A stretch of 64,000 nucleotides of DNA from Candidatus Latescibacterota bacterium. GTDB taxonomy: Bacteria > Latescibacterota > UBA2968 > UBA8231. Made by a program: the position numbers and the translations under genes. This document shows positions 1 through 64,000 of this stretch, piece by piece (position 1 is the stretch's first letter; each line of letters begins with the position of its first letter). The stretch is taken from the NCBI GenBank assembly GCA_965203175.1, contig OZ241867.1, positions 5,952,001 through 6,016,000 of the forward strand. Reading direction: 5' to 3'. The notes beneath the pieces were generated by a model, which saw nothing but the letters and a program-made list of their open reading frames with translations, made no database searches and had not been told where the DNA came from.

Positions 1-1
1 G

Positions 2-841
2 CTGGCCGAGGTGGCTGCTTACCTGACGGAGAGCAACGACTGGGACGTGCTGTTCATCGAAACCCACGCCTCGGATTACACCAGCCACTTCTTCCTCTCA
101 CAAGCCGACGAATGCAGCGGGGCCGACGCGCACACGCTGGCGCGCTGCCAAGCGGGCGTGGCTCAAACCTATGCTTCCATCGACGGCATGATCGGCCGCG
201 TCGTCGAGCTGGCCGATGACGACACCGTCGTCGCGGTCGTCGCCGACCACGGCGGCACCCCCAACCAACACCGGCCGGTCGATATCGCCGAGGTGTTGGA
301 ACAGGCGGGCTTTTTGGTCTATGCAGACGCGGAGAAAAAGCAGATCGACTGGCAGCGGACGCGGGCGGCCAATGTGGGGCTGGTCCACATCTTCGTCAAT
401 CTCAAGGGACGCGAGCCTACGGGGATCGTCGATCCCAGCGACTACGAGCAAACGCGGCTCGACCTCATCGAAGCCCTCCACGCCTATCGCCATCCGCAGA
501 CCGGGCGCGGCCCCTTTGCCCTCGCACTGACGCGGGAAGACGCGGAAATGGTCAATCTGGCGGGCGAACTCGTCGGCGACGTGGTCTATGCGCTGCGGCC
601 CGAATACGACGGAGCGCACGGCAAGCAGCTACCCTCAGCCACGCTCGGCATCGGCGGGCAGCACTGCACGTTCGTGCTGGCCGGGGCCGGCGTCAAGCAA
701 GGGCTGGCACTCGAGCGACAGGTGCGGGCGGTAGATGTCGCGCCGACGCTGTGCTACTTACTCGGTATCCCCATGCCCGAGCAGGTGGAGGGCGGCGTGA
801 TTTACGAGGCGCTTGAAGACGCGGACTGGCATCTGCGATGA
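2..841 (+). CDS. Alkaline phosphatase superfamily protein (nucleotide pyrophosphatase/phosphodiesterase-like), 5'-truncated by window edge
   Basis: VVADHG, GAHG and VDVAPTL motifs; frame open from window start. Confidence 0.75.
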   Translation: MAEVAAYLTESNDWDVLFIETHASDYTSHFFLSQADECSGADAHTLARCQAGVAQTYASIDGMIGRVVELADDDTVVAVVADHGGTPNQHRPVDIAEVLEQAGFLVYADAEKKQIDWQRTRAANVGLVHIFVNLKGREPTGIVDPSDYEQTRLDLIEALHAYRHPQTGRGPFALALTREDAEMVNLAGELVGDVVYALRPEYDGAHGKQLPSATLGIGGQHCTFVLAGAGVKQGLALERQVRAVDVAPTLCYLLGIPMPEQVEGGVIYEALEDADWHLR

Positions 842-1860
842 AGGCAGCTTACTACTGCGGCGACCGCACGGTCGAAATCGGCGAGTGCCGGGTGCAATCC
901 CCCAGCGCAGATCAGGTGCGAATCGAAGTAGCCTATTGCGGAGTGTGCGGCACGGACATCCACATTTACCTAGGCCATCAGGACCGCCGGATCGACATGC
1001 CCCAAGTCATAGGGCACGAGATGTCGGGACGGATCGCAGAAGTCGGAGCCGACGTCGAAGGCTGGGCCGTGGGCGATCCGGTCGTAGTGCGTCCCTTAGA
1101 GGCTTGCGGCGCGTGCGCGGCCTGCAACGCCGGCAATGGCCATATCTGCCAGAATCTAAACTTCATCGGCATCGACAGTCCGGGTGCCTTCCAGGGGTCG
1201 TGGACCGTGCCGACCCATACACTGCACCGCCTGCCGGACGACATGCCGATGACGCTAGGTGCTCTAGTCGAGCCGCTGGCGGTCGCCTGCCACGACGTGC
1301 GCTTGGGCGAGGTGGTACCGGGCGAGAAGGTAGTGGTGATCGGCGGCGGACCAATCGGTCTGCTCAATGCGCTGGTGGCGCGGCACGCGGGGGCCGAGGT
1401 GCGAGTGGCCGAGGTCAACGCCTTTCGGCTGCAGGCAGCGCACGCGCTGGGACTGGAAACCGTCCATCCGCTAGAGGAGGACTTGGTCACCTACGTCGAA
1501 ACCTGGACCGAGGGCGCGGGAGCCGACGCAGTCTTCGAGGTCTCCGGCTCGTCGGCCGGAGCCGAGGTGATGACTAAACTCGCCAAGGTCCGGGGGCGGA
1601 TCGTGGTGGTGGCCATTTTCGCTGACGCGCCCAAAGTCGATCTCTTTCAATTCTTCTGGCGCGAGTTAAAAATGTGCGGCGTGCGCGTGTACGAACCCGA
1701 AGACTACGACCGCGCCATTGAGCTAGCGGCTAGCGGCGCGCTGCCGCTCAACGAGCTGATTACCGAGCACCTTCCCTTAGACGCGCTACCCGACGCCTTT
1801 GCCCGGCTGACAGCGGGCACGGACGCGGTCAAAATTTTAATCGACACCCAAGGGGAATAA
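838..1860 (+). CDS. Zinc-dependent alcohol/sugar dehydrogenase (MDR family)
   Basis: CGTD, GHE, CGACAAC...C structural Zn site, GGGPIG Rossmann motif; ATGA overlap with upstream gene. Confidence 0.92.
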   Translation: MKAAYYCGDRTVEIGECRVQSPSADQVRIEVAYCGVCGTDIHIYLGHQDRRIDMPQVIGHEMSGRIAEVGADVEGWAVGDPVVVRPLEACGACAACNAGNGHICQNLNFIGIDSPGAFQGSWTVPTHTLHRLPDDMPMTLGALVEPLAVACHDVRLGEVVPGEKVVVIGGGPIGLLNALVARHAGAEVRVAEVNAFRLQAAHALGLETVHPLEEDLVTYVETWTEGAGADAVFEVSGSSAGAEVMTKLAKVRGRIVVVAIFADAPKVDLFQFFWRELKMCGVRVYEPEDYDRAIELAASGALPLNELITEHLPLDALPDAFARLTAGTDAVKILIDTQGE

Positions 1861-1866
1861 TATAGA

Positions 1867-2634
1867 ATGAGCATCTTGGACCTTTTTAAGCTCGACGGCC
1901 AAACGGCCTTGGTCACCGGGTGCCGCCGAGGCATCGGACGCGGGTTCGCGCAAGCATTGGCCGAGGCCGGAGCGGATATCGTCGGCGTCAGCGCTTCACT
2001 CGAAGCAGACTCCGAAGTCGGCCAAGACATTGCCGAGCGCGGCAAAAACTTCACAGGCTATGCCTGCGACTTCAGCGACCGAGAGGCAGTCCGCGCCTTC
2101 GTCGAGCAGGTCAACGCCGAAGTCGGCCCAATCGACATCCTCATCAACAACGCCGGTACGATTCGGCGCGCGCCGGCTGAGGAACACGGAGACGAAGACT
2201 GGGACCACGTCATCGAGGTCAACTTAAACGCGCAGTTCGTGCTGGCGCGAGAATTCGGCAAGCAGATGCTCTCCCGCGGCCGGGGCAAGATCGTCTTCAC
2301 CGCTTCAGTGCTGACCTTCCAAGGCGGCATCACAGTGCCGGGCTATGCCGCGGCTAAAGGCGGAATCGGACAGTTGACGATGGCGCTGGCCAATGAATGG
2401 GCCGGTCGCGGAGTCAACGTCAATGCCATCGCCCCCGGCTATATCGCCACCGATAACAATCAAGCCCTGCGCGACGACCCGGTGCGCAACGAGCAGCTAC
2501 TAGTGAGAATCCCAGCCGGCCGCTGGGGCACGCCGGACGACTTAAAAGGCGCGGTAGTGTGGCTGTCGTCGCGAGCAGCCGACTACGTGCACGGGTCCAT
2601 CGTAATCGTCGATGGAGGGTGGATGGGGCGTTGA
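1867..2634 (+). CDS. kduD: SDR oxidoreductase, KduD-like (2-dehydro-3-deoxy-D-gluconate 5-dehydrogenase)
   Basis: TGCRRGIG, NNAG, FQGGITVPGYAAAKGG, VDGGWMGR end typical of KduD. Confidence 0.8.
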   Translation: MSILDLFKLDGQTALVTGCRRGIGRGFAQALAEAGADIVGVSASLEADSEVGQDIAERGKNFTGYACDFSDREAVRAFVEQVNAEVGPIDILINNAGTIRRAPAEEHGDEDWDHVIEVNLNAQFVLAREFGKQMLSRGRGKIVFTASVLTFQGGITVPGYAAAKGGIGQLTMALANEWAGRGVNVNAIAPGYIATDNNQALRDDPVRNEQLLVRIPAGRWGTPDDLKGAVVWLSSRAADYVHGSIVIVDGGWMGR

Positions 2635-2652
2635 TGACGGAAGAGTGCGCGC

Positions 2653-3256
2653 CTGCTAGCATTCTGGGGCAAGACGCTGCGTAGTTCTGACAATTCCTCG
2701 GGAACTGTATTCAATGATACCGAAGGGCAACGTAGCTATAAGCCTGTCTTACATCATTTAATGGATGTCGCTGCTGTCGCCCTGAGATGGCAGCAATTGA
2801 ATCCTGCCCGTCTTGAGCGCGAGGTCGCTTTGCTGAAAGCGAGTCCAGAGTGCTTATCCAAGATCACTTCTTTTCTGGCTGGCATACACGACCTTGGCAA
2901 AATTTCACGCGGCTTTCAGGCGAAGGTACCCGAATTGTGGCCAGAGCAGATCCCTAGCCCGAAGAGAGCAATCGCCGACCGTGGTCATTGGCGCAACACG
3001 GCTATCCTTCTCAGAGCCGAGCCAATCGCCCAAGAGTTCGCCAGCTTATTCCCTAGCATCCCTTATGATATAGCACCGATCATTGCTGCCATTGCGGGGC
3101 ACCATGGACGACCACCCGAGGGACAGGATGAAGTAAACGCCGATCCAGGCAAAGCTCGACGCGACCAGCAGCTTCGTGAAGAATGCGTGGACGCGGCTCA
3201 TACTGCCTTTTGTATTCTCCAAAACCTGATAGAGCCTCTGCCGTTATTGTCGCTCG
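2653..3256 (+). pseudogene. cas3: Truncated CRISPR-associated Cas3, HD nuclease domain only (type I-E-like)
   Basis: In-frame FWGKT...YKPVLHHLMDVAAVA, IHDLGK, GFQ, AIAGHHG; no helicase motifs; the frame runs into a CRISPR repeat at 3257 and stops at 3375; no ATG upstream of FWGKT. Confidence 0.85.
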
Positions 3257-3347
3257 ATGTTCCCCGCAGGCGCGGGGATGAACCGTGGACCGTTTTCTTT
3301 TTCTCCCGACCGAAGACAATGTTCCCCGCAGGCGCGGGGATGAACCG
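3257..3347 (+). CRISPR. Type I-E CRISPR array, left part: 2 repeats, one 33-bp spacer
   Basis: ATGTTCCCCGCAGGCGCGGGGATGAACCG at 3257-3285 and 3319-3347; resembles the E. coli-type I-E repeat. Confidence 0.92.
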
Positions 3348-3607
3348 CTACCTGGTGCAGCCGTCGCTGCACTAGTTGAGGCCCTAGATGTAGCGATAGA
3401 CGAACTTTTTGGTCAATGGCCAGGACACCCAGCCGATGTTCCGAAAGGCAAAGTCCAAAGCGCGTTGCTTAGCCTGTATGGCGTGGCTGGCGAAGCGTGT
3501 GACGACTGCGCCCGCTGGAATGCACGCCAATAAAGGCGAACCCGCAGGCGGTGGCCTGTGGCCGGTCAATGGGCCGCCGCCGGAGACTTTATGAAAAGGA
3601 AGGAGGA

Positions 3608-4300
3608 ATGATGGACTATCATATAGAAGTCAAGAGAGCAGGGGGAAGGTCTCGCCACTTTCGTGGCTGCATCCCCAATGAAGACTGGTCTCGATTATTA
3701 GAATTCAGAGACGAAGTCCGCCGCATGACATCTCATTTTGTGAGATGCGGTATTACAAACCTGAACATTAGCACTACTCTCTCTTGGGATCAGGATGGGC
3801 TTAGATTCTCATCTAAAACTGATCTCAATGATGGACACATGAACATTATTCTCCATAGTATCAGACCTTTCCATCTTAAAAAGGAGCCTTTTTACTTTTG
3901 TAAAATGCTAAAAATTCTCAATCGCCATATAAATGGAAACCCTATTAACATGCTTTTTCGTAAAGCGAAAGACGATTTTCTTGGAAGAAATTTTCAAAGC
4001 CAAGTTTCTATTTCTTCCATTTTGGGTGCCGATCCGGGGCAGCATCACACTATTAACAGCGAGGATACGCTAAATCTATGGCTTAATGCGTATGAATACC
4101 ACAGAGACGAAAAGAAGAAGTTGCTTCTCGATGATATTTTGTCTAGTATTCCTAGGGGGTTTGGGGTCTCTGTATTTAAGTCTATGATGATAGACAAAAT
4201 AAGAGCCATCATATGGCTTAGTGATTTTATTTCCGCTATAGAAGAGTCGCCAACTGGAAGACGCTCGGCAAACGTTAAAAAGGAGGTGCTTGATGAGTGA
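3608..4300 (+). CDS. Hypothetical protein, AT-rich, inside the CRISPR insert
   Basis: Strong RBS (AAGGAGG) before ATG 3608; long ORF in AT-rich DNA; overlaps next ORF. Confidence 0.7.
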   Translation: MMDYHIEVKRAGGRSRHFRGCIPNEDWSRLLEFRDEVRRMTSHFVRCGITNLNISTTLSWDQDGLRFSSKTDLNDGHMNIILHSIRPFHLKKEPFYFCKMLKILNRHINGNPINMLFRKAKDDFLGRNFQSQVSISSILGADPGQHHTINSEDTLNLWLNAYEYHRDEKKKLLLDDILSSIPRGFGVSVFKSMMIDKIRAIIWLSDFISAIEESPTGRRSANVKKEVLDE

Positions 4301-4919
4301 GAGTATCGAACATGTCCAAAAGCTGAGAAAGTTGAAGATGGCTTTCTTTGATTTGGAAGAGGCGTGGAATTATACTGAAATTCTGTTGAAAGGAAGATAC
4401 CATGAGGCCGACCCTTTTTCTTGGCATCCTAGAGGTAGGCCGCCAGAGGATCATCATATGAGAGAGGCATTAGTGACTGCCTTGGTTATCTCTCTATCTC
4501 GTGCCCAAAAATACTGTGAGGAGTGCCTTGAAACCCAAGAGGAAAAAGATTTTGCTAGAATGGTTAAATTCTTTAGAGATAAATACTTTGCTCATTCTGA
4601 CATTCTCCCTTATGGACCGAGTTTTATTCGTCCTGCTTGGGACGAGGGGCACACAAGACAGGCTCGGAGCCTAATAGAGAAAACCTTTAGACATTTGAAG
4701 AATAGCAATGATATAGCCAGAACCCGTATCACCCCTGAGATGACAAACGTCACTGAGTACCGTGTCGAAAATATCACATTCGACGAAATGTTCAAGCGAC
4801 TCAACGAGCTAGGCCAAGAAGGGTGGGAACTTTGGGAGCCTTTTGGCGAGAGGAAGAGGATACTAGATGAAGTGAAAAGAGAGTGGTTTTATAGAGTAGG
4901 TTTCAAGCGGATGCGCTGA
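4293..4919 (+). CDS. Hypothetical protein with HEPN-like motif and DUF4177-like C-terminus
   Basis: RBS AAGGAGG; FRDKYFAH (Rx5H); C-terminal EYRVE...LNELGQEGWEL. Confidence 0.6.
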   Translation: MSESIEHVQKLRKLKMAFFDLEEAWNYTEILLKGRYHEADPFSWHPRGRPPEDHHMREALVTALVISLSRAQKYCEECLETQEEKDFARMVKFFRDKYFAHSDILPYGPSFIRPAWDEGHTRQARSLIEKTFRHLKNSNDIARTRITPEMTNVTEYRVENITFDEMFKRLNELGQEGWELWEPFGERKRILDEVKREWFYRVGFKRMR

Positions 4920-4946
4920 AAAAGATCCTCATATCCCAGAAAAGAG

Positions 4947-5364
4947 ATGCCAACGACCAACCTTAATTTCTCCCCCGGCACCGTCTTCCACATGGACAAC
5001 TTGGAAGCACTGAGGGGCATGAACAGCAACACCGTCGACCTGATCGCCACCGATCCGCCGTTCAACACGGGCCGCAACAGGGAGGGCAAAGGCGGCCAGT
5101 ACCCGGACAGTGGCGTTGGGGCGACAATGTCCACTACGAGTGGATGGACCAGATACGCGACGACAACGAGCCGTTAGTTGAAGTGATTGAGTCGGCGATG
5201 CATGCGCACAGCTTCAACCTCGGCGCGTTCTTGTGCTTCATGGGCGTCCGGATGCTGGAGATGAAGCGGGTGCTCAAGGAGACGGGGAGCATTTACCTGC
5301 ACTGCGATCCCACGGCGAGCCACTACCTCAAGGCGAGCATGGACGCCGTGTTTGGTGGTGCCGA
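4947..5364 (+). pseudogene. Site-specific DNA methyltransferase (N4/N6, beta class) fragment, frameshifted and truncated
   Basis: DNLEALRGM...DLIATDPPFN; frameshift near 5108 (WRWGD...EWMDQI continues in another frame); LKETGSIYLHCDPTASHYLK; ends at CRISPR repeat 5365. Confidence 0.85.
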
Positions 5365-5515
5365 ATGTTCCCCGCAGGCGCGGGGATGAACCGTGGATTC
5401 GGCCAGACAAGCGGTTGGCGATCTAATGTTCCCCTCACACACGGGGATGGACTGTTGGTTGCATGACGACAATGACGACTTATGCCATATTCTCCACACG
5501 CGCGTGCTTAGGTGC
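5365..5515 (+). CRISPR. Type I-E CRISPR array, right (trailer) part: one perfect and two degenerate repeats
   Basis: Perfect repeat 5365-5393; degenerate ATGTTCCCCTCACACACGGGGATGGACTG 5426-5454; very degenerate ATATTCTCCACACGCGCGTG from 5487; both spacers 32 bp. Confidence 0.85.
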
Positions 5516-5620
5516 GAAAACGGAGAAGATTCTGAGCGGCAACGGTAGCAATACCTTGCTGCTGAGCTACCTACATTCTAAACTCTAAAGCGACCCATGC
5601 GTTGATTAAGGAGTCCAAGA

Positions 5621-5917
5621 GTGAGCTTACAGAACGTTCCAGACAGCATTAAGCGCGATGTGGCCCGCGGAGTGGCGATCCTCAAAGAGGCAGGCTGTCA
5701 GCAGGTGTACGTGTTCGGCTCCGTAGCAGAGGGGCGCGTACGGCCCGGCTCAGATATTGACTTTGCCGTCCGCGGCTGTCCGGCGAAACTGTTCTTCAAA
5801 TTGCAGGGAAGACTGCTCATAGAATTGCGTCGCTCCGCGGATCTGATCGACTTAGATGCAGACCCAGATTTAACGGCCTTTCTCGAACGCGAAGCGGGCA
5901 TGATCCATGTTGGATGA
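5621..5917 (+). CDS. Minimal nucleotidyltransferase (MNT) antitoxin
   Basis: VYVFGSVAEG...SDIDFAV motif, 98 aa. Confidence 0.88.
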   Translation: MSLQNVPDSIKRDVARGVAILKEAGCQQVYVFGSVAEGRVRPGSDIDFAVRGCPAKLFFKLQGRLLIELRRSADLIDLDADPDLTAFLEREAGMIHVG

Positions 5918-6410
5918 TCGTGCTCAGGCCCACATTGAGCGAGAATTGCAGCAGATCGAGAGCCTTTTTCTAGAATATCGCACACTGCTATCTGAGACTA
6001 GTATCAATGAACCCAATCTCGTTGAATTAACTGCATTAGCGGGCGTTCTCCATTCGTTCTATAACGGTGTGGAAAACGTATTCCAGACTATTGCTAAGCG
6101 AGTGGATGAGCAGATGCCAACTGGATCGAACTGGCATTGGGAGCTTCTCCACTTGATGGCTCGCAAGACGGACAACAGGCATCCTGTCGTCTCTCCAGAA
6201 ACAATAGATCGCCTTGAGCCGTACCTTGGATTTCGCCACTTCGTACGACACGCTTATTCCTTTCGGCTGAATTGGACGAAAATGGAGGATCTTGTGCTTG
6301 AGCTAGGCGAGGTCTGGTCAACATTTCGACAAGACATCAGAATATGGCTGGACTCAAAGCCAGAAGGATCTGTTGATCCCGATTCAAGCTCGCCAACGCA
6401 AAAAGAGTAA
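5907..6410 (+). CDS. HEPN (HepT-like) ribonuclease toxin
   Basis: LHSFYNGVENVF, WHWELL, FRHFVRHAY (Rx4H); overlaps MNT gene. Confidence 0.88.
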   Translation: MLDDRAQAHIERELQQIESLFLEYRTLLSETSINEPNLVELTALAGVLHSFYNGVENVFQTIAKRVDEQMPTGSNWHWELLHLMARKTDNRHPVVSPETIDRLEPYLGFRHFVRHAYSFRLNWTKMEDLVLELGEVWSTFRQDIRIWLDSKPEGSVDPDSSSPTQKE

Positions 6411-6504
6411 GGTTGCTTGACAAAATCGTTTTAGGATTTCCATTGAAAGCCAAATCAGTCCCTTCCCAACCCAATCACAACGCACTTTCCCGCGAGGAGA
6501 CCCC

Positions 6505-7500
6505 ATGATCCGCATGGCGCAATACGGCACCAAGCACGGTCACGCCGCTGGCAAACTCAAGGCAATGCTCGACAACCCCGAGGTCGAAGTCGTCGGCCTA
6601 TACGAACCCGACGCCGAATGCCGCCAACAAGTTGCAGACGACGAACTCTATCGACAGGTCCGCTTCTTGGACAGCGAAGAAGAGCTGCTCGGTGACAGCT
6701 CCATCGTCGCCGTCGCCTCCGAGGGCCGCAACGACGAGAGCTTGGACCAGACCGAGCGCATCGTCCAAGCCGGCAAGCACGTGTGGTACGACAAGCCAGC
6801 CGGAGACGATTGGGCGCAGTGGCAGCGGGTCGTAGCAGAGGCGCGGGCCGCCGACCTGCAAGTGCAAATGGGCTTTATGCTGCGCTACCATCCCGGCTTC
6901 AACCAGATCGCAGAGTGGGCGCGGTCGGGGTTTTTGGGCAATGTCTATTCAGTGCGCGCCCACATGTCCACCAACATCACCGAGACCGGGCGAGAAGTAA
7001 TCGCCGCCGGACACCATGGCGGCATCTTCTACGATCTAGCCGGGCACATGCTCGATCAAGTGGTGTGGATTCTGGGGCGGCCGGAGAAAGTGACGACCTT
7101 TCTGCGCAACGACACCGGCGTCGTGCCCGCGTTTCAGGACAACACGCTCGGCGTTTTTGAGTACGAGCGGGCCATGGCTTGGGTCGATATTGCGGCGATG
7201 GAGCCACAGCCGATGGCGCGGCGCTTTGAGGTCTATGGCGATCGCGGCAGCGCGATTCTGCTAGAGCCTTTTGAGCCGGGCCAGACCATCCGGCTCTGCC
7301 TGACCGAAGCAGCCGACGGCTATGCACAGGGCGAGCAGATGGTACCTTTCGAAGGAATTTCGCGGCAGGGACTTTACGAACTCGAATTGGCGTCCCTTGT
7401 ACGGGTTCTCAAAGGCGAACACGGCCCAGACCGCTCACTCGACCACGAACTCCTCGTGCAAGAGACCTTGCTGCGCGGGACCGGGCTTATTGCGGCTTGA
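6505..7500 (+). CDS. Gfo/Idh/MocA family oxidoreductase
   Basis: GKHVWYDKP, GFMLRYHP, GGIFYDLAGHMLD. Confidence 0.9.
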   Translation: MIRMAQYGTKHGHAAGKLKAMLDNPEVEVVGLYEPDAECRQQVADDELYRQVRFLDSEEELLGDSSIVAVASEGRNDESLDQTERIVQAGKHVWYDKPAGDDWAQWQRVVAEARAADLQVQMGFMLRYHPGFNQIAEWARSGFLGNVYSVRAHMSTNITETGREVIAAGHHGGIFYDLAGHMLDQVVWILGRPEKVTTFLRNDTGVVPAFQDNTLGVFEYERAMAWVDIAAMEPQPMARRFEVYGDRGSAILLEPFEPGQTIRLCLTEAADGYAQGEQMVPFEGISRQGLYELELASLVRVLKGEHGPDRSLDHELLVQETLLRGTGLIAA

Positions 7501-8482
7501 GCCATGCCTCGGCAATCACGCGCTTGATCGGTGGGATCGCTAGCTGGAAGTTGCGACCAACCGGGCGCGGATGCGGAAACCACTTCCACAGTAATGCACC
7601 AACCACGCGCGGCTCAGCGGCGATGGCGTCAAGCGCGACGCGCATGCAGGCCACTTGCACGGGGAGCGCGTCCTCGCCATCCACCGGGTACGCCCACGGC
7701 GCGAGCGGCGCTTGGTGCGACTGGTTGTAGCCCAGCTCAGTGAAGAGGATGTTGCGGTTGTGTAGCTCGCCAAAGGCCCGCAGTTCCCCCATGCGCTCTG
7801 CCCAGCCAGCGCGGATATCCTCCTCGTCGTAATCGGGATCCTCAGTGAGGGGGAAATAAGCCTGAATGCCGATGACATCGAGAGCATCCCAGAAAGGCAC
7901 TTGGCGGTAGTCAGTCCAATTGGCCGCATAGGTCAGGGGCGCATCAGTGCGCTGGCGCACCTCGGCAATGAGTGCGCGCCATTCCTCCTCAAAAGTCAGC
8001 ATGCGGTCGAGTTCGGTGCCGACGACGAAACCATCGGCCTCCCGGCAGACGGTGGCCAACAGCGCGATCCACTCCCGATAGTCCCGCCAGAACCGCTGCC
8101 AATCCTCGGCTTGGGCAAAGGTAATTTCGCCCCGCCAAGCAAAGGGCGAGCGCCAATAGGCGATATGGGGCTTGATGTAGATGCGCAATCCCAAGCGGTG
8201 GGCCTCGCGGATGGGACGCACGATATGGGCCGGCGGGTCGTCTGGATCAATGTCCGACCACCGGAGCGTACCGTCGGCACGGATGCTAGCGTAGGGGTGG
8301 ATCGCCACCCAGTTGGCACCGACAGCGCGAATGTCCTCTAGGGTCGGCACAATGGCGTCAGTGCCCCAGTCGCGGCCAATGCCGTGCGTGGAGATCGTGA
8401 TGCCGCGGACCTCCGTATCGTCGGCCACAGTCAATCCGGCGAGAGCGAGAGCGAGAACGAGGGCGTTGATAGCATGGGACAT
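7487..8482 (-). CDS. Secreted glycoside hydrolase, GH113-like
   Basis: Signal peptide; IKPHI, WRGEI, GTEL, TYAANW, GIQAYFPL, FTELGY. Confidence 0.8.
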   Translation of the reverse strand: MSHAINALVLALALAGLTVADDTEVRGITISTHGIGRDWGTDAIVPTLEDIRAVGANWVAIHPYASIRADGTLRWSDIDPDDPPAHIVRPIREAHRLGLRIYIKPHIAYWRSPFAWRGEITFAQAEDWQRFWRDYREWIALLATVCREADGFVVGTELDRMLTFEEEWRALIAEVRQRTDAPLTYAANWTDYRQVPFWDALDVIGIQAYFPLTEDPDYDEEDIRAGWAERMGELRAFGELHNRNILFTELGYNQSHQAPLAPWAYPVDGEDALPVQVACMRVALDAIAAEPRVVGALLWKWFPHPRPVGRNFQLAIPPIKRVIAEAWLKPQ

Positions 8483-8531
8483 ATTAGGCTAAATATACGG
8501 AACCACGCCTAGATAGGATGGAGACCAAACC

Positions 8532-9917
8532 ATGCGTCCGAACATTCTCTGGATCTGCACCGACCAGCAGCGCTACGATACGATTGGCGCGCTAGGCAAC
8601 GAGCACATCCGCACGCCGAACATCGACCGCCTAATCGGCGAGGGCACCGCGTTTACCCACGCCTTCTGCCAAAGCCCGATTTGCACCCCCAGCCGCGCCA
8701 GCTTCCTCACCGGCATGTATCCGAGCAGCGTCCACGGCTGCACCAATGGCAATGCCTACTGGGCGAGCGCGGCCCCCCTAGTCACCAAGCAGCTAGCCGA
8801 CGCCGCTTCCTACGACTGCGGACTCGCCGGCAAGCTGCACCTAGCCGGTGCCCACGGCCGGATCGAGCCGCGCGGCGACGACGGCTATCGCGTCTTCCAC
8901 TGGAGCCACGACTCGCGCGACCAGTGGCCCGAAGGCCACGCGTACGCCGATTGGGTCCGCACCCAAGGCCGCACCTTAGCCGAGCTGCGCGAGGATCCAG
9001 CCCAGATGCCACCCGCGCTGCACCAGACCACTTGGTGCGCGGACAAGGCCATTGAGTTCATGCGCGAGGAGCGCACCACGCCTTGGCTGATGAGCGTCAA
9101 CATGTTCGACCCGCACGCGCCCTTCGACCCGCCACAAGCGTACTTGGATCGCTACGATCCAGCGGCCCTACCCGATCCGCTGTGGAGCGAAAATGACCCC
9201 CAGGCCCATGCGCAACTCGGTCCGGTGGACGGAGCCGCGTCCATTAGCTTAGACCAAGCCAAGGAAGTCATGGCGGCGTATTACGCCATGATCGAATTGA
9301 TCGACGACAATGTGGGACGCATGATCCAGGCCCTAGAAGAAAGCGGCCAGCGCGAGAATACCCTAGTGATTTTCACGTCGGATCACGGCGAACTGTTGGG
9401 CGATCACCAACTCGTGGGCAAGGGGTGCCGATTTTACGAGTGCTTGGTGCGAGTGCCATTGATCTGCTCCTGGCCGGGACGCGTACAGGAGGGGCGCGTC
9501 TGCGATGCGCTGGTCGAACTAATGGACATTGCCCCAACCTTGCTAGAACTAGCCGAAGTCCCCGCGCCCGAAAGAATGCAAGGGCGCTCGCTGTGGCCCC
9601 TGCTAACCGGCCAAACCCAGACGCACCGCGCCTACGTCCGCAGCGAGTACTACCGCGCCCTAAACCCAGACGTACCAGGCCGGGAGCATCTCCAAGGCAC
9701 CTACGGCACGATGATCCGCGACCAGCGCTACAAACTGGTCTGCTACCACAACCGCGACCAAGGCGAACTATTTGACTTGCAGGAAGATCCAGGCGAGTTC
9801 GACAACCGCTGGGACGACCCAGCCTACGCAGAGGTGCGCTTCGCGCTGCTGAAACAGAATTTCGACGCGCTGGCCCAAGCCGTGGATATTGGCCCCGTGC
9901 AGGTTACGCAGTTTTAG
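8532..9917 (+). CDS. Sulfatase (Cys-type, formylglycine-dependent)
   Basis: RPNILWICTDQQR, CTPSRASFLTG, GKLH, PHAPFD, SDHGE. Confidence 0.93.
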   Translation: MRPNILWICTDQQRYDTIGALGNEHIRTPNIDRLIGEGTAFTHAFCQSPICTPSRASFLTGMYPSSVHGCTNGNAYWASAAPLVTKQLADAASYDCGLAGKLHLAGAHGRIEPRGDDGYRVFHWSHDSRDQWPEGHAYADWVRTQGRTLAELREDPAQMPPALHQTTWCADKAIEFMREERTTPWLMSVNMFDPHAPFDPPQAYLDRYDPAALPDPLWSENDPQAHAQLGPVDGAASISLDQAKEVMAAYYAMIELIDDNVGRMIQALEESGQRENTLVIFTSDHGELLGDHQLVGKGCRFYECLVRVPLICSWPGRVQEGRVCDALVELMDIAPTLLELAEVPAPERMQGRSLWPLLTGQTQTHRAYVRSEYYRALNPDVPGREHLQGTYGTMIRDQRYKLVCYHNRDQGELFDLQEDPGEFDNRWDDPAYAEVRFALLKQNFDALAQAVDIGPVQVTQF

Positions 9918-9928
9918 CGGAGTGCACA

Positions 9929-10831
9929 GTGGCAGTTGCCGACCAGAAAAGGGCTTATCTCTGCGGGTTGGCCGCAGTGCTGCTGTGGTCAACCGTGGCG
10001 TCGGCCTTCAAAATCACCCTTCGCCATATGGACTACGCCGAGTTGCTATTCTGGGCTAGTTGCGCTTCGACAGGAGCGCTCGGGGTGTTAGTCGTCGCGC
10101 AGGGAAAAATAGGTCAGGTACTCAGAAGCCAGCCGACTGACTACGCCCGCTCGCTGGCGCTGGGAGCGTTAAATCCCCTACTCTACTATCTAATCCTCTT
10201 CAAAGCCTACCAACTGCTACCCGCCCAAGAGGCGCAGGCACTCAATTATACTTGGGCGCTCACCCTGACTTGGCTCTCCATTCCACTCTTGGGACAGCGA
10301 ATCGGCCGGAGCGATCTGGCCGCGGGCTTGATCTGTTACGCAGGCGTGCTAGTCATCTCCACGCGCGGCGAAATCTGGACCTTGCGCTTTTCCGATCCAC
10401 TCGGGGTGACCTTGGCGCTGGGCAGCACAGTGATATGGGCCTTCTATTGGATCTACAACACCCGCGACAAGCGCGACCCCGTGGTGCGGCTCTTCCTCAA
10501 TTTCGCTTTGTCACTGCCGCTGACACTCGGCTGTGTCCTGCTGATGGGACAGTGGCGGGCACCTGCTTGGCCGGGTTTGTTGGGGGCGGCTTACATCGGC
10601 CTCTTCGAGATGGGAATCACGTATGTTCTGTGGCAGTGGGCGCTGCGCTATGCAGAAAACACCTCCAGGGTCGGCAATCTAATCTTCATTTCCCCGTTCT
10701 GCTCCCTAGTACTGATTCACTTCGTGCTGGGAGAGGCAATTCGCTGGGCGACCCTAGCGGGCCTCGTGCTCATCGTCGCCGGCTTGCTCTACCAGCAAAG
10801 GGGGGCAAGGGCTCACTCCACCAGCCCGTAG
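9929..10831 (+). CDS. DMT/EamA family transporter
   Basis: About 10 hydrophobic segments in two EamA-like halves. Confidence 0.88.
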   Translation: MAVADQKRAYLCGLAAVLLWSTVASAFKITLRHMDYAELLFWASCASTGALGVLVVAQGKIGQVLRSQPTDYARSLALGALNPLLYYLILFKAYQLLPAQEAQALNYTWALTLTWLSIPLLGQRIGRSDLAAGLICYAGVLVISTRGEIWTLRFSDPLGVTLALGSTVIWAFYWIYNTRDKRDPVVRLFLNFALSLPLTLGCVLLMGQWRAPAWPGLLGAAYIGLFEMGITYVLWQWALRYAENTSRVGNLIFISPFCSLVLIHFVLGEAIRWATLAGLVLIVAGLLYQQRGARAHSTSP

Positions 10832-10895
10832 TGTGGCTCATTGATGCGCCAAACGCCGCACCCTTGGTTTGCTTTTTGTAGCGCGCACGCTACAT
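10776..10895 (+). repeat. 120-bp direct repeat copy 1 (DMT 3' end, AKR-like 3' end, palindrome TGTAGCG-CGCA-CGCTACA)
   Basis: Aligns to 13243-13362 with 6 substitutions by eye. Confidence 0.92.
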
Positions 10896-11197
10896 GCCAA
10901 AGCATACTGGCAGAGTCCACCGGGCCATCATACAGAATGATGCGAACAGGCTACGCCTGAACCTTGATCGATGCTCAGGTGTTCAGTATATTTCGCGTAT
11001 CGTGAGGAACAGGGAGGGAAACGGAATGTCGCCTGATGAATCCAATGCGGTGATACAAAGAAATGGAGAGATTGTTGTTATGACTATTGATGAAGTGCGT
11101 GCGGAGATCATGTCTCTCTTCATATGCTTTTTTCGAAGTTGCCTTCAAAGGTCCGAACAAAGACATCCTCCGATCTAATCTGCGAAAGGAAACAGAC

Positions 11198-12331
11198 ATG
11201 AAAATCGCCGATGTGAAAGCGATGACCTTAAAAGGTTACAAACAGTGGAACTACGTTCAGATTGAAACTGACGAGGGATTGACAGGGATAGGTGAGGCAC
11301 ACCCTGGCGCGGGCATCGCCGAAATTATCCTGCAATTCAAGCAGATACTCGTTGGCGCGGATCCGAGAAATATAGAACCGCTCTACAACCACATGATTGC
11401 CGCAGCGAGTAATCGATACGCAATAGGTTTATCGGCGATTGGCGGAATAGAAACTGCGCTGTGGGATCTGCTCGGAAAAAGCCTTGGGGTGCCGGTCTAT
11501 CAGTTATTAGGTGGGAAGTATCGAGATCGCATCCGACTCTATGCCGATGTAGGGCATGGAAAAGGAAATACCCCAGAGGGTTGGGCACAGCGAGCAAGGG
11601 AAGGCGTTGCAGACGGCTACCAAGCGATCAAATTCGATATTGACAACTCCGCAAACGAACTCAAGCAGGATGCAGTCAACCGAGAATTAAGTACTGCAGA
11701 GTTACAGAAAATGACATCGTTGGTTGCTGCTGCACGAGAAGCTGCCGGTGGTGAGATTGATATCAGCCTTGATTGCCATAGTTTACTTAGCGTTCATTCA
11801 GCGATGAAGCTTTCGGAACTTTTAGAACCATTCGATTTAATGTTTTTGGAGGATCCAGTGCCGAACGATAATGTCGAAGCGATGGCAAAGGTCAGCACTG
11901 CGACTTCTATTCCGATTTGTACCGGTGAGTTCTTATTTCGTAGAGATGGTTTCAGAGAACTGATCCAGACACAAGCCTGCGATATGCTCCATGTTGATGT
12001 ATCTGGAACAGGAGGAATGCTTGAAGCAAAGAAGATTGCGGATCTGGCGGATCTGTATTATCTGCCGTTTGCTGCACACAACATCACATCACCAATTGGT
12101 ATGACGGCAACGGCACACGTCTGTGCCGCCGTGCGGAATTTCATCGTCATGGAACTCCCGTATCATGCCGATCAGGTTGAATGGCGGTGGGATCTCGCAA
12201 TTTCAAACGAACCTCTCCTGCAAGATAATGCGTTTGTGGTGCCGGAGCAGCCGGGATTGGGTGTTGAAATAAATGCAAAAATAGCGAACGAACATCTCAT
12301 GCCCGGATCCGATCATTTTGGCACATCTTAA
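11198..12331 (+). CDS. Mandelate racemase/muconate lactonizing enzyme family (acid-sugar dehydratase-like)
   Basis: ETALWDLLGK, AIKFD, LDCH, FLEDP, TGE, AAHN; RBS AAAGGA before ATG 11198; visibly lower GC than flanks. Confidence 0.9.
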   Translation: MKIADVKAMTLKGYKQWNYVQIETDEGLTGIGEAHPGAGIAEIILQFKQILVGADPRNIEPLYNHMIAAASNRYAIGLSAIGGIETALWDLLGKSLGVPVYQLLGGKYRDRIRLYADVGHGKGNTPEGWAQRAREGVADGYQAIKFDIDNSANELKQDAVNRELSTAELQKMTSLVAAAREAAGGEIDISLDCHSLLSVHSAMKLSELLEPFDLMFLEDPVPNDNVEAMAKVSTATSIPICTGEFLFRRDGFRELIQTQACDMLHVDVSGTGGMLEAKKIADLADLYYLPFAAHNITSPIGMTATAHVCAAVRNFIVMELPYHADQVEWRWDLAISNEPLLQDNAFVVPEQPGLGVEINAKIANEHLMPGSDHFGTS

Positions 12332-12364
12332 ACTTCTCGCCATTTTAGCGATGCAGCGTCAATC

Positions 12365-12388
12365 GGCGCGCTTACAAAGCGCGCCTAC
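12365..12388 (-). repeat. GTAG-type REP-like palindrome
   Basis: GTAGGCGCGCTTTGTAAGCGCGCC on minus strand, downstream of a gene. Confidence 0.6.
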
Positions 12389-12601
12389 CAGTGGATATCT
12401 TGATATTTTGATCTTTGCCATCAATAGCCATAACAATGGCAAGCACTATTACACCAAGTTCACTTCTTCGATTTAATCTAACCGGATCCGCCGCTTTGAA
12501 GCCGTGTAGAACGCTCGGCATCAAGATACCGCCCCAGTCTCGCATCATTACTCGTTGAAACCTTCGAATACCTAGATCCGCGCCCGCGCTACCGCGTTTT
12601 C

Positions 12602-12940
12602 ATGATCCGTGCCGCCAGCGGCGGGGCGGAAAACCTGCACTCATTCATGCGGGAAATCTTCACGAGGCGCGAAGAGGAAGAGGACTTCCTATTCGATCAC
12701 GACCGATGGAAGGAATTGATCGCCGCAAGACTGGGACCGGAAGCGGTCGAGGAATTTACCGACATCATCCTGGATGGTAAGACCATCATCCCGGAGCCCG
12801 ACGCTTTCGGCCCCTGCTTCGAGCGGCAGCCCGCTGTCTTCACCAATGAGGCCGGCGAAGAATTCAGCGGTTTCAAATGGGTCCGAATAGAGTCAATTCC
12901 CGAGCGGATATGCCGCGAAAATGTAACGGCGAAGAAATAA
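12602..12940 (+). pseudogene. Probable C-terminal fragment of a larger protein (peptidase M61-like region)
   Basis: Protein-like composition (IRAASGG..NLHSFMRE...IILDGKTIIPEPDAFGPC); no clear RBS; lies in fragmented DNA. Confidence 0.4.
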
Positions 12941-13242
12941 TCGGGCTATTTGTTAATTAGCGCGTGTGGATCATCATGCAATCACCGCCCGCAGGTGGGC
13001 AACCGCCAGTCGGATCACCTCAGTATCGTCGCACGCATTCAAATCCTTGCCTTCAAAGACCACCGAGACAGCCCCGTTGAAGTCCACAAAGTATAGGAAA
13101 AATGAGGTGCCTTTGGGGGACTCTCGGTCAAGGCGCTGAGCGCACCGCAAGGGTCCGGCAACTCCCGGAGGATCGTTTGCCAGTCCTTCAACCGAACTCG
13201 CAGTACAGTTTGGTTGCCTGTCGGCCCGTATCCGGATCAATA

Positions 13243-13362
13243 TCGCCGGCTTGCTCTACCAGCAAAGGGGAGCAAGGGCTCACTCGACCAGCCCGTAGTG
13301 TGGCCCATTGACGCGCTAAACGCCGCTCCCTTGGTTTGCTTTTTGTAGCGCGCACGCTACAT
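13243..13362 (+). repeat. 120-bp direct repeat copy 2, ending in the probable higBA operator palindrome
   Basis: Near-identical to 10776-10895; ends 7 bp before the toxin ATG. Confidence 0.92.
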
Positions 13363-13369
13363 TCTGCAT

Positions 13370-13708
13370 ATGAACATGTCTCTTAGGACGTTGCGCAATT
13401 ACGTTTCCCCACAAGGGAACGTGCCCTTTGATGATTGGTTGGAGTCTCTCAAAGATAGAAAAGCACGAGCTATCATCCGCAACCGAATTAATCGCGTGCG
13501 ACAGGGCAATATGGGCGATGCCGACTCTCTAGGTGGAGGTGTGTTTGAACTGAGAATCCACTACGGTCCGGGGTATCGCGTGTATTATGGAGAACTGGGA
13601 AGGACGATCGTAATTTTGCTCTGCGGCGGTACTAAACGATCACAACGCCGCGACATTGAACGCGCCAAAGCATATTGGCAGGATTTGAGGAGTCACAGTG
13701 ATGAATGA
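13370..13708 (+). CDS. RelE/HigB family addiction module toxin
   Basis: GNMGD..SLGGGVFELRIHYGPGYRVYY...LLCGGTKRSQRRDI. Confidence 0.92.
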   Translation: MNMSLRTLRNYVSPQGNVPFDDWLESLKDRKARAIIRNRINRVRQGNMGDADSLGGGVFELRIHYGPGYRVYYGELGRTIVILLCGGTKRSQRRDIERAKAYWQDLRSHSDE

Positions 13709-14027
13709 GAAACAGGTTTTGCAACGCACAGTCAGCTATGACGAAGGGCTGCTAAAAGCGCTCAAAGACCCCGAAGAAGCTCGGGCTTACTTGGAAGTCG
13801 CGCTGGATGAGTGTGAAGCAAGCGGCGAGATCGATGGGCTACTATTGGCCCTGCGCGATGTCGCCCAAGCGCAAGGAGGCGTTGGTGCATTGGCAGAGCG
13901 CTCTGGCCTCAACCGCGAACATCTCTATCGCGTGCTTTCAAGTCGCAGCAAGCCGAAGATAGACAATCTGATGGCCATCGTATCGGCCTTGGGGTTTCGG
14001 TTCAGATTGGATTTTGCCGAGATGTAG
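13701..14027 (+). CDS. Addiction module antidote (HigA-like HTH)
   Basis: LLALRDVAQAQGGVGALAERSGLNREHLYRVLS; overlaps toxin. Confidence 0.92.
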   Translation: MNEKQVLQRTVSYDEGLLKALKDPEEARAYLEVALDECEASGEIDGLLLALRDVAQAQGGVGALAERSGLNREHLYRVLSSRSKPKIDNLMAIVSALGFRFRLDFAEM

Positions 14028-14080
14028 AGTTTTATCGGTAAGTCTCACGCCACCGGCCCGTAATCCCACCCTTTACTTCC

Positions 14081-15214
14081 CTACCAGTTCGTATAGGACC
14101 CATCGTCGCGCAGATAGCCGGTGGGTGGCCCATAGTCCTGTGTTGACACGGCATCGAGTGCCGCCTCGTTGAATTCAATGCCAAGGCCGGGGCCTTCGGG
14201 AGGCAAGAGGTACCCAGATTCAAACGGCACCTGCACCGGAAACTCGTCGGTGAGTGAAGACATCGGCGCACGCGGAAGTTCCTGCACACCGACGAGTGAA
14301 GATGCCAAACAGAGATGCAAACAGGCCGCGGTGGAAACCGGCCCGAGCGGGTTGTGCGGTGCCAGATGGATGTAATGCGTTTCGCACCACCCGGCAATTT
14401 TGCGCGCCTCTGTCAATCCACCGGCAATGCACAAGTCAACGCGGCAGTAATCCATCAGATCCTCTTCAATGACTTCCCTGAATGTCCACTTGCTGTCAAA
14501 TTGTTCCCCGACGGCAAGCGGGACGGAGGTCTGTTGGCGCAGCCGCCGGAGACTGGCTGGATTTTCACTCCGCAGCGGATCTTCAACGAAAAACGGATTG
14601 TAGGGGGCAACCCGGTTGCAGAAATCGAGGCTATCCGCCGGATCGAGACGGGTGTGCACGTCCACTAATATTTGGACCTGGTCGCCCAATGCATTGCGCA
14701 CGGCCTCCACCTGTTCAACGCCGTGCTGGATAGCGCGTCTGGGGTCAAACGTCCCTTTATCTGCACCATCAGCCAAACCCCAGCGGACGAATTTCCAACC
14801 GGCCTCATGGGTTTGGCGACAACTCTCGACGAGGGCATCAATCGTGCCGCCACCGTTGTGCGGATAACAGACGACCTTGTCTCGCGTGCGTCCGCCCAAA
14901 AGTTCGTACACAGGCACATTGAGTGCTTTCCCTTTGATGTCCCAGAGCGCGATATCTACGGCACTCACTGCGGCGGATTGGACGACACCGCCGGGAAAGA
15001 AGCCACCGCGGAACATCACTTGCCACAGATGTTCAATTTGGAACGGGTCTGCACCTATGAGAAACGGCTCAAAAGAGCGAATGACTTCGGCCAAGGCGAG
15101 GGAGCGCCGTCTCAATCCTCCTTCACCGAGACCATAGATGCCAGCATCGGTTTCTACCTTCACGAAAAAATAGCCGCTCGATCCAACAAAGGATTTGATC
15201 TTGGTGATTTTCAT
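14081..15214 (-). CDS. Mandelate racemase family, galactonate dehydratase-like
   Basis: DIALWDIKGK, VDVHTR, FVEDP, GEQF, APHNPLGP, DGSYTNW end. Confidence 0.9.
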   Translation of the reverse strand: MKITKIKSFVGSSGYFFVKVETDAGIYGLGEGGLRRRSLALAEVIRSFEPFLIGADPFQIEHLWQVMFRGGFFPGGVVQSAAVSAVDIALWDIKGKALNVPVYELLGGRTRDKVVCYPHNGGGTIDALVESCRQTHEAGWKFVRWGLADGADKGTFDPRRAIQHGVEQVEAVRNALGDQVQILVDVHTRLDPADSLDFCNRVAPYNPFFVEDPLRSENPASLRRLRQQTSVPLAVGEQFDSKWTFREVIEEDLMDYCRVDLCIAGGLTEARKIAGWCETHYIHLAPHNPLGPVSTAACLHLCLASSLVGVQELPRAPMSSLTDEFPVQVPFESGYLLPPEGPGLGIEFNEAALDAVSTQDYGPPTGYLRDDGSYTNW

Positions 15215-15243
15215 AAATTCTCTCATTAATGTTTCGCGTCAGT

Positions 15244-16137
15244 TCACTCCACCGGCCCGTAGTGCGGTCCCCATTGACGGGCTATACCCTTCCCCAAGGC
15301 TAGGAGCGCCTGCTGTTCGCCAGCATCCAACGGCGTGTAGCGCCGCATCCATTCGATGTTCTGCACCAGTTCTTCTTCGTTATAGACTCCAATGACCGCC
15401 AAGTTCACTCCCGGCAATCCCAAGGCATAGCGCAGCGCCCGCTCGCGATCGTCAAAGCCGCTGTTGGCCATCTGCGAGGGCCGGGGGGTGTCGTACTTCA
15501 TGTCGATGGCCCCGCCGTACACTTTCATCGCGACAATGCCAGCGCTCTGGGCGCGAGCCAAAGGCAGGACCACCTCCTCAAAGTTGTAAATGTGGCAGTC
15601 GACGAAGTTGACGGCGAACATACAGGCGTCGATTTCGACCTCGCGCAGGACCTTGGCGGACTTCCAGGGCGCGTGGTGAGCGGTGATGCCGATATAGCGA
15701 GTCCAACCGCGCCGCTGCGCTTCGCGCAAACCGGCAAGAGCACCGTCTTTGGCCAGCACTTGTTCCACGTCTAAGTGGCCCAGCGAGTGGACGTACATCA
15801 AGTCCAAGTGGTCGGTGCCCAAGGTGTCCAAGTTCTTTTCGACGATATCGAGTGCCTCTTGATAGTGAGCCGTGTGGGCCTTGCTGACTAAGAACAGCTC
15901 GTCCCGACGACGGGGAACGACATGGGCGAGCTGACTCTGGGCGCGCTCGTAGCCGGGGGCTGTGTCGATATAGGTAACGCCGAGGTCAATGGCCCGTTCA
16001 AAAAGCGCGACGGCGTCCGCGTCTGCTAAGCCCATGCCGCCAGCGGCCGTGCCCAGGCCGAGCAAAGGAACGTGTTCGCCGGTCTTGCCGAAGGTGGCTT
16101 GCGGCAGGGGAGCTATGTCGATGGAGGCGGTAGTCAT
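15244..16137 (-). CDS. Aldo/keto reductase
   Basis: LGLGT, YIDTAPGY, SKAH, YVHS, VAMKVYGG. Confidence 0.88.
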   Translation of the reverse strand: MTTASIDIAPLPQATFGKTGEHVPLLGLGTAAGGMGLADADAVALFERAIDLGVTYIDTAPGYERAQSQLAHVVPRRRDELFLVSKAHTAHYQEALDIVEKNLDTLGTDHLDLMYVHSLGHLDVEQVLAKDGALAGLREAQRRGWTRYIGITAHHAPWKSAKVLREVEIDACMFAVNFVDCHIYNFEEVVLPLARAQSAGIVAMKVYGGAIDMKYDTPRPSQMANSGFDDRERALRYALGLPGVNLAVIGVYNEEELVQNIEWMRRYTPLDAGEQQALLALGKGIARQWGPHYGPVE

Positions 16138-16287
16138 AATATCTACTCTCTCGGTTGAGGGGATGAGACTTGGGGACAAATCTAACCAAACGGCATGCCG
16201 GCAACAGGGCGTGCTTTGCCCGAAACTTGCCGTTTGGTATGTTAAGCCGACGGATTTCACTAGCACGATAAACGCGAGGAGGACATT

Positions 16288-16647
16288 ATGGTCATTCGCA
16301 ATTGGCGCAACGTCACGCCCGTCGTCGGGCATGAATCCAAACTGATCTGGTCGATCTTCCGCGCCCAAAGCGCGGAGGGGCGAGAAGAGAACGAGGCAGT
16401 ACTCCTAGGTTTTTCTGGACTAACGCTGCATCGCCTGCAAGGGGGACTAGACGGCGATTACCACGAGCACGAGGCCACCGAGCAAGTGTACTACTTCCTC
16501 AGTGGTACGGGACGGATGAAGATCGACGGGGAAATATACGAAGTGCGCGAGGGCGACGCAGTGCACATTCCGCCGAAGGTCAAGCACCAGCTTTCCAACC
16601 CCGGGGACGACTGGGTCGAGCACTTGATCATCAGCGCCCAAGTCTAG
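16288..16647 (+). CDS. Cupin domain protein
   Basis: HEHEATEQVYY...GDAVHIPPKVKH; RBS GAGGAGG. Confidence 0.88.
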   Translation: MVIRNWRNVTPVVGHESKLIWSIFRAQSAEGREENEAVLLGFSGLTLHRLQGGLDGDYHEHEATEQVYYFLSGTGRMKIDGEIYEVREGDAVHIPPKVKHQLSNPGDDWVEHLIISAQV

Positions 16648-16658
16648 GGTAGGCGACA

Positions 16659-17594
16659 TTGCCTGCAACTCCCCTGCTCATGGACGTCGATACGGGCGTC
16701 GACGACGCCCTCGCCCTGCTTTTGGCCCTGTCCTCGCCCGAGGTTGAGTTGCTGGGCGTCTCCACGGTGGCCGGCAACGTGCCGCTGCAGCGGACCACCG
16801 ACAACACACTGCGCCTGTTGCAATGGGCGGGTCGGGACGACATTCCGGTGCACGCCGGCGCAGAGCGGCCCTTGGTGCGGGACGCGGTCGCCGCGGACGA
16901 CGTACACGGCGCGACCGGTCTAGGCGCGGCCCATCTCCCCGAGGCGCGCACCTCCCCAGCGGGCGACGGGGTGGAATTTCTGCTGAGCACCTTGCAGGCG
17001 CGGCCTGGAGCAGTGACTCTCGTCGCCACCGGACCGTTGACCAACTTGGCGCGAGCCGAAGCACAGGTGCCAGGCGTACTGCGACAGGCGCGTCAAGTGG
17101 TAATCATGGGCGGGGCCGTGCGCGTGTCGGGCAATATCACGCCAACGGCTGAGTTCAATTTCTACGCCGACCCACACGCAGCGCGCCAAGTCCTCGCGTC
17201 CGAGGCCGAGATGGTGCTGGTGGGGCTAGACGTCACCGAGCAGATCTGGCTGGAGCAGGCCGCCTTGCAAGCTTGCACCGGGCCACGCGCGGCGTTTTGC
17301 CGTGCAGCGTGTGAGCCGGTGATAGCCTTCGAGTCCGCGCACTACGGATTTGCCGGCATGCACGTGCACGATCCAGTAGCCTTGGGCGCGGCCCTGTGGC
17401 CGCAGCTTTTTCGCACGCAGCAACTGTGGGTGGATGTGGAGACGACCGGGGAACTAACCGCTGGGCAGGTAATAGTTGACCAGCGCGCCTTGGCGAGCGA
17501 TCAAGAGCGGCTGGGGCGGCCCGTAGCGTGCGCGATGGACGTGGAACAGGCCCGCTTTCTCGAACTATTCACCGAACGCGTACTACAGAATTAG
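16659..17594 (+). CDS. Inosine/uridine-preferring nucleoside hydrolase
   Basis: DVDTGVDDA, VHGATGLG, GPLTNLA, AEFNFYADPHAA, HDP. Confidence 0.93.
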   Translation: MPATPLLMDVDTGVDDALALLLALSSPEVELLGVSTVAGNVPLQRTTDNTLRLLQWAGRDDIPVHAGAERPLVRDAVAADDVHGATGLGAAHLPEARTSPAGDGVEFLLSTLQARPGAVTLVATGPLTNLARAEAQVPGVLRQARQVVIMGGAVRVSGNITPTAEFNFYADPHAARQVLASEAEMVLVGLDVTEQIWLEQAALQACTGPRAAFCRAACEPVIAFESAHYGFAGMHVHDPVALGAALWPQLFRTQQLWVDVETTGELTAGQVIVDQRALASDQERLGRPVACAMDVEQARFLELFTERVLQN

Positions 17595-18742
17595 ACCGCG
17601 TCTTGGCGGCCTAAAAAAAGCGGCAGCGGGCACCACTGTTCTAGTGGAGCGGCCGCAGCAGGCAGGGGCAACACAAGCGAGGGCGGCAAGGGGCCACAAA
17701 GCAAGCGCATAGCCGTGAAAGTGTCCATCTGCAGCGCGGGCGCGGCCTCGGTGCGAATGCACTGCGCGTCGTTGTCTCGTACTTCCAGCGCAATCCGACC
17801 GTAGTCCGCAATCTCCACGACGACCGCTCCATCCATCAGGGGCACCAGCGCGGCGCGCGTCTTGAGCAAGGCGTCGAGCGTCGCCGCCCAATCGAAAATC
17901 TGCCAATTGCCCGAACTCGATGCGCTCACACCTTCGCAGAGCTGGGCCAGCTTGGGTAAGAGGCGGCTCCAAGGCGACAACTCGAAACTAGTAGTCCCAT
18001 GGCGCTGCACCCAAGCAGCAGCTATGTCCAGCTCCGGCTCACCTTCATTGACAGCCAACAGTTCAGTGACGCACGTCCGATCGGCCTGGGCCACGAGATA
18101 GCCGATCATGCGGCCGTCGCGCGAGCGAGCCACGTAGGGCCGGTGCCCCCAACTCAGGAGCAAGTTGTAGAAGCGATGCGGAGCGCGCACCCCGCGAAAC
18201 GGCTGGGCGTCGTGCAGACCGATCACGCCTTGCAGGTGCGTGCGATCCTCGCGTTCAAGCGGAAGAAAGTCGATCCCGAAATCGGCTGACCCCAAGGCGT
18301 GGCGCACATTGGTTTGGCTCAGCGTAAGCCGGTAGTACACGCCGCACTTCTCGTAGCCAGAATAGCCGTAGCGCTGGCGCTGCCCCCCCAACCAAGACAG
18401 GTGAAAACCCTCTGCGGGCGCGGCTTGGACGCAATGGGTCATGAGCTGCTGCATATAGCCCCGACCACGGGCATGCGGATGGCAGGAAACGCCGCCGATG
18501 CCGGCCACGCGCAGAGTCGCACCTCCCCATCGGCAATCGAGAGGAAACAACCCGACGATGGCGCGGATGCGGCCGCTTTCGCGCAAGGCAAAGTTCCAAC
18601 TCATCTCCTCTTCCCCGCGCCGATACAGGGCCGGCAAAATGGCCTCAAAATCCCGGGGCGGCGCTTTGCCAAAGGCGAGATTGAGGACGTCGAGGGCCTC
18701 TTCAAAATCCTCGGCGTGCAGTCGGCTAATGGCAGTGGACAC
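17591..18742 (-). CDS. GNAT acetyltransferase (Eis-like) with SCP2-like C-terminus
   Basis: GIGGVSCHPHARGRGYM, RYGYSGYE. Confidence 0.82.
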   Translation of the reverse strand: MSTAISRLHAEDFEEALDVLNLAFGKAPPRDFEAILPALYRRGEEEMSWNFALRESGRIRAIVGLFPLDCRWGGATLRVAGIGGVSCHPHARGRGYMQQLMTHCVQAAPAEGFHLSWLGGQRQRYGYSGYEKCGVYYRLTLSQTNVRHALGSADFGIDFLPLEREDRTHLQGVIGLHDAQPFRGVRAPHRFYNLLLSWGHRPYVARSRDGRMIGYLVAQADRTCVTELLAVNEGEPELDIAAAWVQRHGTTSFELSPWSRLLPKLAQLCEGVSASSSGNWQIFDWAATLDALLKTRAALVPLMDGAVVVEIADYGRIALEVRDNDAQCIRTEAAPALQMDTFTAMRLLCGPLPPSLVLPLPAAAAPLEQWCPLPLFLGRQDAV

Positions 18743-18747
18743 GATGC

Positions 18748-19290
18748 CTAGGCCGTCGGCTGGAGGCGGTCGGCAAACTTCTGGCGGAACGCCTGCATCT
18801 TGGGATCAATGACTATCGCGCAGTAGGGCTGGTTGGGATTGAGCCGGTAGTAGTTTTGGTGATAATCCTCGGCCGGCCAAAAGGCGCTGGCGGGCGCGAT
18901 CTCGGTCACAATCGGATCGGCCCATAGGTCGCTCGCGTCCGCAGTGGCTTTGGAGGCGACAGCCGCCGCTTGCTGCTCGGGGCTGTGGTAGAAAATTACC
19001 GAGCGGTACTGAGTGCCGCGGTCCGCGCCCTGGCGATTGAGCGTGGTCGGGTCGTGCGTGCGCCAGAAGATGTAAAGCACATCGTCAAAGCTAATAACCT
19101 CGGGATCAAATTGCAGTTGTACGACCTCGGCGTGGCCAGTCTGGCCGCTGCAAACAGCCTCGTACGTAGGGTGGTCCAACGCGCCGCCCATATAGCCGGA
19201 GACCGCGCTGGCAACCCCCCGCAGATCTTGGTACACGGCTTCGACGCACCAGAAGCAACCCGCGCCCAAGGTTGTAGTTTCCAAACTCAT
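18748..19290 (-). CDS. msrA: Peptide methionine sulfoxide reductase A
   Basis: GAGCFWCVEA, TGHAEVVQ, HDPTTLNRQG, AEDYHQNYY. Confidence 0.96.
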   Translation of the reverse strand: MSLETTTLGAGCFWCVEAVYQDLRGVASAVSGYMGGALDHPTYEAVCSGQTGHAEVVQLQFDPEVISFDDVLYIFWRTHDPTTLNRQGADRGTQYRSVIFYHSPEQQAAAVASKATADASDLWADPIVTEIAPASAFWPAEDYHQNYYRLNPNQPYCAIVIDPKMQAFRQKFADRLQPTA

Positions 19291-19499
19291 GCTCCATCCT
19301 CCATCCACTGCTTGTATTGCCGCCACGTGCCCCCCTTCGGGTACTTTTCTATGGTGCGGTGGACCCGCTCGTGGGCCCGGTGGTTGTCCTCGACGAGGCG
19401 GCCGAGGCCGCGGCCGTGGGCCCGGTGGACGAACCAGAAAACTAGCGCAAAGAAAATCAGGTACAACCCTTTGCCAAAGTATTCCATAGCATCCTCCAA
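19287..19499 (-). CDS. Small membrane protein translationally coupled to msrA
   Basis: One hydrophobic helix; ATGA overlap with msrA. Confidence 0.55.
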   Translation of the reverse strand: MEDAMEYFGKGLYLIFFALVFWFVHRAHGRGLGRLVEDNHRAHERVHRTIEKYPKGGTWRQYKQWMEDGA

Positions 19500-19597
19500 A
19501 TGACTTTAAGGTAGGAACCTCCGTGCTCCCCGGCAACGCGCACCGCTTGACCGGCGCAGGCGGTCGCTTACCTTGAAACGCAGAAAGGAGACAACGC

Positions 19598-20521
19598 ATG
19601 CTGTACAGAGCATTTGGCCGGACGGGCTGGCAGGTCTCGGCCATCGGTTTGGGAACTTGGAACATCGGCAACCAATGGGGGCCTATCGACGAGGCCACCG
19701 CATGGGATACTGTGCGTACGTCCTTTGACTGCGGCGTCAATCTCTTCGACGCGGCCGAATCCTACGGCACGCCCAACGGGCTGTCTGAGGAGCGGTTGGG
19801 ACGCGCCTTGGCCGGCATCCGGCACCAAGTTTTTGTAGTCAGCAAAATCGGCAATTGGGGAGCGCGCACCGGACAGGGCGTGCCCAAAACCACGGTCGAT
19901 ATGATCCGCCTGTGCGCCCACGCCTCCCTACACCGGCTGCGCAGCGACTGGCACGATGTGCTGCTGTGCCACGAAGGCAACATCGACGATCCGTCGATCT
20001 ACTTGGATGCCTTTGCCGCGCTCGTCGAGGAAGGACGGCTGCGGGCCTTTGGCATTTCGACCGATAGCCTAGAAGTGCTCCAGCGCTTCAACGCCCGAGG
20101 GAACTGCTCGGTGGTGGAAATAGACTATTCGCTGGTCAACCTCCAGGCCGAAGCCGAGCTTTTGCCCTATTGCCAAGAGCACGGCATTGCCGTACTGGTG
20201 CGGGGGCCGCTGGCCAAAGGGCTTTTGTCTGGCCGTTACACCAAGGAGTCGGTTTTTACCGACGAAATTCGGCAGTCCTTCAACACCGGCGAGTCGCAGC
20301 GCGCAGAATTCGAGGCCAAGCTGGCGCAAGTCGAGCGCCTCGCCGAAATCGCCGCGCCCGGAGAAGCTATAGTGGAAAAAGCCCTCCAGTACATCATTTC
20401 CCATCCAGCCGCGCCAGTGGCCATCCCCGGTGCCAAGTCAGCGGCCCAAGCCCGCGCCAACGCCGCAGCCGGAGCGCAACTTTTGCCCACCGAGGAATTA
20501 GAAAAGTTGCGGGGAATATGA
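19598..20521 (+). CDS. Aldo/keto reductase
   Basis: SAIGLGTW, FDAAESYG, SKIG, GPLAKGLLSG, IPGAKS. Confidence 0.92.
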   Translation: MLYRAFGRTGWQVSAIGLGTWNIGNQWGPIDEATAWDTVRTSFDCGVNLFDAAESYGTPNGLSEERLGRALAGIRHQVFVVSKIGNWGARTGQGVPKTTVDMIRLCAHASLHRLRSDWHDVLLCHEGNIDDPSIYLDAFAALVEEGRLRAFGISTDSLEVLQRFNARGNCSVVEIDYSLVNLQAEAELLPYCQEHGIAVLVRGPLAKGLLSGRYTKESVFTDEIRQSFNTGESQRAEFEAKLAQVERLAEIAAPGEAIVEKALQYIISHPAAPVAIPGAKSAAQARANAAAGAQLLPTEELEKLRGI

Positions 20522-20567
20522 ATTATCGACGCAAAAGTACGTATACTATCGCAAAGAGGAGAATCCC

Positions 20568-21428
20568 ATGACCTTAGTAGGCAGCGGAGCATTCACCTAT
20601 GAAGTGCAGCAGGATTGGTTCGAGTTGCCGGAGGGCTGGCGCTTTGGCTGGGTTCCGGCCGTGGCCTGCGATTCCGAGGATCGGGTCTATGTGTACAGCC
20701 GCAGCGAGCGTCCCATGGTCGTCTTCGACAGCGAGGGACGCTTCGTCGCCTCGTGGGGCGAAGAGGTGTTGCAGGACGCCCATGGCATCTTTATCGACGA
20801 GCGCGACCAAATCTGGTGCGTCGAGCGCGAAACCCACTGCGTGCGCCAGTTCACCCGCGACGGCGAGTTGCTGCTGACCTTGGGAACGCCAGACCAAGAA
20901 GGTGCAGACGGCCAGCCCTTCCGGCTGCCTACTGACTTGGCACTCGACGCCGACGGCTACATCTACGTGTCCGACGGCTATGGCAACACCTGCATCCACA
21001 AGTATTCACCCAACGGCGAATTCATCAAGACCTGGGGCCGTCCCGGCACTGGCCCAGGGGAGTTCGATCTGCCCCACTGCGTGCGCGTGGACCAGCGCGG
21101 ACGGCTAATGGTGGCCGACCGCGCCAACAACCGCATCCAATTCTTCGACCTCGACGGCAATTATCTAGAGGAGTGGGGCGGCTTCCACCATCCCGATACG
21201 ATTTTTCTCGACGGGGATACGGTCTATGTCGCGGAACTCGACCAGCGGGTGAGCATTCTTAACCTCGACGGCGAATGGCTCGCGCAGTGGGGATCGGGCG
21301 AGCGCAGCGACCAACTCGGGGAATTCCTCGGCTGTCCCCACGGCATCTGGATGGATTCCCGCGGCGACCTGTACGTGGGTGAAGTGCAGGCCGACCACCG
21401 CATCCAGAAGTTTGTGCGGCAAACCTAA
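20568..21428 (+). CDS. NHL-repeat protein (peptidyl-alpha-hydroxyglycine lyase-like)
   Basis: Repeated NHL motifs: AHGI, YVSDGYGN, PHCV..D, VADRANNRIQ, PHGI. Confidence 0.9.
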   Translation: MTLVGSGAFTYEVQQDWFELPEGWRFGWVPAVACDSEDRVYVYSRSERPMVVFDSEGRFVASWGEEVLQDAHGIFIDERDQIWCVERETHCVRQFTRDGELLLTLGTPDQEGADGQPFRLPTDLALDADGYIYVSDGYGNTCIHKYSPNGEFIKTWGRPGTGPGEFDLPHCVRVDQRGRLMVADRANNRIQFFDLDGNYLEEWGGFHHPDTIFLDGDTVYVAELDQRVSILNLDGEWLAQWGSGERSDQLGEFLGCPHGIWMDSRGDLYVGEVQADHRIQKFVRQT

Positions 21429-21439
21429 GGAGGTTGGTT

Positions 21440-22468
21440 ATGAACAAACCTTTGTTGCACTTGGCAACTTTAGCGGTCTTGGGAGCCTCTGCCCTAGACG
21501 CCCAAGCCCAGCAAGTAGGCGATCCGGCCCCTGATTTCCTCTTAGACCGGCTCGACGGCGGCCAAGCCGCCCTGAGCGACTTCGAGGGCCAAGTCGTGCT
21601 GATTTTCTTTTTGGGCTATAGCTGACCGGTCTGTCTCTCGCGTGCCGAGAGTTTCGAAGAAATCTGGCAGGAATTTGCCGACGAGCGCTTTGTCGCCTTG
21701 GGTGCCGATACGTGGGACGGCACCGCGGAACAAGTGCGCACCCGCTGGCGCTTGGGCAAGGGCGTGACTATGCCCTTCCTGCTCAACGCCGGCCGGATGG
21801 CAACCGATTTTGGGCAAACCTACCAGACCTTTACCATCATCGACCACGAAGGCTTCATCCGCTTCAAGACCACTTCCCTGATACCCATGGACGAACTCCG
21901 CGACGAGGTGCTGCTGGCGCTGGATGATCTGCCTCCCTTAGAGGAGGAAACGGAGGAAACAGTCGAAACAGAGGAAGTAGTCGAAACAGTCGAAACAGTC
22001 GAAACAGAGGAAGCAGTCGAAACAGTCGAAATAGTCGAAACGGAGGAAACAGTCGAAACAGTCGAAATAGTCGAAGCGGCCGACATCCAGAACATGTTCG
22101 ACAGCTTCGATACGGAAGCGGAGGAAGGGGAGGAAACAGAGGAAGGGGTGGAGACGGCGGTGGAGACGTTTGATCAAGCCTCCGTCCCCCAAGCCTTTTC
22201 GCTAGCGCAGAACGCGCCCAATCCGTTCAACAGCGAGACGGTGATCCGCTTTGCGCTGCCGCAGCCGAGCCAAGTCGAGTTGACAATCTACAATCTGCTC
22301 GGCCAGCCAGTAGCCGTACTCGTACAGGAACCTAGCGCGGCCGGGACGTTTTCCGTGCGCTGGGACGGCCGCGATCAAGCAGGGCGAGCGGTAACTAGCG
22401 GAGTGTACCTCTACCAGTTGCGAGCCGGTGAGCACACACAAGTCCGCAAGATGCTGCTGCTTAGGTGA
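21440..22468 (+). CDS. Probable selenoprotein: secreted AhpC/TSA/TlpA-type redoxin (UxxC), acidic repeat linker, FlgD-Ig/T9SS-like C-terminus
   Basis: ORFs 21434-21625 and 21698-22468 share a frame across TGA 21623-21625, giving FLGYS-U-PVC at the CxxC position of a thioredoxin fold. Confidence 0.85.
21635..21651 (+). promoter_or_regulatory. Candidate bacterial SECIS hairpin
   Basis: CTCTCG-CGTGC-CGAGAG, starting 9 nt after the TGA; GU in loop. Confidence 0.6.
21941..22165 (+). repeat. Coding 9-bp tandem repeat (GTCGAAACA / GAGGAAACA variants) giving an E/T/V-rich linker
   Basis: ETVETEEVVETVETVETEE... visible in DNA and protein. Confidence 0.88.
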
Positions 22469-22470
22469 GA

Positions 22471-23994
22471 TCAAAAGAAGCGGTTGAGCAACCGGACTTC
22501 GACGCCCTTAAACCCTAGTACCTCGTAGCAGATGCCGGCCGTGCAGGCTAGCCCCGAGCGACGCTGGCCGGCGAAAACATTGAGGATGTGGCCTTCGCCA
22601 ATGTCGGCACCGATGTTGAGACCCCGCCACCAAGTGATGCCAGAGGGATCGGCCCCGGTTTCCAACTCGTCGGAGGTGCGCTGGACCTGCACGGCGGCAG
22701 AGAGGCCGGGGGCGCGGTGGATCGCTAAGGCATAGTAGTGATTGGTATAAGGAAGTGCGAAGTCGCCGAACCGCCGATCAACATCTTGGAATTGGGCGTC
22801 GAGTTCAAAGGTGTATAACCCATCTGGAAACCATTCCCAATGTGTGCCCAAAAGACGGCTTTTGTCGTCGAGGAGAATCCGATTGTGGTTGAAATCGGCA
22901 AAAAGCTGCACATCGGCGCTTTGCCCCAAGGGCGAATCCATCTGCACAAAGAATTCGCGCAGGACGTTGTCGTCGGCTGCGCCTAGATCGCGGCGGCGCG
23001 TGGCGCGGGTCGCATTGGCGGTAAGGGTCTGACCGCTGGGTAAGACATAACTTAGTTCGGCTTGGTAGCCCTGCTCGTCGTCGGCGAGCACGTCGTGCGT
23101 GATGCGGTTGAGGAGATAGGCCGAGTGCTCGCGGATCAAGGGCGGAGGATTGTTGATGTGTTCAAGGGCAAAGTCCTCGTAGTCTTTGTATTCCAAGCTC
23201 AAGCCCCACGCCCCAAACGCCAAGGTGGTCGCCAGGTACAGGGCGCGGCCCAAATCGCGGTCGAGCGAAAAGAAGCGATCGAACGCCACATCGCGCTGAG
23301 CGTACTCACCTTGGATATCGGCATAGACTCCGGTGAGGCCGAGGCGCGCCAGCAAAGGCTCAAACCGCCAGCGGGCATTGAAGGCCGCGGCCGTTTCTTC
23401 CCGCCTGCCGACGGGGTAGCGGACGGCGCTAACACCAACGTCGAAATGCGGGTGCGGCTTGAGCTGGAGCGAGCCAGCGTGGAGCGCGTCTGGTCGGCGG
23501 TCAACCCCCTCCAAACCGGGCGGCAGGGCACTGTTGATCGGTGCGCCGCGCAACAGCAGCACTTCGGCCCGCTTGGCGCGGTAGCGCATCTGAACGCCGT
23601 CGAGATCGCGCACAATCTGGTAGCGACGGCGGCTGCCCCGCGACTCGGTGACGACGCCGGGCAACTCAAAGGCGTGGAGGAGCAGGCCGCTGCCGACGAT
23701 GGTATAGAAATTGCCAATAGTGGCTTCAAAGCCACTCCGGCGGTAGGAAGCGGAGCGCTGGAGAAGCTGGCCGTAGTTGCGGCTGTCAGCACTAGTGCCA
23801 AAAGTCTCGCCGCGAACCCCAACCCGAAAATCAGCGAGAGCATAGTCGAGACTGAACTGGTGGTAAATCGTCCGCAAATCGCTGGGCTGCGCGCCGGGCA
23901 GATTGCCGACCTGGCCTTCGGTCAGAGCCGAAAGATTCCACTCGGCCTGGAGGGGAGCGGCCAGCAACATTACAAATGCGGGAACGAAGCGCAT
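22471..23994 (-). CDS. Outer-membrane protein, DUF6029-like
   Basis: Signal peptide; GNFYTIVGSGLLL, EYKDY, C-terminal GQRRSGLACTAGICYEVLGFKG...RFF. Confidence 0.7.
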   Translation of the reverse strand: MRFVPAFVMLLAAPLQAEWNLSALTEGQVGNLPGAQPSDLRTIYHQFSLDYALADFRVGVRGETFGTSADSRNYGQLLQRSASYRRSGFEATIGNFYTIVGSGLLLHAFELPGVVTESRGSRRRYQIVRDLDGVQMRYRAKRAEVLLLRGAPINSALPPGLEGVDRRPDALHAGSLQLKPHPHFDVGVSAVRYPVGRREETAAAFNARWRFEPLLARLGLTGVYADIQGEYAQRDVAFDRFFSLDRDLGRALYLATTLAFGAWGLSLEYKDYEDFALEHINNPPPLIREHSAYLLNRITHDVLADDEQGYQAELSYVLPSGQTLTANATRATRRRDLGAADDNVLREFFVQMDSPLGQSADVQLFADFNHNRILLDDKSRLLGTHWEWFPDGLYTFELDAQFQDVDRRFGDFALPYTNHYYALAIHRAPGLSAAVQVQRTSDELETGADPSGITWWRGLNIGADIGEGHILNVFAGQRRSGLACTAGICYEVLGFKGVEVRLLNRFF

Positions 23995-24029
23995 GACTTG
24001 GTCCTTATAGAAGAAAACGGAGGTCCACA

Positions 24030-24524
24030 ATGAAACCAACTTTCGCATTGGCAACCTGCTTGCTGCTCGTCACCTCGGCTCGCGCCGAAAAGGCACCGCA
24101 GCTCGTGCTGGAAAATCTCGACGGCTCGACCTTTTCGCTAGTGGAGGCGCTCAAAAAAGGACCGGTGGTCTTCGACTTCTGGGCGACTTGGTGCAAGCCC
24201 TGTATCAAAAGCCTGCCCAAGCTCCAATCCCTCTCCGAAAAATACGCCAAGCGCGGCGTCCAAGTGCTGACGATCAACGTCGATGGCCCGAGAAACCTAC
24301 CCAAGGTGCGGCCCTTTATGCAGCGTCACAAGCTCAAACTGCCGGTCTTGCTCGACAAGACTAACGAGGTGCTCAAGCAGTTCCACCTAGCGGGCGTCCC
24401 AGCGACCTTGATTATTGCGGCCGACGGGACGGTGTGGTACAAGCATCAGGGGTATCGGCCCGGAGACGAGAAAAAGCTCAAGGCCAAACTAGACGAACTA
24501 CTCGGCCCTCCAGAGGACGAATAG
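24030..24524 (+). CDS. TlpA-family thiol:disulfide oxidoreductase
   Basis: Signal peptide; DFWATWCKPC; GVPAT. Confidence 0.92.
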   Translation: MKPTFALATCLLLVTSARAEKAPQLVLENLDGSTFSLVEALKKGPVVFDFWATWCKPCIKSLPKLQSLSEKYAKRGVQVLTINVDGPRNLPKVRPFMQRHKLKLPVLLDKTNEVLKQFHLAGVPATLIIAADGTVWYKHQGYRPGDEKKLKAKLDELLGPPEDE

Positions 24525-24652
24525 GCGATTACTCACGCACCCTTACCCGCGAACGTCTATCTCGTATTGTTTGAATTGGCGTTGAAACCCAGCGTAAAGG
24601 ATTAACGAATCCGCAAAAGGCTCTGCGATTGTCGAGCGGTCGGGGCTTTAAG

Positions 24653-24988
24653 TCAGCAGGGCAGTGCCGCTCGCAGTGCCTGAGTTACCCTCTGCTGGTC
24701 TTCGGCTGTCAAACGCCCCACCGTACCGAGTATGAGTCCGTTGTCCAACGTGAAAAGCTTCATCCGGGCGAGACAGGGTTTGCGCAAGCCGGCTTGGCTC
24801 CACTGCTCGAGGGACACATCGAGATGCCAAGCACTGCGGGCGGCGCCAGTGATCATCATGAGCAGGCTAGAGGCGTTTTTCTGGTTAAAAACAGCATCGG
24901 ACAGAACCAGTGCTTTGCGGCGTTTGGCATGGGGCACATCGCTGAACGGGAAAGGCACATCGACGACGTCAAAGCGGCTACAGATCAT
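24653..24988 (-). CDS. PemK/MazF family toxin
   Basis: DVVDVPFPFSD..AKRRKALVLS; GLRKPC. Confidence 0.88.
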   Translation of the reverse strand: MICSRFDVVDVPFPFSDVPHAKRRKALVLSDAVFNQKNASSLLMMITGAARSAWHLDVSLEQWSQAGLRKPCLARMKLFTLDNGLILGTVGRLTAEDQQRVTQALRAALPC

Positions 24989-25199
24989 CGTCTCCCTCGT
25001 CCTGCCACTCCGTCAAGGTCTGTTCGAGGGCCTTGGCCCACTCTAAGTCGATTTTTGCGGCTTTGCAGATGCTGACCTTATCGCCCTCTACTTGATAGGC
25101 GATGGCGTCCCCCGGATGTAGATCCAGCGAGCGACGAATGGCCACGGGAACTGTGGTCTGGCCTTTGGATGAGATCGTGCTAATTCTGATCGGGTCCAT
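24978..25199 (-). CDS. AbrB/MazE/PrlF family antitoxin
   Basis: STISSKGQTTVPVAIRRSLDLHPGD; overlaps toxin. Confidence 0.88.
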   Translation of the reverse strand: MDPIRISTISSKGQTTVPVAIRRSLDLHPGDAIAYQVEGDKVSICKAAKIDLEWAKALEQTLTEWQDEGDDDL

Positions 25200-25247
25200 A
25201 AGTGGATTGGCTTGGGTAGAGGTAGGGAGAACAAAGGTCTTTACATT

Positions 25248-25261
25248 CTTTACTAGTAAAG
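25248..25261. promoter_or_regulatory. Probable TA operator palindrome CTTTACTAGTAAAG
   Basis: Perfect 14-bp palindrome about 50 bp upstream of the antitoxin start. Confidence 0.55.
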
Positions 25262-25310
25262 ATAACATTGCTTAGACGGCTCGCAAGCATTGATGGCTCA
25301 GTGCCTCGAT

Positions 25311-25421
25311 CTATTTCGTAAACCCTACACCCGTAGAAAGTGCCATCGGCAGCAGGCCTAACACCGTCGTCACCGTGATCATAGCTATGGGCCGAAGCCG
25401 CTTGCGGCCCGCTTCGACTAT
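25311..25421 (-). pseudogene. Small remnant of an RND (AcrB-type) permease C-terminal region
   Basis: Translates [33 protein letters not shown], the RLRP..M...TT.LGLLPMA signature. Confidence 0.7.
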
Positions 25422-25445
25422 GGGCCTACTTCGCAACCGCCCCCA

Positions 25446-26459
25446 CTATCCCTGTTTGACAAAGGTGATCCACAGCGGGCTGGTCCCTACTTCGTGTTGC
25501 TCCAAGGGCGTCAACTCACCCGTAGCCGCGTCAATGCGGTACGAACGGAGCCGTCCCGATCCCTGGCCAGCCGAATAGACAAAGCGGCCATTCGGATCCA
25601 ACTCGAAAAAGCGGGGCGTAGCCTCAGTGGGATAGCGTCCTTTGGCCGTCAGCCGCCCATCGTCGCCAATGGCGAAAAGGGCCAAGGAATCGTGGCCGCG
25701 ATTGGACCCGTAGAGAAACTGGCCGTCGGGCGTGATCTTTATTTCGGCTGTGGTGTTGTCCTCGTTGTTAAATCCCTCCGGCAGAGTCGAGATGACCTGA
25801 AACGACGACAGCGTCCCAGCCTCCGGGTCGAAGTGGTGAGCCGACACCGTGCTGCCGTCTTCGTTGACCGAATAGAGAAGGTCGCGGGTCGGGTGGAAGG
25901 CAAAGTGGCGCGGGCCTTCGGGCGTAGCCGGCTCTATCTTGGGCGGGTCGTTGGGCGTCAGCCGCCCGGTTTGCTCGTCAAAGCAAAACTGAAATATCGC
26001 GTTGGACGGGTTGGTGTGCGGCACAAAGGCAAAGCGGTTCGAGCGGTCGGTCTGGATGCTGTGGGCGCGTATGGCGGTGGGGATCATCTGCAGTGGCTCG
26101 GCCGAAATCGCACCGTCCGCGGCCACGCCGTGCACGCCGACCTGACCCGACCCATAGTACGACGACAGCAAAAAGGCACCACTGTCGTCCAAATACAGAT
26201 AAGGTGGACCTTCCTCTAGACTCGTCTCCGCGAGCTTGACCAGCGTCCCCTTCTCCCCATCAACCGCATAGCTAGCCAGTTTTTGGGCCGAGCGCAGAGC
26301 CACGAACATCTGAGTCCCATCCGGGCGCACAGTCACCGCCCCAGGAGAGTCCTCCAACTCGATATTGGGTTGCGGCTCTAACGCGCCGGAGTCTTCGTCC
26401 ATCAGGAAATGCGAGAAAAAGTTGCTGCCCGAGTTTGAAATATATACGTGATAGGCCAT
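25446..26459 (-). CDS. 6-phosphogluconolactonase / lactonase beta-propeller
   Basis: AHSI, GPRHFAFHP, YGSNRGHDSLA, TPRFF. Confidence 0.9.
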   Translation of the reverse strand: MAYHVYISNSGSNFFSHFLMDEDSGALEPQPNIELEDSPGAVTVRPDGTQMFVALRSAQKLASYAVDGEKGTLVKLAETSLEEGPPYLYLDDSGAFLLSSYYGSGQVGVHGVAADGAISAEPLQMIPTAIRAHSIQTDRSNRFAFVPHTNPSNAIFQFCFDEQTGRLTPNDPPKIEPATPEGPRHFAFHPTRDLLYSVNEDGSTVSAHHFDPEAGTLSSFQVISTLPEGFNNEDNTTAEIKITPDGQFLYGSNRGHDSLALFAIGDDGRLTAKGRYPTEATPRFFELDPNGRFVYSAGQGSGRLRSYRIDAATGELTPLEQHEVGTSPLWITFVKQG

Positions 26460-26479
26460 GAAAATCTCCTCCAAAGGGG

Positions 26480-27052
26480 TTAGTGTATCGCTTCTCGCAA
26501 GGCGTGCAAAAAAACGGCTGGATCGGCTGGGCCGAGCAAGAGGGCATGGGAACCGTGCGTTGGAATATACACAGCGCGCGGTGTACCCGTGTAGAAAACG
26601 TGCGCCTTTTCCCCGCTGTGCAGATAAAACGCCCCGCCGCGAAAAAAGAACGCGCTAATGGCAAAAATTTTGCCCCCAGGCCGGTATTGGGGTTCGGCCG
26701 ACAAATCGACGACGCGGGCCTCTTCCACCTTTAGCTCGTCATAGGTGAAGTGCTTGCCGTGGGCGCTGTTGCGGATGAGCAGATGACCCTCTAGCAAGAC
26801 AAAATCCGTGCGGCGAGCACTCAAATAAAACCAAGTGAAGACCGAGAAAAAGATGATCAGCATCAGCGCGTAAGACGAGCCCAAGGCCACGGGCGCGGCG
26901 AGGCGGGCGACCGGGCCGTCCGGGTCAATGGCCGCATAGAGCGCGAGGGTCAGCACACCGAAAAAGGCGGTAGTCAAACCAAAAGACGCGGCCAGCACTT
27001 TGCCGAACAGAGCGGCAGACGGTGGGTGGATGGGGAAAATGCGCGGTTCCAT
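26480..27052 (-). CDS. Membrane protein with bacterial PH-like domain
   Basis: Two TM helices then ARVVDL...AVYIPT...LLLGPADP..FL. Confidence 0.65.
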   Translation of the reverse strand: MEPRIFPIHPPSAALFGKVLAASFGLTTAFFGVLTLALYAAIDPDGPVARLAAPVALGSSYALMLIIFFSVFTWFYLSARRTDFVLLEGHLLIRNSAHGKHFTYDELKVEEARVVDLSAEPQYRPGGKIFAISAFFFRGGAFYLHSGEKAHVFYTGTPRAVYIPTHGSHALLLGPADPAVFLHALREAIH

Positions 27053-27053
27053 G

Positions 27054-27902
27054 TCAACTCGCCCTGAGCAGCATCAAGCCCCCGGCAATGGCGAGGATGC
27101 CAATTGTCTTAACAGCCGTGAGCCGTTCTTTGAGAAAGATCCAGCCCAGCAGCGCACCGATTACTACCGACGACTCGCGCGCGGCAATGATATAACTAAC
27201 CGGCCCTTGGGTATAGGCGTACAGTATCATCAGATAGGTCGCCAACGAGACCGCGCCAATCAAGGCGATATACCCGTAGAAGGCGCGAGCCGTCGCCAGC
27301 AACTCCGCACCGTATCGGCGCACCACAAAGGGCATGCGCACGACGGTAGCGATGATCCACATGCCGCAGATGTAGTAAATCGGTTGCACGTATCCTACGC
27401 CTATTTTGTCGATCAGCGAGTAACAGACAATCGTCAGCCCCACGCCCAAGGCCAGTTGCAAGCCCCGCGCCTGGAGCTTGAGGGCCGGGGCACCAACGCA
27501 AAGAATCCCCGCGAACACTAAGGCGATCCCGCCCGCGCCCAACAGCGAAATGTCCTCGCCCAAGCTGAGATAAGCCACCAAGGCCGTCAGTCCCACACCC
27601 GAGCCGCGCGCGATCGGGTACACCGTCGATATCTCGCCATGCTCGTACGCCCGCGCCAGCAGGGCGAAATACAGCGCGTGAAAAATGCCCGTGGCCAGAA
27701 AGCAGATGCCAGCCGGCCATGACAGGGTCAGCGGCGTGCCCTGCCACCAGATATAGGCGCACAGCGGCATTACGAACAGAATACCAGAGGCAAAGGAGAG
27801 CCACATCACGACTACATTGCCAGCGACCTTGTAGGCAACGAAATTCCACAAGGCGTGGCCGATGGCCGCCGCCATCACGAGCCCCCAGACATCGGCGTTC
27901 AT
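27054..27902 (-). CDS. DMT/EamA family transporter
   Basis: HALWN, VYPIARG, YSLIDK, AARESSVV. Confidence 0.9.
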   Translation of the reverse strand: MNADVWGLVMAAAIGHALWNFVAYKVAGNVVVMWLSFASGILFVMPLCAYIWWQGTPLTLSWPAGICFLATGIFHALYFALLARAYEHGEISTVYPIARGSGVGLTALVAYLSLGEDISLLGAGGIALVFAGILCVGAPALKLQARGLQLALGVGLTIVCYSLIDKIGVGYVQPIYYICGMWIIATVVRMPFVVRRYGAELLATARAFYGYIALIGAVSLATYLMILYAYTQGPVSYIIAARESSVVIGALLGWIFLKERLTAVKTIGILAIAGGLMLLRAS

Positions 27903-27995
27903 TTTCTATAAAGTCAATTCGGGTGAATTGGGCCGGTTGACCATAGCGAGATTGAACCCTCGCGTCAAATGATCAATATTCTAAGGATGCGATTA

Positions 27996-29021
27996 ATGAC
28001 AGACACACCTACTTTCGCGGAGGTGGAAGAGGCCGAGGCGTTTATCGGTGCCCATCTCGCGCCGACGCCGCTCGTCCACTGCTATAAGCTCTCGCAAATG
28101 CTGGGCTGCTCCTACCACGCCAAGTGCGAGAACTTGCAGCCCGTGGGAGCCTTTAAGGTGCGCGGCGGTGTCAACCTCATCGGGCGCTTATCCCCTGCCG
28201 AGCGGCAGCGGGGCGTCATCAGCGCGAGCACCGGCAACCACGGCCAGTCGCTGGCGTACGCCGGCCAGCTCTTTGACACGCCAGTGATCATCTACGGACC
28301 GGAGCGCGCCAGCAACCCGGCCAAAGTCGCGGCCATGCGCGCCCTCGGCGCAGAAGTCCGCCTCGTTGGCCGCGATTTTGACGAGGCGCGCGAGGAAGTC
28401 GAGCGCGAAGCGCGCCGCACGGGCTGCCGCTACGTGCACTCGGCCAACGAGCCGTTGCTGATCGCCGGCGTGGGCACCATGGGCTTGGAGATTTTTGCCG
28501 CCCTGCCCGATGCGGAAGCGCTGATTGTGCCCGTCGGCGGCGGCAGCGGCATCTGCGGCATCTCGCTCGTCGCCCGCCACCTAAACCCATCCGTCGAGAT
28601 CATCGGCGTACAAAGCGAGAGCGCTCCGGTCTGCTACCGGGCTTGGCAACAGCGGCGGCTCGACGTGGAAGCCCCCATGGCCACGCGGCACGAGGGGCTA
28701 GCCACGCGCGTGCCCTTTGCGATGACCTCGCACATGATGTGGGAACTCGTCGATCACTTCGAGCTCGTCACCGACGAAGAAATAGACGCGGCCATTGGTC
28801 TGTTGGCGCGAGAGGCCAAGCTAGTAGCCGAAGGAGCCGGAGCCGCATCACTAGCCGCGGCCCTGAAAATTCGCGACTCTTTGGCCGGCAAAAAGGTAGT
28901 CGGCATCCTCAGCGGCGGGAACGCACCCGCCGATCACTTAGCACGGATTTTGCAAAGTCAACCACTGACGGCTAAAGCGCGTCAGCTTGTCCCTGACCGT
29001 TACCCCGCCGCCGCGGAGTAG
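27996..29021 (+). CDS. PLP-dependent threonine/serine dehydratase; C-terminus now encoded by the IS right end
   Basis: KCENLQPVGAFKVRG, ASTGNHG, PVGGGSG, AEGAGA, LSGGN. Confidence 0.92.
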   Translation: MTDTPTFAEVEEAEAFIGAHLAPTPLVHCYKLSQMLGCSYHAKCENLQPVGAFKVRGGVNLIGRLSPAERQRGVISASTGNHGQSLAYAGQLFDTPVIIYGPERASNPAKVAAMRALGAEVRLVGRDFDEAREEVEREARRTGCRYVHSANEPLLIAGVGTMGLEIFAALPDAEALIVPVGGGSGICGISLVARHLNPSVEIIGVQSESAPVCYRAWQQRRLDVEAPMATRHEGLATRVPFAMTSHMMWELVDHFELVTDEEIDAAIGLLAREAKLVAEGAGAASLAAALKIRDSLAGKKVVGILSGGNAPADHLARILQSQPLTAKARQLVPDRYPAAAE

Positions 29022-30134
29022 GCCGAAATTTTAGGCGCATTGACAGACGCCCTTGCCCGGATGTTCCGGGCGGCGTTGTAATCGGCGTGAGCGTGATGCC
29101 CACACTGCTTACAACGAAACTGGGATTGACAGGAGCGATTACCGCGCTCGACATGTCCACATTGAGAGCACATCTGAGAGGTGTACTGGGGATCGACGAT
29201 CTTGAGCAACACGCCAGCCAGCTCCGCTTTGTAGCTGACAAACTGGCGAAGCTGGTCAAATCCCCAAGACCCCATGCGGTTGCGTTGCGGCTTGCGAAAC
29301 CGGATCCGGTCGCGGAGGCCCTTGAGCTCTTCCAAGGATATGCCGCGCCCGGTGTCTTTGGCCTTCGCAACGAGTCGCTTAGAGATACAGTGGTTGGTAT
29401 TCCGACGAAACCGCGCCTCGCGGTCGCCGATGCGTTTGAGCTTCTTACGGATGCGCTTACGCCGTCGCGCATTAGCAGCCAGATCAGCCGCCGACTGAAG
29501 GGCTTGCTTGAGCGTCTGGTTCTTGACGCGCACACGCTCTACATCTTCGCCGGTGTGTTGTTCTCCGTCCGAGTCGGTGGCAAGGTTCTCGATACCCAGA
29601 TCAACACCGAGGAAATCGTCAGAATCACACGGCGGCTCCGGCTCATGCTCGACGGTGGCCATGAGAAACCACTTGCCATCCTTGCGGCGGACCAGTTCGG
29701 CAAACAGCTTGACGTTACCAAACTGCTCGGCTTGATAGTCTCCCATCACCATCGGGATGTCATGCCGGTTTCCATCCGCCGTCTTGATGTTGAGGGCTTC
29801 CAAGCCCTTGTAACGAAAGGCTCCCTTGCGATACGGGATTGCCGCCAGGGGACGAAACGACACCTGCTTAGACTTGTCGCGCTTGTAGTTGGCTGCCACT
29901 TGAGCAAAGGTCAGAATAGCGATGTCCGCCGGAAGATCAAACACTTCTCGAACCTCGTAGTAATACAGCTTGTGCAACGCATAGCGGTTGGCAAGCTGAC
30001 GCTCAAAGGCTTTCTCGGCCACCCAAGTACACGCAGCATTAAACCGGCGCATCGTCTCTTCGAGCGCGTCAGCCTGCTCAGGTGTAGGCAGGAGCTTGAT
30101 TTGTATAACTCGTTTCACAATAGAAAATATAACC
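28957..30134 (-). mobile_element. IS200/IS605-family (IS1341-like) tnpB-only element
   Basis: Right-end hairpin GTCAACCACTGACGGCTAAAGCGCGTCAGCTTG from 28957; tnpB; no tnpA; left boundary inferred. Confidence 0.75.
29000..30118 (-). CDS. tnpB: RNA-guided endonuclease TnpB
   Basis: RuvC D (LGVDLG), E (SLEEL), D (HADYNAARNI); Zn ribbon CSQC...CKQC; probable GTG start 30118. Confidence 0.95.
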   Translation of the reverse strand: MKRVIQIKLLPTPEQADALEETMRRFNAACTWVAEKAFERQLANRYALHKLYYYEVREVFDLPADIAILTFAQVAANYKRDKSKQVSFRPLAAIPYRKGAFRYKGLEALNIKTADGNRHDIPMVMGDYQAEQFGNVKLFAELVRRKDGKWFLMATVEHEPEPPCDSDDFLGVDLGIENLATDSDGEQHTGEDVERVRVKNQTLKQALQSAADLAANARRRKRIRKKLKRIGDREARFRRNTNHCISKRLVAKAKDTGRGISLEELKGLRDRIRFRKPQRNRMGSWGFDQLRQFVSYKAELAGVLLKIVDPQYTSQMCSQCGHVERGNRSCQSQFRCKQCGHHAHADYNAARNIRARASVNAPKISAYSAAAG

Positions 30135-30162
30135 ATTAGGCCGTCCCCAAGCGAGAACTTTT

Positions 30163-31851
30163 ATGGCTAAACAACCCAAGCGCAAAAAGAGCCGTCGCCG
30201 GGGTGCCACCGCGCGCGCCAATGCCGAGTTGGGCGCGCACATGGCATCGCTGGGCCTAGAGGCCATTGAAGCCTATAAGGTCTGGTGCCGCCAGCACGGG
30301 TTTAGCGCGGCCCTGAGCAAGACTTGGCAAGAGCGGAGGCAAGAGCGCGCCGCGCACCAGCGCGACCAACAGGCCGCCCAAGCCGAAGAAGCCGTGCGGC
30401 AACACGTCGCGCAACTGGGGTTAGACGGAGTGGCCGCCTATCAGACGTGGTGTCGGCAACAAGGACTCGGCGACGCCATCCACAAAAGCGACGCCCAGCG
30501 CAGCAAGGAGGTCAAGCTCCACCAGCAGATCCAGAGTACCCAAGCCCTGCACAAGGGCCGCAAGCACAGCCGGCGCACCAAAGACATCATTCACCAGCTC
30601 TGGGCCGGAGCCATCGCCGAGGAAGAGTTGCGCACCGAGGTCTTGCGCCTGATCCATCGGGCCTTTGTGGGCTTGGCGGGCGACCAGCGGGCGCAGCTAC
30701 GGGATTTGCTCTTGCACGTAGAGAAGCGGTCATCCAATCTGCTCGACTCGCGGCCAGCTCTCCACCGCTTGGGACGAGTGGAGGGCAATACCTTCGTCGA
30801 GGCCCTCGGCGCATTGGCACGACACAGCGACGCTTGGCAGCAGTCGCCGTCCGAGTGGAAGCCAGACAGCCGCAATCCCCGACGGCAATTCGCCGCGCTG
30901 GTCCGCTTCCTATTGGCTCGCTACGACGTGCCGACTTGCTTGGATTCGGTGTGGTTTGGCGGCTGGGACCCAGAAGCCCAACGCCAACAGGGGTGGTTCG
31001 TCCACGTGGGCAGCGGGCAGAACATCCGCACGGCCGATCTGCCGTTGGTACTCTCAAAGCGCATGGCACACGTCTTTGCCGAGGCACCGAGCGAACTGAC
31101 GGCGACCGAGGCCCTGCGCTGGGCGCAAGTGATGGGACAGGGAGGCAGTGAGATGTTGGCGCAGGCCGTAATAGCCACGGAATTGGGTCGCAGTTTCGCC
31201 GACGAATCCTTCTGGAGCACAGTCGTACTCTTCCTCGTCGAAAACCCCATGCTCGACCCGGACATGGTGGGGCCAATCGTCGATTATATCAACCATCAGA
31301 AATTCGTCCCCACTGAGGAAGGCGAGCCACCCCAACCCAATTACACCATGAAGGGACGCAGCGCAGTCAAGCTCCTGAGCCAAGTCGAGGAATGGCACGA
31401 GCGCTTAGCTCGCGACAACCGCCAGCCCGGCGGGAGTTGGGAATCGTCGGGCATCGCGGGCTTTGAGTGGATGGACGACAAAGAGGAAGGGCTGCGTTGG
31501 ACCATCCGCGAGCTTACTTCCAAAAAAGACCTCTCGTTGGAGGGACGGGCGATGAACCACTGCGTCGCCTCCTACGTGCCCAACTGCCGTCGGGGCAGCA
31601 AGTCGGTATGGTCGATGCAGGTCGATGCAGAGGGCCACAGCGCCCGCGTGGTGACGATTGCCATGCACAATCCGAGCCGCAGAATCGTCGAGGTGCGTGG
31701 GCGCTTCAACGCCGTGCCACGGCAGTCGGGAAAAAATCCAAGAAACAAGACATTGGAGCGGCCCTATCGATCGCTGCTGGCGCGCTCTGGTACCGTGTTG
31801 CGGAAATGGATTGAGGCCGAGGAACTGGAGCGGACGACGCGGGCATATTAG
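30163..31851 (+). CDS. PcfJ-domain protein
   Basis: EWHERL...EL...DLSLEGRAMNHCVASY...SVWSM...IVEVRGRFN. Confidence 0.78.
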   Translation: MAKQPKRKKSRRRGATARANAELGAHMASLGLEAIEAYKVWCRQHGFSAALSKTWQERRQERAAHQRDQQAAQAEEAVRQHVAQLGLDGVAAYQTWCRQQGLGDAIHKSDAQRSKEVKLHQQIQSTQALHKGRKHSRRTKDIIHQLWAGAIAEEELRTEVLRLIHRAFVGLAGDQRAQLRDLLLHVEKRSSNLLDSRPALHRLGRVEGNTFVEALGALARHSDAWQQSPSEWKPDSRNPRRQFAALVRFLLARYDVPTCLDSVWFGGWDPEAQRQQGWFVHVGSGQNIRTADLPLVLSKRMAHVFAEAPSELTATEALRWAQVMGQGGSEMLAQAVIATELGRSFADESFWSTVVLFLVENPMLDPDMVGPIVDYINHQKFVPTEEGEPPQPNYTMKGRSAVKLLSQVEEWHERLARDNRQPGGSWESSGIAGFEWMDDKEEGLRWTIRELTSKKDLSLEGRAMNHCVASYVPNCRRGSKSVWSMQVDAEGHSARVVTIAMHNPSRRIVEVRGRFNAVPRQSGKNPRNKTLERPYRSLLARSGTVLRKWIEAEELERTTRAY

Positions 31852-31955
31852 GGAAGCGTACGTTTGGACATAGAAAAGTATTCGTTATTCTGCTCGCGTT
31901 AGGACAACAAAAGAAACCAGCGCACGCTTATTATCCATCGCCAAGGAGAGCCAAC

Positions 31956-33800
31956 ATGACCGCTAAGTTACTACTTGCCACGTGCTGCTCCCTCGTACTC
32001 AGCGTCCCAGCGGCCCGCGCCTGCGGTGGCTTCTTCTGCACCACGGTTCCCATGAACCAAGTCGCCGAAAACATCCTCTTCATCCAAGGAGACGGCACGG
32101 TCACCACCCACGTCCAAATCCAGTACAGCGGCACAGCCGCGGACTTTGCATGGATCCTGCCCCTGCCGACGGTGCCCGAGCTCGCCGTGAGCCACAACCA
32201 AATTTTCACCCAATTGCAGCGTGCGACCCAGCCGTCGTTCCAGTTGAACTTCCAATGGGATGTTGGCTGTCAGTTTGAAATTTTTACCGCCGAAACCGGA
32301 GAGAGCTCTACACCTGATGTGTTGATCGCCTCCGAGGAGCGCGTCGGCCCCTACGACACGGCAGTCATTTCCTCTGAAGATGCCCAAGCCGTCGTCGATT
32401 GGCTAGTGGAAAACGGCTATCAACTCGGCGACCTCGGGGTCGAGCTTTTGACGCCCTACGTGGAAGAGGGCTTCTACTTCTTGGCGCTCAAGCTCGCGTC
32501 GGACCGCGATGTCGGCGACCTGCAACCCATCGCCGCGACCTATGCGGCCGACGCGCCCGGCATCCCCATCCGCCTCACTGCCGTAGCCACCGAGCCAGAC
32601 CTAGGCATCCTCACATACATCTTGGGCGAGCACCGCGCCGTCCCTACCAACTACCGGCACGTGCAGATCAACCAAGCAGCCGTCGATTGGTTCTCTGGCG
32701 GCTTCAACTACCCAGATGTCGTCACACAGGCCGCCAACGAGGCCGGGGGTCAAGCGTTTGTCACCGACTACGCTGGACCCAGCCAGATCGTCCGCGACTT
32801 TTTCTGGTGGAGATTCGACCTAGCGCAATTGCGCCAGCAGGATCACCCGGCCGATTTTCTCAACGCAGCCCTACGGCAGGGTTTCCCGCCTGACGCCCAG
32901 ATGCAGACCCTGCTCCGCCGCCACATTCCGATGCCGCCAGCCGTGCTCGAAGAAGGAGTGCTCGAAGTGATGTTTGCCGGCAACCGCGAAGTCTATGAGC
33001 AAGCGCGAGAGGAAGGCCGGCTCCAAGGCGTCGCCGAACGCTCCTTCTACAACAACATGCGCGCCTACGACCGCTGGATTGCCGATCTTGCCTTTGACGC
33101 CAACGCCTTTGTCGATGACTTGGAGCGCATCGTGGTCGAGCCGTTGGAAAGCGTACGGCAACTCTTGGAGGAAAAGCCCTATCTCACCCGGCTCTACACC
33201 ACCCTTTCGGCCGACGAGATGACCCTCGATCCCATGTTCGCCTACAATCCCGACCTGCCCGCCGTCAGCAATGTCCACGCTGCGGACGCTTATTGGGATT
33301 GCGCCGACCCGGAGACGACGCCGTTCGAAGAATGGGAGCTCGTCGTCTCCTTGGCCGACGGCCGCGAACTCCGCACGCTTCCGTTTGCATTTGACGACCC
33401 GCTCCGCGTGCCCGTCGGCCAGCCGGCCGCTGCGATCATCGAGCAGCTAAGCACCTCCGGCCCGCCCCAGGTCATCCGCGCCCTCCCCACGGCCATAGAA
33501 GCTACGGCTAGCCCGACTCCGGCTAGCTGGTCCCTCTTGCCCAACTACCCCAACCCCTTCAATGCGGGCACGATCTTGCCCTTTCTCGCGCCCGACTCTG
33601 CGCCCGCCGCCCTACACATCTACAATCTCCACGGGCAGAAGGTGCGCACCCTCACCACCGACCAAGTCGCAGCCGGGTACGCTGAAGTCGCTTGGGATGG
33701 CCGCGACCACAGCGGCCACGTAGTGGCCAGCGGCGTATATCTTTATCGTTTAGAAACCGAAGAAGTGGAATTGACACGCAAGTTGCTCTTTTTGCGCTGA
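31956..33800 (+). CDS. Secreted DUF2330 protein with FlgD-Ig/T9SS-like C-terminus
   Basis: ARACGGFFC, FAWILPLP, WLVENGY, PIRLTAVA; PNYPNPFN...WDGRD...SGVYLYRL. Confidence 0.85.
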   Translation: MTAKLLLATCCSLVLSVPAARACGGFFCTTVPMNQVAENILFIQGDGTVTTHVQIQYSGTAADFAWILPLPTVPELAVSHNQIFTQLQRATQPSFQLNFQWDVGCQFEIFTAETGESSTPDVLIASEERVGPYDTAVISSEDAQAVVDWLVENGYQLGDLGVELLTPYVEEGFYFLALKLASDRDVGDLQPIAATYAADAPGIPIRLTAVATEPDLGILTYILGEHRAVPTNYRHVQINQAAVDWFSGGFNYPDVVTQAANEAGGQAFVTDYAGPSQIVRDFFWWRFDLAQLRQQDHPADFLNAALRQGFPPDAQMQTLLRRHIPMPPAVLEEGVLEVMFAGNREVYEQAREEGRLQGVAERSFYNNMRAYDRWIADLAFDANAFVDDLERIVVEPLESVRQLLEEKPYLTRLYTTLSADEMTLDPMFAYNPDLPAVSNVHAADAYWDCADPETTPFEEWELVVSLADGRELRTLPFAFDDPLRVPVGQPAAAIIEQLSTSGPPQVIRALPTAIEATASPTPASWSLLPNYPNPFNAGTILPFLAPDSAPAALHIYNLHGQKVRTLTTDQVAAGYAEVAWDGRDHSGHVVASGVYLYRLETEEVELTRKLLFLR

Positions 33801-33827
33801 TCAGCGCAAGTTGCATTTACATCATAA

Positions 33828-34133
33828 ATGAGGCTTACGATGGAGACGCTTAAAGCTCACCTTGAAGGCAAGCTTCAGAATGATCGCTTTCGCAAGCTGT
33901 TTTCAGAAGAAAAGCAGTTGGCCCAGCTTTCGATGCAAATACTTGAGGTTCGACAGCGCCTTGGCTTGTCCCAGCGAGAAGTCGCGGAAAAAGCGAAAGT
34001 TACTCAGCAGCAGCTATCCAAACTGGAGCATGGAGCCAATTGCAATGTTTCGACGTTTCTCAAGGTCTGCAACGCATTGGGTGTACTCGTCGCATTAGAA
34101 ACGCCAGAGTTCGTGGAGGAGCCTGTCGTATAA
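33828..34133 (+). CDS. XRE-family HTH protein (orphan antitoxin-like)
   Basis: LGLSQREVAEKAKVTQQQLSKLE. Confidence 0.82.
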   Translation: MRLTMETLKAHLEGKLQNDRFRKLFSEEKQLAQLSMQILEVRQRLGLSQREVAEKAKVTQQQLSKLEHGANCNVSTFLKVCNALGVLVALETPEFVEEPVV

Positions 34134-34174
34134 CAGCGCAGTTTCTTATAGCGGGTAAGAACGCCTTGACCACC

Positions 34175-37100
34175 CTAACTCGGCACGTATTTTGGCCAAG
34201 GACCTACACCCGCAAAAATCTGACGGTCCAAAAAGTTCTTGTCGAGCTTGTCCTCGCGCTTCTTCAAAGCACGCTTTAGCTTCTCTTGATTAAGTCGAGC
34301 ATGGATCATCTTGAGCTTGAAGAAGTCGTCCGATTCTTGCGCCGCTTCAATATCTTGATTCATCCACGCCCAACAACGACGATCCGCCGAGCTTAAAAAT
34401 AAAACCCAAGCAGCGTAAGCCTCAGTCGGATCAGAGGATGCAAGATAGTTTAGCCACCAGTGTCGGGCACACGCCTCGGCCCACCTATGACGTGCTGCTT
34501 TCTGGGCAAGATCGGCATAGCCCGTTTTGATTTCTCTATCAGGCCAAGCACCCTCAACCGGTAACGTATTGTTCACGGTGAATCCCGCGAGGACTGCGGC
34601 GCGTTTCCGTCGCCAAGCGAATTTCGATGCTCGATCTTGCTCAATGAAAGTGGTGAGCCAATCGTCCTTACTGTTGTAAGCCACAGCGATTGCCAGATTG
34701 AATAGAGCCTGATCAGTATGGCAATGTTCCAACTCAACCAACTCCTTTCGGAGCGCCTTTACCGCCGGTGAGTCTGGAACCCGAAATACCATGTGTAAGA
34801 GATCCTCTACGCCTCCAACACCGATGTATCGCGTTATCGTGGTCGCACGCAGGGTGTTCCATAACGGTGCGCCCTGCTCAGGGTCGTGTGCAAGAAGAGC
34901 CTCACAGAGTGCTAGAAAGACACGTTCCTGAAACTTCGTCGTGGGTTCAGAGAATCCCTCAAGCCATTGTTCGACGATATCTGGTGCATGTTGCAGAACA
35001 GGTACGAAATCCTCCGCACAGTAGGGGATGGTCTTCGAGCTATTCCTCCCATCAAGCAATTGACCGAAGGTTTTAGCCGCCAGCCTTACCTCGGTAGGGT
35101 TTGAGTCACGTTGACGAACAGCTTCCAGTAACCGCCAAGGTGCAAGTCGTGATGCTAACTGGTCGAAAGGAAGAGTCGGCGTGGCTTTGATAAGAGCGGC
35201 CATTCCGTAATAGTTGACCCGGTCATGCTCGTCCTGGTTCCAAGACCAACCGTCAGCCTCAAGCATTTGACCGAACCGCATTGGGTCAGCATGGGTTAGA
35301 ATACGGAATGCAAATCCGCGAGAATTATTGTCTTGACATTTCGCACATCTTTCAACCCATGACCAAGCCGTGTCCGTGAGTTCAATCGGAAGGATCGACA
35401 ATAGAGTGAGCAGATCGCGTTGCTGTTTGAGTGAGCCATCGGCATGGCGAGCGATCAGGACATCAACATCAGCCGGTGTCGGAGGACGCAAGATTTTGGC
35501 GAACTTGGTCGAGATGTACTTCAAATCCGCATGAATCAATTCGTCGAATTGGTCCTGTGCGTCCAGATTTCGGAGCTCTATCAACAGGAGGTTATTGGCG
35601 TCAGAAGCATCATCATCTTCATCCTCTACACTCAGACGTAACGCTCTCGCTGCTGCCGCCTCATCCTCGCTCGCCAGCACTAGGTGATCGGTAGCATGGA
35701 TAGCACTCCAGTGCCGAGACTCCGGCGGACAGGTAGCCATACTCCGCATCTTGCGACGGATTAGATCCGCGAGCAGATCCGGCGCACATCGAGCCAGCAC
35801 CGGTTCCAGTTCTTCAAAGTCATAGTCCTCAGAAGTGAGAGCACCGTGTCGGTTCAACTTCTCAACATCAATACAGGTTGCTGCGGCGCGAACTTCTGCA
35901 ACAAAGCTCGCTGGCGGTTCAAAATTCGGCTCAAGCCATAGCTCTTCTGTTCGCTGTACGCGGGAGAGTAGAGGCAGTTCCGTGTCGGCGAGGACGCTGT
36001 GTGCATGTCGCCGCTCCAGCGGGAACCAGCTTCGGCCGGGCTGTGGCAGATAGTCCTTCTCATAGGTGAGCGGGTGGTCAATGCCAGGATCCATAGACAC
36101 AGCAGCGTCCTCGTCTTCGTCCTGACCTGTCAGCCACAACAGAAGTGCAGCAATGCGCTTCGGAAGATCCGGATGTACGCCCTGTTCTGGCTGGCGGCGG
36201 CTGATTTCTTCTGACAAGCCGCGTAAAGCCGTCGCCGTTTCATCGGAATCAACTTCGTTGAGCAGACAGAGCCACTTCAGGCCATCCCAGCAACTACTGC
36301 GGTCTCCGACCGCTAACGCAACGGCCGCTGTCTCGAAAATCGGCAGTGCGTTAGCCAACGGAAAACCTTCGATGATCAGAGGCACCACAGCTTTCAGCAA
36401 ATTAAAGGATTGATCAACCTGTTCGAGTTCAACTCCTATGACCGTAATCGACCCCAAGGTATCGCTACCAATCAGGCGTTTAAGCCTATCAGGCTGCCTA
36501 TCGCCGTCACAGGAGACAACGCTCAGCCAGCGGCAGGACCGTTCGACAATCATATCAAGGACTGCGCTGTCGTCTCGCGAAATTTTGCTCAGCGCGTTCA
36601 CGGCCCAAAATCTAGCGGAATCGTGAGCGTGACTGTCCGAATGCTCCACCGCGTCGAGTAGAGCATTCGGGAGTTGCGGAGCGAGATCGGCAAGTTCTTG
36701 GCGATGCTCGTCCGGTATATTCTGGCTTTGCAGCCATGCCGTGACAAGCACTCCGGGGACGGGTGCTTTTGCCACACATCCCTGCTCTACCAAAATTGAT
36801 ACTGCTGCACGCAGGATTTCCGTTTGTTCATCAAGACCCGCGATAGGATCGAGCCATTTCGTCAACTCGGCATTCAAATTGTCGAATTTTGGAGAGGTTA
36901 CTTGATCAAGGGAATTCAGAAGCGCAACGCCGAGGGCATGTGCAATGACCGCAGGAGCGAGTTGCACGCCCGATGCGTTACGTGTAGCGAACCGACCGTC
37001 AATTATGTCGCTGAGTCGTGTGTACACTTCGCTTACAGTGAAGTCAGGACGATCCACCGTTTCACCGAGCGACTTAATTGAGTATTCTTTGATACCGTTA

Positions 37101-38575
37101 CGGCGTTGCTGAGCAATTTCCTTCAGCCAATCCTGCCACTCGCCCTCGCTGAACGACTTGTCCGCCCGCTCTCCGAAAGCGTCGCGTCCATATTCCCAGA
37201 GCAGCCGGTGTACCGTTATTTGACCCGCCTCGACCAGCCTTTCTCGGAAACGTACTACTAGCTTGAAAAGGCGGGGGTTACGAGCCAACTCGATCACATC
37301 GGAATGCAGATCGGCCTGCGTGAGATTCTCGAAAGCCAGCATCTGGTCGAGTTCGCTTTCCGGTGCCGCATCATAGATGTTTACGTCAATTTGTCTGGCC
37401 TCACTTTCGAGACCCCGAAGTTCCGACAACCTTTCCTTAAAATGGAGAGTACGTGTGCTGACGATTACCCGTACCCGTTTCGCAAACGTCTCGCCTTGCA
37501 AAACTTGCAAAAGTCGTAGCCATTGAACAGAAGGCTCTTGGTTCAGACCATCCAAGAAAACGGTCAGGACAGATCCTTCATCGGTCGGACGCTCAAGCAG
37601 CCGATCAAGCCGACGGAGCCAGTGCTCCCGATCCCGTATCCCGCTCATCTCGTGAAGCCTATCTGCTAGGAGTTGCTTCACGGTGGTTTCGGAGACATTC
37701 CCGATGGCTACCGCAGAGGAAGGCATCACCAGAACAACTGGTTGCGTGTCCTTATTGTCGATCAACCAGTGGAAAGTCGCCCATGTCTTGCCGGTCCCTT
37801 CCAAGCCGACCACAGCAGCCGGGGCACCATCCCGAGCCGCTCCTTGCCACCACTTATTCAGTGCCTCATGTACCCCGTTGCGTTTGACCTTCTTATTCTG
37901 AGCACCCCCAGCCGCGTCTTGTCTGAGTGCAGCCTTTGATTTTTGCGGCGAATTCCAAATTTTGTCGAGCTTATCGTGAGAGCGCGTCCGTACTACCTCA
38001 AACCCCAAGCACCAAGATTGCAAGTCGCGTCGCAACCTTTCGATTGCCTGCTCTGATATGGGTTGAAGAGCACAAGCCGCCGCGCCAGCTTCCTCTGAAA
38101 ACTCTTGCTCAACCAAATCAGGAGCGAATGCACACAATGCTGCAAGCGGTGCCACCTCGTGATCCTTAGAATCCATCCAATCGATAACCAAAATGGGAAC
38201 GCCTAGCCGTTCTCCATGCTGATTAAGCGATTGCCGGATCTGTTCTGGAACGCTACGAGTCACAACAAGCACCCAAGCTTCGAGTGCCTTATCCCGCATC
38301 AGCGCTTGGTCAATCTCCCCAAGCAGCTCCCGTTCGTTCAGGCGGCTGGTGTCGCGGTACTTCTTGCATTCTATGCGGAACCGTCGCCCTTGCTGTCCAG
38401 CCGGACCAGCATCTGCGCCATGTTGAAAGCCAGACTTAGCAACCGCAATCGGCACGTCGAGAAGACGACCGATCAGAGCAGCCGCCAGATCTTCGAGCTT
38501 AGACGCTTCTTGGACTTTTTGCAGTTCCTGCTTGAGTTTTTCTTGGTTTTCCAATTCTGCTGTGCTCAAGGACAT
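34175..38575 (-). CDS. Large restriction-endonuclease-fold + STAND NTPase protein (Avs-like putative antiviral)
   Basis: N-terminal E...GADAG...IECKKY (PD-(D/E)xK); Walker A GLEGTGKT; Walker B VFLDGLNQ; long helical C-terminus; lower GC than flanks. Confidence 0.78.
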   Translation of the reverse strand: MSLSTAELENQEKLKQELQKVQEASKLEDLAAALIGRLLDVPIAVAKSGFQHGADAGPAGQQGRRFRIECKKYRDTSRLNERELLGEIDQALMRDKALEAWVLVVTRSVPEQIRQSLNQHGERLGVPILVIDWMDSKDHEVAPLAALCAFAPDLVEQEFSEEAGAAACALQPISEQAIERLRRDLQSWCLGFEVVRTRSHDKLDKIWNSPQKSKAALRQDAAGGAQNKKVKRNGVHEALNKWWQGAARDGAPAAVVGLEGTGKTWATFHWLIDNKDTQPVVLVMPSSAVAIGNVSETTVKQLLADRLHEMSGIRDREHWLRRLDRLLERPTDEGSVLTVFLDGLNQEPSVQWLRLLQVLQGETFAKRVRVIVSTRTLHFKERLSELRGLESEARQIDVNIYDAAPESELDQMLAFENLTQADLHSDVIELARNPRLFKLVVRFRERLVEAGQITVHRLLWEYGRDAFGERADKSFSEGEWQDWLKEIAQQRRNGIKEYSIKSLGETVDRPDFTVSEVYTRLSDIIDGRFATRNASGVQLAPAVIAHALGVALLNSLDQVTSPKFDNLNAELTKWLDPIAGLDEQTEILRAAVSILVEQGCVAKAPVPGVLVTAWLQSQNIPDEHRQELADLAPQLPNALLDAVEHSDSHAHDSARFWAVNALSKISRDDSAVLDMIVERSCRWLSVVSCDGDRQPDRLKRLIGSDTLGSITVIGVELEQVDQSFNLLKAVVPLIIEGFPLANALPIFETAAVALAVGDRSSCWDGLKWLCLLNEVDSDETATALRGLSEEISRRQPEQGVHPDLPKRIAALLLWLTGQDEDEDAAVSMDPGIDHPLTYEKDYLPQPGRSWFPLERRHAHSVLADTELPLLSRVQRTEELWLEPNFEPPASFVAEVRAAATCIDVEKLNRHGALTSEDYDFEELEPVLARCAPDLLADLIRRKMRSMATCPPESRHWSAIHATDHLVLASEDEAAAARALRLSVEDEDDDASDANNLLLIELRNLDAQDQFDELIHADLKYISTKFAKILRPPTPADVDVLIARHADGSLKQQRDLLTLLSILPIELTDTAWSWVERCAKCQDNNSRGFAFRILTHADPMRFGQMLEADGWSWNQDEHDRVNYYGMAALIKATPTLPFDQLASRLAPWRLLEAVRQRDSNPTEVRLAAKTFGQLLDGRNSSKTIPYCAEDFVPVLQHAPDIVEQWLEGFSEPTTKFQERVFLALCEALLAHDPEQGAPLWNTLRATTITRYIGVGGVEDLLHMVFRVPDSPAVKALRKELVELEHCHTDQALFNLAIAVAYNSKDDWLTTFIEQDRASKFAWRRKRAAVLAGFTVNNTLPVEGAWPDREIKTGYADLAQKAARHRWAEACARHWWLNYLASSDPTEAYAAWVLFLSSADRRCWAWMNQDIEAAQESDDFFKLKMIHARLNQEKLKRALKKREDKLDKNFLDRQIFAGVGPWPKYVPS

Positions 38576-38849
38576 ATTATGCTAGAATTACCCCGGTTTC
38601 GTCTCTACGTGAGATAGTTACTTCGCTTACTGCTCCTCTCTTGGAGCAGTTCCCCGTTTTCCAGTAATTCGTTGTCGATTAGTAAATAAGAAGTTGTTGA
38701 GTTATTCGGAATAATCTGTGAGGAAGGATTAGCTTGAAGGTCAAGTAAAAACGGATCGCCTGTCCGTTAGTGTTCGACTTTGGTGGCCAGAGCGTCGCCG
38801 CTGATGAACTCTTGGGCTACGTCTCTAAGCCGCACACGACACCACTCTA

Positions 38850-39248
38850 TCACACCCTTTCCGCCTCTACCAACCGCCGCCTGACCTCCTCCAGCAACGC
38901 TTCGACGATCGCAAGCGTACCCTCGCGATCGATTGCTTCGGCACTTGAGTCAACACCTGTATAACGAAACTCAAGGGCGTATGGGGTGTAATCGATCAGC
39001 TTGCGGAAGGGCTCCACAGTGACGCCTTGGTCGGCTAGGAGATTGAACAATCTTTCGATATTGTGGGTCAGCGGATACACCTCGCCCAGCAGGGCAATCC
39101 AAGATTTGAACAACTTCTCGGCGGCCTGCTGCACGTGAAAGCCGAAAATTTCGTCGGAGACTTCGTCGGAGCGGCATATGACCCGCAGGACCGCAACATC
39201 GCGCTCGGCCGCATCCAACAGCATCCTCGCACATTTAACGTCGCTCAT
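38850..39248 (-). CDS. HEPN domain protein
   Basis: GFHVQQAAEKLFK, PLTHNI, FRY. Confidence 0.88.
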   Translation of the reverse strand: MSDVKCARMLLDAAERDVAVLRVICRSDEVSDEIFGFHVQQAAEKLFKSWIALLGEVYPLTHNIERLFNLLADQGVTVEPFRKLIDYTPYALEFRYTGVDSSAEAIDREGTLAIVEALLEEVRRRLVEAERV

Positions 39249-39609
39249 AGAGCACCTTCCCCTCCCGCAGCGCCCGCGCCAGAACGTGATTGAGCGAGTC
39301 GCGCCAGTAGTCGACGTCGTCATGGGAATAGACAAGGATATCTGTAGAAACGGGGAATTCGACCAGCGCGTGGTAGAGCCTGACCAGTTCCTGGCGGCGA
39401 CTTCGCTCCGGGCCAAACGGCTCGGCCTCCACCACCACTAGATCCACATCCGAATCTTCCCGCGCGTCGCCCCGAGCGCGAGAGCCGAAGAGGATCACCT
39501 GCTCGGGATCAACCTCGGCGACGATGGCCTGGACCATCTTATCGAGGAGCGCGTCAGTGACAGGTACCATTCCCTTGGCAGTAGAAACTTTTTGCTCACT
39601 AGGCGTCAT
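39235..39609 (-). CDS. Minimal nucleotidyltransferase (MNT)
   Basis: ILFGSRARGDAREDSDVDLVVV; EGKVLYE; overlaps HEPN gene. Confidence 0.9.
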   Translation of the reverse strand: MTPSEQKVSTAKGMVPVTDALLDKMVQAIVAEVDPEQVILFGSRARGDAREDSDVDLVVVEAEPFGPERSRRQELVRLYHALVEFPVSTDILVYSHDDVDYWRDSLNHVLARALREGKVLYERR

Positions 39610-39687
39610 TGGAATCGTCCGACAAGTAGAGAAAAATGATGTCTACATGCTCCTCCAGCCGCGTCGTCGAAATGATCGCATGCGTCT

Positions 39688-40293
39688 TCATTCCCGAGTC
39701 TCCGGCTCTATGCGTTTCATCATATCTATTTTGTCCACCAGTGCAACATGGCCGTCTTCGTCCTCTTCACTGAACCATTCGGCAATGCGCCCCACTTGCC
39801 GGTAACCGACCTTTTCGTACAAACGGCGGGCAGGGGTGTTATTGGCGAATACAGTCAGGTAAATCTGCTGTAGCTCCATTTTGCGCGCCTCTTCCTCCAA
39901 AATTCCCATCAGCGCCGTGCCCAAGCGCCGACCCTGGTACTCGCCGATGATTTTGATTCCCAAAACCCCCATGACCCGGCTGCGGGGAGCCATGCGGCCC
40001 TCGCCAATAATGCGTCCATCCAACTCCAGTAAAAGGTGGGATGCCTGACCTGTCTCGACTTCGACCATGATCTGGGCCAGGCGTTGGCAGCCCAAGGCGA
40101 AATCCGTATCAGCGTGATAGGCCCGCACTCGCTCGCGGTGCAGAATCTGACACATTTCGACGTACGAGGGTATGTCCTGCCAGCGCGGATAGCGGCACAG
40201 CACCTGTCCCCCTTCTATGGGAATGGCTTTGACGAGCTGACCTTCTTTGAGCATGGCGAAGTAGAGGAAGAGGTTGAGTTCGCTGTTTACCAC
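39688..40293 (-). CDS. GNAT acetyltransferase
   Basis: YQGRRLGT, LTVFANNTPARRLYEKVGY; start may be 40254. Confidence 0.85.
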   Translation of the reverse strand: MVNSELNLFLYFAMLKEGQLVKAIPIEGGQVLCRYPRWQDIPSYVEMCQILHRERVRAYHADTDFALGCQRLAQIMVEVETGQASHLLLELDGRIIGEGRMAPRSRVMGVLGIKIIGEYQGRRLGTALMGILEEEARKMELQQIYLTVFANNTPARRLYEKVGYRQVGRIAEWFSEEDEDGHVALVDKIDMMKRIEPETRE

Positions 40294-40329
40294 TCACTTC
40301 CTTCGTGATGGGTACACCGACTCCTCTGT

Positions 40330-40743
40330 CTAGCCGTGTATCCCGTCCAGTTCCGGTAAGAGTTTAACGCTCTCTTGTTCGTTGGGGTCCGTCCGGGCGA
40401 TCACAGCAGTGCAGGTTTCGGTCTCGCTGGGATTGTAGGGAAGATGAGGGATGCCGGCGGGGATGTAAATAAAGTCGCCGCTGCTGATGGATTCATGCTC
40501 CTCCAGTCGCTCGCCATACCACATTATAGATTGGCCACTGATGACATAAATAGCAGTCTCGTGGTTTTCGTGCAGGTGTGCCTTGGCTCGTTCTTTAGGA
40601 GGCAGGTTCAGCAGGTGCATGCAAATCCCCTGCGAGCCGGTGGTCTCGGCGGCGACCCCTGAGACATAGGTGAGTGCCTGTTTGCCTTCGTAGGTTCCTC
40701 GGCCGCGGATCACTTTGCAAGTTGGCTTGGTATGCTCTGACAT
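40330..40743 (-). CDS. Cupin domain protein
   Basis: AHLHENHETAIY, GDFIYIPAGIPHLP, ARTDPNEQES. Confidence 0.9.
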   Translation of the reverse strand: MSEHTKPTCKVIRGRGTYEGKQALTYVSGVAAETTGSQGICMHLLNLPPKERAKAHLHENHETAIYVISGQSIMWYGERLEEHESISSGDFIYIPAGIPHLPYNPSETETCTAVIARTDPNEQESVKLLPELDGIHG

Positions 40744-40768
40744 TGTTTTCCTCTGTGAGTTTACAGGT

Positions 40769-43381
40769 TTAAGACGCCAGCCCGTCGAGCAAGTACTGCT
40801 GTATCCGATCGAGTTCCTCGTGGCTGGCGATCTTCTGCCCTTCGGCATCGACGATGTAGAAGGAATCTTGCGCCCGCGCCGCCACCGTATTGATAATGGC
40901 GCGGTGAATGTTGAGATCCAGCTCGTCCAGCAGATATGCAATTCTGTACAGCAGGCCCACGGTGTCTTGGGCTTCGATATCGACGACCGTGTAGCGGGCT
41001 GAAATGTGATTGTCGAACGCAATGCGAGGCGGCTGGTCGTACTGCCGCTGCCGGCGGCGGCGATCCCAACTGCTGCTGTACTTCGCTATCAACTCGCGGG
41101 CCTTGAGCCGCAGCGAAATAACCTCGGCCACCCGCTCGCGCATGCGCTCCTTCTTCCAGTCGGGCAGCGCCGGGCTGCCGTCGATGTTGGTCACTTGGAA
41201 AATGTCGAGCACCACATCGTCGGCGCGGGTATTGACATCAGCGCGAAGGATGTTGATGTCGTTGACGGCCAAGGCACCGCAGATTTTGGCCATGAGTTGG
41301 CGCTGGTCGCGGGTGCAGACGACGACCTCAGTGTGCCCCTCGTGCTCGATGAATTCCAAGACAAAAGGCTGCTCCCGGCTCAGGTGGGCGATCATCTCCA
41401 AATGCCCCTTGATCTGCGCGCGGTTGTAGGCCACCAAGTAGCTGGGCGATAGCTGCTCAATGTGCTCTTGGAACTGGACGACGCGCTGGGCCGACCAGCG
41501 TCCCTCGATGTGATCGAGATGCTCGTTGAGCTTCTGGCGCGCGCGCTGTTTGGCCTCTAGGGCCTGCATGTCCGACTGCAGTTGCTCGGCCGTCTTGTGG
41601 TACAATTCCCACAGCAAGGCACCTTGCCATTCGGTCCACGCATCGGGCGCAACAGCCGACAGGTCGGCGTACGAAACCAAGTACAGCGCGCGCAGCCATT
41701 CCTCATTGGCAAACAAACCAGCGAACTCGGCGATCATCTCGTAGTCGTCGAGATTGCGCCGCCTAGAAATCAGCACCATGTCCTGATGGTGCTCCACGAG
41801 GAAGCGCAGCATGGACCGCTCCTCTTGGTCCAGCCCCATCCGCTCGCTCAGCTCGTCGGTCATCTCAATGCCGCGCGCGATGTGGTCGTCGCGCTTCCAC
41901 TTGCCCACGTCGTGCAAGAGCACGGCAAAAAACAGCAGGTCGCGGCGCGTGCATTGGGCGAGAATCGCCGACATTTCTCCCTCCTGATGACCGAGAGCTT
42001 CCAGATTCTCCAGCGCGACCAGTGTGTGCTCATCGACTGTGTAGATGTGGTAAATGTCGTATTGGACCAAGCAAGTCAGCCGCTCAAACTCGGGCAGGTA
42101 CGCGCCTAAAATGCCCAAGTCGTGCATGCTCCGGAGCGTAAGCGCCGTGCGGTATTTGCGCTTGAGTATCCTGAAGAACAAGTCGCGGGCCTCAGGCAAG
42201 CGTCTGAAGCCGTCGTTGATTAGCGGCAGACTGGCGCGCACCGCGCTCTGCGCCTGATCGCTCAGTTTCAAGTTCTTGGTCTGGGCCGTGAGGAAAATCT
42301 TTAACAGGCGTAGGGGATCGGCGGCAAAGTACGCCTCGCCGTCGGTGAGGACGATCTCCCCTTCTATCGCAGCGACGCCGCGCTCTAGATACATGCTGCG
42401 GCTGCTGTTGCGCGGCTTGCGCGTCAATTGCTGGAAGGCGCGTTCTACTAGATGGTGCACAGTGCGCGCATGTAGGTAGTACTCGCGCATAAAGCACTCG
42501 ACCGCCAGCTCTTGGTCTTGGTCCTCATAGCCCAAGGCGGCCGCGATCTGCGGCTTGAGATCGTGCTCTAGCACATCGCGCTTGCGGCCCACGGCAAAGT
42601 GGAGCGCGTGCCGCACCCGCCAGAGAAAGGCGCGGCTGTGGGCGAGGCTCTTGCTGCCGCCATCGAGATACTGCGCGTACAAATCGCCGTACTCGGGCGC
42701 TTTGACCTTGGCCTTGAGCGCCCATTCGAACATCTGTATCTCGCGCAAGCCCCCAGGGCTCTCCTTGACATTCGGCTCTAAAAGCTGGACGGATTGCCGC
42801 GCTTCGAGTTGCTGCTGGCGCAGCCGATTCAGCTCGGTGACCGTGCGCTTGGGCACGCGCTTGTAGAGCCGCTGTTGGAACTGGGCAAAAAGCGCGGCGT
42901 CGCCAGCGAGCAGGCGGCCGTCCATCATCGCCGTACGCGATTCCAGATCTTCGCGCACTGCCCTGATCACGTCGTCCAACGTGCGACTGCTGTGCCCCAC
43001 CTCAAACCCCAAGTCCCAGAGCGGATTGAATACGCCAGCAACCACTTTGGGAACCTTGTCTTGGCTCTTGGCGAATAGAAAGAGTAAGTCAACGTCGGAG
43101 TGCGGTGCCATTTCGCAGCGGCCGTATCCGCCCAGCGCCACCAGCGCGTGGGGGCCAGCCGTCTGGGGCATGGCGCTCTGGTAAATAGACAGCACCACGG
43201 CGTCCATGGCCTCGGCAATCCGTCGAGCCACGGTCTGCCCGTCGGCCCCGGCTTGGTGCTCGGCCTCGATCTGCGCGAGGGCTTCTTGCCACAGCGGCCG
43301 CAGGGACTCCCCCACCGGCGCGGGGGGCATCTCTTTTAGCGAGTCGGCAAATGTCTCTGCAAATCCCATAGCTTTTTCCAA
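40769..43381 (-). CDS. glnD: Bifunctional PII uridylyltransferase/uridylyl-removing enzyme
   Basis: ALGGYGR..MAPHSDVDL, EPNVKESPGGLR, YHIYTVDEH, LLHDVGK, two ACT domains. Confidence 0.96.
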   Translation of the reverse strand: MEKAMGFAETFADSLKEMPPAPVGESLRPLWQEALAQIEAEHQAGADGQTVARRIAEAMDAVVLSIYQSAMPQTAGPHALVALGGYGRCEMAPHSDVDLLFLFAKSQDKVPKVVAGVFNPLWDLGFEVGHSSRTLDDVIRAVREDLESRTAMMDGRLLAGDAALFAQFQQRLYKRVPKRTVTELNRLRQQQLEARQSVQLLEPNVKESPGGLREIQMFEWALKAKVKAPEYGDLYAQYLDGGSKSLAHSRAFLWRVRHALHFAVGRKRDVLEHDLKPQIAAALGYEDQDQELAVECFMREYYLHARTVHHLVERAFQQLTRKPRNSSRSMYLERGVAAIEGEIVLTDGEAYFAADPLRLLKIFLTAQTKNLKLSDQAQSAVRASLPLINDGFRRLPEARDLFFRILKRKYRTALTLRSMHDLGILGAYLPEFERLTCLVQYDIYHIYTVDEHTLVALENLEALGHQEGEMSAILAQCTRRDLLFFAVLLHDVGKWKRDDHIARGIEMTDELSERMGLDQEERSMLRFLVEHHQDMVLISRRRNLDDYEMIAEFAGLFANEEWLRALYLVSYADLSAVAPDAWTEWQGALLWELYHKTAEQLQSDMQALEAKQRARQKLNEHLDHIEGRWSAQRVVQFQEHIEQLSPSYLVAYNRAQIKGHLEMIAHLSREQPFVLEFIEHEGHTEVVVCTRDQRQLMAKICGALAVNDINILRADVNTRADDVVLDIFQVTNIDGSPALPDWKKERMRERVAEVISLRLKARELIAKYSSSWDRRRRQRQYDQPPRIAFDNHISARYTVVDIEAQDTVGLLYRIAYLLDELDLNIHRAIINTVAARAQDSFYIVDAEGQKIASHEELDRIQQYLLDGLAS

Positions 43382-43408
43382 ATTTAAATTTATTAAATAT
43401 ACGGCGTG

Positions 43409-43437
43409 GTAGGGGGCGGTTTCAAACCGTCCCCTAC
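43409..43437. repeat. GTAG-type REP-like palindrome
   Basis: GTAGGGGGCGGTTTCAAACCGTCCCCTAC, intergenic. Confidence 0.65.
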
Positions 43438-43463
43438 TGCGTAACGTCAGTCAAATAATGTCC

Positions 43464-43492
43464 TTGACAGATAGAAATACTATCTATACTTT
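43464..43492 (+). promoter_or_regulatory. Candidate sigma70 promoter with palindrome AGATAG-N5-CTATCT in the spacer
   Basis: TTGACA 43464-43469; TATACT/TACTTT at 43485-43492; AT-rich region upstream of the iron operon. Confidence 0.5.
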
Positions 43493-43562
43493 TGTTTGGC
43501 ATATAAAACAAAGAATTATTGAAACAAACATTTGTTTTTATCGTGAAAAGTATGTAACAGTA

Positions 43563-44819
43563 ATGAGACGTACGATTAATAAGTCTTATTTTCATATTTT
43601 TCAGCTACTTATCCTTCTCGTCTTCCTATCCGTGCAGGACGCGAATGCCTCCGCAAAGCCGTCCTTCCATCTAGAAGGCTACGGCGAGATGCTCTATTCC
43701 CACTTTGATTTCGGACCCGACCAGAAAAGCGGCCCCCATGGCTCTCCCCCAGACAGCCGCGCCATCATCGACATCACCCGACTCGCGCTCGAATTAGAAG
43801 TCGAGTTGCTCAAAAATACAGAGCTGGAAGCCGAGGTGGAATTTGAGCACGGCGGAGCTGGTGCCGCGCTGGAATTGGAGTTTGAAGAATTCGGCGAGTT
43901 CGAGCAGGAAATCGAAAAAGGCGGCGAAGTCGTCGTCGAGGAGCTAGCCGTCGAGCGGACCTTCAGCGATGCCTTCCGCGTCCGCTTGGGGCATTTCTAC
44001 GTCGCCGTGGGCCACTTGAGCCATCGCTACCATCCCGCCGATTTCTTCGGCTCCCAGCGCTCGGAAGCCGAGACCTCCATCATTCCGGCTCTCTGGCACG
44101 AGACCGGCGTGGAGGTCTCCGGGGCCTACCGGGGCTGGCGCTACCAGCTACAGCTAATCAATGGCCTAGACGCGACCGGTTTCAGCTCGCAAAACTGGAT
44201 CGTCAGCGGCCACCAAAAGCGCTTTGAGACGATTCAGGCGACCAATATGGCTTGGGTCGCCCGCCTCGATTATCAGTTCGCGCGGCACTGTGTGCTGGGT
44301 ATTTCCGGCTATCGCGGCGACAGCGCCGACAACCGCCCCAAGCCCGATATGGAAGGAATTGACGCGCACGTCTCCATCGTCGATGTGCACGGCAGCTTCG
44401 ACTGGGGGCGGGTCCGCGCGCGCGGGTTATACCTCTATGGACATCTGCAGAACGCCGCCCTCGTCAGCGCCCGCAACCGCACCCTATCGAACAATCTCGA
44501 CGTCTTGCGCTCGCCGGTGGCCCGGGAGGCGTATGCGGCCTTCGTCGAGGTCGGCTACGACGTTCTGCCTTGGCTGGCCGCTCCCTCGCCCAACCGCTTG
44601 GACCTGTTCATCCGCTTGGACGCGTACGACAGCATGGCCGCAGTCCCGGACGAGACCTTTGACAATCCGCGCTTTGCGCGCCGGGTCTATACCTTGGGCG
44701 CGAACTACAACATGGAAGAAACCGTAGTGCTCAAAGCCGATTACGCCATGCGGCGGCTGGGTGCCGCCCGCTTTAACCCTGAAAACACCCTGAGCTTGGG
44801 GCTGGGATTTCAGTTTTAA
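43563..44819 (+). CDS. Outer-membrane beta-barrel/porin associated with imelysin
   Basis: Signal peptide; EVEFEHGG, EIEKGGEV, WHETG; terminal F. Confidence 0.8.
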   Translation: MRRTINKSYFHIFQLLILLVFLSVQDANASAKPSFHLEGYGEMLYSHFDFGPDQKSGPHGSPPDSRAIIDITRLALELEVELLKNTELEAEVEFEHGGAGAALELEFEEFGEFEQEIEKGGEVVVEELAVERTFSDAFRVRLGHFYVAVGHLSHRYHPADFFGSQRSEAETSIIPALWHETGVEVSGAYRGWRYQLQLINGLDATGFSSQNWIVSGHQKRFETIQATNMAWVARLDYQFARHCVLGISGYRGDSADNRPKPDMEGIDAHVSIVDVHGSFDWGRVRARGLYLYGHLQNAALVSARNRTLSNNLDVLRSPVAREAYAAFVEVGYDVLPWLAAPSPNRLDLFIRLDAYDSMAAVPDETFDNPRFARRVYTLGANYNMEETVVLKADYAMRRLGAARFNPENTLSLGLGFQF

Positions 44820-44900
44820 AAAACATTCACTGTGAAACCGGGCACTGGTGGAAGTCACCTGCGCACTGGATTTCAATTTTGACAAAAGGGAGCTACCCTT

Positions 44901-45977
44901 ATGAAAACCATACTCTTGCGATTAGGGATCGGACTAGCCACTTGCAGCTTGCTGCTCATTGCCGGCTGCGGCGACGACAGCGACGCACCCACCGGGCCAG
45001 CCGAAGCCGAGTTCGACTTCGCGCCCATCTTGAACAACTTCACCGACAACATCGTCATTGCCACGTACGCGGACTTGGACGAGCGGGCCGGCGAACTGCT
45101 CGCCGCAATCGAGGCTCTGCGCAGCGATACCACGCCTGAAAACCTCAGTGCTGCCCGCAACGCTTGGGTAGCCACGCGCATCCCCTGGGAAGCCAGCGAG
45201 GGATTTCTCTTTGGGCCAGTGGACTTCAACGGCTACGATCCAGCGCTCGACAGTTGGCCGGTCAACCGCACGGACTTGGACGGAGTATTGGCCAGCGACA
45301 ACGACTTGACGACCGCGTACGTGAACAGTCTGGACGGAACCCTCAAGGGTTTCCACACCATCGAATACCTGCTCTTTGACGAAGGCGGCAGCAAGACCGC
45401 AGCCGATTTCACCGACCGCGAATTCGCCTATCTGATCGCCACGACCCAAGATCTAAAGGCCACTACCAGCGACCTGCACACGAGCTGGATCTCCTCCGGC
45501 GGCAACTTTGGCCAAAAGGTCCGCAATGCCGGCAGTGGCAGCGACGCGTATCCGTCCGCCCAGTCGGCAGTCCAGGAAATGGTCGGCGGCATGATCGGCA
45601 TCTGCGACGAGGTGGCTAACGGCAAAATCGCCGACCCCTTCGTCGAGCAAGATACCCGCCTCGTCGAATCCCAATTTAGCTTCAATTCTATTGCCGACTT
45701 CCAGAACAACCTCCGCAGTGTCCTGCACGTCTATACCGGCGACTATGCGGGCGCCGGCGCGGGCTTGGACGAATTCATCCGCCAAGCCGATGCCGACCTC
45801 GATCAGCGGCTCAAAGAGGAAATCCAGACGGCCATCAACGAAATCGGCCGTATACAGTACCCCTTCCGCGACGCCATTTCCTCGGATCGAGACCAAGTCG
45901 AAAAGGCGCAGGCTGCGGTGGCCAAAGTCCAGCAAACCTTGGAGGAAGATATCCTGCCGCTGGTGTTAGGTAATTAA
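44901..45977 (+). CDS. Imelysin (peptidase M75/IrpA-like) iron-binding lipoprotein
   Basis: Lipobox IAGC; WEASEGFLFGP, DSWP, GFHTIEYLLF (HxxE), ESQFS. Confidence 0.9.
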   Translation: MKTILLRLGIGLATCSLLLIAGCGDDSDAPTGPAEAEFDFAPILNNFTDNIVIATYADLDERAGELLAAIEALRSDTTPENLSAARNAWVATRIPWEASEGFLFGPVDFNGYDPALDSWPVNRTDLDGVLASDNDLTTAYVNSLDGTLKGFHTIEYLLFDEGGSKTAADFTDREFAYLIATTQDLKATTSDLHTSWISSGGNFGQKVRNAGSGSDAYPSAQSAVQEMVGGMIGICDEVANGKIADPFVEQDTRLVESQFSFNSIADFQNNLRSVLHVYTGDYAGAGAGLDEFIRQADADLDQRLKEEIQTAINEIGRIQYPFRDAISSDRDQVEKAQAAVAKVQQTLEEDILPLVLGN

Positions 45978-45991
45978 TCTCCTCTCTCACA

Positions 45992-47383
45992 ATGATCATT
46001 ATCCGTACTTCCATACTCTGTATGGGCCTTCTAGCTACGCTTACCCACTGCGGTGACGACCGAGGGTTAGATCCGACTCCCGTGCAGGACGACCGCGCCC
46101 TGTCCGGCGGGGCGGCAACGGTTTTTGACGCCAGCAGTTTGGCGTTTGAAAACCCCATCCCCTCTTTGGATGGGATGGATCTAGACCGTTTCTTGGCCGG
46201 GGACGCGGCCTTTGAGCAGATCTTCGTCACCTCGCCGGCCGAAGTGGGGCACGGCCTAGGGCCCGTTTTCAACCAGACTTCGTGCGTGGGCTGTCACGCT
46301 CGCGATGGCCGGGGGCGCGACGGGTTTGGCGATGTCTCCCCTTTTATCGGCTCTATGCTCATGCGGGTCAGCCTGCCCGGCACCAATCCCGAAGTGCCCG
46401 GCGGACCGCAGCCCGTACCGGGCTTTGGCGAACAGATCGGGGACCGCGCCGTTTTCGGGGTCGCACCCGAAGCGCGGATCGACGTCTCCTACTTTGAGGA
46501 GACCCGCCATTTTGCCGACGGTGCAACATACTCCCTGCGCTTTCCGGTTTACGACGTAGTGGAGACCTATCAGCCGCTGCCGGCGGACGTCCTGTTCTCG
46601 CCGCGCATGGCCCCACCGGTATTTGGCCGCGGCCTACTCGAAGCCATCCCCGAAGAGACTATTTTGGCACTGGCCGACCCCGGCGACAGCGATGGCGACG
46701 GCATATCCGGCCGACCCAATCGAGTGTACAACTTCCGCACGCAACAAACCGAATTGGGCCGCTTTGGCCTCAAGGCCAACAATCCTGACCTATTGCAGCA
46801 GGTCGCCGGGGCCTACCAACAGGACATGGGGGTTACCAGCCCCTATTTCCCCAAGGAGTCCACCGCCGGCCAGCCGCAAATGGACGACCACCAAGACGAC
46901 CCTGAAATCAGCCAAGAGACGCTGGATATCAACACCTTTTACGTGCAAACGCTAGCGGTGCCCGCCCGCCGCAACATCGACGATCCGCAGGCTTTGCGCG
47001 GCGAAGAAGTCTTTGCGGCGGCCCAGTGCTCTGGGTGCCACATCCCCACCCTGCAGACGGGCCACCACGAGATTCCGGCCCTAGCCAACCAGACCATTCA
47101 TCCCTATACGGATCTGCTGTTGCACGATATGGGAGAAGAGTTGGCCGACGACCGTCCCGACTTTGAGGCCGATGGCCGCGAATGGCGCACGCCGCCGCTG
47201 TGGGGCATTGGCCTGACGGCAACGGTCAACGGCATTCCAGCGTATTTGCACGATGGACGGGCGCGCACGCTGATGGAAGCGGTCATGTTCCACGGCGGCG
47301 AAGCGGAAACAGCGCGGGAATATGTGCGTCAACTAGACCAAAGCGACCGGGACGCGCTCGTGGCCTTTTTGCAGTCGCTGTGA
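45992..47383 (+). CDS. Di-heme oxidoreductase family lipoprotein (DUF1111)
   Basis: GLGPVFN..SCVGCH, GRFGLKA, CSGCH, DLLLHDMG, WRTPPLWGIG, LHDGRART. Confidence 0.92.
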   Translation: MIIIRTSILCMGLLATLTHCGDDRGLDPTPVQDDRALSGGAATVFDASSLAFENPIPSLDGMDLDRFLAGDAAFEQIFVTSPAEVGHGLGPVFNQTSCVGCHARDGRGRDGFGDVSPFIGSMLMRVSLPGTNPEVPGGPQPVPGFGEQIGDRAVFGVAPEARIDVSYFEETRHFADGATYSLRFPVYDVVETYQPLPADVLFSPRMAPPVFGRGLLEAIPEETILALADPGDSDGDGISGRPNRVYNFRTQQTELGRFGLKANNPDLLQQVAGAYQQDMGVTSPYFPKESTAGQPQMDDHQDDPEISQETLDINTFYVQTLAVPARRNIDDPQALRGEEVFAAAQCSGCHIPTLQTGHHEIPALANQTIHPYTDLLLHDMGEELADDRPDFEADGREWRTPPLWGIGLTATVNGIPAYLHDGRARTLMEAVMFHGGEAETAREYVRQLDQSDRDALVAFLQSL

Positions 47384-47446
47384 TTGCGGTTTACAAGGGG
47401 AACTATGTAACAAGTTAGTACGACGCCAGCATATAAAAACAAAAGA

Positions 47447-47553
47447 GGCTATTGGCTGCGCCTGCCAGCACTTCGCCAATAGCCCGTCGAGAACTTAGCG
47501 CCGATATGATCCGAACCGGCGTGCGCCGGCCCGGGCATATCCGAGCTTTTTTT
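47447..47553. terminator. Two consecutive hairpins flanked by an A-tract and a T-tract (bidirectional terminator or leader RNA)
   Basis: Stem 47447-47456/47475-47484; nested stem 47503-47541; T7 at 47547-47553. Confidence 0.5.
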
Positions 47554-47572
47554 GTCCTCTGTGAGGAACATA

Positions 47573-49801
47573 ATGACTGACGCTCACACCGTCAAAAAGT
47601 CCGCAACGAAGAAAGACTGGCTCTGGAAGTTACTGCTGAGCAGCACCTGCCTAGTACCGCTCAGTCTAAGCGCCGCTCACGTCGAGGGCATCATCGTGGA
47701 CGCAGACTCCGAGCGGCCCCTCGCCCATGTCAACGTCGCAGTCTCCCCCGAGAAAGCGGGCATCATCACCGACTCGCTAGGGCGCTACGAGATAGAACTG
47801 CCGCCGGGCCGCTATCGAGTCGAGGTCAGCAGAGTCGGTTACGCCATTCAGAGTCAGCAGATAGACCTGCTCGCAGGCCAAAACCTGCAACTCGATTTTG
47901 CGCTCAAAGTACAAGCCCTGCCCCAAGCGGCCACGCTGATCACGGCAACCGGCAGACCTAAGTCCGCAGTAGCCCTAACCGTGCCGGTGGCAATCGTCCC
48001 TCGGGAAGCTATCGAACTGTCCAACGCGGAAAATGTCGCGGGCCTGCTCGAAGACGTAGCCGGACTCAACGTTCATTCCTCGCTGTATGGCTACCTCGGG
48101 TCTCCGTCCGGCGTCATGATCCAAGGCATTGATCCCAAGCGTATCCTGATCCTAGTCGATGGCGAGCGTGTAATCGGCGGTCCGGGCGGAGTGATCGATC
48201 TGGACAAGCTACCCGTCAGCAATGTCGAGCGGATCGAAGTAGTGAAGGGGCCTCATTCCGCTCTGTACGGCAGCGAGGCCATGGGAGGAGTGGTCCACAT
48301 CCTCACCCGCTCCCCGCAGGAGCGAAGCGGCGACGTCCGATTCAGCTTGGGGTCTGGGGGCTTGACCTCGCTCGAAGGCCAAGCGGCCCTGACGCGCTCC
48401 AGCCTCTCCACCTCCCTCACCGCTTCCAGAACGGCCCTCGAAGCCCTCGATCACTCCCCAGAAGACCCCGACACCGACATCGACGCCTACACCCAGCGCT
48501 TCACACAGGGCAAACTGCGCTGGGAAGCGCGGCCCAACCTGTTGCTGCAAGGCTCGGCGCGCTGGGTCTCGCAAAACGAGGAGGGGGTTTCCAGCCAGTA
48601 CTTCGCCCCACTCGACAAAACCTACGTATGGCGCTATCCCGACCAGATGCAGCGGGTGGACCTCGGGGCCGAGGCCGAGTGGCAGTGGGCTGAAGGGAGC
48701 ACGGCCAATGCCGACGTCTTCCGCACCTATTTCGACAAGCTGAGTAGAGAGGAACTAATCGGCAGCCGTCAAGTGCGAGACCGGGCCACCGACAACGTGC
48801 TGACGAAGTACCAACTGCGCACCACCCACCTGTTGCGGCGTACGCACATCCTCACGGCCGGGTTGAAACACACGCGCGAAGAACTCGAGGTCTCGCTCGA
48901 ACGCACCCTGCCCTTGGGCGAGCAACAGCACACCGTAGAAGTGCCGCCGTCGCGCGTAGATGTTGCGGAAGCATACATCCAAGACGACTGGCAAGTGGCG
49001 GAAAACACCGGCGTCGTGTGGGGTGCCCGCTATCAATGGCACTCGCGTTACGGGTTCCATCTGACGCCGAAAATCTCCTTTGCCCAGCGACTTTCCGAGG
49101 GCTTGAGGGTGCGGGCCTCGTACGGCGCTGGCTACCGCGCCCCTTCCCTAAAGGAACTCCACTTCGTCTTCGACCACAGCAACCTAGGGTATAAGGTGCT
49201 GGGCACTCCTTCGCTGAGTCCGGAACGGACCTGGGGGTTGAACTTGGGTGCGGAGTTTGAGCCGGTAGAGGCGCTGGACCTGCGCGTCAATTACTTCCAC
49301 AACCGCCTGCGCAACCTCATCCAAACCGTGTTCGATCCCACGCAGAGTTCTGGCGCGGTGGCGATCTATGCGTACGACAACGTGGGGCGCGCCACAACTC
49401 GCGGGATCGAGTTCGGCCTGAGTGCCCAGTTCGGCGACTGGCTCGCGGTCAACGGCGGCTACACCTATCTGCGGGCACGCGATCAAGATGCCCAGCGCGA
49501 CCTGCCGGGACGGCCGCGACACGCCCTGCGCGTTCGCGCGAAGTGGACGACGCCTTGGGAGGGTCGCCTAGAGATCAAGCTGCGCCGCGACAGCGCGGTG
49601 TGGGCCGATTCCGAGGGCACCCTGCGATCGCCGGCTGGAGAAGAGTGGGACGTAAACGCGGAGCAGCCCCTGTGGGGGCCCATCGCCCTGCGACTGGGCA
49701 TTGAGAATCTACTCGACAATCGCAGAGACCTAGACCGCCCAGGAGACCTGCGCTCACTGAGAGGCCGAGCCGTGCGCGGCGGCCTGCGAGTGCAGTTGTG
49801 A
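47573..49801 (+). CDS. TonB-dependent receptor (probable heme receptor)
   Basis: Carboxypeptidase-like N-domain; plug NVERIEVVKGPHSALYGSEAMGGVV; GYRAPSLKEL; ENLLD. Confidence 0.92.
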   Translation: MTDAHTVKKSATKKDWLWKLLLSSTCLVPLSLSAAHVEGIIVDADSERPLAHVNVAVSPEKAGIITDSLGRYEIELPPGRYRVEVSRVGYAIQSQQIDLLAGQNLQLDFALKVQALPQAATLITATGRPKSAVALTVPVAIVPREAIELSNAENVAGLLEDVAGLNVHSSLYGYLGSPSGVMIQGIDPKRILILVDGERVIGGPGGVIDLDKLPVSNVERIEVVKGPHSALYGSEAMGGVVHILTRSPQERSGDVRFSLGSGGLTSLEGQAALTRSSLSTSLTASRTALEALDHSPEDPDTDIDAYTQRFTQGKLRWEARPNLLLQGSARWVSQNEEGVSSQYFAPLDKTYVWRYPDQMQRVDLGAEAEWQWAEGSTANADVFRTYFDKLSREELIGSRQVRDRATDNVLTKYQLRTTHLLRRTHILTAGLKHTREELEVSLERTLPLGEQQHTVEVPPSRVDVAEAYIQDDWQVAENTGVVWGARYQWHSRYGFHLTPKISFAQRLSEGLRVRASYGAGYRAPSLKELHFVFDHSNLGYKVLGTPSLSPERTWGLNLGAEFEPVEALDLRVNYFHNRLRNLIQTVFDPTQSSGAVAIYAYDNVGRATTRGIEFGLSAQFGDWLAVNGGYTYLRARDQDAQRDLPGRPRHALRVRAKWTTPWEGRLEIKLRRDSAVWADSEGTLRSPAGEEWDVNAEQPLWGPIALRLGIENLLDNRRDLDRPGDLRSLRGRAVRGGLRVQL

Positions 49802-49849
49802 GAGCAATAGTCCGACTTCACCATTCACTATCCCAAGGAGGGACACATC

Positions 49850-50968
49850 ATGCAACGCATTCGCTTTACCATCTTTATCACTTTGCTATCGGCGCTGAGC
49901 GCACCAGCCTTCGGCAAATCGACCACCCAGCTCGACAACGGCGATTACCTCACGGTGCTCGACGCCACAGCAGGGGGCGCTTTTTCCTCGGAGCCCCACG
50001 ACTTCACCTACTTCAGCTTTGAGGACCAAGACGTGGTCGCGCTCACCGATGCCGAGGCGGCGGAGTCGGCCGAATGGCACATCGCCTTCAAGCGCAGCAA
50101 TATCCTGCTCAACGGCGGCATCAGCGGCCCCGGCAACGTCAGGGGCTTTGATCTCAACGGGGCCGAGGAAGTCGTCGCCGAAGATGCATTTGACGCGATA
50201 ATCTCGACAGACATCCCCACCGCCGACGCCTTCATCACCGACGGACCAGCCTACGCCATTAGCGCGTGGTACTCGTACAATTCGTCCTCGCACCGCATTG
50301 AGATTCCCGGCAACGCCTACGAGTTGCGCACCGCCGACGGCCAGTTCGCCAAGTTCGTAGTCGATGCAATAGAAGGGGCCGGCCGCTCGGACGCCGGCCG
50401 CATCACCTTCCGCTGGGTCGTCGCCGACGGCACGAATCTGACGGGCGCAGCGCGCACCGCCACCGTGGACGTGAGCGGGGGCGAGGAGGTGTACTTCAGC
50501 CTGAGTTCGGGAGAGTCGGTCACACCAGCCGATCCAAGCACCTCCACGGACTGGGATCTCCACTTCTCCGGCTACATCATCCGCCTCAACGGCGGCATCA
50601 GCGGCCCCGGCCAAGGCGGCGCATTCCCCGCCTATCAGACCGATCAAACCTTCGAAGACATCGCCGAGGCTATGGGGTTCGGGTACTTCGCCGACAAATC
50701 AGGCTCGGCCTTCAGCAGCGACACCGGCGAGTGGTACAGCTACGACAGCACTACCCACATCCTATCGACGCGGAATCACGTGTACATCATCGACACCGGC
50801 GCGGGGTTCTACAAGATGCAGCTTCTCAGCTACTACCGAGAGGTCGAAGGCTCGCCAGTCTCGGGGTTCATCACCTTCCGCTGGCGTCCGCTCACAGACG
50901 AGCCGGGGACCGCGATCCAATCTTCGAGTTGGGGCCAACTCAAAGCACGCCTCTGGGACTCAAACTAA
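49850..50968 (+). CDS. HmuY-family heme-binding protein with two HmuY domains
   Basis: Duplicated WHIAF/WDLHF...LNGGISGPG...WYSY...ITFRW. Confidence 0.85.
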   Translation: MQRIRFTIFITLLSALSAPAFGKSTTQLDNGDYLTVLDATAGGAFSSEPHDFTYFSFEDQDVVALTDAEAAESAEWHIAFKRSNILLNGGISGPGNVRGFDLNGAEEVVAEDAFDAIISTDIPTADAFITDGPAYAISAWYSYNSSSHRIEIPGNAYELRTADGQFAKFVVDAIEGAGRSDAGRITFRWVVADGTNLTGAARTATVDVSGGEEVYFSLSSGESVTPADPSTSTDWDLHFSGYIIRLNGGISGPGQGGAFPAYQTDQTFEDIAEAMGFGYFADKSGSAFSSDTGEWYSYDSTTHILSTRNHVYIIDTGAGFYKMQLLSYYREVEGSPVSGFITFRWRPLTDEPGTAIQSSSWGQLKARLWDSN

Positions 50969-50989
50969 AAATCACAGGAGAAAATCCCC

Positions 50990-51391
50990 ATGCAGCCCAT
51001 CGCCAGCAATCCACCGATTGCATCCGTCTACCGCTGTGAACACGGCGGCATCCACTTGATCTGCCAGAACATCAACATCGGCTTGCACCCCGACGAATTC
51101 TTCACCCTCAATCGAGAGGTTCAACAAGCTATGAACCTGATTGAGGCCGGCATCTGGTCCTGTTCCTACCTATCCCTGAGCTGGCACACCACGGTCCTGT
51201 GCCTGAGTGCCAGCATCCTGCCGCCCCTAGCCGAGGTCATGCAGGAAGCGGCTGAGGCCATCGAATTAGAAGGCATCAGCACCACGCCAAAAACGGGGTG
51301 TCATCCTAGCAGTCCAAGTGTAAAAGTCTTTCCTGAATCCCAGTTCGTCCTGCGCCAGCCGGTGCCCAACATGGACGACCATCTCAACTAA
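50990..51391 (+). CDS. Hypothetical Cys/His-containing protein in the heme operon
   Basis: RBS AGGAG; CEHGGIHL motif; tight spacing to neighbours. Confidence 0.65.
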   Translation: MQPIASNPPIASVYRCEHGGIHLICQNINIGLHPDEFFTLNREVQQAMNLIEAGIWSCSYLSLSWHTTVLCLSASILPPLAEVMQEAAEAIELEGISTTPKTGCHPSSPSVKVFPESQFVLRQPVPNMDDHLN

Positions 51392-51402
51392 AGGGAGATC
51401 GC

Positions 51403-52455
51403 ATGACTACCACAGCGCCCGATGTCAGAGGCGATTTCAAGCAACTCTGGAATACTTTCCGACGTGATAACCCGAGGGTGCGCATCCGCGACGCAGCCGA
51501 ACAGCTAGGCGTGAGTGAAGCTGAACTAGTCGCCACTTCCTGCGGCGAAAACGCAATTCGCCTGCAGGCTGAGTGGCCGCAGTTTATCCAGCGCCTCGAA
51601 AGCCTCGGCCCAGTCATGGCCCTCACGCGCAACGCCCACGCGGTACACGAAAAACACGGCGTATTCCGCAATGTCCACATACACGGCCAGATGGGCTTGG
51701 TCCTCGACGAAGGCATTGATCTGCGCCTGTTCATGAACCACTGGCGATTCGGCTTTGCCGTCGAGCAAGAAGGTCGCAAAACCACTCTGCGCGGCTTTCA
51801 GTTTTTCAATCAGCACGGCACCGCAGTCCACAAGGTGTACCTGACTGCCGAGAGCGACCACACGGCCTACCAGCAGCTAGTCGACGAATTCGCCAGCGAC
51901 GACCAGTCGCCCGTGCAGTGCGTCTGTCCGACCATTCCCGCAGTGCCGGACAAGGCCGACGACGCTATTGACGTAGCCGGGTTAGAAGAAGCTTGGAACG
52001 CCCTTGAAGACACGCACGACTTTCACCGACTCCTCGCCGAGTTCCACGTCGGACGCGTTCAAGCCCTGCGCTTGGTCAACGACTCACTCGCCTGCCGCGT
52101 GGACTCATCTAGTCTGAACGAGGTGCTACATACAGCGGCCCGGGACCAGATCGCCATCATGGTTTTCGTCGCCAGTCCCGGAGTCATACAGATCCACTCC
52201 GGCCCGATCCACAACGTCAAATCAACCGGCCCTTGGATCAACGTCCTAGACGATGATTTCAACCTACACGTCAGGGAGGACCGCTTGGACTCAGCTTGGG
52301 TCGTGCAAAAACCGACCCGCGACGGCGCGGTCTTTAGTCTGGAATTGTTCGACAGCAAGGGCGAAACCATTGCCCTGCTCTTTGCCCGGCGCAAGCAAGG
52401 CCAAGCGACAGTGGACGCTTGGAATGCCGCGCTGGCCACACTCACGCGAGTATAA
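51403..52455 (+). CDS. hmuS: Hemin-degrading/trafficking factor HemS/HmuS
   Basis: RIRDAAEQLGVSEAELVA, MALTRN..AVHE, DLRLF, DTHDF, IQIHSG. Confidence 0.92.
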   Translation: MTTTAPDVRGDFKQLWNTFRRDNPRVRIRDAAEQLGVSEAELVATSCGENAIRLQAEWPQFIQRLESLGPVMALTRNAHAVHEKHGVFRNVHIHGQMGLVLDEGIDLRLFMNHWRFGFAVEQEGRKTTLRGFQFFNQHGTAVHKVYLTAESDHTAYQQLVDEFASDDQSPVQCVCPTIPAVPDKADDAIDVAGLEEAWNALEDTHDFHRLLAEFHVGRVQALRLVNDSLACRVDSSSLNEVLHTAARDQIAIMVFVASPGVIQIHSGPIHNVKSTGPWINVLDDDFNLHVREDRLDSAWVVQKPTRDGAVFSLELFDSKGETIALLFARRKQGQATVDAWNAALATLTRV

Positions 52456-52460
52456 TCGCC

Positions 52461-53345
52461 ATGAAATGGATACTATGCTTAGGACTAATGATCGCCCTGT
52501 GGGGCACAACAGGCGACGCCGAGGAGATGCCAAACGACTCCTCGCGTATCGTCACCCTCGGCGGGACCATCACCGAGATCGTCTTCGCTCTGGGAGCCGG
52601 CGAGCGCGTAGTGGGCGTGGATGCCTCCAGCTCCTTTCCCGAGATAGTCAACCAGTTGCCCAAGGTCGCCTATCACCGCCGCCTCTCGGCCGAGGGCGTG
52701 CTCTCGCTGAGACCGACGCTAATCATCGCTACCACCGAAGCGGGACCTCCCGAAGCCATTCAACAGCTCGAGAGCGCCGGGGTAACGGTACTCGTCCTGA
52801 CCCACGAGCCTACAGTAGAGAACGCCATCGCCAAGATCGAACGCATTGCCGCCGCGTTGAACGTCCAAGCGCGCGGCGCGGCGCTGATCCAAACGCTCAA
52901 AAAAGAGCTACAGCAGGTACAATCCTCCATCCCACACACCGGGGCCCAGGCCAAAATTCTCTTTCTCTACGCCCGCGGCCAAGGCACGCTAATGGTCGCC
53001 GGCCAAGACACCGGAGCCGATACCATGATCGGCTTGGCCGGTGGCATCAACGCCGTTCGGGGCTATAGCGGGTACAAGCCGCTCACCTCAGAAGCGGCCG
53101 TAGCCGCAGCACCCGATCTCATCCTGCTCATGGACAGTGGTTTAGAGAGCGTCGGTGGTGCCCAAGGACTTTGGCAATTACCTGGGCTTGCGCTGACGCC
53201 AGCGGGGCAACAAGGCCGGGTCCTGTCGATGGATGGACTTTTGTTATTGGGGTTTGGCCCCCGTTTGGGCCAAGCGGTTCTGGCGTTGAACCAAGCCTTG
53301 TACGATGTCCCGAGTAAAACGGAGGGCCTAAGTACACAACAGTAG
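52461..53345 (+). CDS. hmuT: Heme ABC transporter substrate-binding protein
   Basis: RIVTLGGTITEIVFALG, YHRRLSAEGVLSL, GYKPL, LLGFGPR. Confidence 0.9.
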   Translation: MKWILCLGLMIALWGTTGDAEEMPNDSSRIVTLGGTITEIVFALGAGERVVGVDASSSFPEIVNQLPKVAYHRRLSAEGVLSLRPTLIIATTEAGPPEAIQQLESAGVTVLVLTHEPTVENAIAKIERIAAALNVQARGAALIQTLKKELQQVQSSIPHTGAQAKILFLYARGQGTLMVAGQDTGADTMIGLAGGINAVRGYSGYKPLTSEAAVAAAPDLILLMDSGLESVGGAQGLWQLPGLALTPAGQQGRVLSMDGLLLLGFGPRLGQAVLALNQALYDVPSKTEGLSTQQ

Positions 53346-53356
53346 AGGTGGTCTGA

Positions 53357-53440
53357 GATGCTTCGCTTCGCTCAGCATGACAAGTGGGGACGCTGCTTCA
53401 CCGTGTCATGCTGAGCGGAGCGAAGCGGAGTCGAAGCATC
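53357..53440. repeat. Intergenic inverted repeat (TGTCATGCTGAGCG...GAAGCATC type), REP/MITE-like
   Basis: GATGCTTCGCTTCGCTCAGCATGACA 53357-53382 faces TGTCATGCTGAGCGGAGCGAAGCGGAGTCGAAGCATC 53404-53440. Confidence 0.7.
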
Positions 53441-53493
53441 CCATACCTCGATGGCCATGTATAACGTTACTGTCGTATCGCTAACGGAAAGCA

Positions 53494-54609
53494 ATGACTT
53501 CGATTGAAGCGACTAATTCTTCCCTGCGCCAAACCAGTCGCCGTTTATTGCCCAAGGTTGCAGTCAGGGAAAAGGGCACCCTAGGGCTGATGGCCCTAAC
53601 AGTCCTGTTGGGACTACTGAGCGTAGTGTGCCTAGGAACGGGTGCTGTTTCCATAGGACCTCGGCAGGTGCTAGCCGTACTTGGCAAAGGGCTGGACCTG
53701 ACCCTGCCCTGGGCTTTTGAGCCTCACCACGAGGCCATCGTCCTGAGCATTCGCTTGCCGCGCATTCTGCTGGGGATCTTGATCGGCGGTGGCCTCGCCG
53801 TTGCAGGCGCTGCCATGCAGGGCCTGTTTCGCAATCCCCTAGCCGATCCCGGCCTCATCGGCGTTTCCAGCGGCGCGGCAGTCGCCGCAGTGGCGACTAT
53901 TGTTCTCGGAGCGACTGTGCTTGATTTTGCTACCCAAGCGCTGGGGCCTTTTGCCCTGTCCATCGCCGCTTTTGGCGGCGGTGCCGCCACGACCTTGCTG
54001 GTCTATCGCCTGTCGCTAGTCCACGGCACGGTCTCCGTATCCACCATGCTACTGGCCGGTATTGCCATCAACGCCGTGGCCGGAGCCATCACCGGGGTAT
54101 TCACTTTCGTGGCGGACGATGCTCAACTGCGCAGCCTGACGTTCTGGAGCATGGGCAGTCTCGGCGGGGCTACCTGGCCGGCGGTGGCCGCGGCTGCGCC
54201 GTTTACCGGCCTTGCTACCTTAGCGGTGTTGCGCTACGCCCGTCCCCTCAACGCCCTGCTGCTAGGCGAGGCCGAAGCCGGCCATCTCGGCTGCAACGTC
54301 GAGCGCCTCAAGCGTTCGGTCGTCCTCCTAGTCGCTTTGTCCGTGGGAGCAGCGGTCGCCGTGGCCGGCATCATCGGCTTTGTCGGCCTAGTCGTACCCC
54401 ACCTGCTGCGCCTCACCCTCGGACCGGATCACCGCTTTCTGCTCCCCGGTGCCGCCCTTTTGGGCGCTAGCCTGCTCCTCGGAGCCGACCTCATCGCCCG
54501 CACATTGGTCGCCCCGGCTGAACTCCCCATCGGCATTGTGACGGCGATCATCGGCGGGCCCTTCTTCATGTACTTGCTGCAACGCGGGCGGCGCTTGGGG
54601 AGATTCTAA
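53494..54609 (+). CDS. hmuU: Heme ABC transporter permease (FecCD family)
   Basis: IRLPR, QGLFRNPLADPGLIGVSSGA, IGFVGLVVPH, ELPIG. Confidence 0.92.
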   Translation: MTSIEATNSSLRQTSRRLLPKVAVREKGTLGLMALTVLLGLLSVVCLGTGAVSIGPRQVLAVLGKGLDLTLPWAFEPHHEAIVLSIRLPRILLGILIGGGLAVAGAAMQGLFRNPLADPGLIGVSSGAAVAAVATIVLGATVLDFATQALGPFALSIAAFGGGAATTLLVYRLSLVHGTVSVSTMLLAGIAINAVAGAITGVFTFVADDAQLRSLTFWSMGSLGGATWPAVAAAAPFTGLATLAVLRYARPLNALLLGEAEAGHLGCNVERLKRSVVLLVALSVGAAVAVAGIIGFVGLVVPHLLRLTLGPDHRFLLPGAALLGASLLLGADLIARTLVAPAELPIGIVTAIIGGPFFMYLLQRGRRLGRF

Positions 54610-55400
54610 TGCTCGAAGGCCAAAATATACACGTAGTCTTGGATGAGAGCGTCCTGCTGGAGGATGTGTCTATCCACGTGCGACCCGGCGAAGTGGTGGC
54701 CGTCTTGGGACCTAATGGCGCTGGCAAATCCACCCTGTTGAAAGTGTTATGCGGTGACTTATCCCCCTCCAAGGGAACGGTGTCGATGGGAGGACAATCA
54801 CTGGCATCTTGGGACAAAAAGGCCAGCGCCCAAATCCGCGCCGTCTTGCCGCAACAATCCAGCCTAAGTTTTCCCTTCCGCGTGCTCGAAGTAGCGCTCA
54901 TGGGCCGAAGCCCCCATCTGCGCGGCCCTGAAACGCAGCGGGATTACGCCATTGCACGAGCGGCCTTGCAGGAGGCCGGCGTTGATCACCTAGAGGATCG
55001 CCTCTATCCAACGCTATCGGGGGGAGAAGGTCAGCGCGTACACCTCGGACGAGTGCTGGCGCAAATCTGGGAAGCGGTGGACCAAACGCCGCGCTATCTG
55101 CTGCTGGACGAACCCACGTCCAGCTTAGACCTAGCCCACCAACACCACACCTTGACCGTTGCGCGAGCATTTGCCGAGCGGCAAGTGGGCGTACTCGTGG
55201 TACTCCACGACCTCAATTTAGCGGCCCAATACGCCGATCGCGTCCTGCTCCTGAAAGCGGGCCGCGAAGTAGCCACAGGCCCTCCTGAGCAAGTGCTACA
55301 AGCCGAAATAATAGAAGCTGTTTACGAAATCCCAATAACGGTCATTCCCCACCCCCACAGCCCCTGTCCACTCGTCGTTCCCGCAGCTAATCTCACCTGA
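54609..55400 (+). CDS. hmuV: Heme ABC transporter ATP-binding protein
   Basis: GPNGAGKST, LSGGE, RVLAQIW, LLLDEPT, VLHDLNLAAQYAD. Confidence 0.92.
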   Translation: MLEGQNIHVVLDESVLLEDVSIHVRPGEVVAVLGPNGAGKSTLLKVLCGDLSPSKGTVSMGGQSLASWDKKASAQIRAVLPQQSSLSFPFRVLEVALMGRSPHLRGPETQRDYAIARAALQEAGVDHLEDRLYPTLSGGEGQRVHLGRVLAQIWEAVDQTPRYLLLDEPTSSLDLAHQHHTLTVARAFAERQVGVLVVLHDLNLAAQYADRVLLLKAGREVATGPPEQVLQAEIIEAVYEIPITVIPHPHSPCPLVVPAANLT

Positions 55401-55416
55401 CCCTTGCACGCGCTCC

Positions 55417-56505
55417 CTACGGCAGGTACGAGGTGTAGAACCGGTGCCAGTTCCCGTACATGACGTTGGCGACGTCCTCGCTGCCGTAGCCGCGGCGCTC
55501 GAGAATCGGGACGAGCTTCCCGTAGTCAGCTATGCTGTCGATCTCGAGCGGGGCCCCGTCGATCCCCCCTTGGCCATCGGTGTCGCCGCCGATCCCCGCG
55601 TGCCGGGAGTTGCCAGCCAACTGGCAGACGTGGTCGACGTGATTGGCGATATGCTCCAAGGTCACTTCTTCCCGCGCGTAGTACTCCCGCCGCGAAAAAT
55701 CTGCGGTGCGGGCCCAGTCGAGATCCTGCTTCTCGCGCAGCATCCAAGTGTCCATCGAGGCCCCGACGACGCCGTCCCGCTCGATCACCGCCCTGACCTG
55801 CTCGTCGCTGAACTGGCGCTCCCCGGGGGCCAGAGCGCGGCAGTTTTGATGGCTCGCCAGGATCGGGCCGGAATAATGGTCGAGTGCTTCCCAGAAACTG
55901 CGGTCGGCGATGTGCGTCGTGTCGAGCAGCATGCCGCAGGCCTCCATCTCCCGCAGCAACTCCGGTCCGGGGGGCAGCAGCCCTCCCTCGGTCCCAGTGC
56001 CGGTACCGTGGGCGTAGCGGCTGCGGCCGTAGTGCGTCAGGCTGACCACGCGCACCCCGTCGTCCCACCACTCCCCTACCTGCCCCGGCGTCAGGATCGG
56101 GTCGGCCCCCTCCATGCCGATCAGGAAGCCGACCGGCAGCCGGGAGTCCCCTGCCCGCTGCTCCCACTGCCCGGCGAGTTCGCGCAATTGTCCAGCGGTG
56201 GTGACGACGACCGCTTCCCCGGTGCTCTCTAGGCCGCGGTACAAGGCGAGTTGCCCCTTCCCCGCAGCGTACACCACCTCCTTGCCGCGATACCCCGGCA
56301 GGATGCTGTCCTTGCGCATTCGCCGCGCCGCGATCTTCATCAGCGCGCAGTACACCCCCCCTCTGCGCATCTCCGGGAGGCAGCCGAAGGGAATGTTGGA
56401 GGGGTTGGCGTCGGCGGCGCGCAGCTCGTCGAGCGGAAGGGTCAAATCCCTGTTGAGACCGAGGGCACCGTGCGCCATCGGGTAGTCGCCATCGAAAATT
56501 AGCAC
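55417..56505 (-). CDS. Membrane dipeptidase (peptidase M19)
   Basis: MEGADPI, LTHYG, LDTTH, ASHQNCRAL, HVDHVCQ, IGGDTDG; RBS AAAGGAG before GTG 56505. Confidence 0.88.
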   Translation of the reverse strand: MLIFDGDYPMAHGALGLNRDLTLPLDELRAADANPSNIPFGCLPEMRRGGVYCALMKIAARRMRKDSILPGYRGKEVVYAAGKGQLALYRGLESTGEAVVVTTAGQLRELAGQWEQRAGDSRLPVGFLIGMEGADPILTPGQVGEWWDDGVRVVSLTHYGRSRYAHGTGTGTEGGLLPPGPELLREMEACGMLLDTTHIADRSFWEALDHYSGPILASHQNCRALAPGERQFSDEQVRAVIERDGVVGASMDTWMLREKQDLDWARTADFSRREYYAREEVTLEHIANHVDHVCQLAGNSRHAGIGGDTDGQGGIDGAPLEIDSIADYGKLVPILERRGYGSEDVANVMYGNWHRFYTSYLP

Positions 56506-56773
56506 GGCTTTCTCCTTTCGTGGTCGGCAGTGTTTTCTGCAGGATGTCGCGGTTCCGGTTTGCCAGGGCCGGTGGAACTCCAAGCTGACGGGGCGATTCG
56601 GCCCGCCCGGGGAAAAGTAGCTTTGGCGGGGAGGCCGGGCAATCGCCTAGGACCATGCCGGCAGGCATCAGTGACCTGCAAGCGACCCTGAGACCGGGCT
56701 CCGGTTGGCCCACCTTCTCCGCATTGGATATGTTAGAGCTGCTGGGATTACAACCCATTACCCGAGCCATCCC

Positions 56774-58252
56774 ATGAAAGCCGCCCTCGCCCAGTTCATC
56801 TTCGAAAGCAACACCTTCACCCCCGCCCTAGCGGAGATCGACCTCTTCAGGAAAGGCGGAGTCTTTCTCGAAGACGAAGCCCAAGTGCGCGCTTGGGCCG
56901 CCGGAACCGACTCGCAAATGCACGGCAGCCTGGAGGTGCTGGCCGCAGCCGGCTGGGAAACCGCCCCCTGCTTCACCGCCGTCTGCGGCTCTCCCGCCGG
57001 ACGCCTGAGCGCCGCCTGCTTTCGCGAGATCAGCGGCACCCTGCTCGACCGGGTCGCCGCCGCCATGCCGTTCGACGTCCTCATCCTCCACCTGCACGGG
57101 GCCGCAGCCGCCGACGGCGAGGACGATCCCGAGGGGTACCTCCTCGAGAAGGTGCGCACCGATCTCGGCTACCGCGGCCGGGTCGTGCTCTCTCTCGACC
57201 TGCACGCCAATTTCACCCGCCGCATGCTGCGGCACGCCGACGCGATCACCGCGTACCGAACCTTCCCCCACATGGACTTCACCGCCACCGGCGAGCGCGC
57301 CGCGCGCTTGGCCCTGCACTCGGGGCCTTTCACTCGCGCCGCAGCCAAGGTGTCCGTCCTGATGCCACCGACGAATAGCACTCATTTCGAGGGGCACCTG
57401 TGCGACCTGCTCACCCGCGCCCGCGAGCTCGAACAGTGGCACGCAGACGTCCTCGACGTCTGCATCCTGCCGGTGCAGCCCTGGATGGACATCGACGAAC
57501 TCGGCTCCTCCGTGGTCGTCACCGCCACCGAAGGAGGCGTCCCCCTCGATGAGCTGCAGAAGCTCGCCGACGAGTGGTACGCCCAACGGCACCACTGGAG
57601 AAGCCGGCTCACCCCCTGGCCGGAGATCCTGCAGAGACTCCGGCACAAGGGTCCGGAGCCCTGGGTGCTGGCCGACACCGCGGACGCGACCTCCGGGGGC
57701 TCCCCCGGCCACAGTGCCGAGGCCCTGCGACGGCTGTTGCCGCTCCGCGAAGAGCTGCCCGGCAAGGTGCTGCTCTGGGTGGTCGATCCGGGCACCGTCG
57801 CCGCGGCCCGTAGCGGGGCGACCCGCTTCACCACCGGCGACCCGCCGGTCTCTTGGGAAGGGCGCGTGATCTGGACGGGAGAGGGCAACTACAAGGCCCG
57901 GGGTGGAGCCTACACGGGCCAGGCCCTCTCGATGGGGGAAGCCGCGGTCATAGAGTCGGGGCAGATCCAGCTCGTCGCCTGCTCGTACCCAGCGCTGACT
58001 CCGGATCCGGCCTTCTACGAGTGCGCCGGGCTGCAGCCGGATGCCGCCCTCGCGGTTATGGCCAAGAACATGACCGGGTGGATGGCGGCCTTTGGTGCCC
58101 CCTGGGAGCGCGGCCTGCTGTTCGACGGCCCCGGTGCCTGCACCTTGGACTTCGCCTCCATCCCGTTCACGGGAAGCGGCCGCGGGCTCTGGCCCGTCGA
58201 TTCGGCCCCGGCGAATCCGGTAGCGATCTGGGAACCGGATGCCTCCAGCTAA
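56774..58252 (+). CDS. MlrC-like M81 metallopeptidase
   Basis: ESNTF, LHGAA, DDPEG, LDLHAN, YRTFPHMD. Confidence 0.9.
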   Translation: MKAALAQFIFESNTFTPALAEIDLFRKGGVFLEDEAQVRAWAAGTDSQMHGSLEVLAAAGWETAPCFTAVCGSPAGRLSAACFREISGTLLDRVAAAMPFDVLILHLHGAAAADGEDDPEGYLLEKVRTDLGYRGRVVLSLDLHANFTRRMLRHADAITAYRTFPHMDFTATGERAARLALHSGPFTRAAAKVSVLMPPTNSTHFEGHLCDLLTRARELEQWHADVLDVCILPVQPWMDIDELGSSVVVTATEGGVPLDELQKLADEWYAQRHHWRSRLTPWPEILQRLRHKGPEPWVLADTADATSGGSPGHSAEALRRLLPLREELPGKVLLWVVDPGTVAAARSGATRFTTGDPPVSWEGRVIWTGEGNYKARGGAYTGQALSMGEAAVIESGQIQLVACSYPALTPDPAFYECAGLQPDAALAVMAKNMTGWMAAFGAPWERGLLFDGPGACTLDFASIPFTGSGRGLWPVDSAPANPVAIWEPDASS

Positions 58253-58320
58253 GCGGGGTGCCGAAACGAATTACTTCATGCAAGATTTGGAATGAGTAAC
58301 CTCGCCTATTCGCGCGGTCG

Positions 58321-60513
58321 CTAGCGGAGAAGGATCAACTTGCGCGTCTGCTCCCGCCCATTGGCCCTGAGCCGATAGCAATAGACACCTGAAGCCAGTT
58401 CGGCCCCGGGGGTGTTGCGTCCGTCCCAAGTGAAGGTGTACGCACCCGATGGGTACGGCCCTTGGGCCAGCGTTGCGACCTTCTGCCCTGCTATATTGTA
58501 AACGGCCAGTTCCACCTCAGCCCTAGCCTCCAAGTCGATGCGAATCACCGTCGATTGGTTAAAGGGATTGGGGAAATTTTGCGCGAGGTGGAAAGCCGCC
58601 GGCCGAGCGCTTACCTGCGCCTCATGCACAGCGGTATCAATCGGCGGCGTGGCGGCGACCAAGGCGAGATCGGCGATATACGCCTCCCTCTTCAAATAAC
58701 CGAAGATTCGCACTGAATCAACCTTGAACGGGAGATCGGCGTCGGATACGCCAAGGGTGGACAGGGGGATCTCCACGGTTTGCCAACGCTTATCTGCAAG
58801 ATCAACTGCTAGTGAATCCCCGTCGTCAAACCCGAGCTGCACGGTGCGCACGCCGATGCTGACAGCCAAGGTCTTGGCGGAAAAATCCTCCACCGCGTCG
58901 GGATGGAAGGCAAAGCGCAGCGCGGTGTAACCGGTCAGGTCGAAAGGAGTTTGCGTCTCGAAGACAGCGTCGAATTTCCTGGGCAGAATCAGGGCTTGGC
59001 GCCCGGCGAAAAATGCGGTTTCTCCCCTCTTCTGTGACCAACCCTCGGCTAGGATCCCCGCATAAATTTCCAAATCCCGCTCGGGATACAGGTCGTAGGG
59101 AAGGTTGTAGGGATAAATGTGGCCTCGATCATCGACCAGTTCGACGTGCAGACGATGACGCCCAGTAGGCAGGTCAGGTGACAGCGGCAGCGAACCGGTA
59201 AAGGTGCGGCCCTCGGCGCGGAGCGGCTGTGCAGCAGTCTCGCCGTTGAGGCGAATGCCGATTCGTGCGATGTGCCCAGTGGCGCGGCGCGGCGAGGGCG
59301 CGACCGTGGCCTCGATATCCACGCTCCGGTGGCGGCCGCGGATGGCGACGGGCGGGGCGACGGCAACAGCGCGAATGGCAAAGGCTGGCTCGTTCAGCCT
59401 GAAGGCTTCGATGCCGACCGCGCCGTCGGCGACATAGAGCAGCCCGTCGTCGTGAGGTTGGACGCTCCAAGCAAACCCCGGATAGGTGTGATAGCCGATT
59501 TCTACCGGTCGCGCCGGGTCAAGCAGGTCAAAGACGCGCAAGCCCGCTTCGTAATAGGCCCAATACAACAGCCCATTGTGGACCCAAGGATTGTGCGGGC
59601 CGAGAATGGGCCCTTGGGGCGGCGGGTCGCTGCTGAAAGAGTGGACGACCTGCGGCTGCCGGGGGTCTGCGATATCGACGACGTAGAGGCGCTGATTCCA
59701 GCCGCCGAATTCCTGGTTGCAGTAAACGTAGTCGCCCTCGGCCCATGCGCTGTGCATGCCTTCGGCAAAAGGCAACGCGGCGAGCATCGTGGGTGCGTCG
59801 GGGTCGGTCAGGTCGAGGAGGACCAAGCCTGAAAACATATCGCTGACAACGGCGAGACGGTCGCGGATGAATACGTCGTGGACCACATTGCTAAAATCGC
59901 CCTCGTGCTGCCAGAAACCCGAGACCAAGGGCGCAGTCGGGTCGGAGATATCGACAATGCTCAGGCCCGGATTCAGCCCGTGAGCGAGATAGAGGCGATC
60001 GCCGTGGAGAAAGAGATTGTGGACGCCCCACCAGCTTTCTTGGTCAAACCGCGAGAGCTCGACGGGATTTGCAGGGTCGGAGATGTCGAGGATCAACAAC
60101 CCAAAGCTGGATTCGAAATCCTGTACGCCAATGACGGCTACATCGCCCGCGATCTTTATGTCTAGTGCGGGTCCGGGGGTGCGCACCTCGGCTACTTTGC
60201 GCATGTTGGCAGGGTCGGAGATATCGACGATATGGACGATGCCGCGAAAGTCGCCCATCAGCGCGTGATCGCCCGCGAGATAGAGGTCTGTGCCGTCGGG
60301 ATAGGGAGAGAGGTGAGTGCTGTCGGGCAGGTCGTCACCTTTGGAAGGGCTGATGAGTGCGATTTCGCCAACGCGTTCCACATTGAGGCTGTCGGGCGCA
60401 TCAGCGGGCGCAAACATGGGCGCGGGATGGCCGGAGGCCGCCGTGGCAACAAGGGCGATCAGCAGTGGCAACAAGGCCCGATTTCCAGCAGGGGTGGACT
60501 CTTGGTTGAGCAC
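58321..60513 (-). CDS. Secreted LVIVD-repeat protein with FlgD-Ig/T9SS-like C-terminus
   Basis: Repeated IVDISDP; HN/HD/HS motifs; QNFPNPFN...WDGRN...SGVY. Confidence 0.88.
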   Translation of the reverse strand: MLNQESTPAGNRALLPLLIALVATAASGHPAPMFAPADAPDSLNVERVGEIALISPSKGDDLPDSTHLSPYPDGTDLYLAGDHALMGDFRGIVHIVDISDPANMRKVAEVRTPGPALDIKIAGDVAVIGVQDFESSFGLLILDISDPANPVELSRFDQESWWGVHNLFLHGDRLYLAHGLNPGLSIVDISDPTAPLVSGFWQHEGDFSNVVHDVFIRDRLAVVSDMFSGLVLLDLTDPDAPTMLAALPFAEGMHSAWAEGDYVYCNQEFGGWNQRLYVVDIADPRQPQVVHSFSSDPPPQGPILGPHNPWVHNGLLYWAYYEAGLRVFDLLDPARPVEIGYHTYPGFAWSVQPHDDGLLYVADGAVGIEAFRLNEPAFAIRAVAVAPPVAIRGRHRSVDIEATVAPSPRRATGHIARIGIRLNGETAAQPLRAEGRTFTGSLPLSPDLPTGRHRLHVELVDDRGHIYPYNLPYDLYPERDLEIYAGILAEGWSQKRGETAFFAGRQALILPRKFDAVFETQTPFDLTGYTALRFAFHPDAVEDFSAKTLAVSIGVRTVQLGFDDGDSLAVDLADKRWQTVEIPLSTLGVSDADLPFKVDSVRIFGYLKREAYIADLALVAATPPIDTAVHEAQVSARPAAFHLAQNFPNPFNQSTVIRIDLEARAEVELAVYNIAGQKVATLAQGPYPSGAYTFTWDGRNTPGAELASGVYCYRLRANGREQTRKLILLR

Positions 60514-60784
60514 TGTTGGTTCTCCTGCGATCTAAGGGTGGCAATAAGGGCCGATACCCGGCCAGAATGGACTCACCATTGGGACGCCCCCAAGCTGCGG
60601 ACGTTCCAGTGGCGATTAGGTCAACATCTTGCTGAAAGGCATCTAAGTAATAGCTAGTGGATGGGGATATAGTTGATGGGCGACAGGCCCTTGGCAAGTT
60701 ATTTTTTGTCATCGCCGCAGGTGTGCCGTCAACGAGTGGCGGTGCTACTTCAGGAACAGGGCAGAATTCGCAGAGGAGAAGGCC

Positions 60785-61777
60785 ATGAAAGCACAACGAC
60801 TAATTTGCACAGACATCCGGCGGATCGAATTGGCGGAATTTGAACTGCCGCGCGTGCCCGACCACGGCATTTTGGTGCAAAACGACTACACCGCCGTAAG
60901 CGTTGGCACGGAAATCTACGGCTACACCCACGGCGGCGAACCATCGAGCGCAGTAACATTTCCGCGCCCCACCGGCTATTGCAACACAGGCGTGGTGCTT
61001 GAGGTCGGCAAAAATGTGCAGGGGATACAACCCAGCGACCGCATTGCAGGCCAAGGCAACCACGCAAGTCACGCGGTCCTGACCGGCAATTTCCGCAAAG
61101 CACCCGCCGGCGTCTCGCCCAAATCCGCAGCATTCATGGTCATGGGTGCCATTGCCCTGCACGGACATCGGGTTGGTCGTCCCGAATTGGGCGAGACCGT
61201 TGCCATCACCGGCATGGGCATTGTCGGCCAATTGGCAGCGACCTTTGCGCGGTTGGCCGGTGCCCTCCCGGTCATTGCAATCGATCTGGACGATTTCCGC
61301 TTGGACAAAGCCAAGGATCGGGGCGCGGATATTTGTATCAATCCCAATGACACAGGTGATGTCGCCGAAATCGTGCGTCGGCATTGCGTGGGAGATGGCG
61401 TCGATCTAGTCATCGAAGCAACTGGCATCCCCGCAGTCTATCCCATGGCGCTAACCTTGCCGCGGCTAGGGGGCCGCCTAGTCGCGCTGGGGTCTCCGCG
61501 CGGCACCGTCGAAGTAAGTTTTCTGCCCGAAGTTCACCTGCGCGAAATCGCCATCCTCGGCGCGCATCAGCCCAAAACCCCAGACGACGACCACATCTAC
61601 TATCCCTGGAACAAAAGCAGAGACCGCGATCTGGTCTTGCGCTTGATGGCCGCAGGCAAGCTGCCCATCGACGACCTAATCACCCACGTCGCCAACCCCG
61701 CCGATTGCCAAACCACCTACGACATGCTCGCCGACAATCCACAAGAAGCGTTGGGCGTGGTATTTGCATGGACGTGA
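60785..61777 (+). CDS. Zinc-binding-type alcohol dehydrogenase (MDR family)
   Basis: VSVGTE, GYCNTG, GNHASH, GMGIVG. Confidence 0.88.
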   Translation: MKAQRLICTDIRRIELAEFELPRVPDHGILVQNDYTAVSVGTEIYGYTHGGEPSSAVTFPRPTGYCNTGVVLEVGKNVQGIQPSDRIAGQGNHASHAVLTGNFRKAPAGVSPKSAAFMVMGAIALHGHRVGRPELGETVAITGMGIVGQLAATFARLAGALPVIAIDLDDFRLDKAKDRGADICINPNDTGDVAEIVRRHCVGDGVDLVIEATGIPAVYPMALTLPRLGGRLVALGSPRGTVEVSFLPEVHLREIAILGAHQPKTPDDDHIYYPWNKSRDRDLVLRLMAAGKLPIDDLITHVANPADCQTTYDMLADNPQEALGVVFAWT

Positions 61778-61794
61778 TTCCGAGAACCGCGCTC

Positions 61795-62139
61795 TTATCC
61801 CGCGAGAAGGACCGTCAGCTTTTCTAAGATTTCACCCACCACGTGCGGTGGAGCTTGAGACGCAAAGTCGATTCGTCGTACCCGCCAGTCCAAGCTCTTG
61901 ATCTGGTCGGCTAGGATGACTCCCGCGACGGAACTACTGGGAGGAAGGGCAACCTCAAAGGGATAGCCCTTGACTTGAGACGTGATAGGACAAAACAGAC
62001 CTAGGCCCGTTTTCTCGTTGTAATTCCGCGGACTCAAAACTAGGGCGGGACGACGCCCGGCTTGTTCATGCCCAGCCTGAGGTGTGAAGGTAAGCCACAC
62101 AATGTCCCCTGTACCTGGGACATACGCTCGCTCTACCAT
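61795..62139 (-). CDS. mazF: MazF endoribonuclease toxin
   Basis: GDIVW..FTPQAGHEQAGRRPALVLSP..YN; DQIKSLDWR. Confidence 0.95.
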   Translation of the reverse strand: MVERAYVPGTGDIVWLTFTPQAGHEQAGRRPALVLSPRNYNEKTGLGLFCPITSQVKGYPFEVALPPSSSVAGVILADQIKSLDWRVRRIDFASQAPPHVVGEILEKLTVLLAG

Positions 62140-62372
62140 GCCTCGTTGCCTTGGGCCGGACCAGTATCCAACTCGGGATGAAGATTGTCCTCCGTTACCT
62201 GGTCCAGCATATCGGCCAAGTTATAAGTTCTCTTGCGCATCACAACTTGGTCACCGTGCGAGACTATCTCGATGGCAGAGCCTTCGCAAACGCCCCATTG
62301 CTCGGCAATGGGCTTGGGAATGCGGACGGCCAAGCTAGTGCCCCATTTGGCGATGTGGGATTTCGCGCCCAT
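62133..62372 (-). CDS. mazE: MazE antitoxin
   Basis: KWGTSLAVRIPK...NLHPELDTGPAQGNEAW. Confidence 0.93.
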   Translation of the reverse strand: MGAKSHIAKWGTSLAVRIPKPIAEQWGVCEGSAIEIVSHGDQVVMRKRTYNLADMLDQVTEDNLHPELDTGPAQGNEAW

Positions 62373-62581
62373 CTAGGATACCTCCTTATTGCGTCTATTC
62401 ATATCTATATTATATATCTTTACAGAGGCGATCTCAAGGGTGCGAAACCGCTTCTAATCTCGCGCATTTCATTTGTATAATGCCTTAATTTAAATTTCTA
62501 TTCATACCAGCAACGGGCCATTGCCCCAGCCTCGGCGGTTGGGTACATTGAAACCTTTCTTTACTAGACAGGCGTAGGGAA

Positions 62582-63337
62582 ATGAGATACAAATTGGCAT
62601 ACAGCGGCCTATTCTGGCGGGCACCCGACCTAGCGCAGGAGTTAGAAGCCCTGCGAACGTTTGGTTGGGATGGCTGGGAGGCGCGGCAACCACTCGACTG
62701 GTTGGGCACGCCACAGCGCGTGCGCCGGCTCTGCGAAGCATATGGCGTGGAAGTGGCCGCCGTCTGCGGGCCGAATATCGCGCTGGACCTCGACGGGCCG
62801 AGCCAACAGATCAACAAGCGGCGAATCGAGTTTGCCGCCGATCTCGGGGTCGAGACCTTTATGACCAAAGGGCCGGGACGCGAAGGCCGCAACAGCACGG
62901 ACGCAGAGTTGGACCTAATGGCGGCCGCGTACGAGGATCTGGCCACATACGGCGCGGACTTAGGCGTTGTGGTTACATTCCATCCGCATATCAAGCACCT
63001 CGTCGACAGCGCCGCAGAGTGGAAGCGCTTCATGGGTCGCCTAGATGCGTGCCGCCTCTGTATGGACATGTCCCACGCCGTGCATTGGGGCTACGACCCG
63101 GTCCAAGCCGTGCGCGATTTCGCCGCGCGGATCGCGTACGTGCATCTGCACGATTTCAAAGACGGACAGACCGTGGAACTGGGCGAAGGCCCCATGTGCG
63201 ACTACCCGGCATTTATGGCGGCGCTGCAGGAAGCCGGATACACCGGCTGGATCACAGTCTGCCCCGGACAAGCCGAGCGGCCCGAAACCGAAAAGATGCA
63301 AATCAACCGCCAGTACATGCGCAGCGTTGGCTATTAG
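62582..63337 (+). CDS. Sugar phosphate isomerase/epimerase (IolE-like TIM barrel)
   Basis: FHPH, CMDMSH, VHLHD, ELGEG. Confidence 0.85.
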   Translation: MRYKLAYSGLFWRAPDLAQELEALRTFGWDGWEARQPLDWLGTPQRVRRLCEAYGVEVAAVCGPNIALDLDGPSQQINKRRIEFAADLGVETFMTKGPGREGRNSTDAELDLMAAAYEDLATYGADLGVVVTFHPHIKHLVDSAAEWKRFMGRLDACRLCMDMSHAVHWGYDPVQAVRDFAARIAYVHLHDFKDGQTVELGEGPMCDYPAFMAALQEAGYTGWITVCPGQAERPETEKMQINRQYMRSVGY

Positions 63338-63359
63338 AATTGTATAGGAGAACAAAAGC

Positions 63360-64000
63360 ATGAGTCAGATACAGGCAGCGATTATGACCGGCCCAGGCCA
63401 GATCGCCGTGCGCTCGTATCCCAAACCCCAGATCGGAGACGACGAAGTCCTACTGAAAATCGAACGCACCGGTATCTGCGGCAGCGACAAGCACATGTTC
63501 GCCGGCCACATGGCCCTGCCGTTTCCCGTGATACCCGGCCACGAATTAGTGGGCATCGTCGAGGAGATGGGTCCGGCCGCAGCCGATAGCTTGGCCATAG
63601 TGGGCGGCCCAGTCGCGGTGGGTGACCGCGTGACGACGACGCCCTCGTCGCGGGCCTGTGGGCGGTGCTACTACTGCCTGCACATGCCCCAGCGGCCCAC
63701 CCTGTGCTCCAACCGCTTTGTGTACGGATTTGTGTCCGCTGATCTCGCGCCCATGCCGCGCGGCGGTTTTGCCGAATATCTGCATTTGACGGGCCATTCG
63801 TGGCTCTTCAAGATCCCCGACGACCTGCCCTCGGAACGGGCCGTACTCACCGAGCCAGCGGCCGTGGCCACCCGGGCCGTAGAGCGCGCCTTGGGACCGG
63901 GTATCCCGCACATCGGCGAAGGGCTCGGCCTCGACAAATCCGTGCTAGTCCTCGGAGCCGGCCCCATCGGCCAACTCGTGGTGGCAGTGCTGAGCCACAT
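63360..64000 (+). CDS. Zinc-dependent dehydrogenase, 3'-truncated by window edge (absent from ORF track)
   Basis: RBS AGGAG, ATG 63360; GICGSDKH, PGHE, CGRCYYC, GAGPIG. Confidence 0.88.
   Translation, partial: MSQIQAAIMTGPGQIAVRSYPKPQIGDDEVLLKIERTGICGSDKHMFAGHMALPFPVIPGHELVGIVEEMGPAAADSLAIVGGPVAVGDRVTTTPSSRACGRCYYCLHMPQRPTLCSNRFVYGFVSADLAPMPRGGFAEYLHLTGHSWLFKIPDDLPSERAVLTEPAAVATRAVERALGPGIPHIGEGLGLDKSVLVLGAGPIGQLVVAVLSH

Follow-up and report, generated by a model that had tools for sequence, protein, structure and literature searches.

A 2017-bp piece of foreign DNA in one spacer slot of an orphan type I-E CRISPR array in a Candidatus Latescibacterota bacterium

The window (the whole stretch of 64,000 nucleotides analyzed here, from contig OZ241867.1 of a Candidatus Latescibacterota bacterium) contains a short CRISPR array directly behind a truncated cas3 gene. 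The features of the locus are as follows:

2638-3256, + strand, cas3 pseudogene (cas3'), N-terminal HD-domain part, ending exactly where repeat 1 begins
3257-3285, + strand, repeat R1, 29 nt, perfect
3286-3318, + strand, spacer S1, 33 nt, unique; other letters at this place in the X1 and X17 contigs (see below)
3319-3347, + strand, repeat R2, perfect
3348-5364, + strand, inter-repeat interval ("giant spacer"), 2017 bp
3348-3533, + strand, open frame of 61 codons plus stop, running in from the repeat, about 59% GC
3611-4300, + strand, ORF A, 229 aa, low GC, uncharacterized family with the invariant motif WLNAxEYH
4293-4919, + strand, ORF B, 208 aa, low GC, rare, N-terminal HEPN (AbiU2-like) with RDKYFAH
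4947-5364, + strand, N4/N6 DNA methyltransferase pseudogene (N-terminus of DNA methylase PF01555), first ~139 of ~561-574 codons
5330-5332, + strand, AAG exactly 32 nt upstream of R3, where a PAM would lie had the last 32 nt been a spacer or protospacer
5365-5393, + strand, repeat R3, perfect
5394-5425, + strand, spacer S3, 32 nt, ancestral, equal to the last detected spacer in the arrays of two relatives
5426-5454, + strand, degenerate repeat R4', 6 mismatches
5455-5486, + strand, spacer S4, 32 nt, orthologous in two relatives
5487-5515, + strand, terminal repeat R5', strongly degenerate
5516-5620, + strand, array trailer, kept in relatives

The repeat core of 27 nt occurs in three exact copies in the window (3259-3285, 3321-3347, and 5367-5393) and amounts, with two invariant leading bases, to the full repeat of 29 nt. 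It found no match in 100 shuffles, and no further copy of it exists elsewhere in the 6.58-Mb genome. The array exhibits the traits of type I-E arrays, i.e., direct repeats of about 29 nt with a palindromic core and the end AACCG, and unique spacers of 32-33 nt, and the same repeat builds arrays of 22-224 units beside I-E cas operons in relatives. The spacers measure, in order, 33, 2017, 32, and 32 nt, the second not being of unit length; in the relatives, 760 of 773 spacers are 32 nt long. The block from R3 over S3, R4', S4, and R5' to the trailer aligns position by position with the trailer ends of two relatives' arrays, S3 being identical in all three, and R4' and R5' are therefore genuine repeats. 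An earlier note on this DNA, made from the letters alone, had listed perfect repeats at 3257, 3319, and 5365, degenerate ones at 5426 and 5487, and ordinary spacers of 32-33 nt, all of which the repeat mapping and the trailers of the relatives bear out. S1 has no match among the 773 spacers of relatives or in its own genome, and neither S1 nor S3 nor S4 matches the cas operons of relatives. Rfam gave a single sub-threshold match, situated on the repeat region, and a scan of promoters and terminators did no better than on shuffles.

In eight congeners with the same flanking genes, the locus is kept whole in the order cas3-cse1-cse2-cas7-cas5-cas6e-cas1-cas2-leader-array, with a conserved leader and 22-224 repeats. 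The cas3' remnant of the window comprises residues ~13-215 of the 926-aa Cas3, matches Pfam Cas3_HD (E 1.6e-20), and is 79% identical to the Cas3 of a relative over residues 13-215 (tblastn). Its frame is open, but without a start codon before 2761, and the DNA homology of the window to the cas3 genes of seven relatives breaks off between 3256 and 3257. A tblastn search with eight Cas proteins of a relative found only the Cas3 remnant in the genome and no other I-E cas gene; equally, no match to Cas1 (PF01867) exists anywhere in this genome, which consists of a single 6.58-Mb contig with a completeness estimate of 93%. Nothing resembling the leaders of the eight related loci is situated ahead of R1 or R3. 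What is left is an orphan array without function and without Cas proteins to serve, the remnant of a type I-E CRISPR-Cas locus whose cas operon and leader were lost by a deletion that joined cas3 (at about codon 215) to the first base of the first repeat. The earlier reading had missed this context, both the orphan state of the array and the fact that the DNA to the left of R1 is the truncated cas3 gene and not a leader. The suggestion made there that the array might act as a capture site for defence genes is not upheld for this dead remnant without leader, without cas1, and without any other I-E cas gene; "capture" rests solely on the defence-like look of the cargo, and nothing shows selection for it.

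What was inserted is part of a defence island: the tail of a gene is followed by two intact genes of low GC and by the opening quarter of a methyltransferase-HNH gene with a frameshift. The frame at 3348-3533 is possibly the tail of a cut gene; it has no family match and no homologue in 76 genomes of the order or among longer proteins. ORF A matches nothing in Pfam, PHROG, PADLOC, or among the PDB sequences, and its homologues are found in restriction-modification and Abi neighbourhoods. ORF B carries a C-terminal extension of about 70 aa. Both are intact-looking AT-rich frames with strong ribosome-binding sites, as had been seen from the letters (sites of AGGAGG type; 32-46% GC as against ~60% in the flanks), and these putative stand-alone defence genes may still be working today. 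The methylase pseudogene has a 1-nt deletion after 5102 and is cut off at R3. Full-length relatives show clear homology to it as far as 5356, 8 nt ahead of R3, which agrees with the cut within about 8 bp of the repeat described earlier and fixes the right-hand junction of the insert to within 8-9 nt only. Among the ORFs of 3348-5364, neither Pfam nor PHROG nor PADLOC revealed a transposase, integrase, or Tns domain, and a repeat search over 3300-5420 found only the CRISPR repeats at the ends, with neither terminal inverted repeats nor a target-site duplication. The insert, for which the earlier note too had listed no transposase, integrase, or terminal repeats, shows neither genes nor ends of a mobile element.

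These 2017 bp are foreign DNA, really present and inherited, in a single spacer slot towards the old (trailer) end of the array. Its foreignness, likewise proposed before, is borne out by comparison with 31 genomes of the genus, where only the methylase part is matched, with 73-85% identity and at other loci. Concerning a donor element, none was found in the phage, plasmid, viral-contig, metagenome-contig, genus, and order searches: the phage records gave just a 65-nt methylase match to Streptomyces phages and the plasmid records no match to the insert DNA, ORF B has no match in viral or metagenome contigs, a back-translated pattern of the left end of the insert matched 0 viral and 0 metagenome contigs, and none of the 773 spacers of relatives matches the insert or its ends.

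The junctions, for which the earlier note had asked for confirmation by reads, were compared with public-run data from three studies. The X15 contig is identical to 3333-5370, including 15 nt of R2 and 6 nt of R3, and its depth is even (~30) over cas3', the insert, and the trailer; a contig of X1 (second study) spans 3319-4367, and contigs of X17 (third study) cover 3257-5066 as well as 5134-5393, the latter followed by a further unit. These data are short contigs, mostly breaking at repeats. Since the interval recurs in contigs of all three studies, bordered by repeat sequence, both edges of the insert are regarded as confirmed and not as misassembled. The neighbouring spacers differ among the strains or runs that carry the insert. 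In X16, no cover exists across 3792-4230, a part of ORF A, and a joint from 3348 to 5366 in X15 rests on 28 repeat letters only; nothing is drawn from this joint or from the X16 gap.

A screen of relatives for oversize inter-repeat intervals, also proposed in the earlier note, yielded a second case. In G009, which possesses an intact system, an oversize "spacer" of 382 bp cuts an ORF, with AAG 31 nt ahead of the downstream repeat, and this insert has only weak repeat-like matches in the genus. Both oversize spacers, that of the window and that of G009, sit near the trailer end. In G044, the locus is decayed: the cas operon is deleted, cas3' is joined to the repeat edge, and a spacer against cas2 is retained. 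The cas3-repeat junctions of the window and of G044 are exact to 1-2 nt and belong to two independent lineages. G042 has lost cse1-cas2, and a mini-array of the cas3-cse1 intergenic region is joined to its main array, the first repeat being of the type of another lineage; furthermore, ectopic repeat units exist within the cas operons of relatives. Because the joint of cas3 with R1 is alike and comparable junctions exist in two relatives, the insert event falls into a recurrent class of repeat-edge rearrangements. G042 was itself tried as a junction of foreign DNA with a repeat and dropped, as the preceding DNA is a native module of small ORF and mini-array from the cas3-cse1 region. One repeat-like site was seen in G045, and an orphan repeat-spacer-repeat in G062, which belongs to another genus.

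The first spacer of G044 matches cas2 in all nine intact loci (26-28 of 32 bases), and AAG precedes the protospacer in eight of the nine. AAG is thereby a PAM of this I-E system, as shown by one protospacer, the only clean one with AAG, that from G044. The last repeat base is the most variable position in eight of nine arrays (the ninth, with 22 repeats, is invariant); it is other than G in 30 of 786 repeats, with G at the PAM-derived base in 96% of units. In a perfect self-match of G009, the last repeat base equals the base that precedes the protospacer, and a unit therefore consists of the PAM base plus 32 nt, as units of the E. coli I-E system likewise do. A perfect self-spacer without PAM is tolerated in G009. 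Comparison of the 773 spacers of relatives with the genome that contains the window gave two foreign matches, with GGC and TAG upstream, and when the G009 array was compared with ten congeners lacking an array, two protospacers were usable, each belonging to a unit whose last repeat base is not G. The chance of AAG per position is 0.014 in the methylase part and 0.047 in the DNA of G009, where AAG is common. At the cas3 junctions, the triplet 32 nt before the repeat is AAA in the window (GAA, CAA, or AGA in relatives) and GGC in G044.

All three routes proposed earlier, by integrase, by recombination of a spacer with its protospacer, and by repeat-mediated recombination, are live candidates. 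We tentatively favour recombination between spacer and protospacer, an inferred mechanism that may have made both junction types, over the joining of long DNA by Cas1-Cas2, which we consider somewhat less likely. Homologous recombination or single-strand annealing would take place between 32-nt spacers of the array and matching protospacers. For the cas deletion, a spacer derived from the cell's own cas3, in direct orientation, would have recombined with its source and taken out cas3'-cas2, the leader, and the newer part of the array. For the giant spacer, an invading element would have come in via one matching spacer and then been trimmed at a second, collinear spacer, unless both crossovers were simultaneous; exactly the DNA running from protospacer a to protospacer b would then remain, flanked on either side by an intact repeat. 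Later repeat-repeat deletions would have shortened the array, such that strains now differ in neighbouring spacers.

In favour of this recombination are the AAG 32 nt ahead of R3, AAG being a PAM here, the occurrence of self-derived spacers in the genus (against cas2 in G044, PAM-less in G009), and the second oversize spacer in G009 with AAG 31 nt before the downstream repeat. On the other hand, the G009 triplet is off by one and lies in AAG-rich DNA, no donor element was found, and 0 of 773 spacers of relatives match the insert, the right junction of which is fixed to within 8-9 nt only. The giant spacer demands two crossovers at collinear spacers. The PAM test fails at both deletions (AAA and GGC), and the cas3-repeat junctions without PAM therefore need PAM-less self-spacers, which exist but are rare. 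In G044, the cas2-targeting spacer directly follows the junction, such that a cas3-derived spacer must postdate a lethal one; the strand of this supposed spacer is, moreover, the one disfavoured in priming.

Staphylococcal spacers reportedly recombine with protospacers in phage DNA, as Varble and colleagues are said to have found in 2019; the resulting hybrid phage-CRISPR molecules are said to transduce the locus, with no stable inherited array carrying a trimmed kilobase segment described. That type II/III case is similar to ours in that a spacer of about 30 nt serves as homology, because of which the joints lie exactly at the spacer-repeat boundary. It differs from the present stable chromosomal array with a kilobase segment in a slot, for which no matching spacers or donor are known. 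Concerning the deletion, the loss of a cas operon as an escape from autoimmunity is described in a review (PMC6990116). Degraded I-E loci after self-targeting resemble the window in their I-E repeats, 32-33-nt spacers, and a cas operon that is gone but kept in relatives, and the congener G044 with the same kind of deletion keeps its anti-cas2 spacer with AAG PAM; there are two differences here, the end of the deletion exactly at the first base of the repeat in two independent lineages, and 2 kb of gene-carrying DNA in one spacer slot. A few literature searches returned nothing relevant, by name, on unusually long CRISPR spacers or spacer-protospacer recombination, and oversize spacers may be reported.

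According to the integrase reading, which we hold to be doubtful, Cas1-Cas2 attached long DNA by its 3' ends to the 5' edge of the repeat, its normal leader-side attack site. The PAM-distal end of the fragment would have been measured 32 nt from AAG with the PAM-side DNA left on, and the far end joined across the repeat, which was thereby duplicated, a casposon-like full-site integration of 2 kb; in the cas deletions, a broken chromosomal 3' end within cas3 would have been captured in cis at the leader-repeat junction. All exact junctions then share a single chemistry, in which arbitrary DNA adjoins the first base of a repeat (cas3' with R1 and, within 8 nt, the methylase remnant with R3 in the window, the cut ORF in G009, cas3' in G044), and no PAM is required at the two cas3 junctions, which have none. 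The G044 junction directly precedes the cas2-targeting spacer with its AAG PAM, and as this spacer should have been the newest, the junction repeat was probably leader-proximal. The AAG 32 nt ahead of R3 is equally expected if Cas1-Cas2 measured that end, and there is no direct evidence setting the integrase apart from spacer-protospacer recombination. Integration at repeat borders and delayed trimming of the PAM side have reportedly been seen in vitro (Nunez in 2015, Kim and Ramachandran in 2020). The I-E ruler normally trims prespacers to 33 bp, we know of no kilobase integration by Cas1-Cas2 in vivo, and a narrow literature search found no report of it. It counts against the integrase that both oversize spacers sit near the trailer end, so that the event must date from arrays with only two or three spacers.

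Casposons employ a Cas1-solo integrase. If the integrase route is right, they would be a mechanistic analogue only, in that kilobase DNA is placed by a Cas1-family enzyme with duplication of the target, here the repeat; however, neither the insert nor the rest of the genome carries a Cas1 gene, and terminal inverted repeats are absent. That the I-E adaptation integrase acts like a casposase in nature, joining kilobase or broken chromosomal 3' ends to the first repeat base and producing both macro-spacers and precise self-deletions of the cas operon, is a still slightly less likely proposition.

It is improbable that a self-mobile element (transposon, prophage, or integrative element) inserted into the array and decayed, its ends and mobility genes being deleted later. 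Defence genes are typical cargo of mobile elements. Elements that target arrays exist, the end of the insert within 8 nt of R3 is similar in geometry, and an old spacer could have left the first ~24 nt of the interval; yet domains of a transposase, an integrase, or Tns proteins are lacking, as are terminal inverted repeats and a target duplication, the right end lies in mid-methylase gene and is no element end, two independent trimming deletions must both have halted at repeat edges, and the two cas3-repeat junctions, exact to 1-2 nt, are left unexplained. In CRISPR-repeat-targeting Tn7-like transposons (PMC11837452), the insertion likewise falls into the upstream spacer beside an intact repeat, and the arrays can be orphans, whereas the insert described here has no Tns genes or transposon ends, and its right end is a truncated methylase. 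According to a preprint (10.1101/2020.10.09.333658), the temperate phage PhiAP1.1 of S. pyogenes uses an 8-bp core in the II-A repeat as attB, so that kilobases lie between repeat copies, with spacer loss and rearrangement. PhiAP1.1 is present as a complete prophage that encodes an integrase and has its 8-bp attP core within the repeat; in the insert, neither integrase nor att core is found, and genes are cut at both ends.

Slightly more improbable still is repeat-mediated recombination with other repeat-bearing DNA (another array, a mini-array, or a solitary repeat on a plasmid, a phage, or the locus of another strain), the giant spacer being imported flanking DNA or the region between two once-separate arrays. 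Repeat-repeat recombination demonstrably reshapes the locus in this genus, as in G042 with its first repeat of another lineage's type, ectopic units lie in the cas operons of relatives, and neighbouring spacers vary by strain. However, the question is only moved, as the joints of methylase with repeat and of repeat with gene tail still had to arise somewhere; R2 is perfect and not a degenerate terminal repeat, the DNA ahead of R3 and R1 is unlike the conserved leader, and the genome is without a second repeat copy. Although repeats are able to mislead assemblers, and the public-run contigs are short and mostly end at repeats, an artefact can practically be dismissed, as the X15 contig enters both R2 and R3 at even depth, contigs of the other two studies lead from full R2 (or from R1, spacer, and R2) into the insert and from the methylase through the repeat into the next unit, and the genome is one contig.

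To our knowledge, CRISPR arrays are thought to take unit-length spacers only, and larger inserts in arrays have been ascribed to elements that bring integration machinery of their own. In the present locus, as in G009 with its intact system, intact repeats enclose gene-sized DNA that shows no mobility features. Whichever route applies, this suggests that the unit boundaries of arrays can serve as precise recombination points for large DNA and that arrays are able to fix fragments of the elements they target. A countable signature for complete genomes would be inter-repeat intervals longer than 100 nt that have exact edges and, 32 nt inside, a PAM. If spacer-guided recombination is true, nature would have recorded here how CRISPR memory promotes both gene gain and locus loss. 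If the integrase route is true, it would tie the Cas1-Cas2 of today to its descent from casposases; whole genes would then occasionally enter through arrays, and the self-destruction of the locus would be a by-product of adaptation chemistry.

The 29-nt repeat ATGTTCCCCGCAGGCGCGGGGATGAACCG is present in three identical copies in the window (starting at 3257, 3319 and 5365) and in two decayed copies at 5426 (with 6 mismatches in the core) and 5487, such that the inter-repeat intervals measure, in order, 33, 2017, 32 and 32 nt. Its 27-nt core has 3 exact copies in the window, against none in any of 100 shuffles, and no further copy was found elsewhere in the window or in the 6.58-Mb single-contig genome. 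The long interval (3348-5364) is entered from repeat 2 by a 61-codon open frame and contains two ORFs with AGGAGG-type ribosome-binding sites (ORF A, 3611-4300; ORF B, 4293-4919), with 32-46% GC vs around 60% in the flanks, as well as the N-terminus of a PF01555 DNA methylase (4947-5364). A domain search found no transposase or integrase in the ORFs of this interval, and a repeat search found no terminal inverted repeats or target duplication, the CRISPR repeats apart. As repeats, interval content and the absent mobility features all agree, the description in the earlier note, of an array split by a 2017-bp gene-carrying interval that lacks transposase, integrase and terminal repeats, was correct. 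An imperfect 10-bp hairpin (CTGGTGCAGC / GCTGCACTAG, 4-nt loop) is situated at 3352-3375, starting 5 nt in from the insert's left edge.

The ORF to the left of repeat 1 encodes the Cas3 HD domain (Pfam, E 1.6e-20). Relatives within the genus possess an entire type I-E locus between a short-chain dehydrogenase gene and downstream genes that the window shares; it has the order cas3 (926 aa), cse1, cse2, cas7, cas5, cas6e, cas1, cas2, a conserved leader of around 108 nt, and an array with between 22 and 224 repeats. The operon is complete in G001, G004, G006 (on two contigs), G009, G012, G014 and G022; in G008 it is interrupted by a contig end, it also occurs in G056 of another genus, and the whole island is absent from other members of the genus. 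DNA homology of the window to cas3 of seven relatives reaches 3256 and ends at the first base of repeat 1 (around residue 215); the frame is open from 2638, with the first start codon not before 2761. Compared with the conserved leaders of the relatives, no leader-like sequence precedes repeat 1 or repeat 3, and, the cas3 stump aside, neither Cas1 nor other I-E Cas proteins were found in the genome. The stretch from repeat 3 through the two degenerate repeats and their spacers to the trailer is orthologous to the array trailer ends of G022 and G006, the spacer behind repeat 3 (5394-5425) being identical in all three. The stump, the absent leader and cas genes, and the orthologous trailer therefore identify a wreck of a type I-E locus, which now comprises the stump of cas3, a pair of repeats around one spacer, the 2-kb interval, and the two oldest units of the ancestral array.

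Directly past the array trailer (5621-6410) lies a nucleotidyltransferase/HEPN (MNT-HepT type) toxin-antitoxin pair, at a place where the relatives carry a 492-aa ORF; the pair is also found beside the empty site, and elsewhere, in island-free congeners. Further downstream (13370-13708), a small Gp49-like (HigB-type) ORF, which is probably another toxin-antitoxin cassette, is situated amid sugar-acid metabolism genes.

Parts of the stretch are contained in 20 public sequencing runs (sponge, coral and marine) from 15 studies; four of these runs (X1, X15, X16 and X17) were compared with the window, all as contigs. A contig of X15, which may be the source sample, is identical to 3333-5370, i.e., to 15 nt of repeat 2, the entire insert and 6 nt of repeat 3, at an even depth of around 30 across cas3 stump, insert and trailer. 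X1, from a different study, has one contig spanning 3319-4367, which includes the full repeat 2 and reaches one kilobase into the insert; it differs from the window by 5 substitutions and by the in-frame loss of 9 nt at 4319, in ORF B. In a second contig (2807-3337), the cas3 stump is fused to a repeat, followed by a spacer unlike that at 3286-3318 and by another repeat. X17, from a third study, contains a contig over 3257-5066 with a repeat, another different spacer, a repeat and the insert (29 substitutions, the differing spacer counted in), and a second contig with the methylase fragment, a repeat, an additional 32-nt spacer, and then repeat 3, its spacer and the trailer; an "empty-site" form, with 2645 joined to 6464, is also present in this run. 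A repeat-induced misassembly, to which the earlier note had drawn attention, is ruled out for both junctions, as contigs of three studies run from repeat 2 into the insert and/or from the methylase into a repeat. Since these joints recur in runs of different studies, the insert predates the split of the strains and has been inherited, and the neighbouring units changed afterwards. Concerning X16, a run of the probable source study, no contig covers 3792-4230 (the middle and end of ORF A), and one contig begins at 4231 after 30 unlike letters, which may point to a strain in which ORF A is different or deleted.

The methylase fragment retains around 139 codons, with one base lost after 5102 and clear alignment up to 5356; its full-length relatives are methyltransferase-HNH proteins of 561-574 aa. 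In 8 of 30 congeners, genes situated at other loci share 73-85% DNA identity with it; the own genome holds a related, shorter fragment (G000:C1:2271995-2272239, 85% DNA identity to 5016-5259), and similar methyltransferase fragments exist in G011, G022 and G003. ORF A (229 aa) falls into an uncharacterised family whose invariant motif is WLNAxEYH and whose members, at 27-41% identity, occur in many phyla. Ten neighbouring proteins, taken from 6 of its 23 loci, include HsdM and HsdS (flanking it in one locus), DUF4145, AbiTii and a nucleoside deoxyribosyltransferase-like protein; ORF B is a neighbour in 0 of the 23. ORF B (208 aa) is rare, with 7 matches among 1.84 billion representatives, and carries RDKYFAH in its N-terminal domain; a 42%-identical homologue passes the HEPN_AbiU2 threshold (27.0 bits vs 26.8, E 3.7e-6), the score of ORF B itself being weak (E 0.17). 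Relatives of the 61-codon fragment were not detected in 76 genomes of the order or among longer proteins. Overall, the insert resembles a segment of a restriction-modification/abortive-infection island that is mixed in composition.

A second oversize inter-repeat interval occurs in a relative: in G009, which has an intact I-E operon and 223 repeats, an interval of 382 nt (seen in the assembly alone) occupies the third-from-last slot. Within it lies a repetitive Lys/Ala-rich ORF, with ribosome-binding site and start codon, that the next repeat truncates; no second copy of the DNA of this interval was found in the genus. An independently decayed locus, in G044, is composed of the dehydrogenase gene, cas3 to around residue 88, and a repeat-spacer-repeat-spacer-degenerate repeat series; here cas3 homology extends to around 2 nt from the repeat, at a breakpoint different from that of the window. 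The first spacer of G044 (L076:4461-4492) matches cas2 on the opposite strand in 9 of 9 intact loci (26-28 of 32 bases), and is thus a self-targeting spacer kept in a genome without its target. In 8 of these 9 loci, AAG precedes the matching bases, which identifies it as the PAM of the system. Loss of the cas operon is treated as an escape from self-targeting in a review (PMC6990116).

G042, which lacks cse1-cas2, was considered as a joint of the same kind and set apart, the DNA at its joint being the small-ORF/mini-array module of the cas3-cse1 region: the remains of the main array are fused to a small ORF and a degenerate mini-array, both of which are located between cas3 and cse1 in G009, and the loss of cse1-cas2 is a case of plain repeat-repeat recombination. 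This ORF (74-78 aa, MNGRRISNELVG...; L026:2402-2852, - strand, in G009; L075, - strand, oriented 4374-4690, in G042) has a hydrophobic segment and a coiled coil and is situated directly upstream of a 3-repeat mini-array in the cas operon, an arrangement that recalls CreTA-like "addiction" modules guarding cas genes. In G012 (L024:10352-10421, - strand) and other relatives, a degenerate mini-array of a repeat-like unit, a 19-nt pseudo-spacer and a second repeat-like unit lies between cas3 and cse1, directly upstream of the latter; the pseudo-spacer TAGTATGCTGTCGGCTAA agrees at 15 of 18 positions with TAGTAAGCTGTTGGTTAA, which is situated a few dozen bases further downstream, ahead of cse1. By analogy with the concept of CreR-type self-regulation, this mini-array looks like a self-regulator of the Cascade promoter. 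Two degenerate repeats around a spacer also occur in the cas7-cas5 intergenic region of G012 (L024:6865-6954, - strand), and likewise in G022, G001 and G006:C107; no repeat-like unit was detected between these genes in G009, G004, G014 and G006:C61, in which cas7 and cas5 are nearly adjacent. In another genus (L078, G062:C1:629570-629656), two perfect repeats of this repeat family enclose a spacer as an orphan unit, with no cas gene within 4.5 kb.

Concerning the route by which the insert arrived, we infer, tentatively and as the leading candidate, recombination or annealing between a spacer and its protospacer; it is ranked first because there is laboratory precedent, spacers have been acquired in the genus from the own chromosome and from the cas operon, and AAG is well placed for the insert of the window. 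The chromosomal case is a spacer of G009 (L081, G009:C1:72949-72980), which matches the own chromosome (L082, G009:C1:2567635-2567666) at 32 of 32 bases; the upstream repeat ends in C, not G, and the protospacer is preceded by C within CCC, not by AAG. Since this last repeat base equals the base before the protospacer, the units consist of a PAM base plus 32 nt, as they likewise do in E. coli, and the last repeat base is derived from the protospacer. In 8 of 9 arrays no other position varies as much, and the ninth (22 repeats) is invariant throughout; over 786 repeats, this base is G 756 times, A 19 times, and C or T 11 times. PAM-less self-derived spacers are tolerated in an intact I-E array (G009). 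A crossover inside a spacer predicts the PAM as the three bases 32 nt upstream of the joint with the repeat, where the following was found:

Bases at the predicted PAM position of the joints
Window, methylase fragment to repeat 3: AAG, exactly placed (per-position chance 0.014)
G009, oversize spacer to repeat: GAA, with AAG one base off in AAG-frequent DNA (per-position chance 0.047)
Window, cas3 to repeat 1: AAA (GAA, CAA or AGA in relatives)
G044, cas3 to repeat: GGC

The bases thus agree, or nearly agree, with the prediction for the two oversize spacers and depart from it for the two cas3 deletions. That the Cas1-Cas2 integrase made the joints is possible, if less probable. The PAM test leaves both routes level, because the integrase would predict the same AAG if it had measured the end, and no PAM is required for captured broken ends. 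The integrase would bring every joint under one chemical type, and it suits G044, where the joint lies directly before the spacer expected to be newest; however, we know of no report of kilobase integration by Cas1-Cas2. Two features are explained by neither route: two substitutions in the window at 3221-3222, directly ahead of the 32-nt block, and, in G044, a lineage-specific in-frame deletion of 21 nt from the stump of cas3, ending 31 nt ahead of the repeat. A decayed mobile element that targets arrays is improbable, as element ends and mobility genes are absent and the cas3 joints would be left unaccounted for. Least likely is import by repeat-repeat recombination, which merely shifts the question of how a truncated gene met a repeat.

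Recombination between spacer and phage was reportedly described in a staphylococcal study of 2019, and adaptation-hotspot work and Cas1-Cas2 processing studies are further comparators. A limited, narrow literature search found no description of mobility-free, exact-edged, gene-sized spacers. Among elements that enter arrays, PhiAP1.1 is a prophage with an 8-bp attP core in a CRISPR repeat (10.1101/2020.10.09.333658), and Tn7-like CRISPR-targeting transposons insert in the upstream spacer, with the repeat staying intact (PMC11837452).

Both oversize spacers sit at the old end of their arrays, which, in these two cases, could reflect age, or a long, possibly polar insert being less costly close to the trailer. 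The suggestion in the earlier note that the array might act as a capture site for defence genes finds support in nothing but the nature of one cargo, and the array is now dead. With no Cascade, Cas3, Cas1-Cas2 or leader, it is unable to confer immunity. In the window, ORF A and ORF B are both intact, and they may be stand-alone defence genes.
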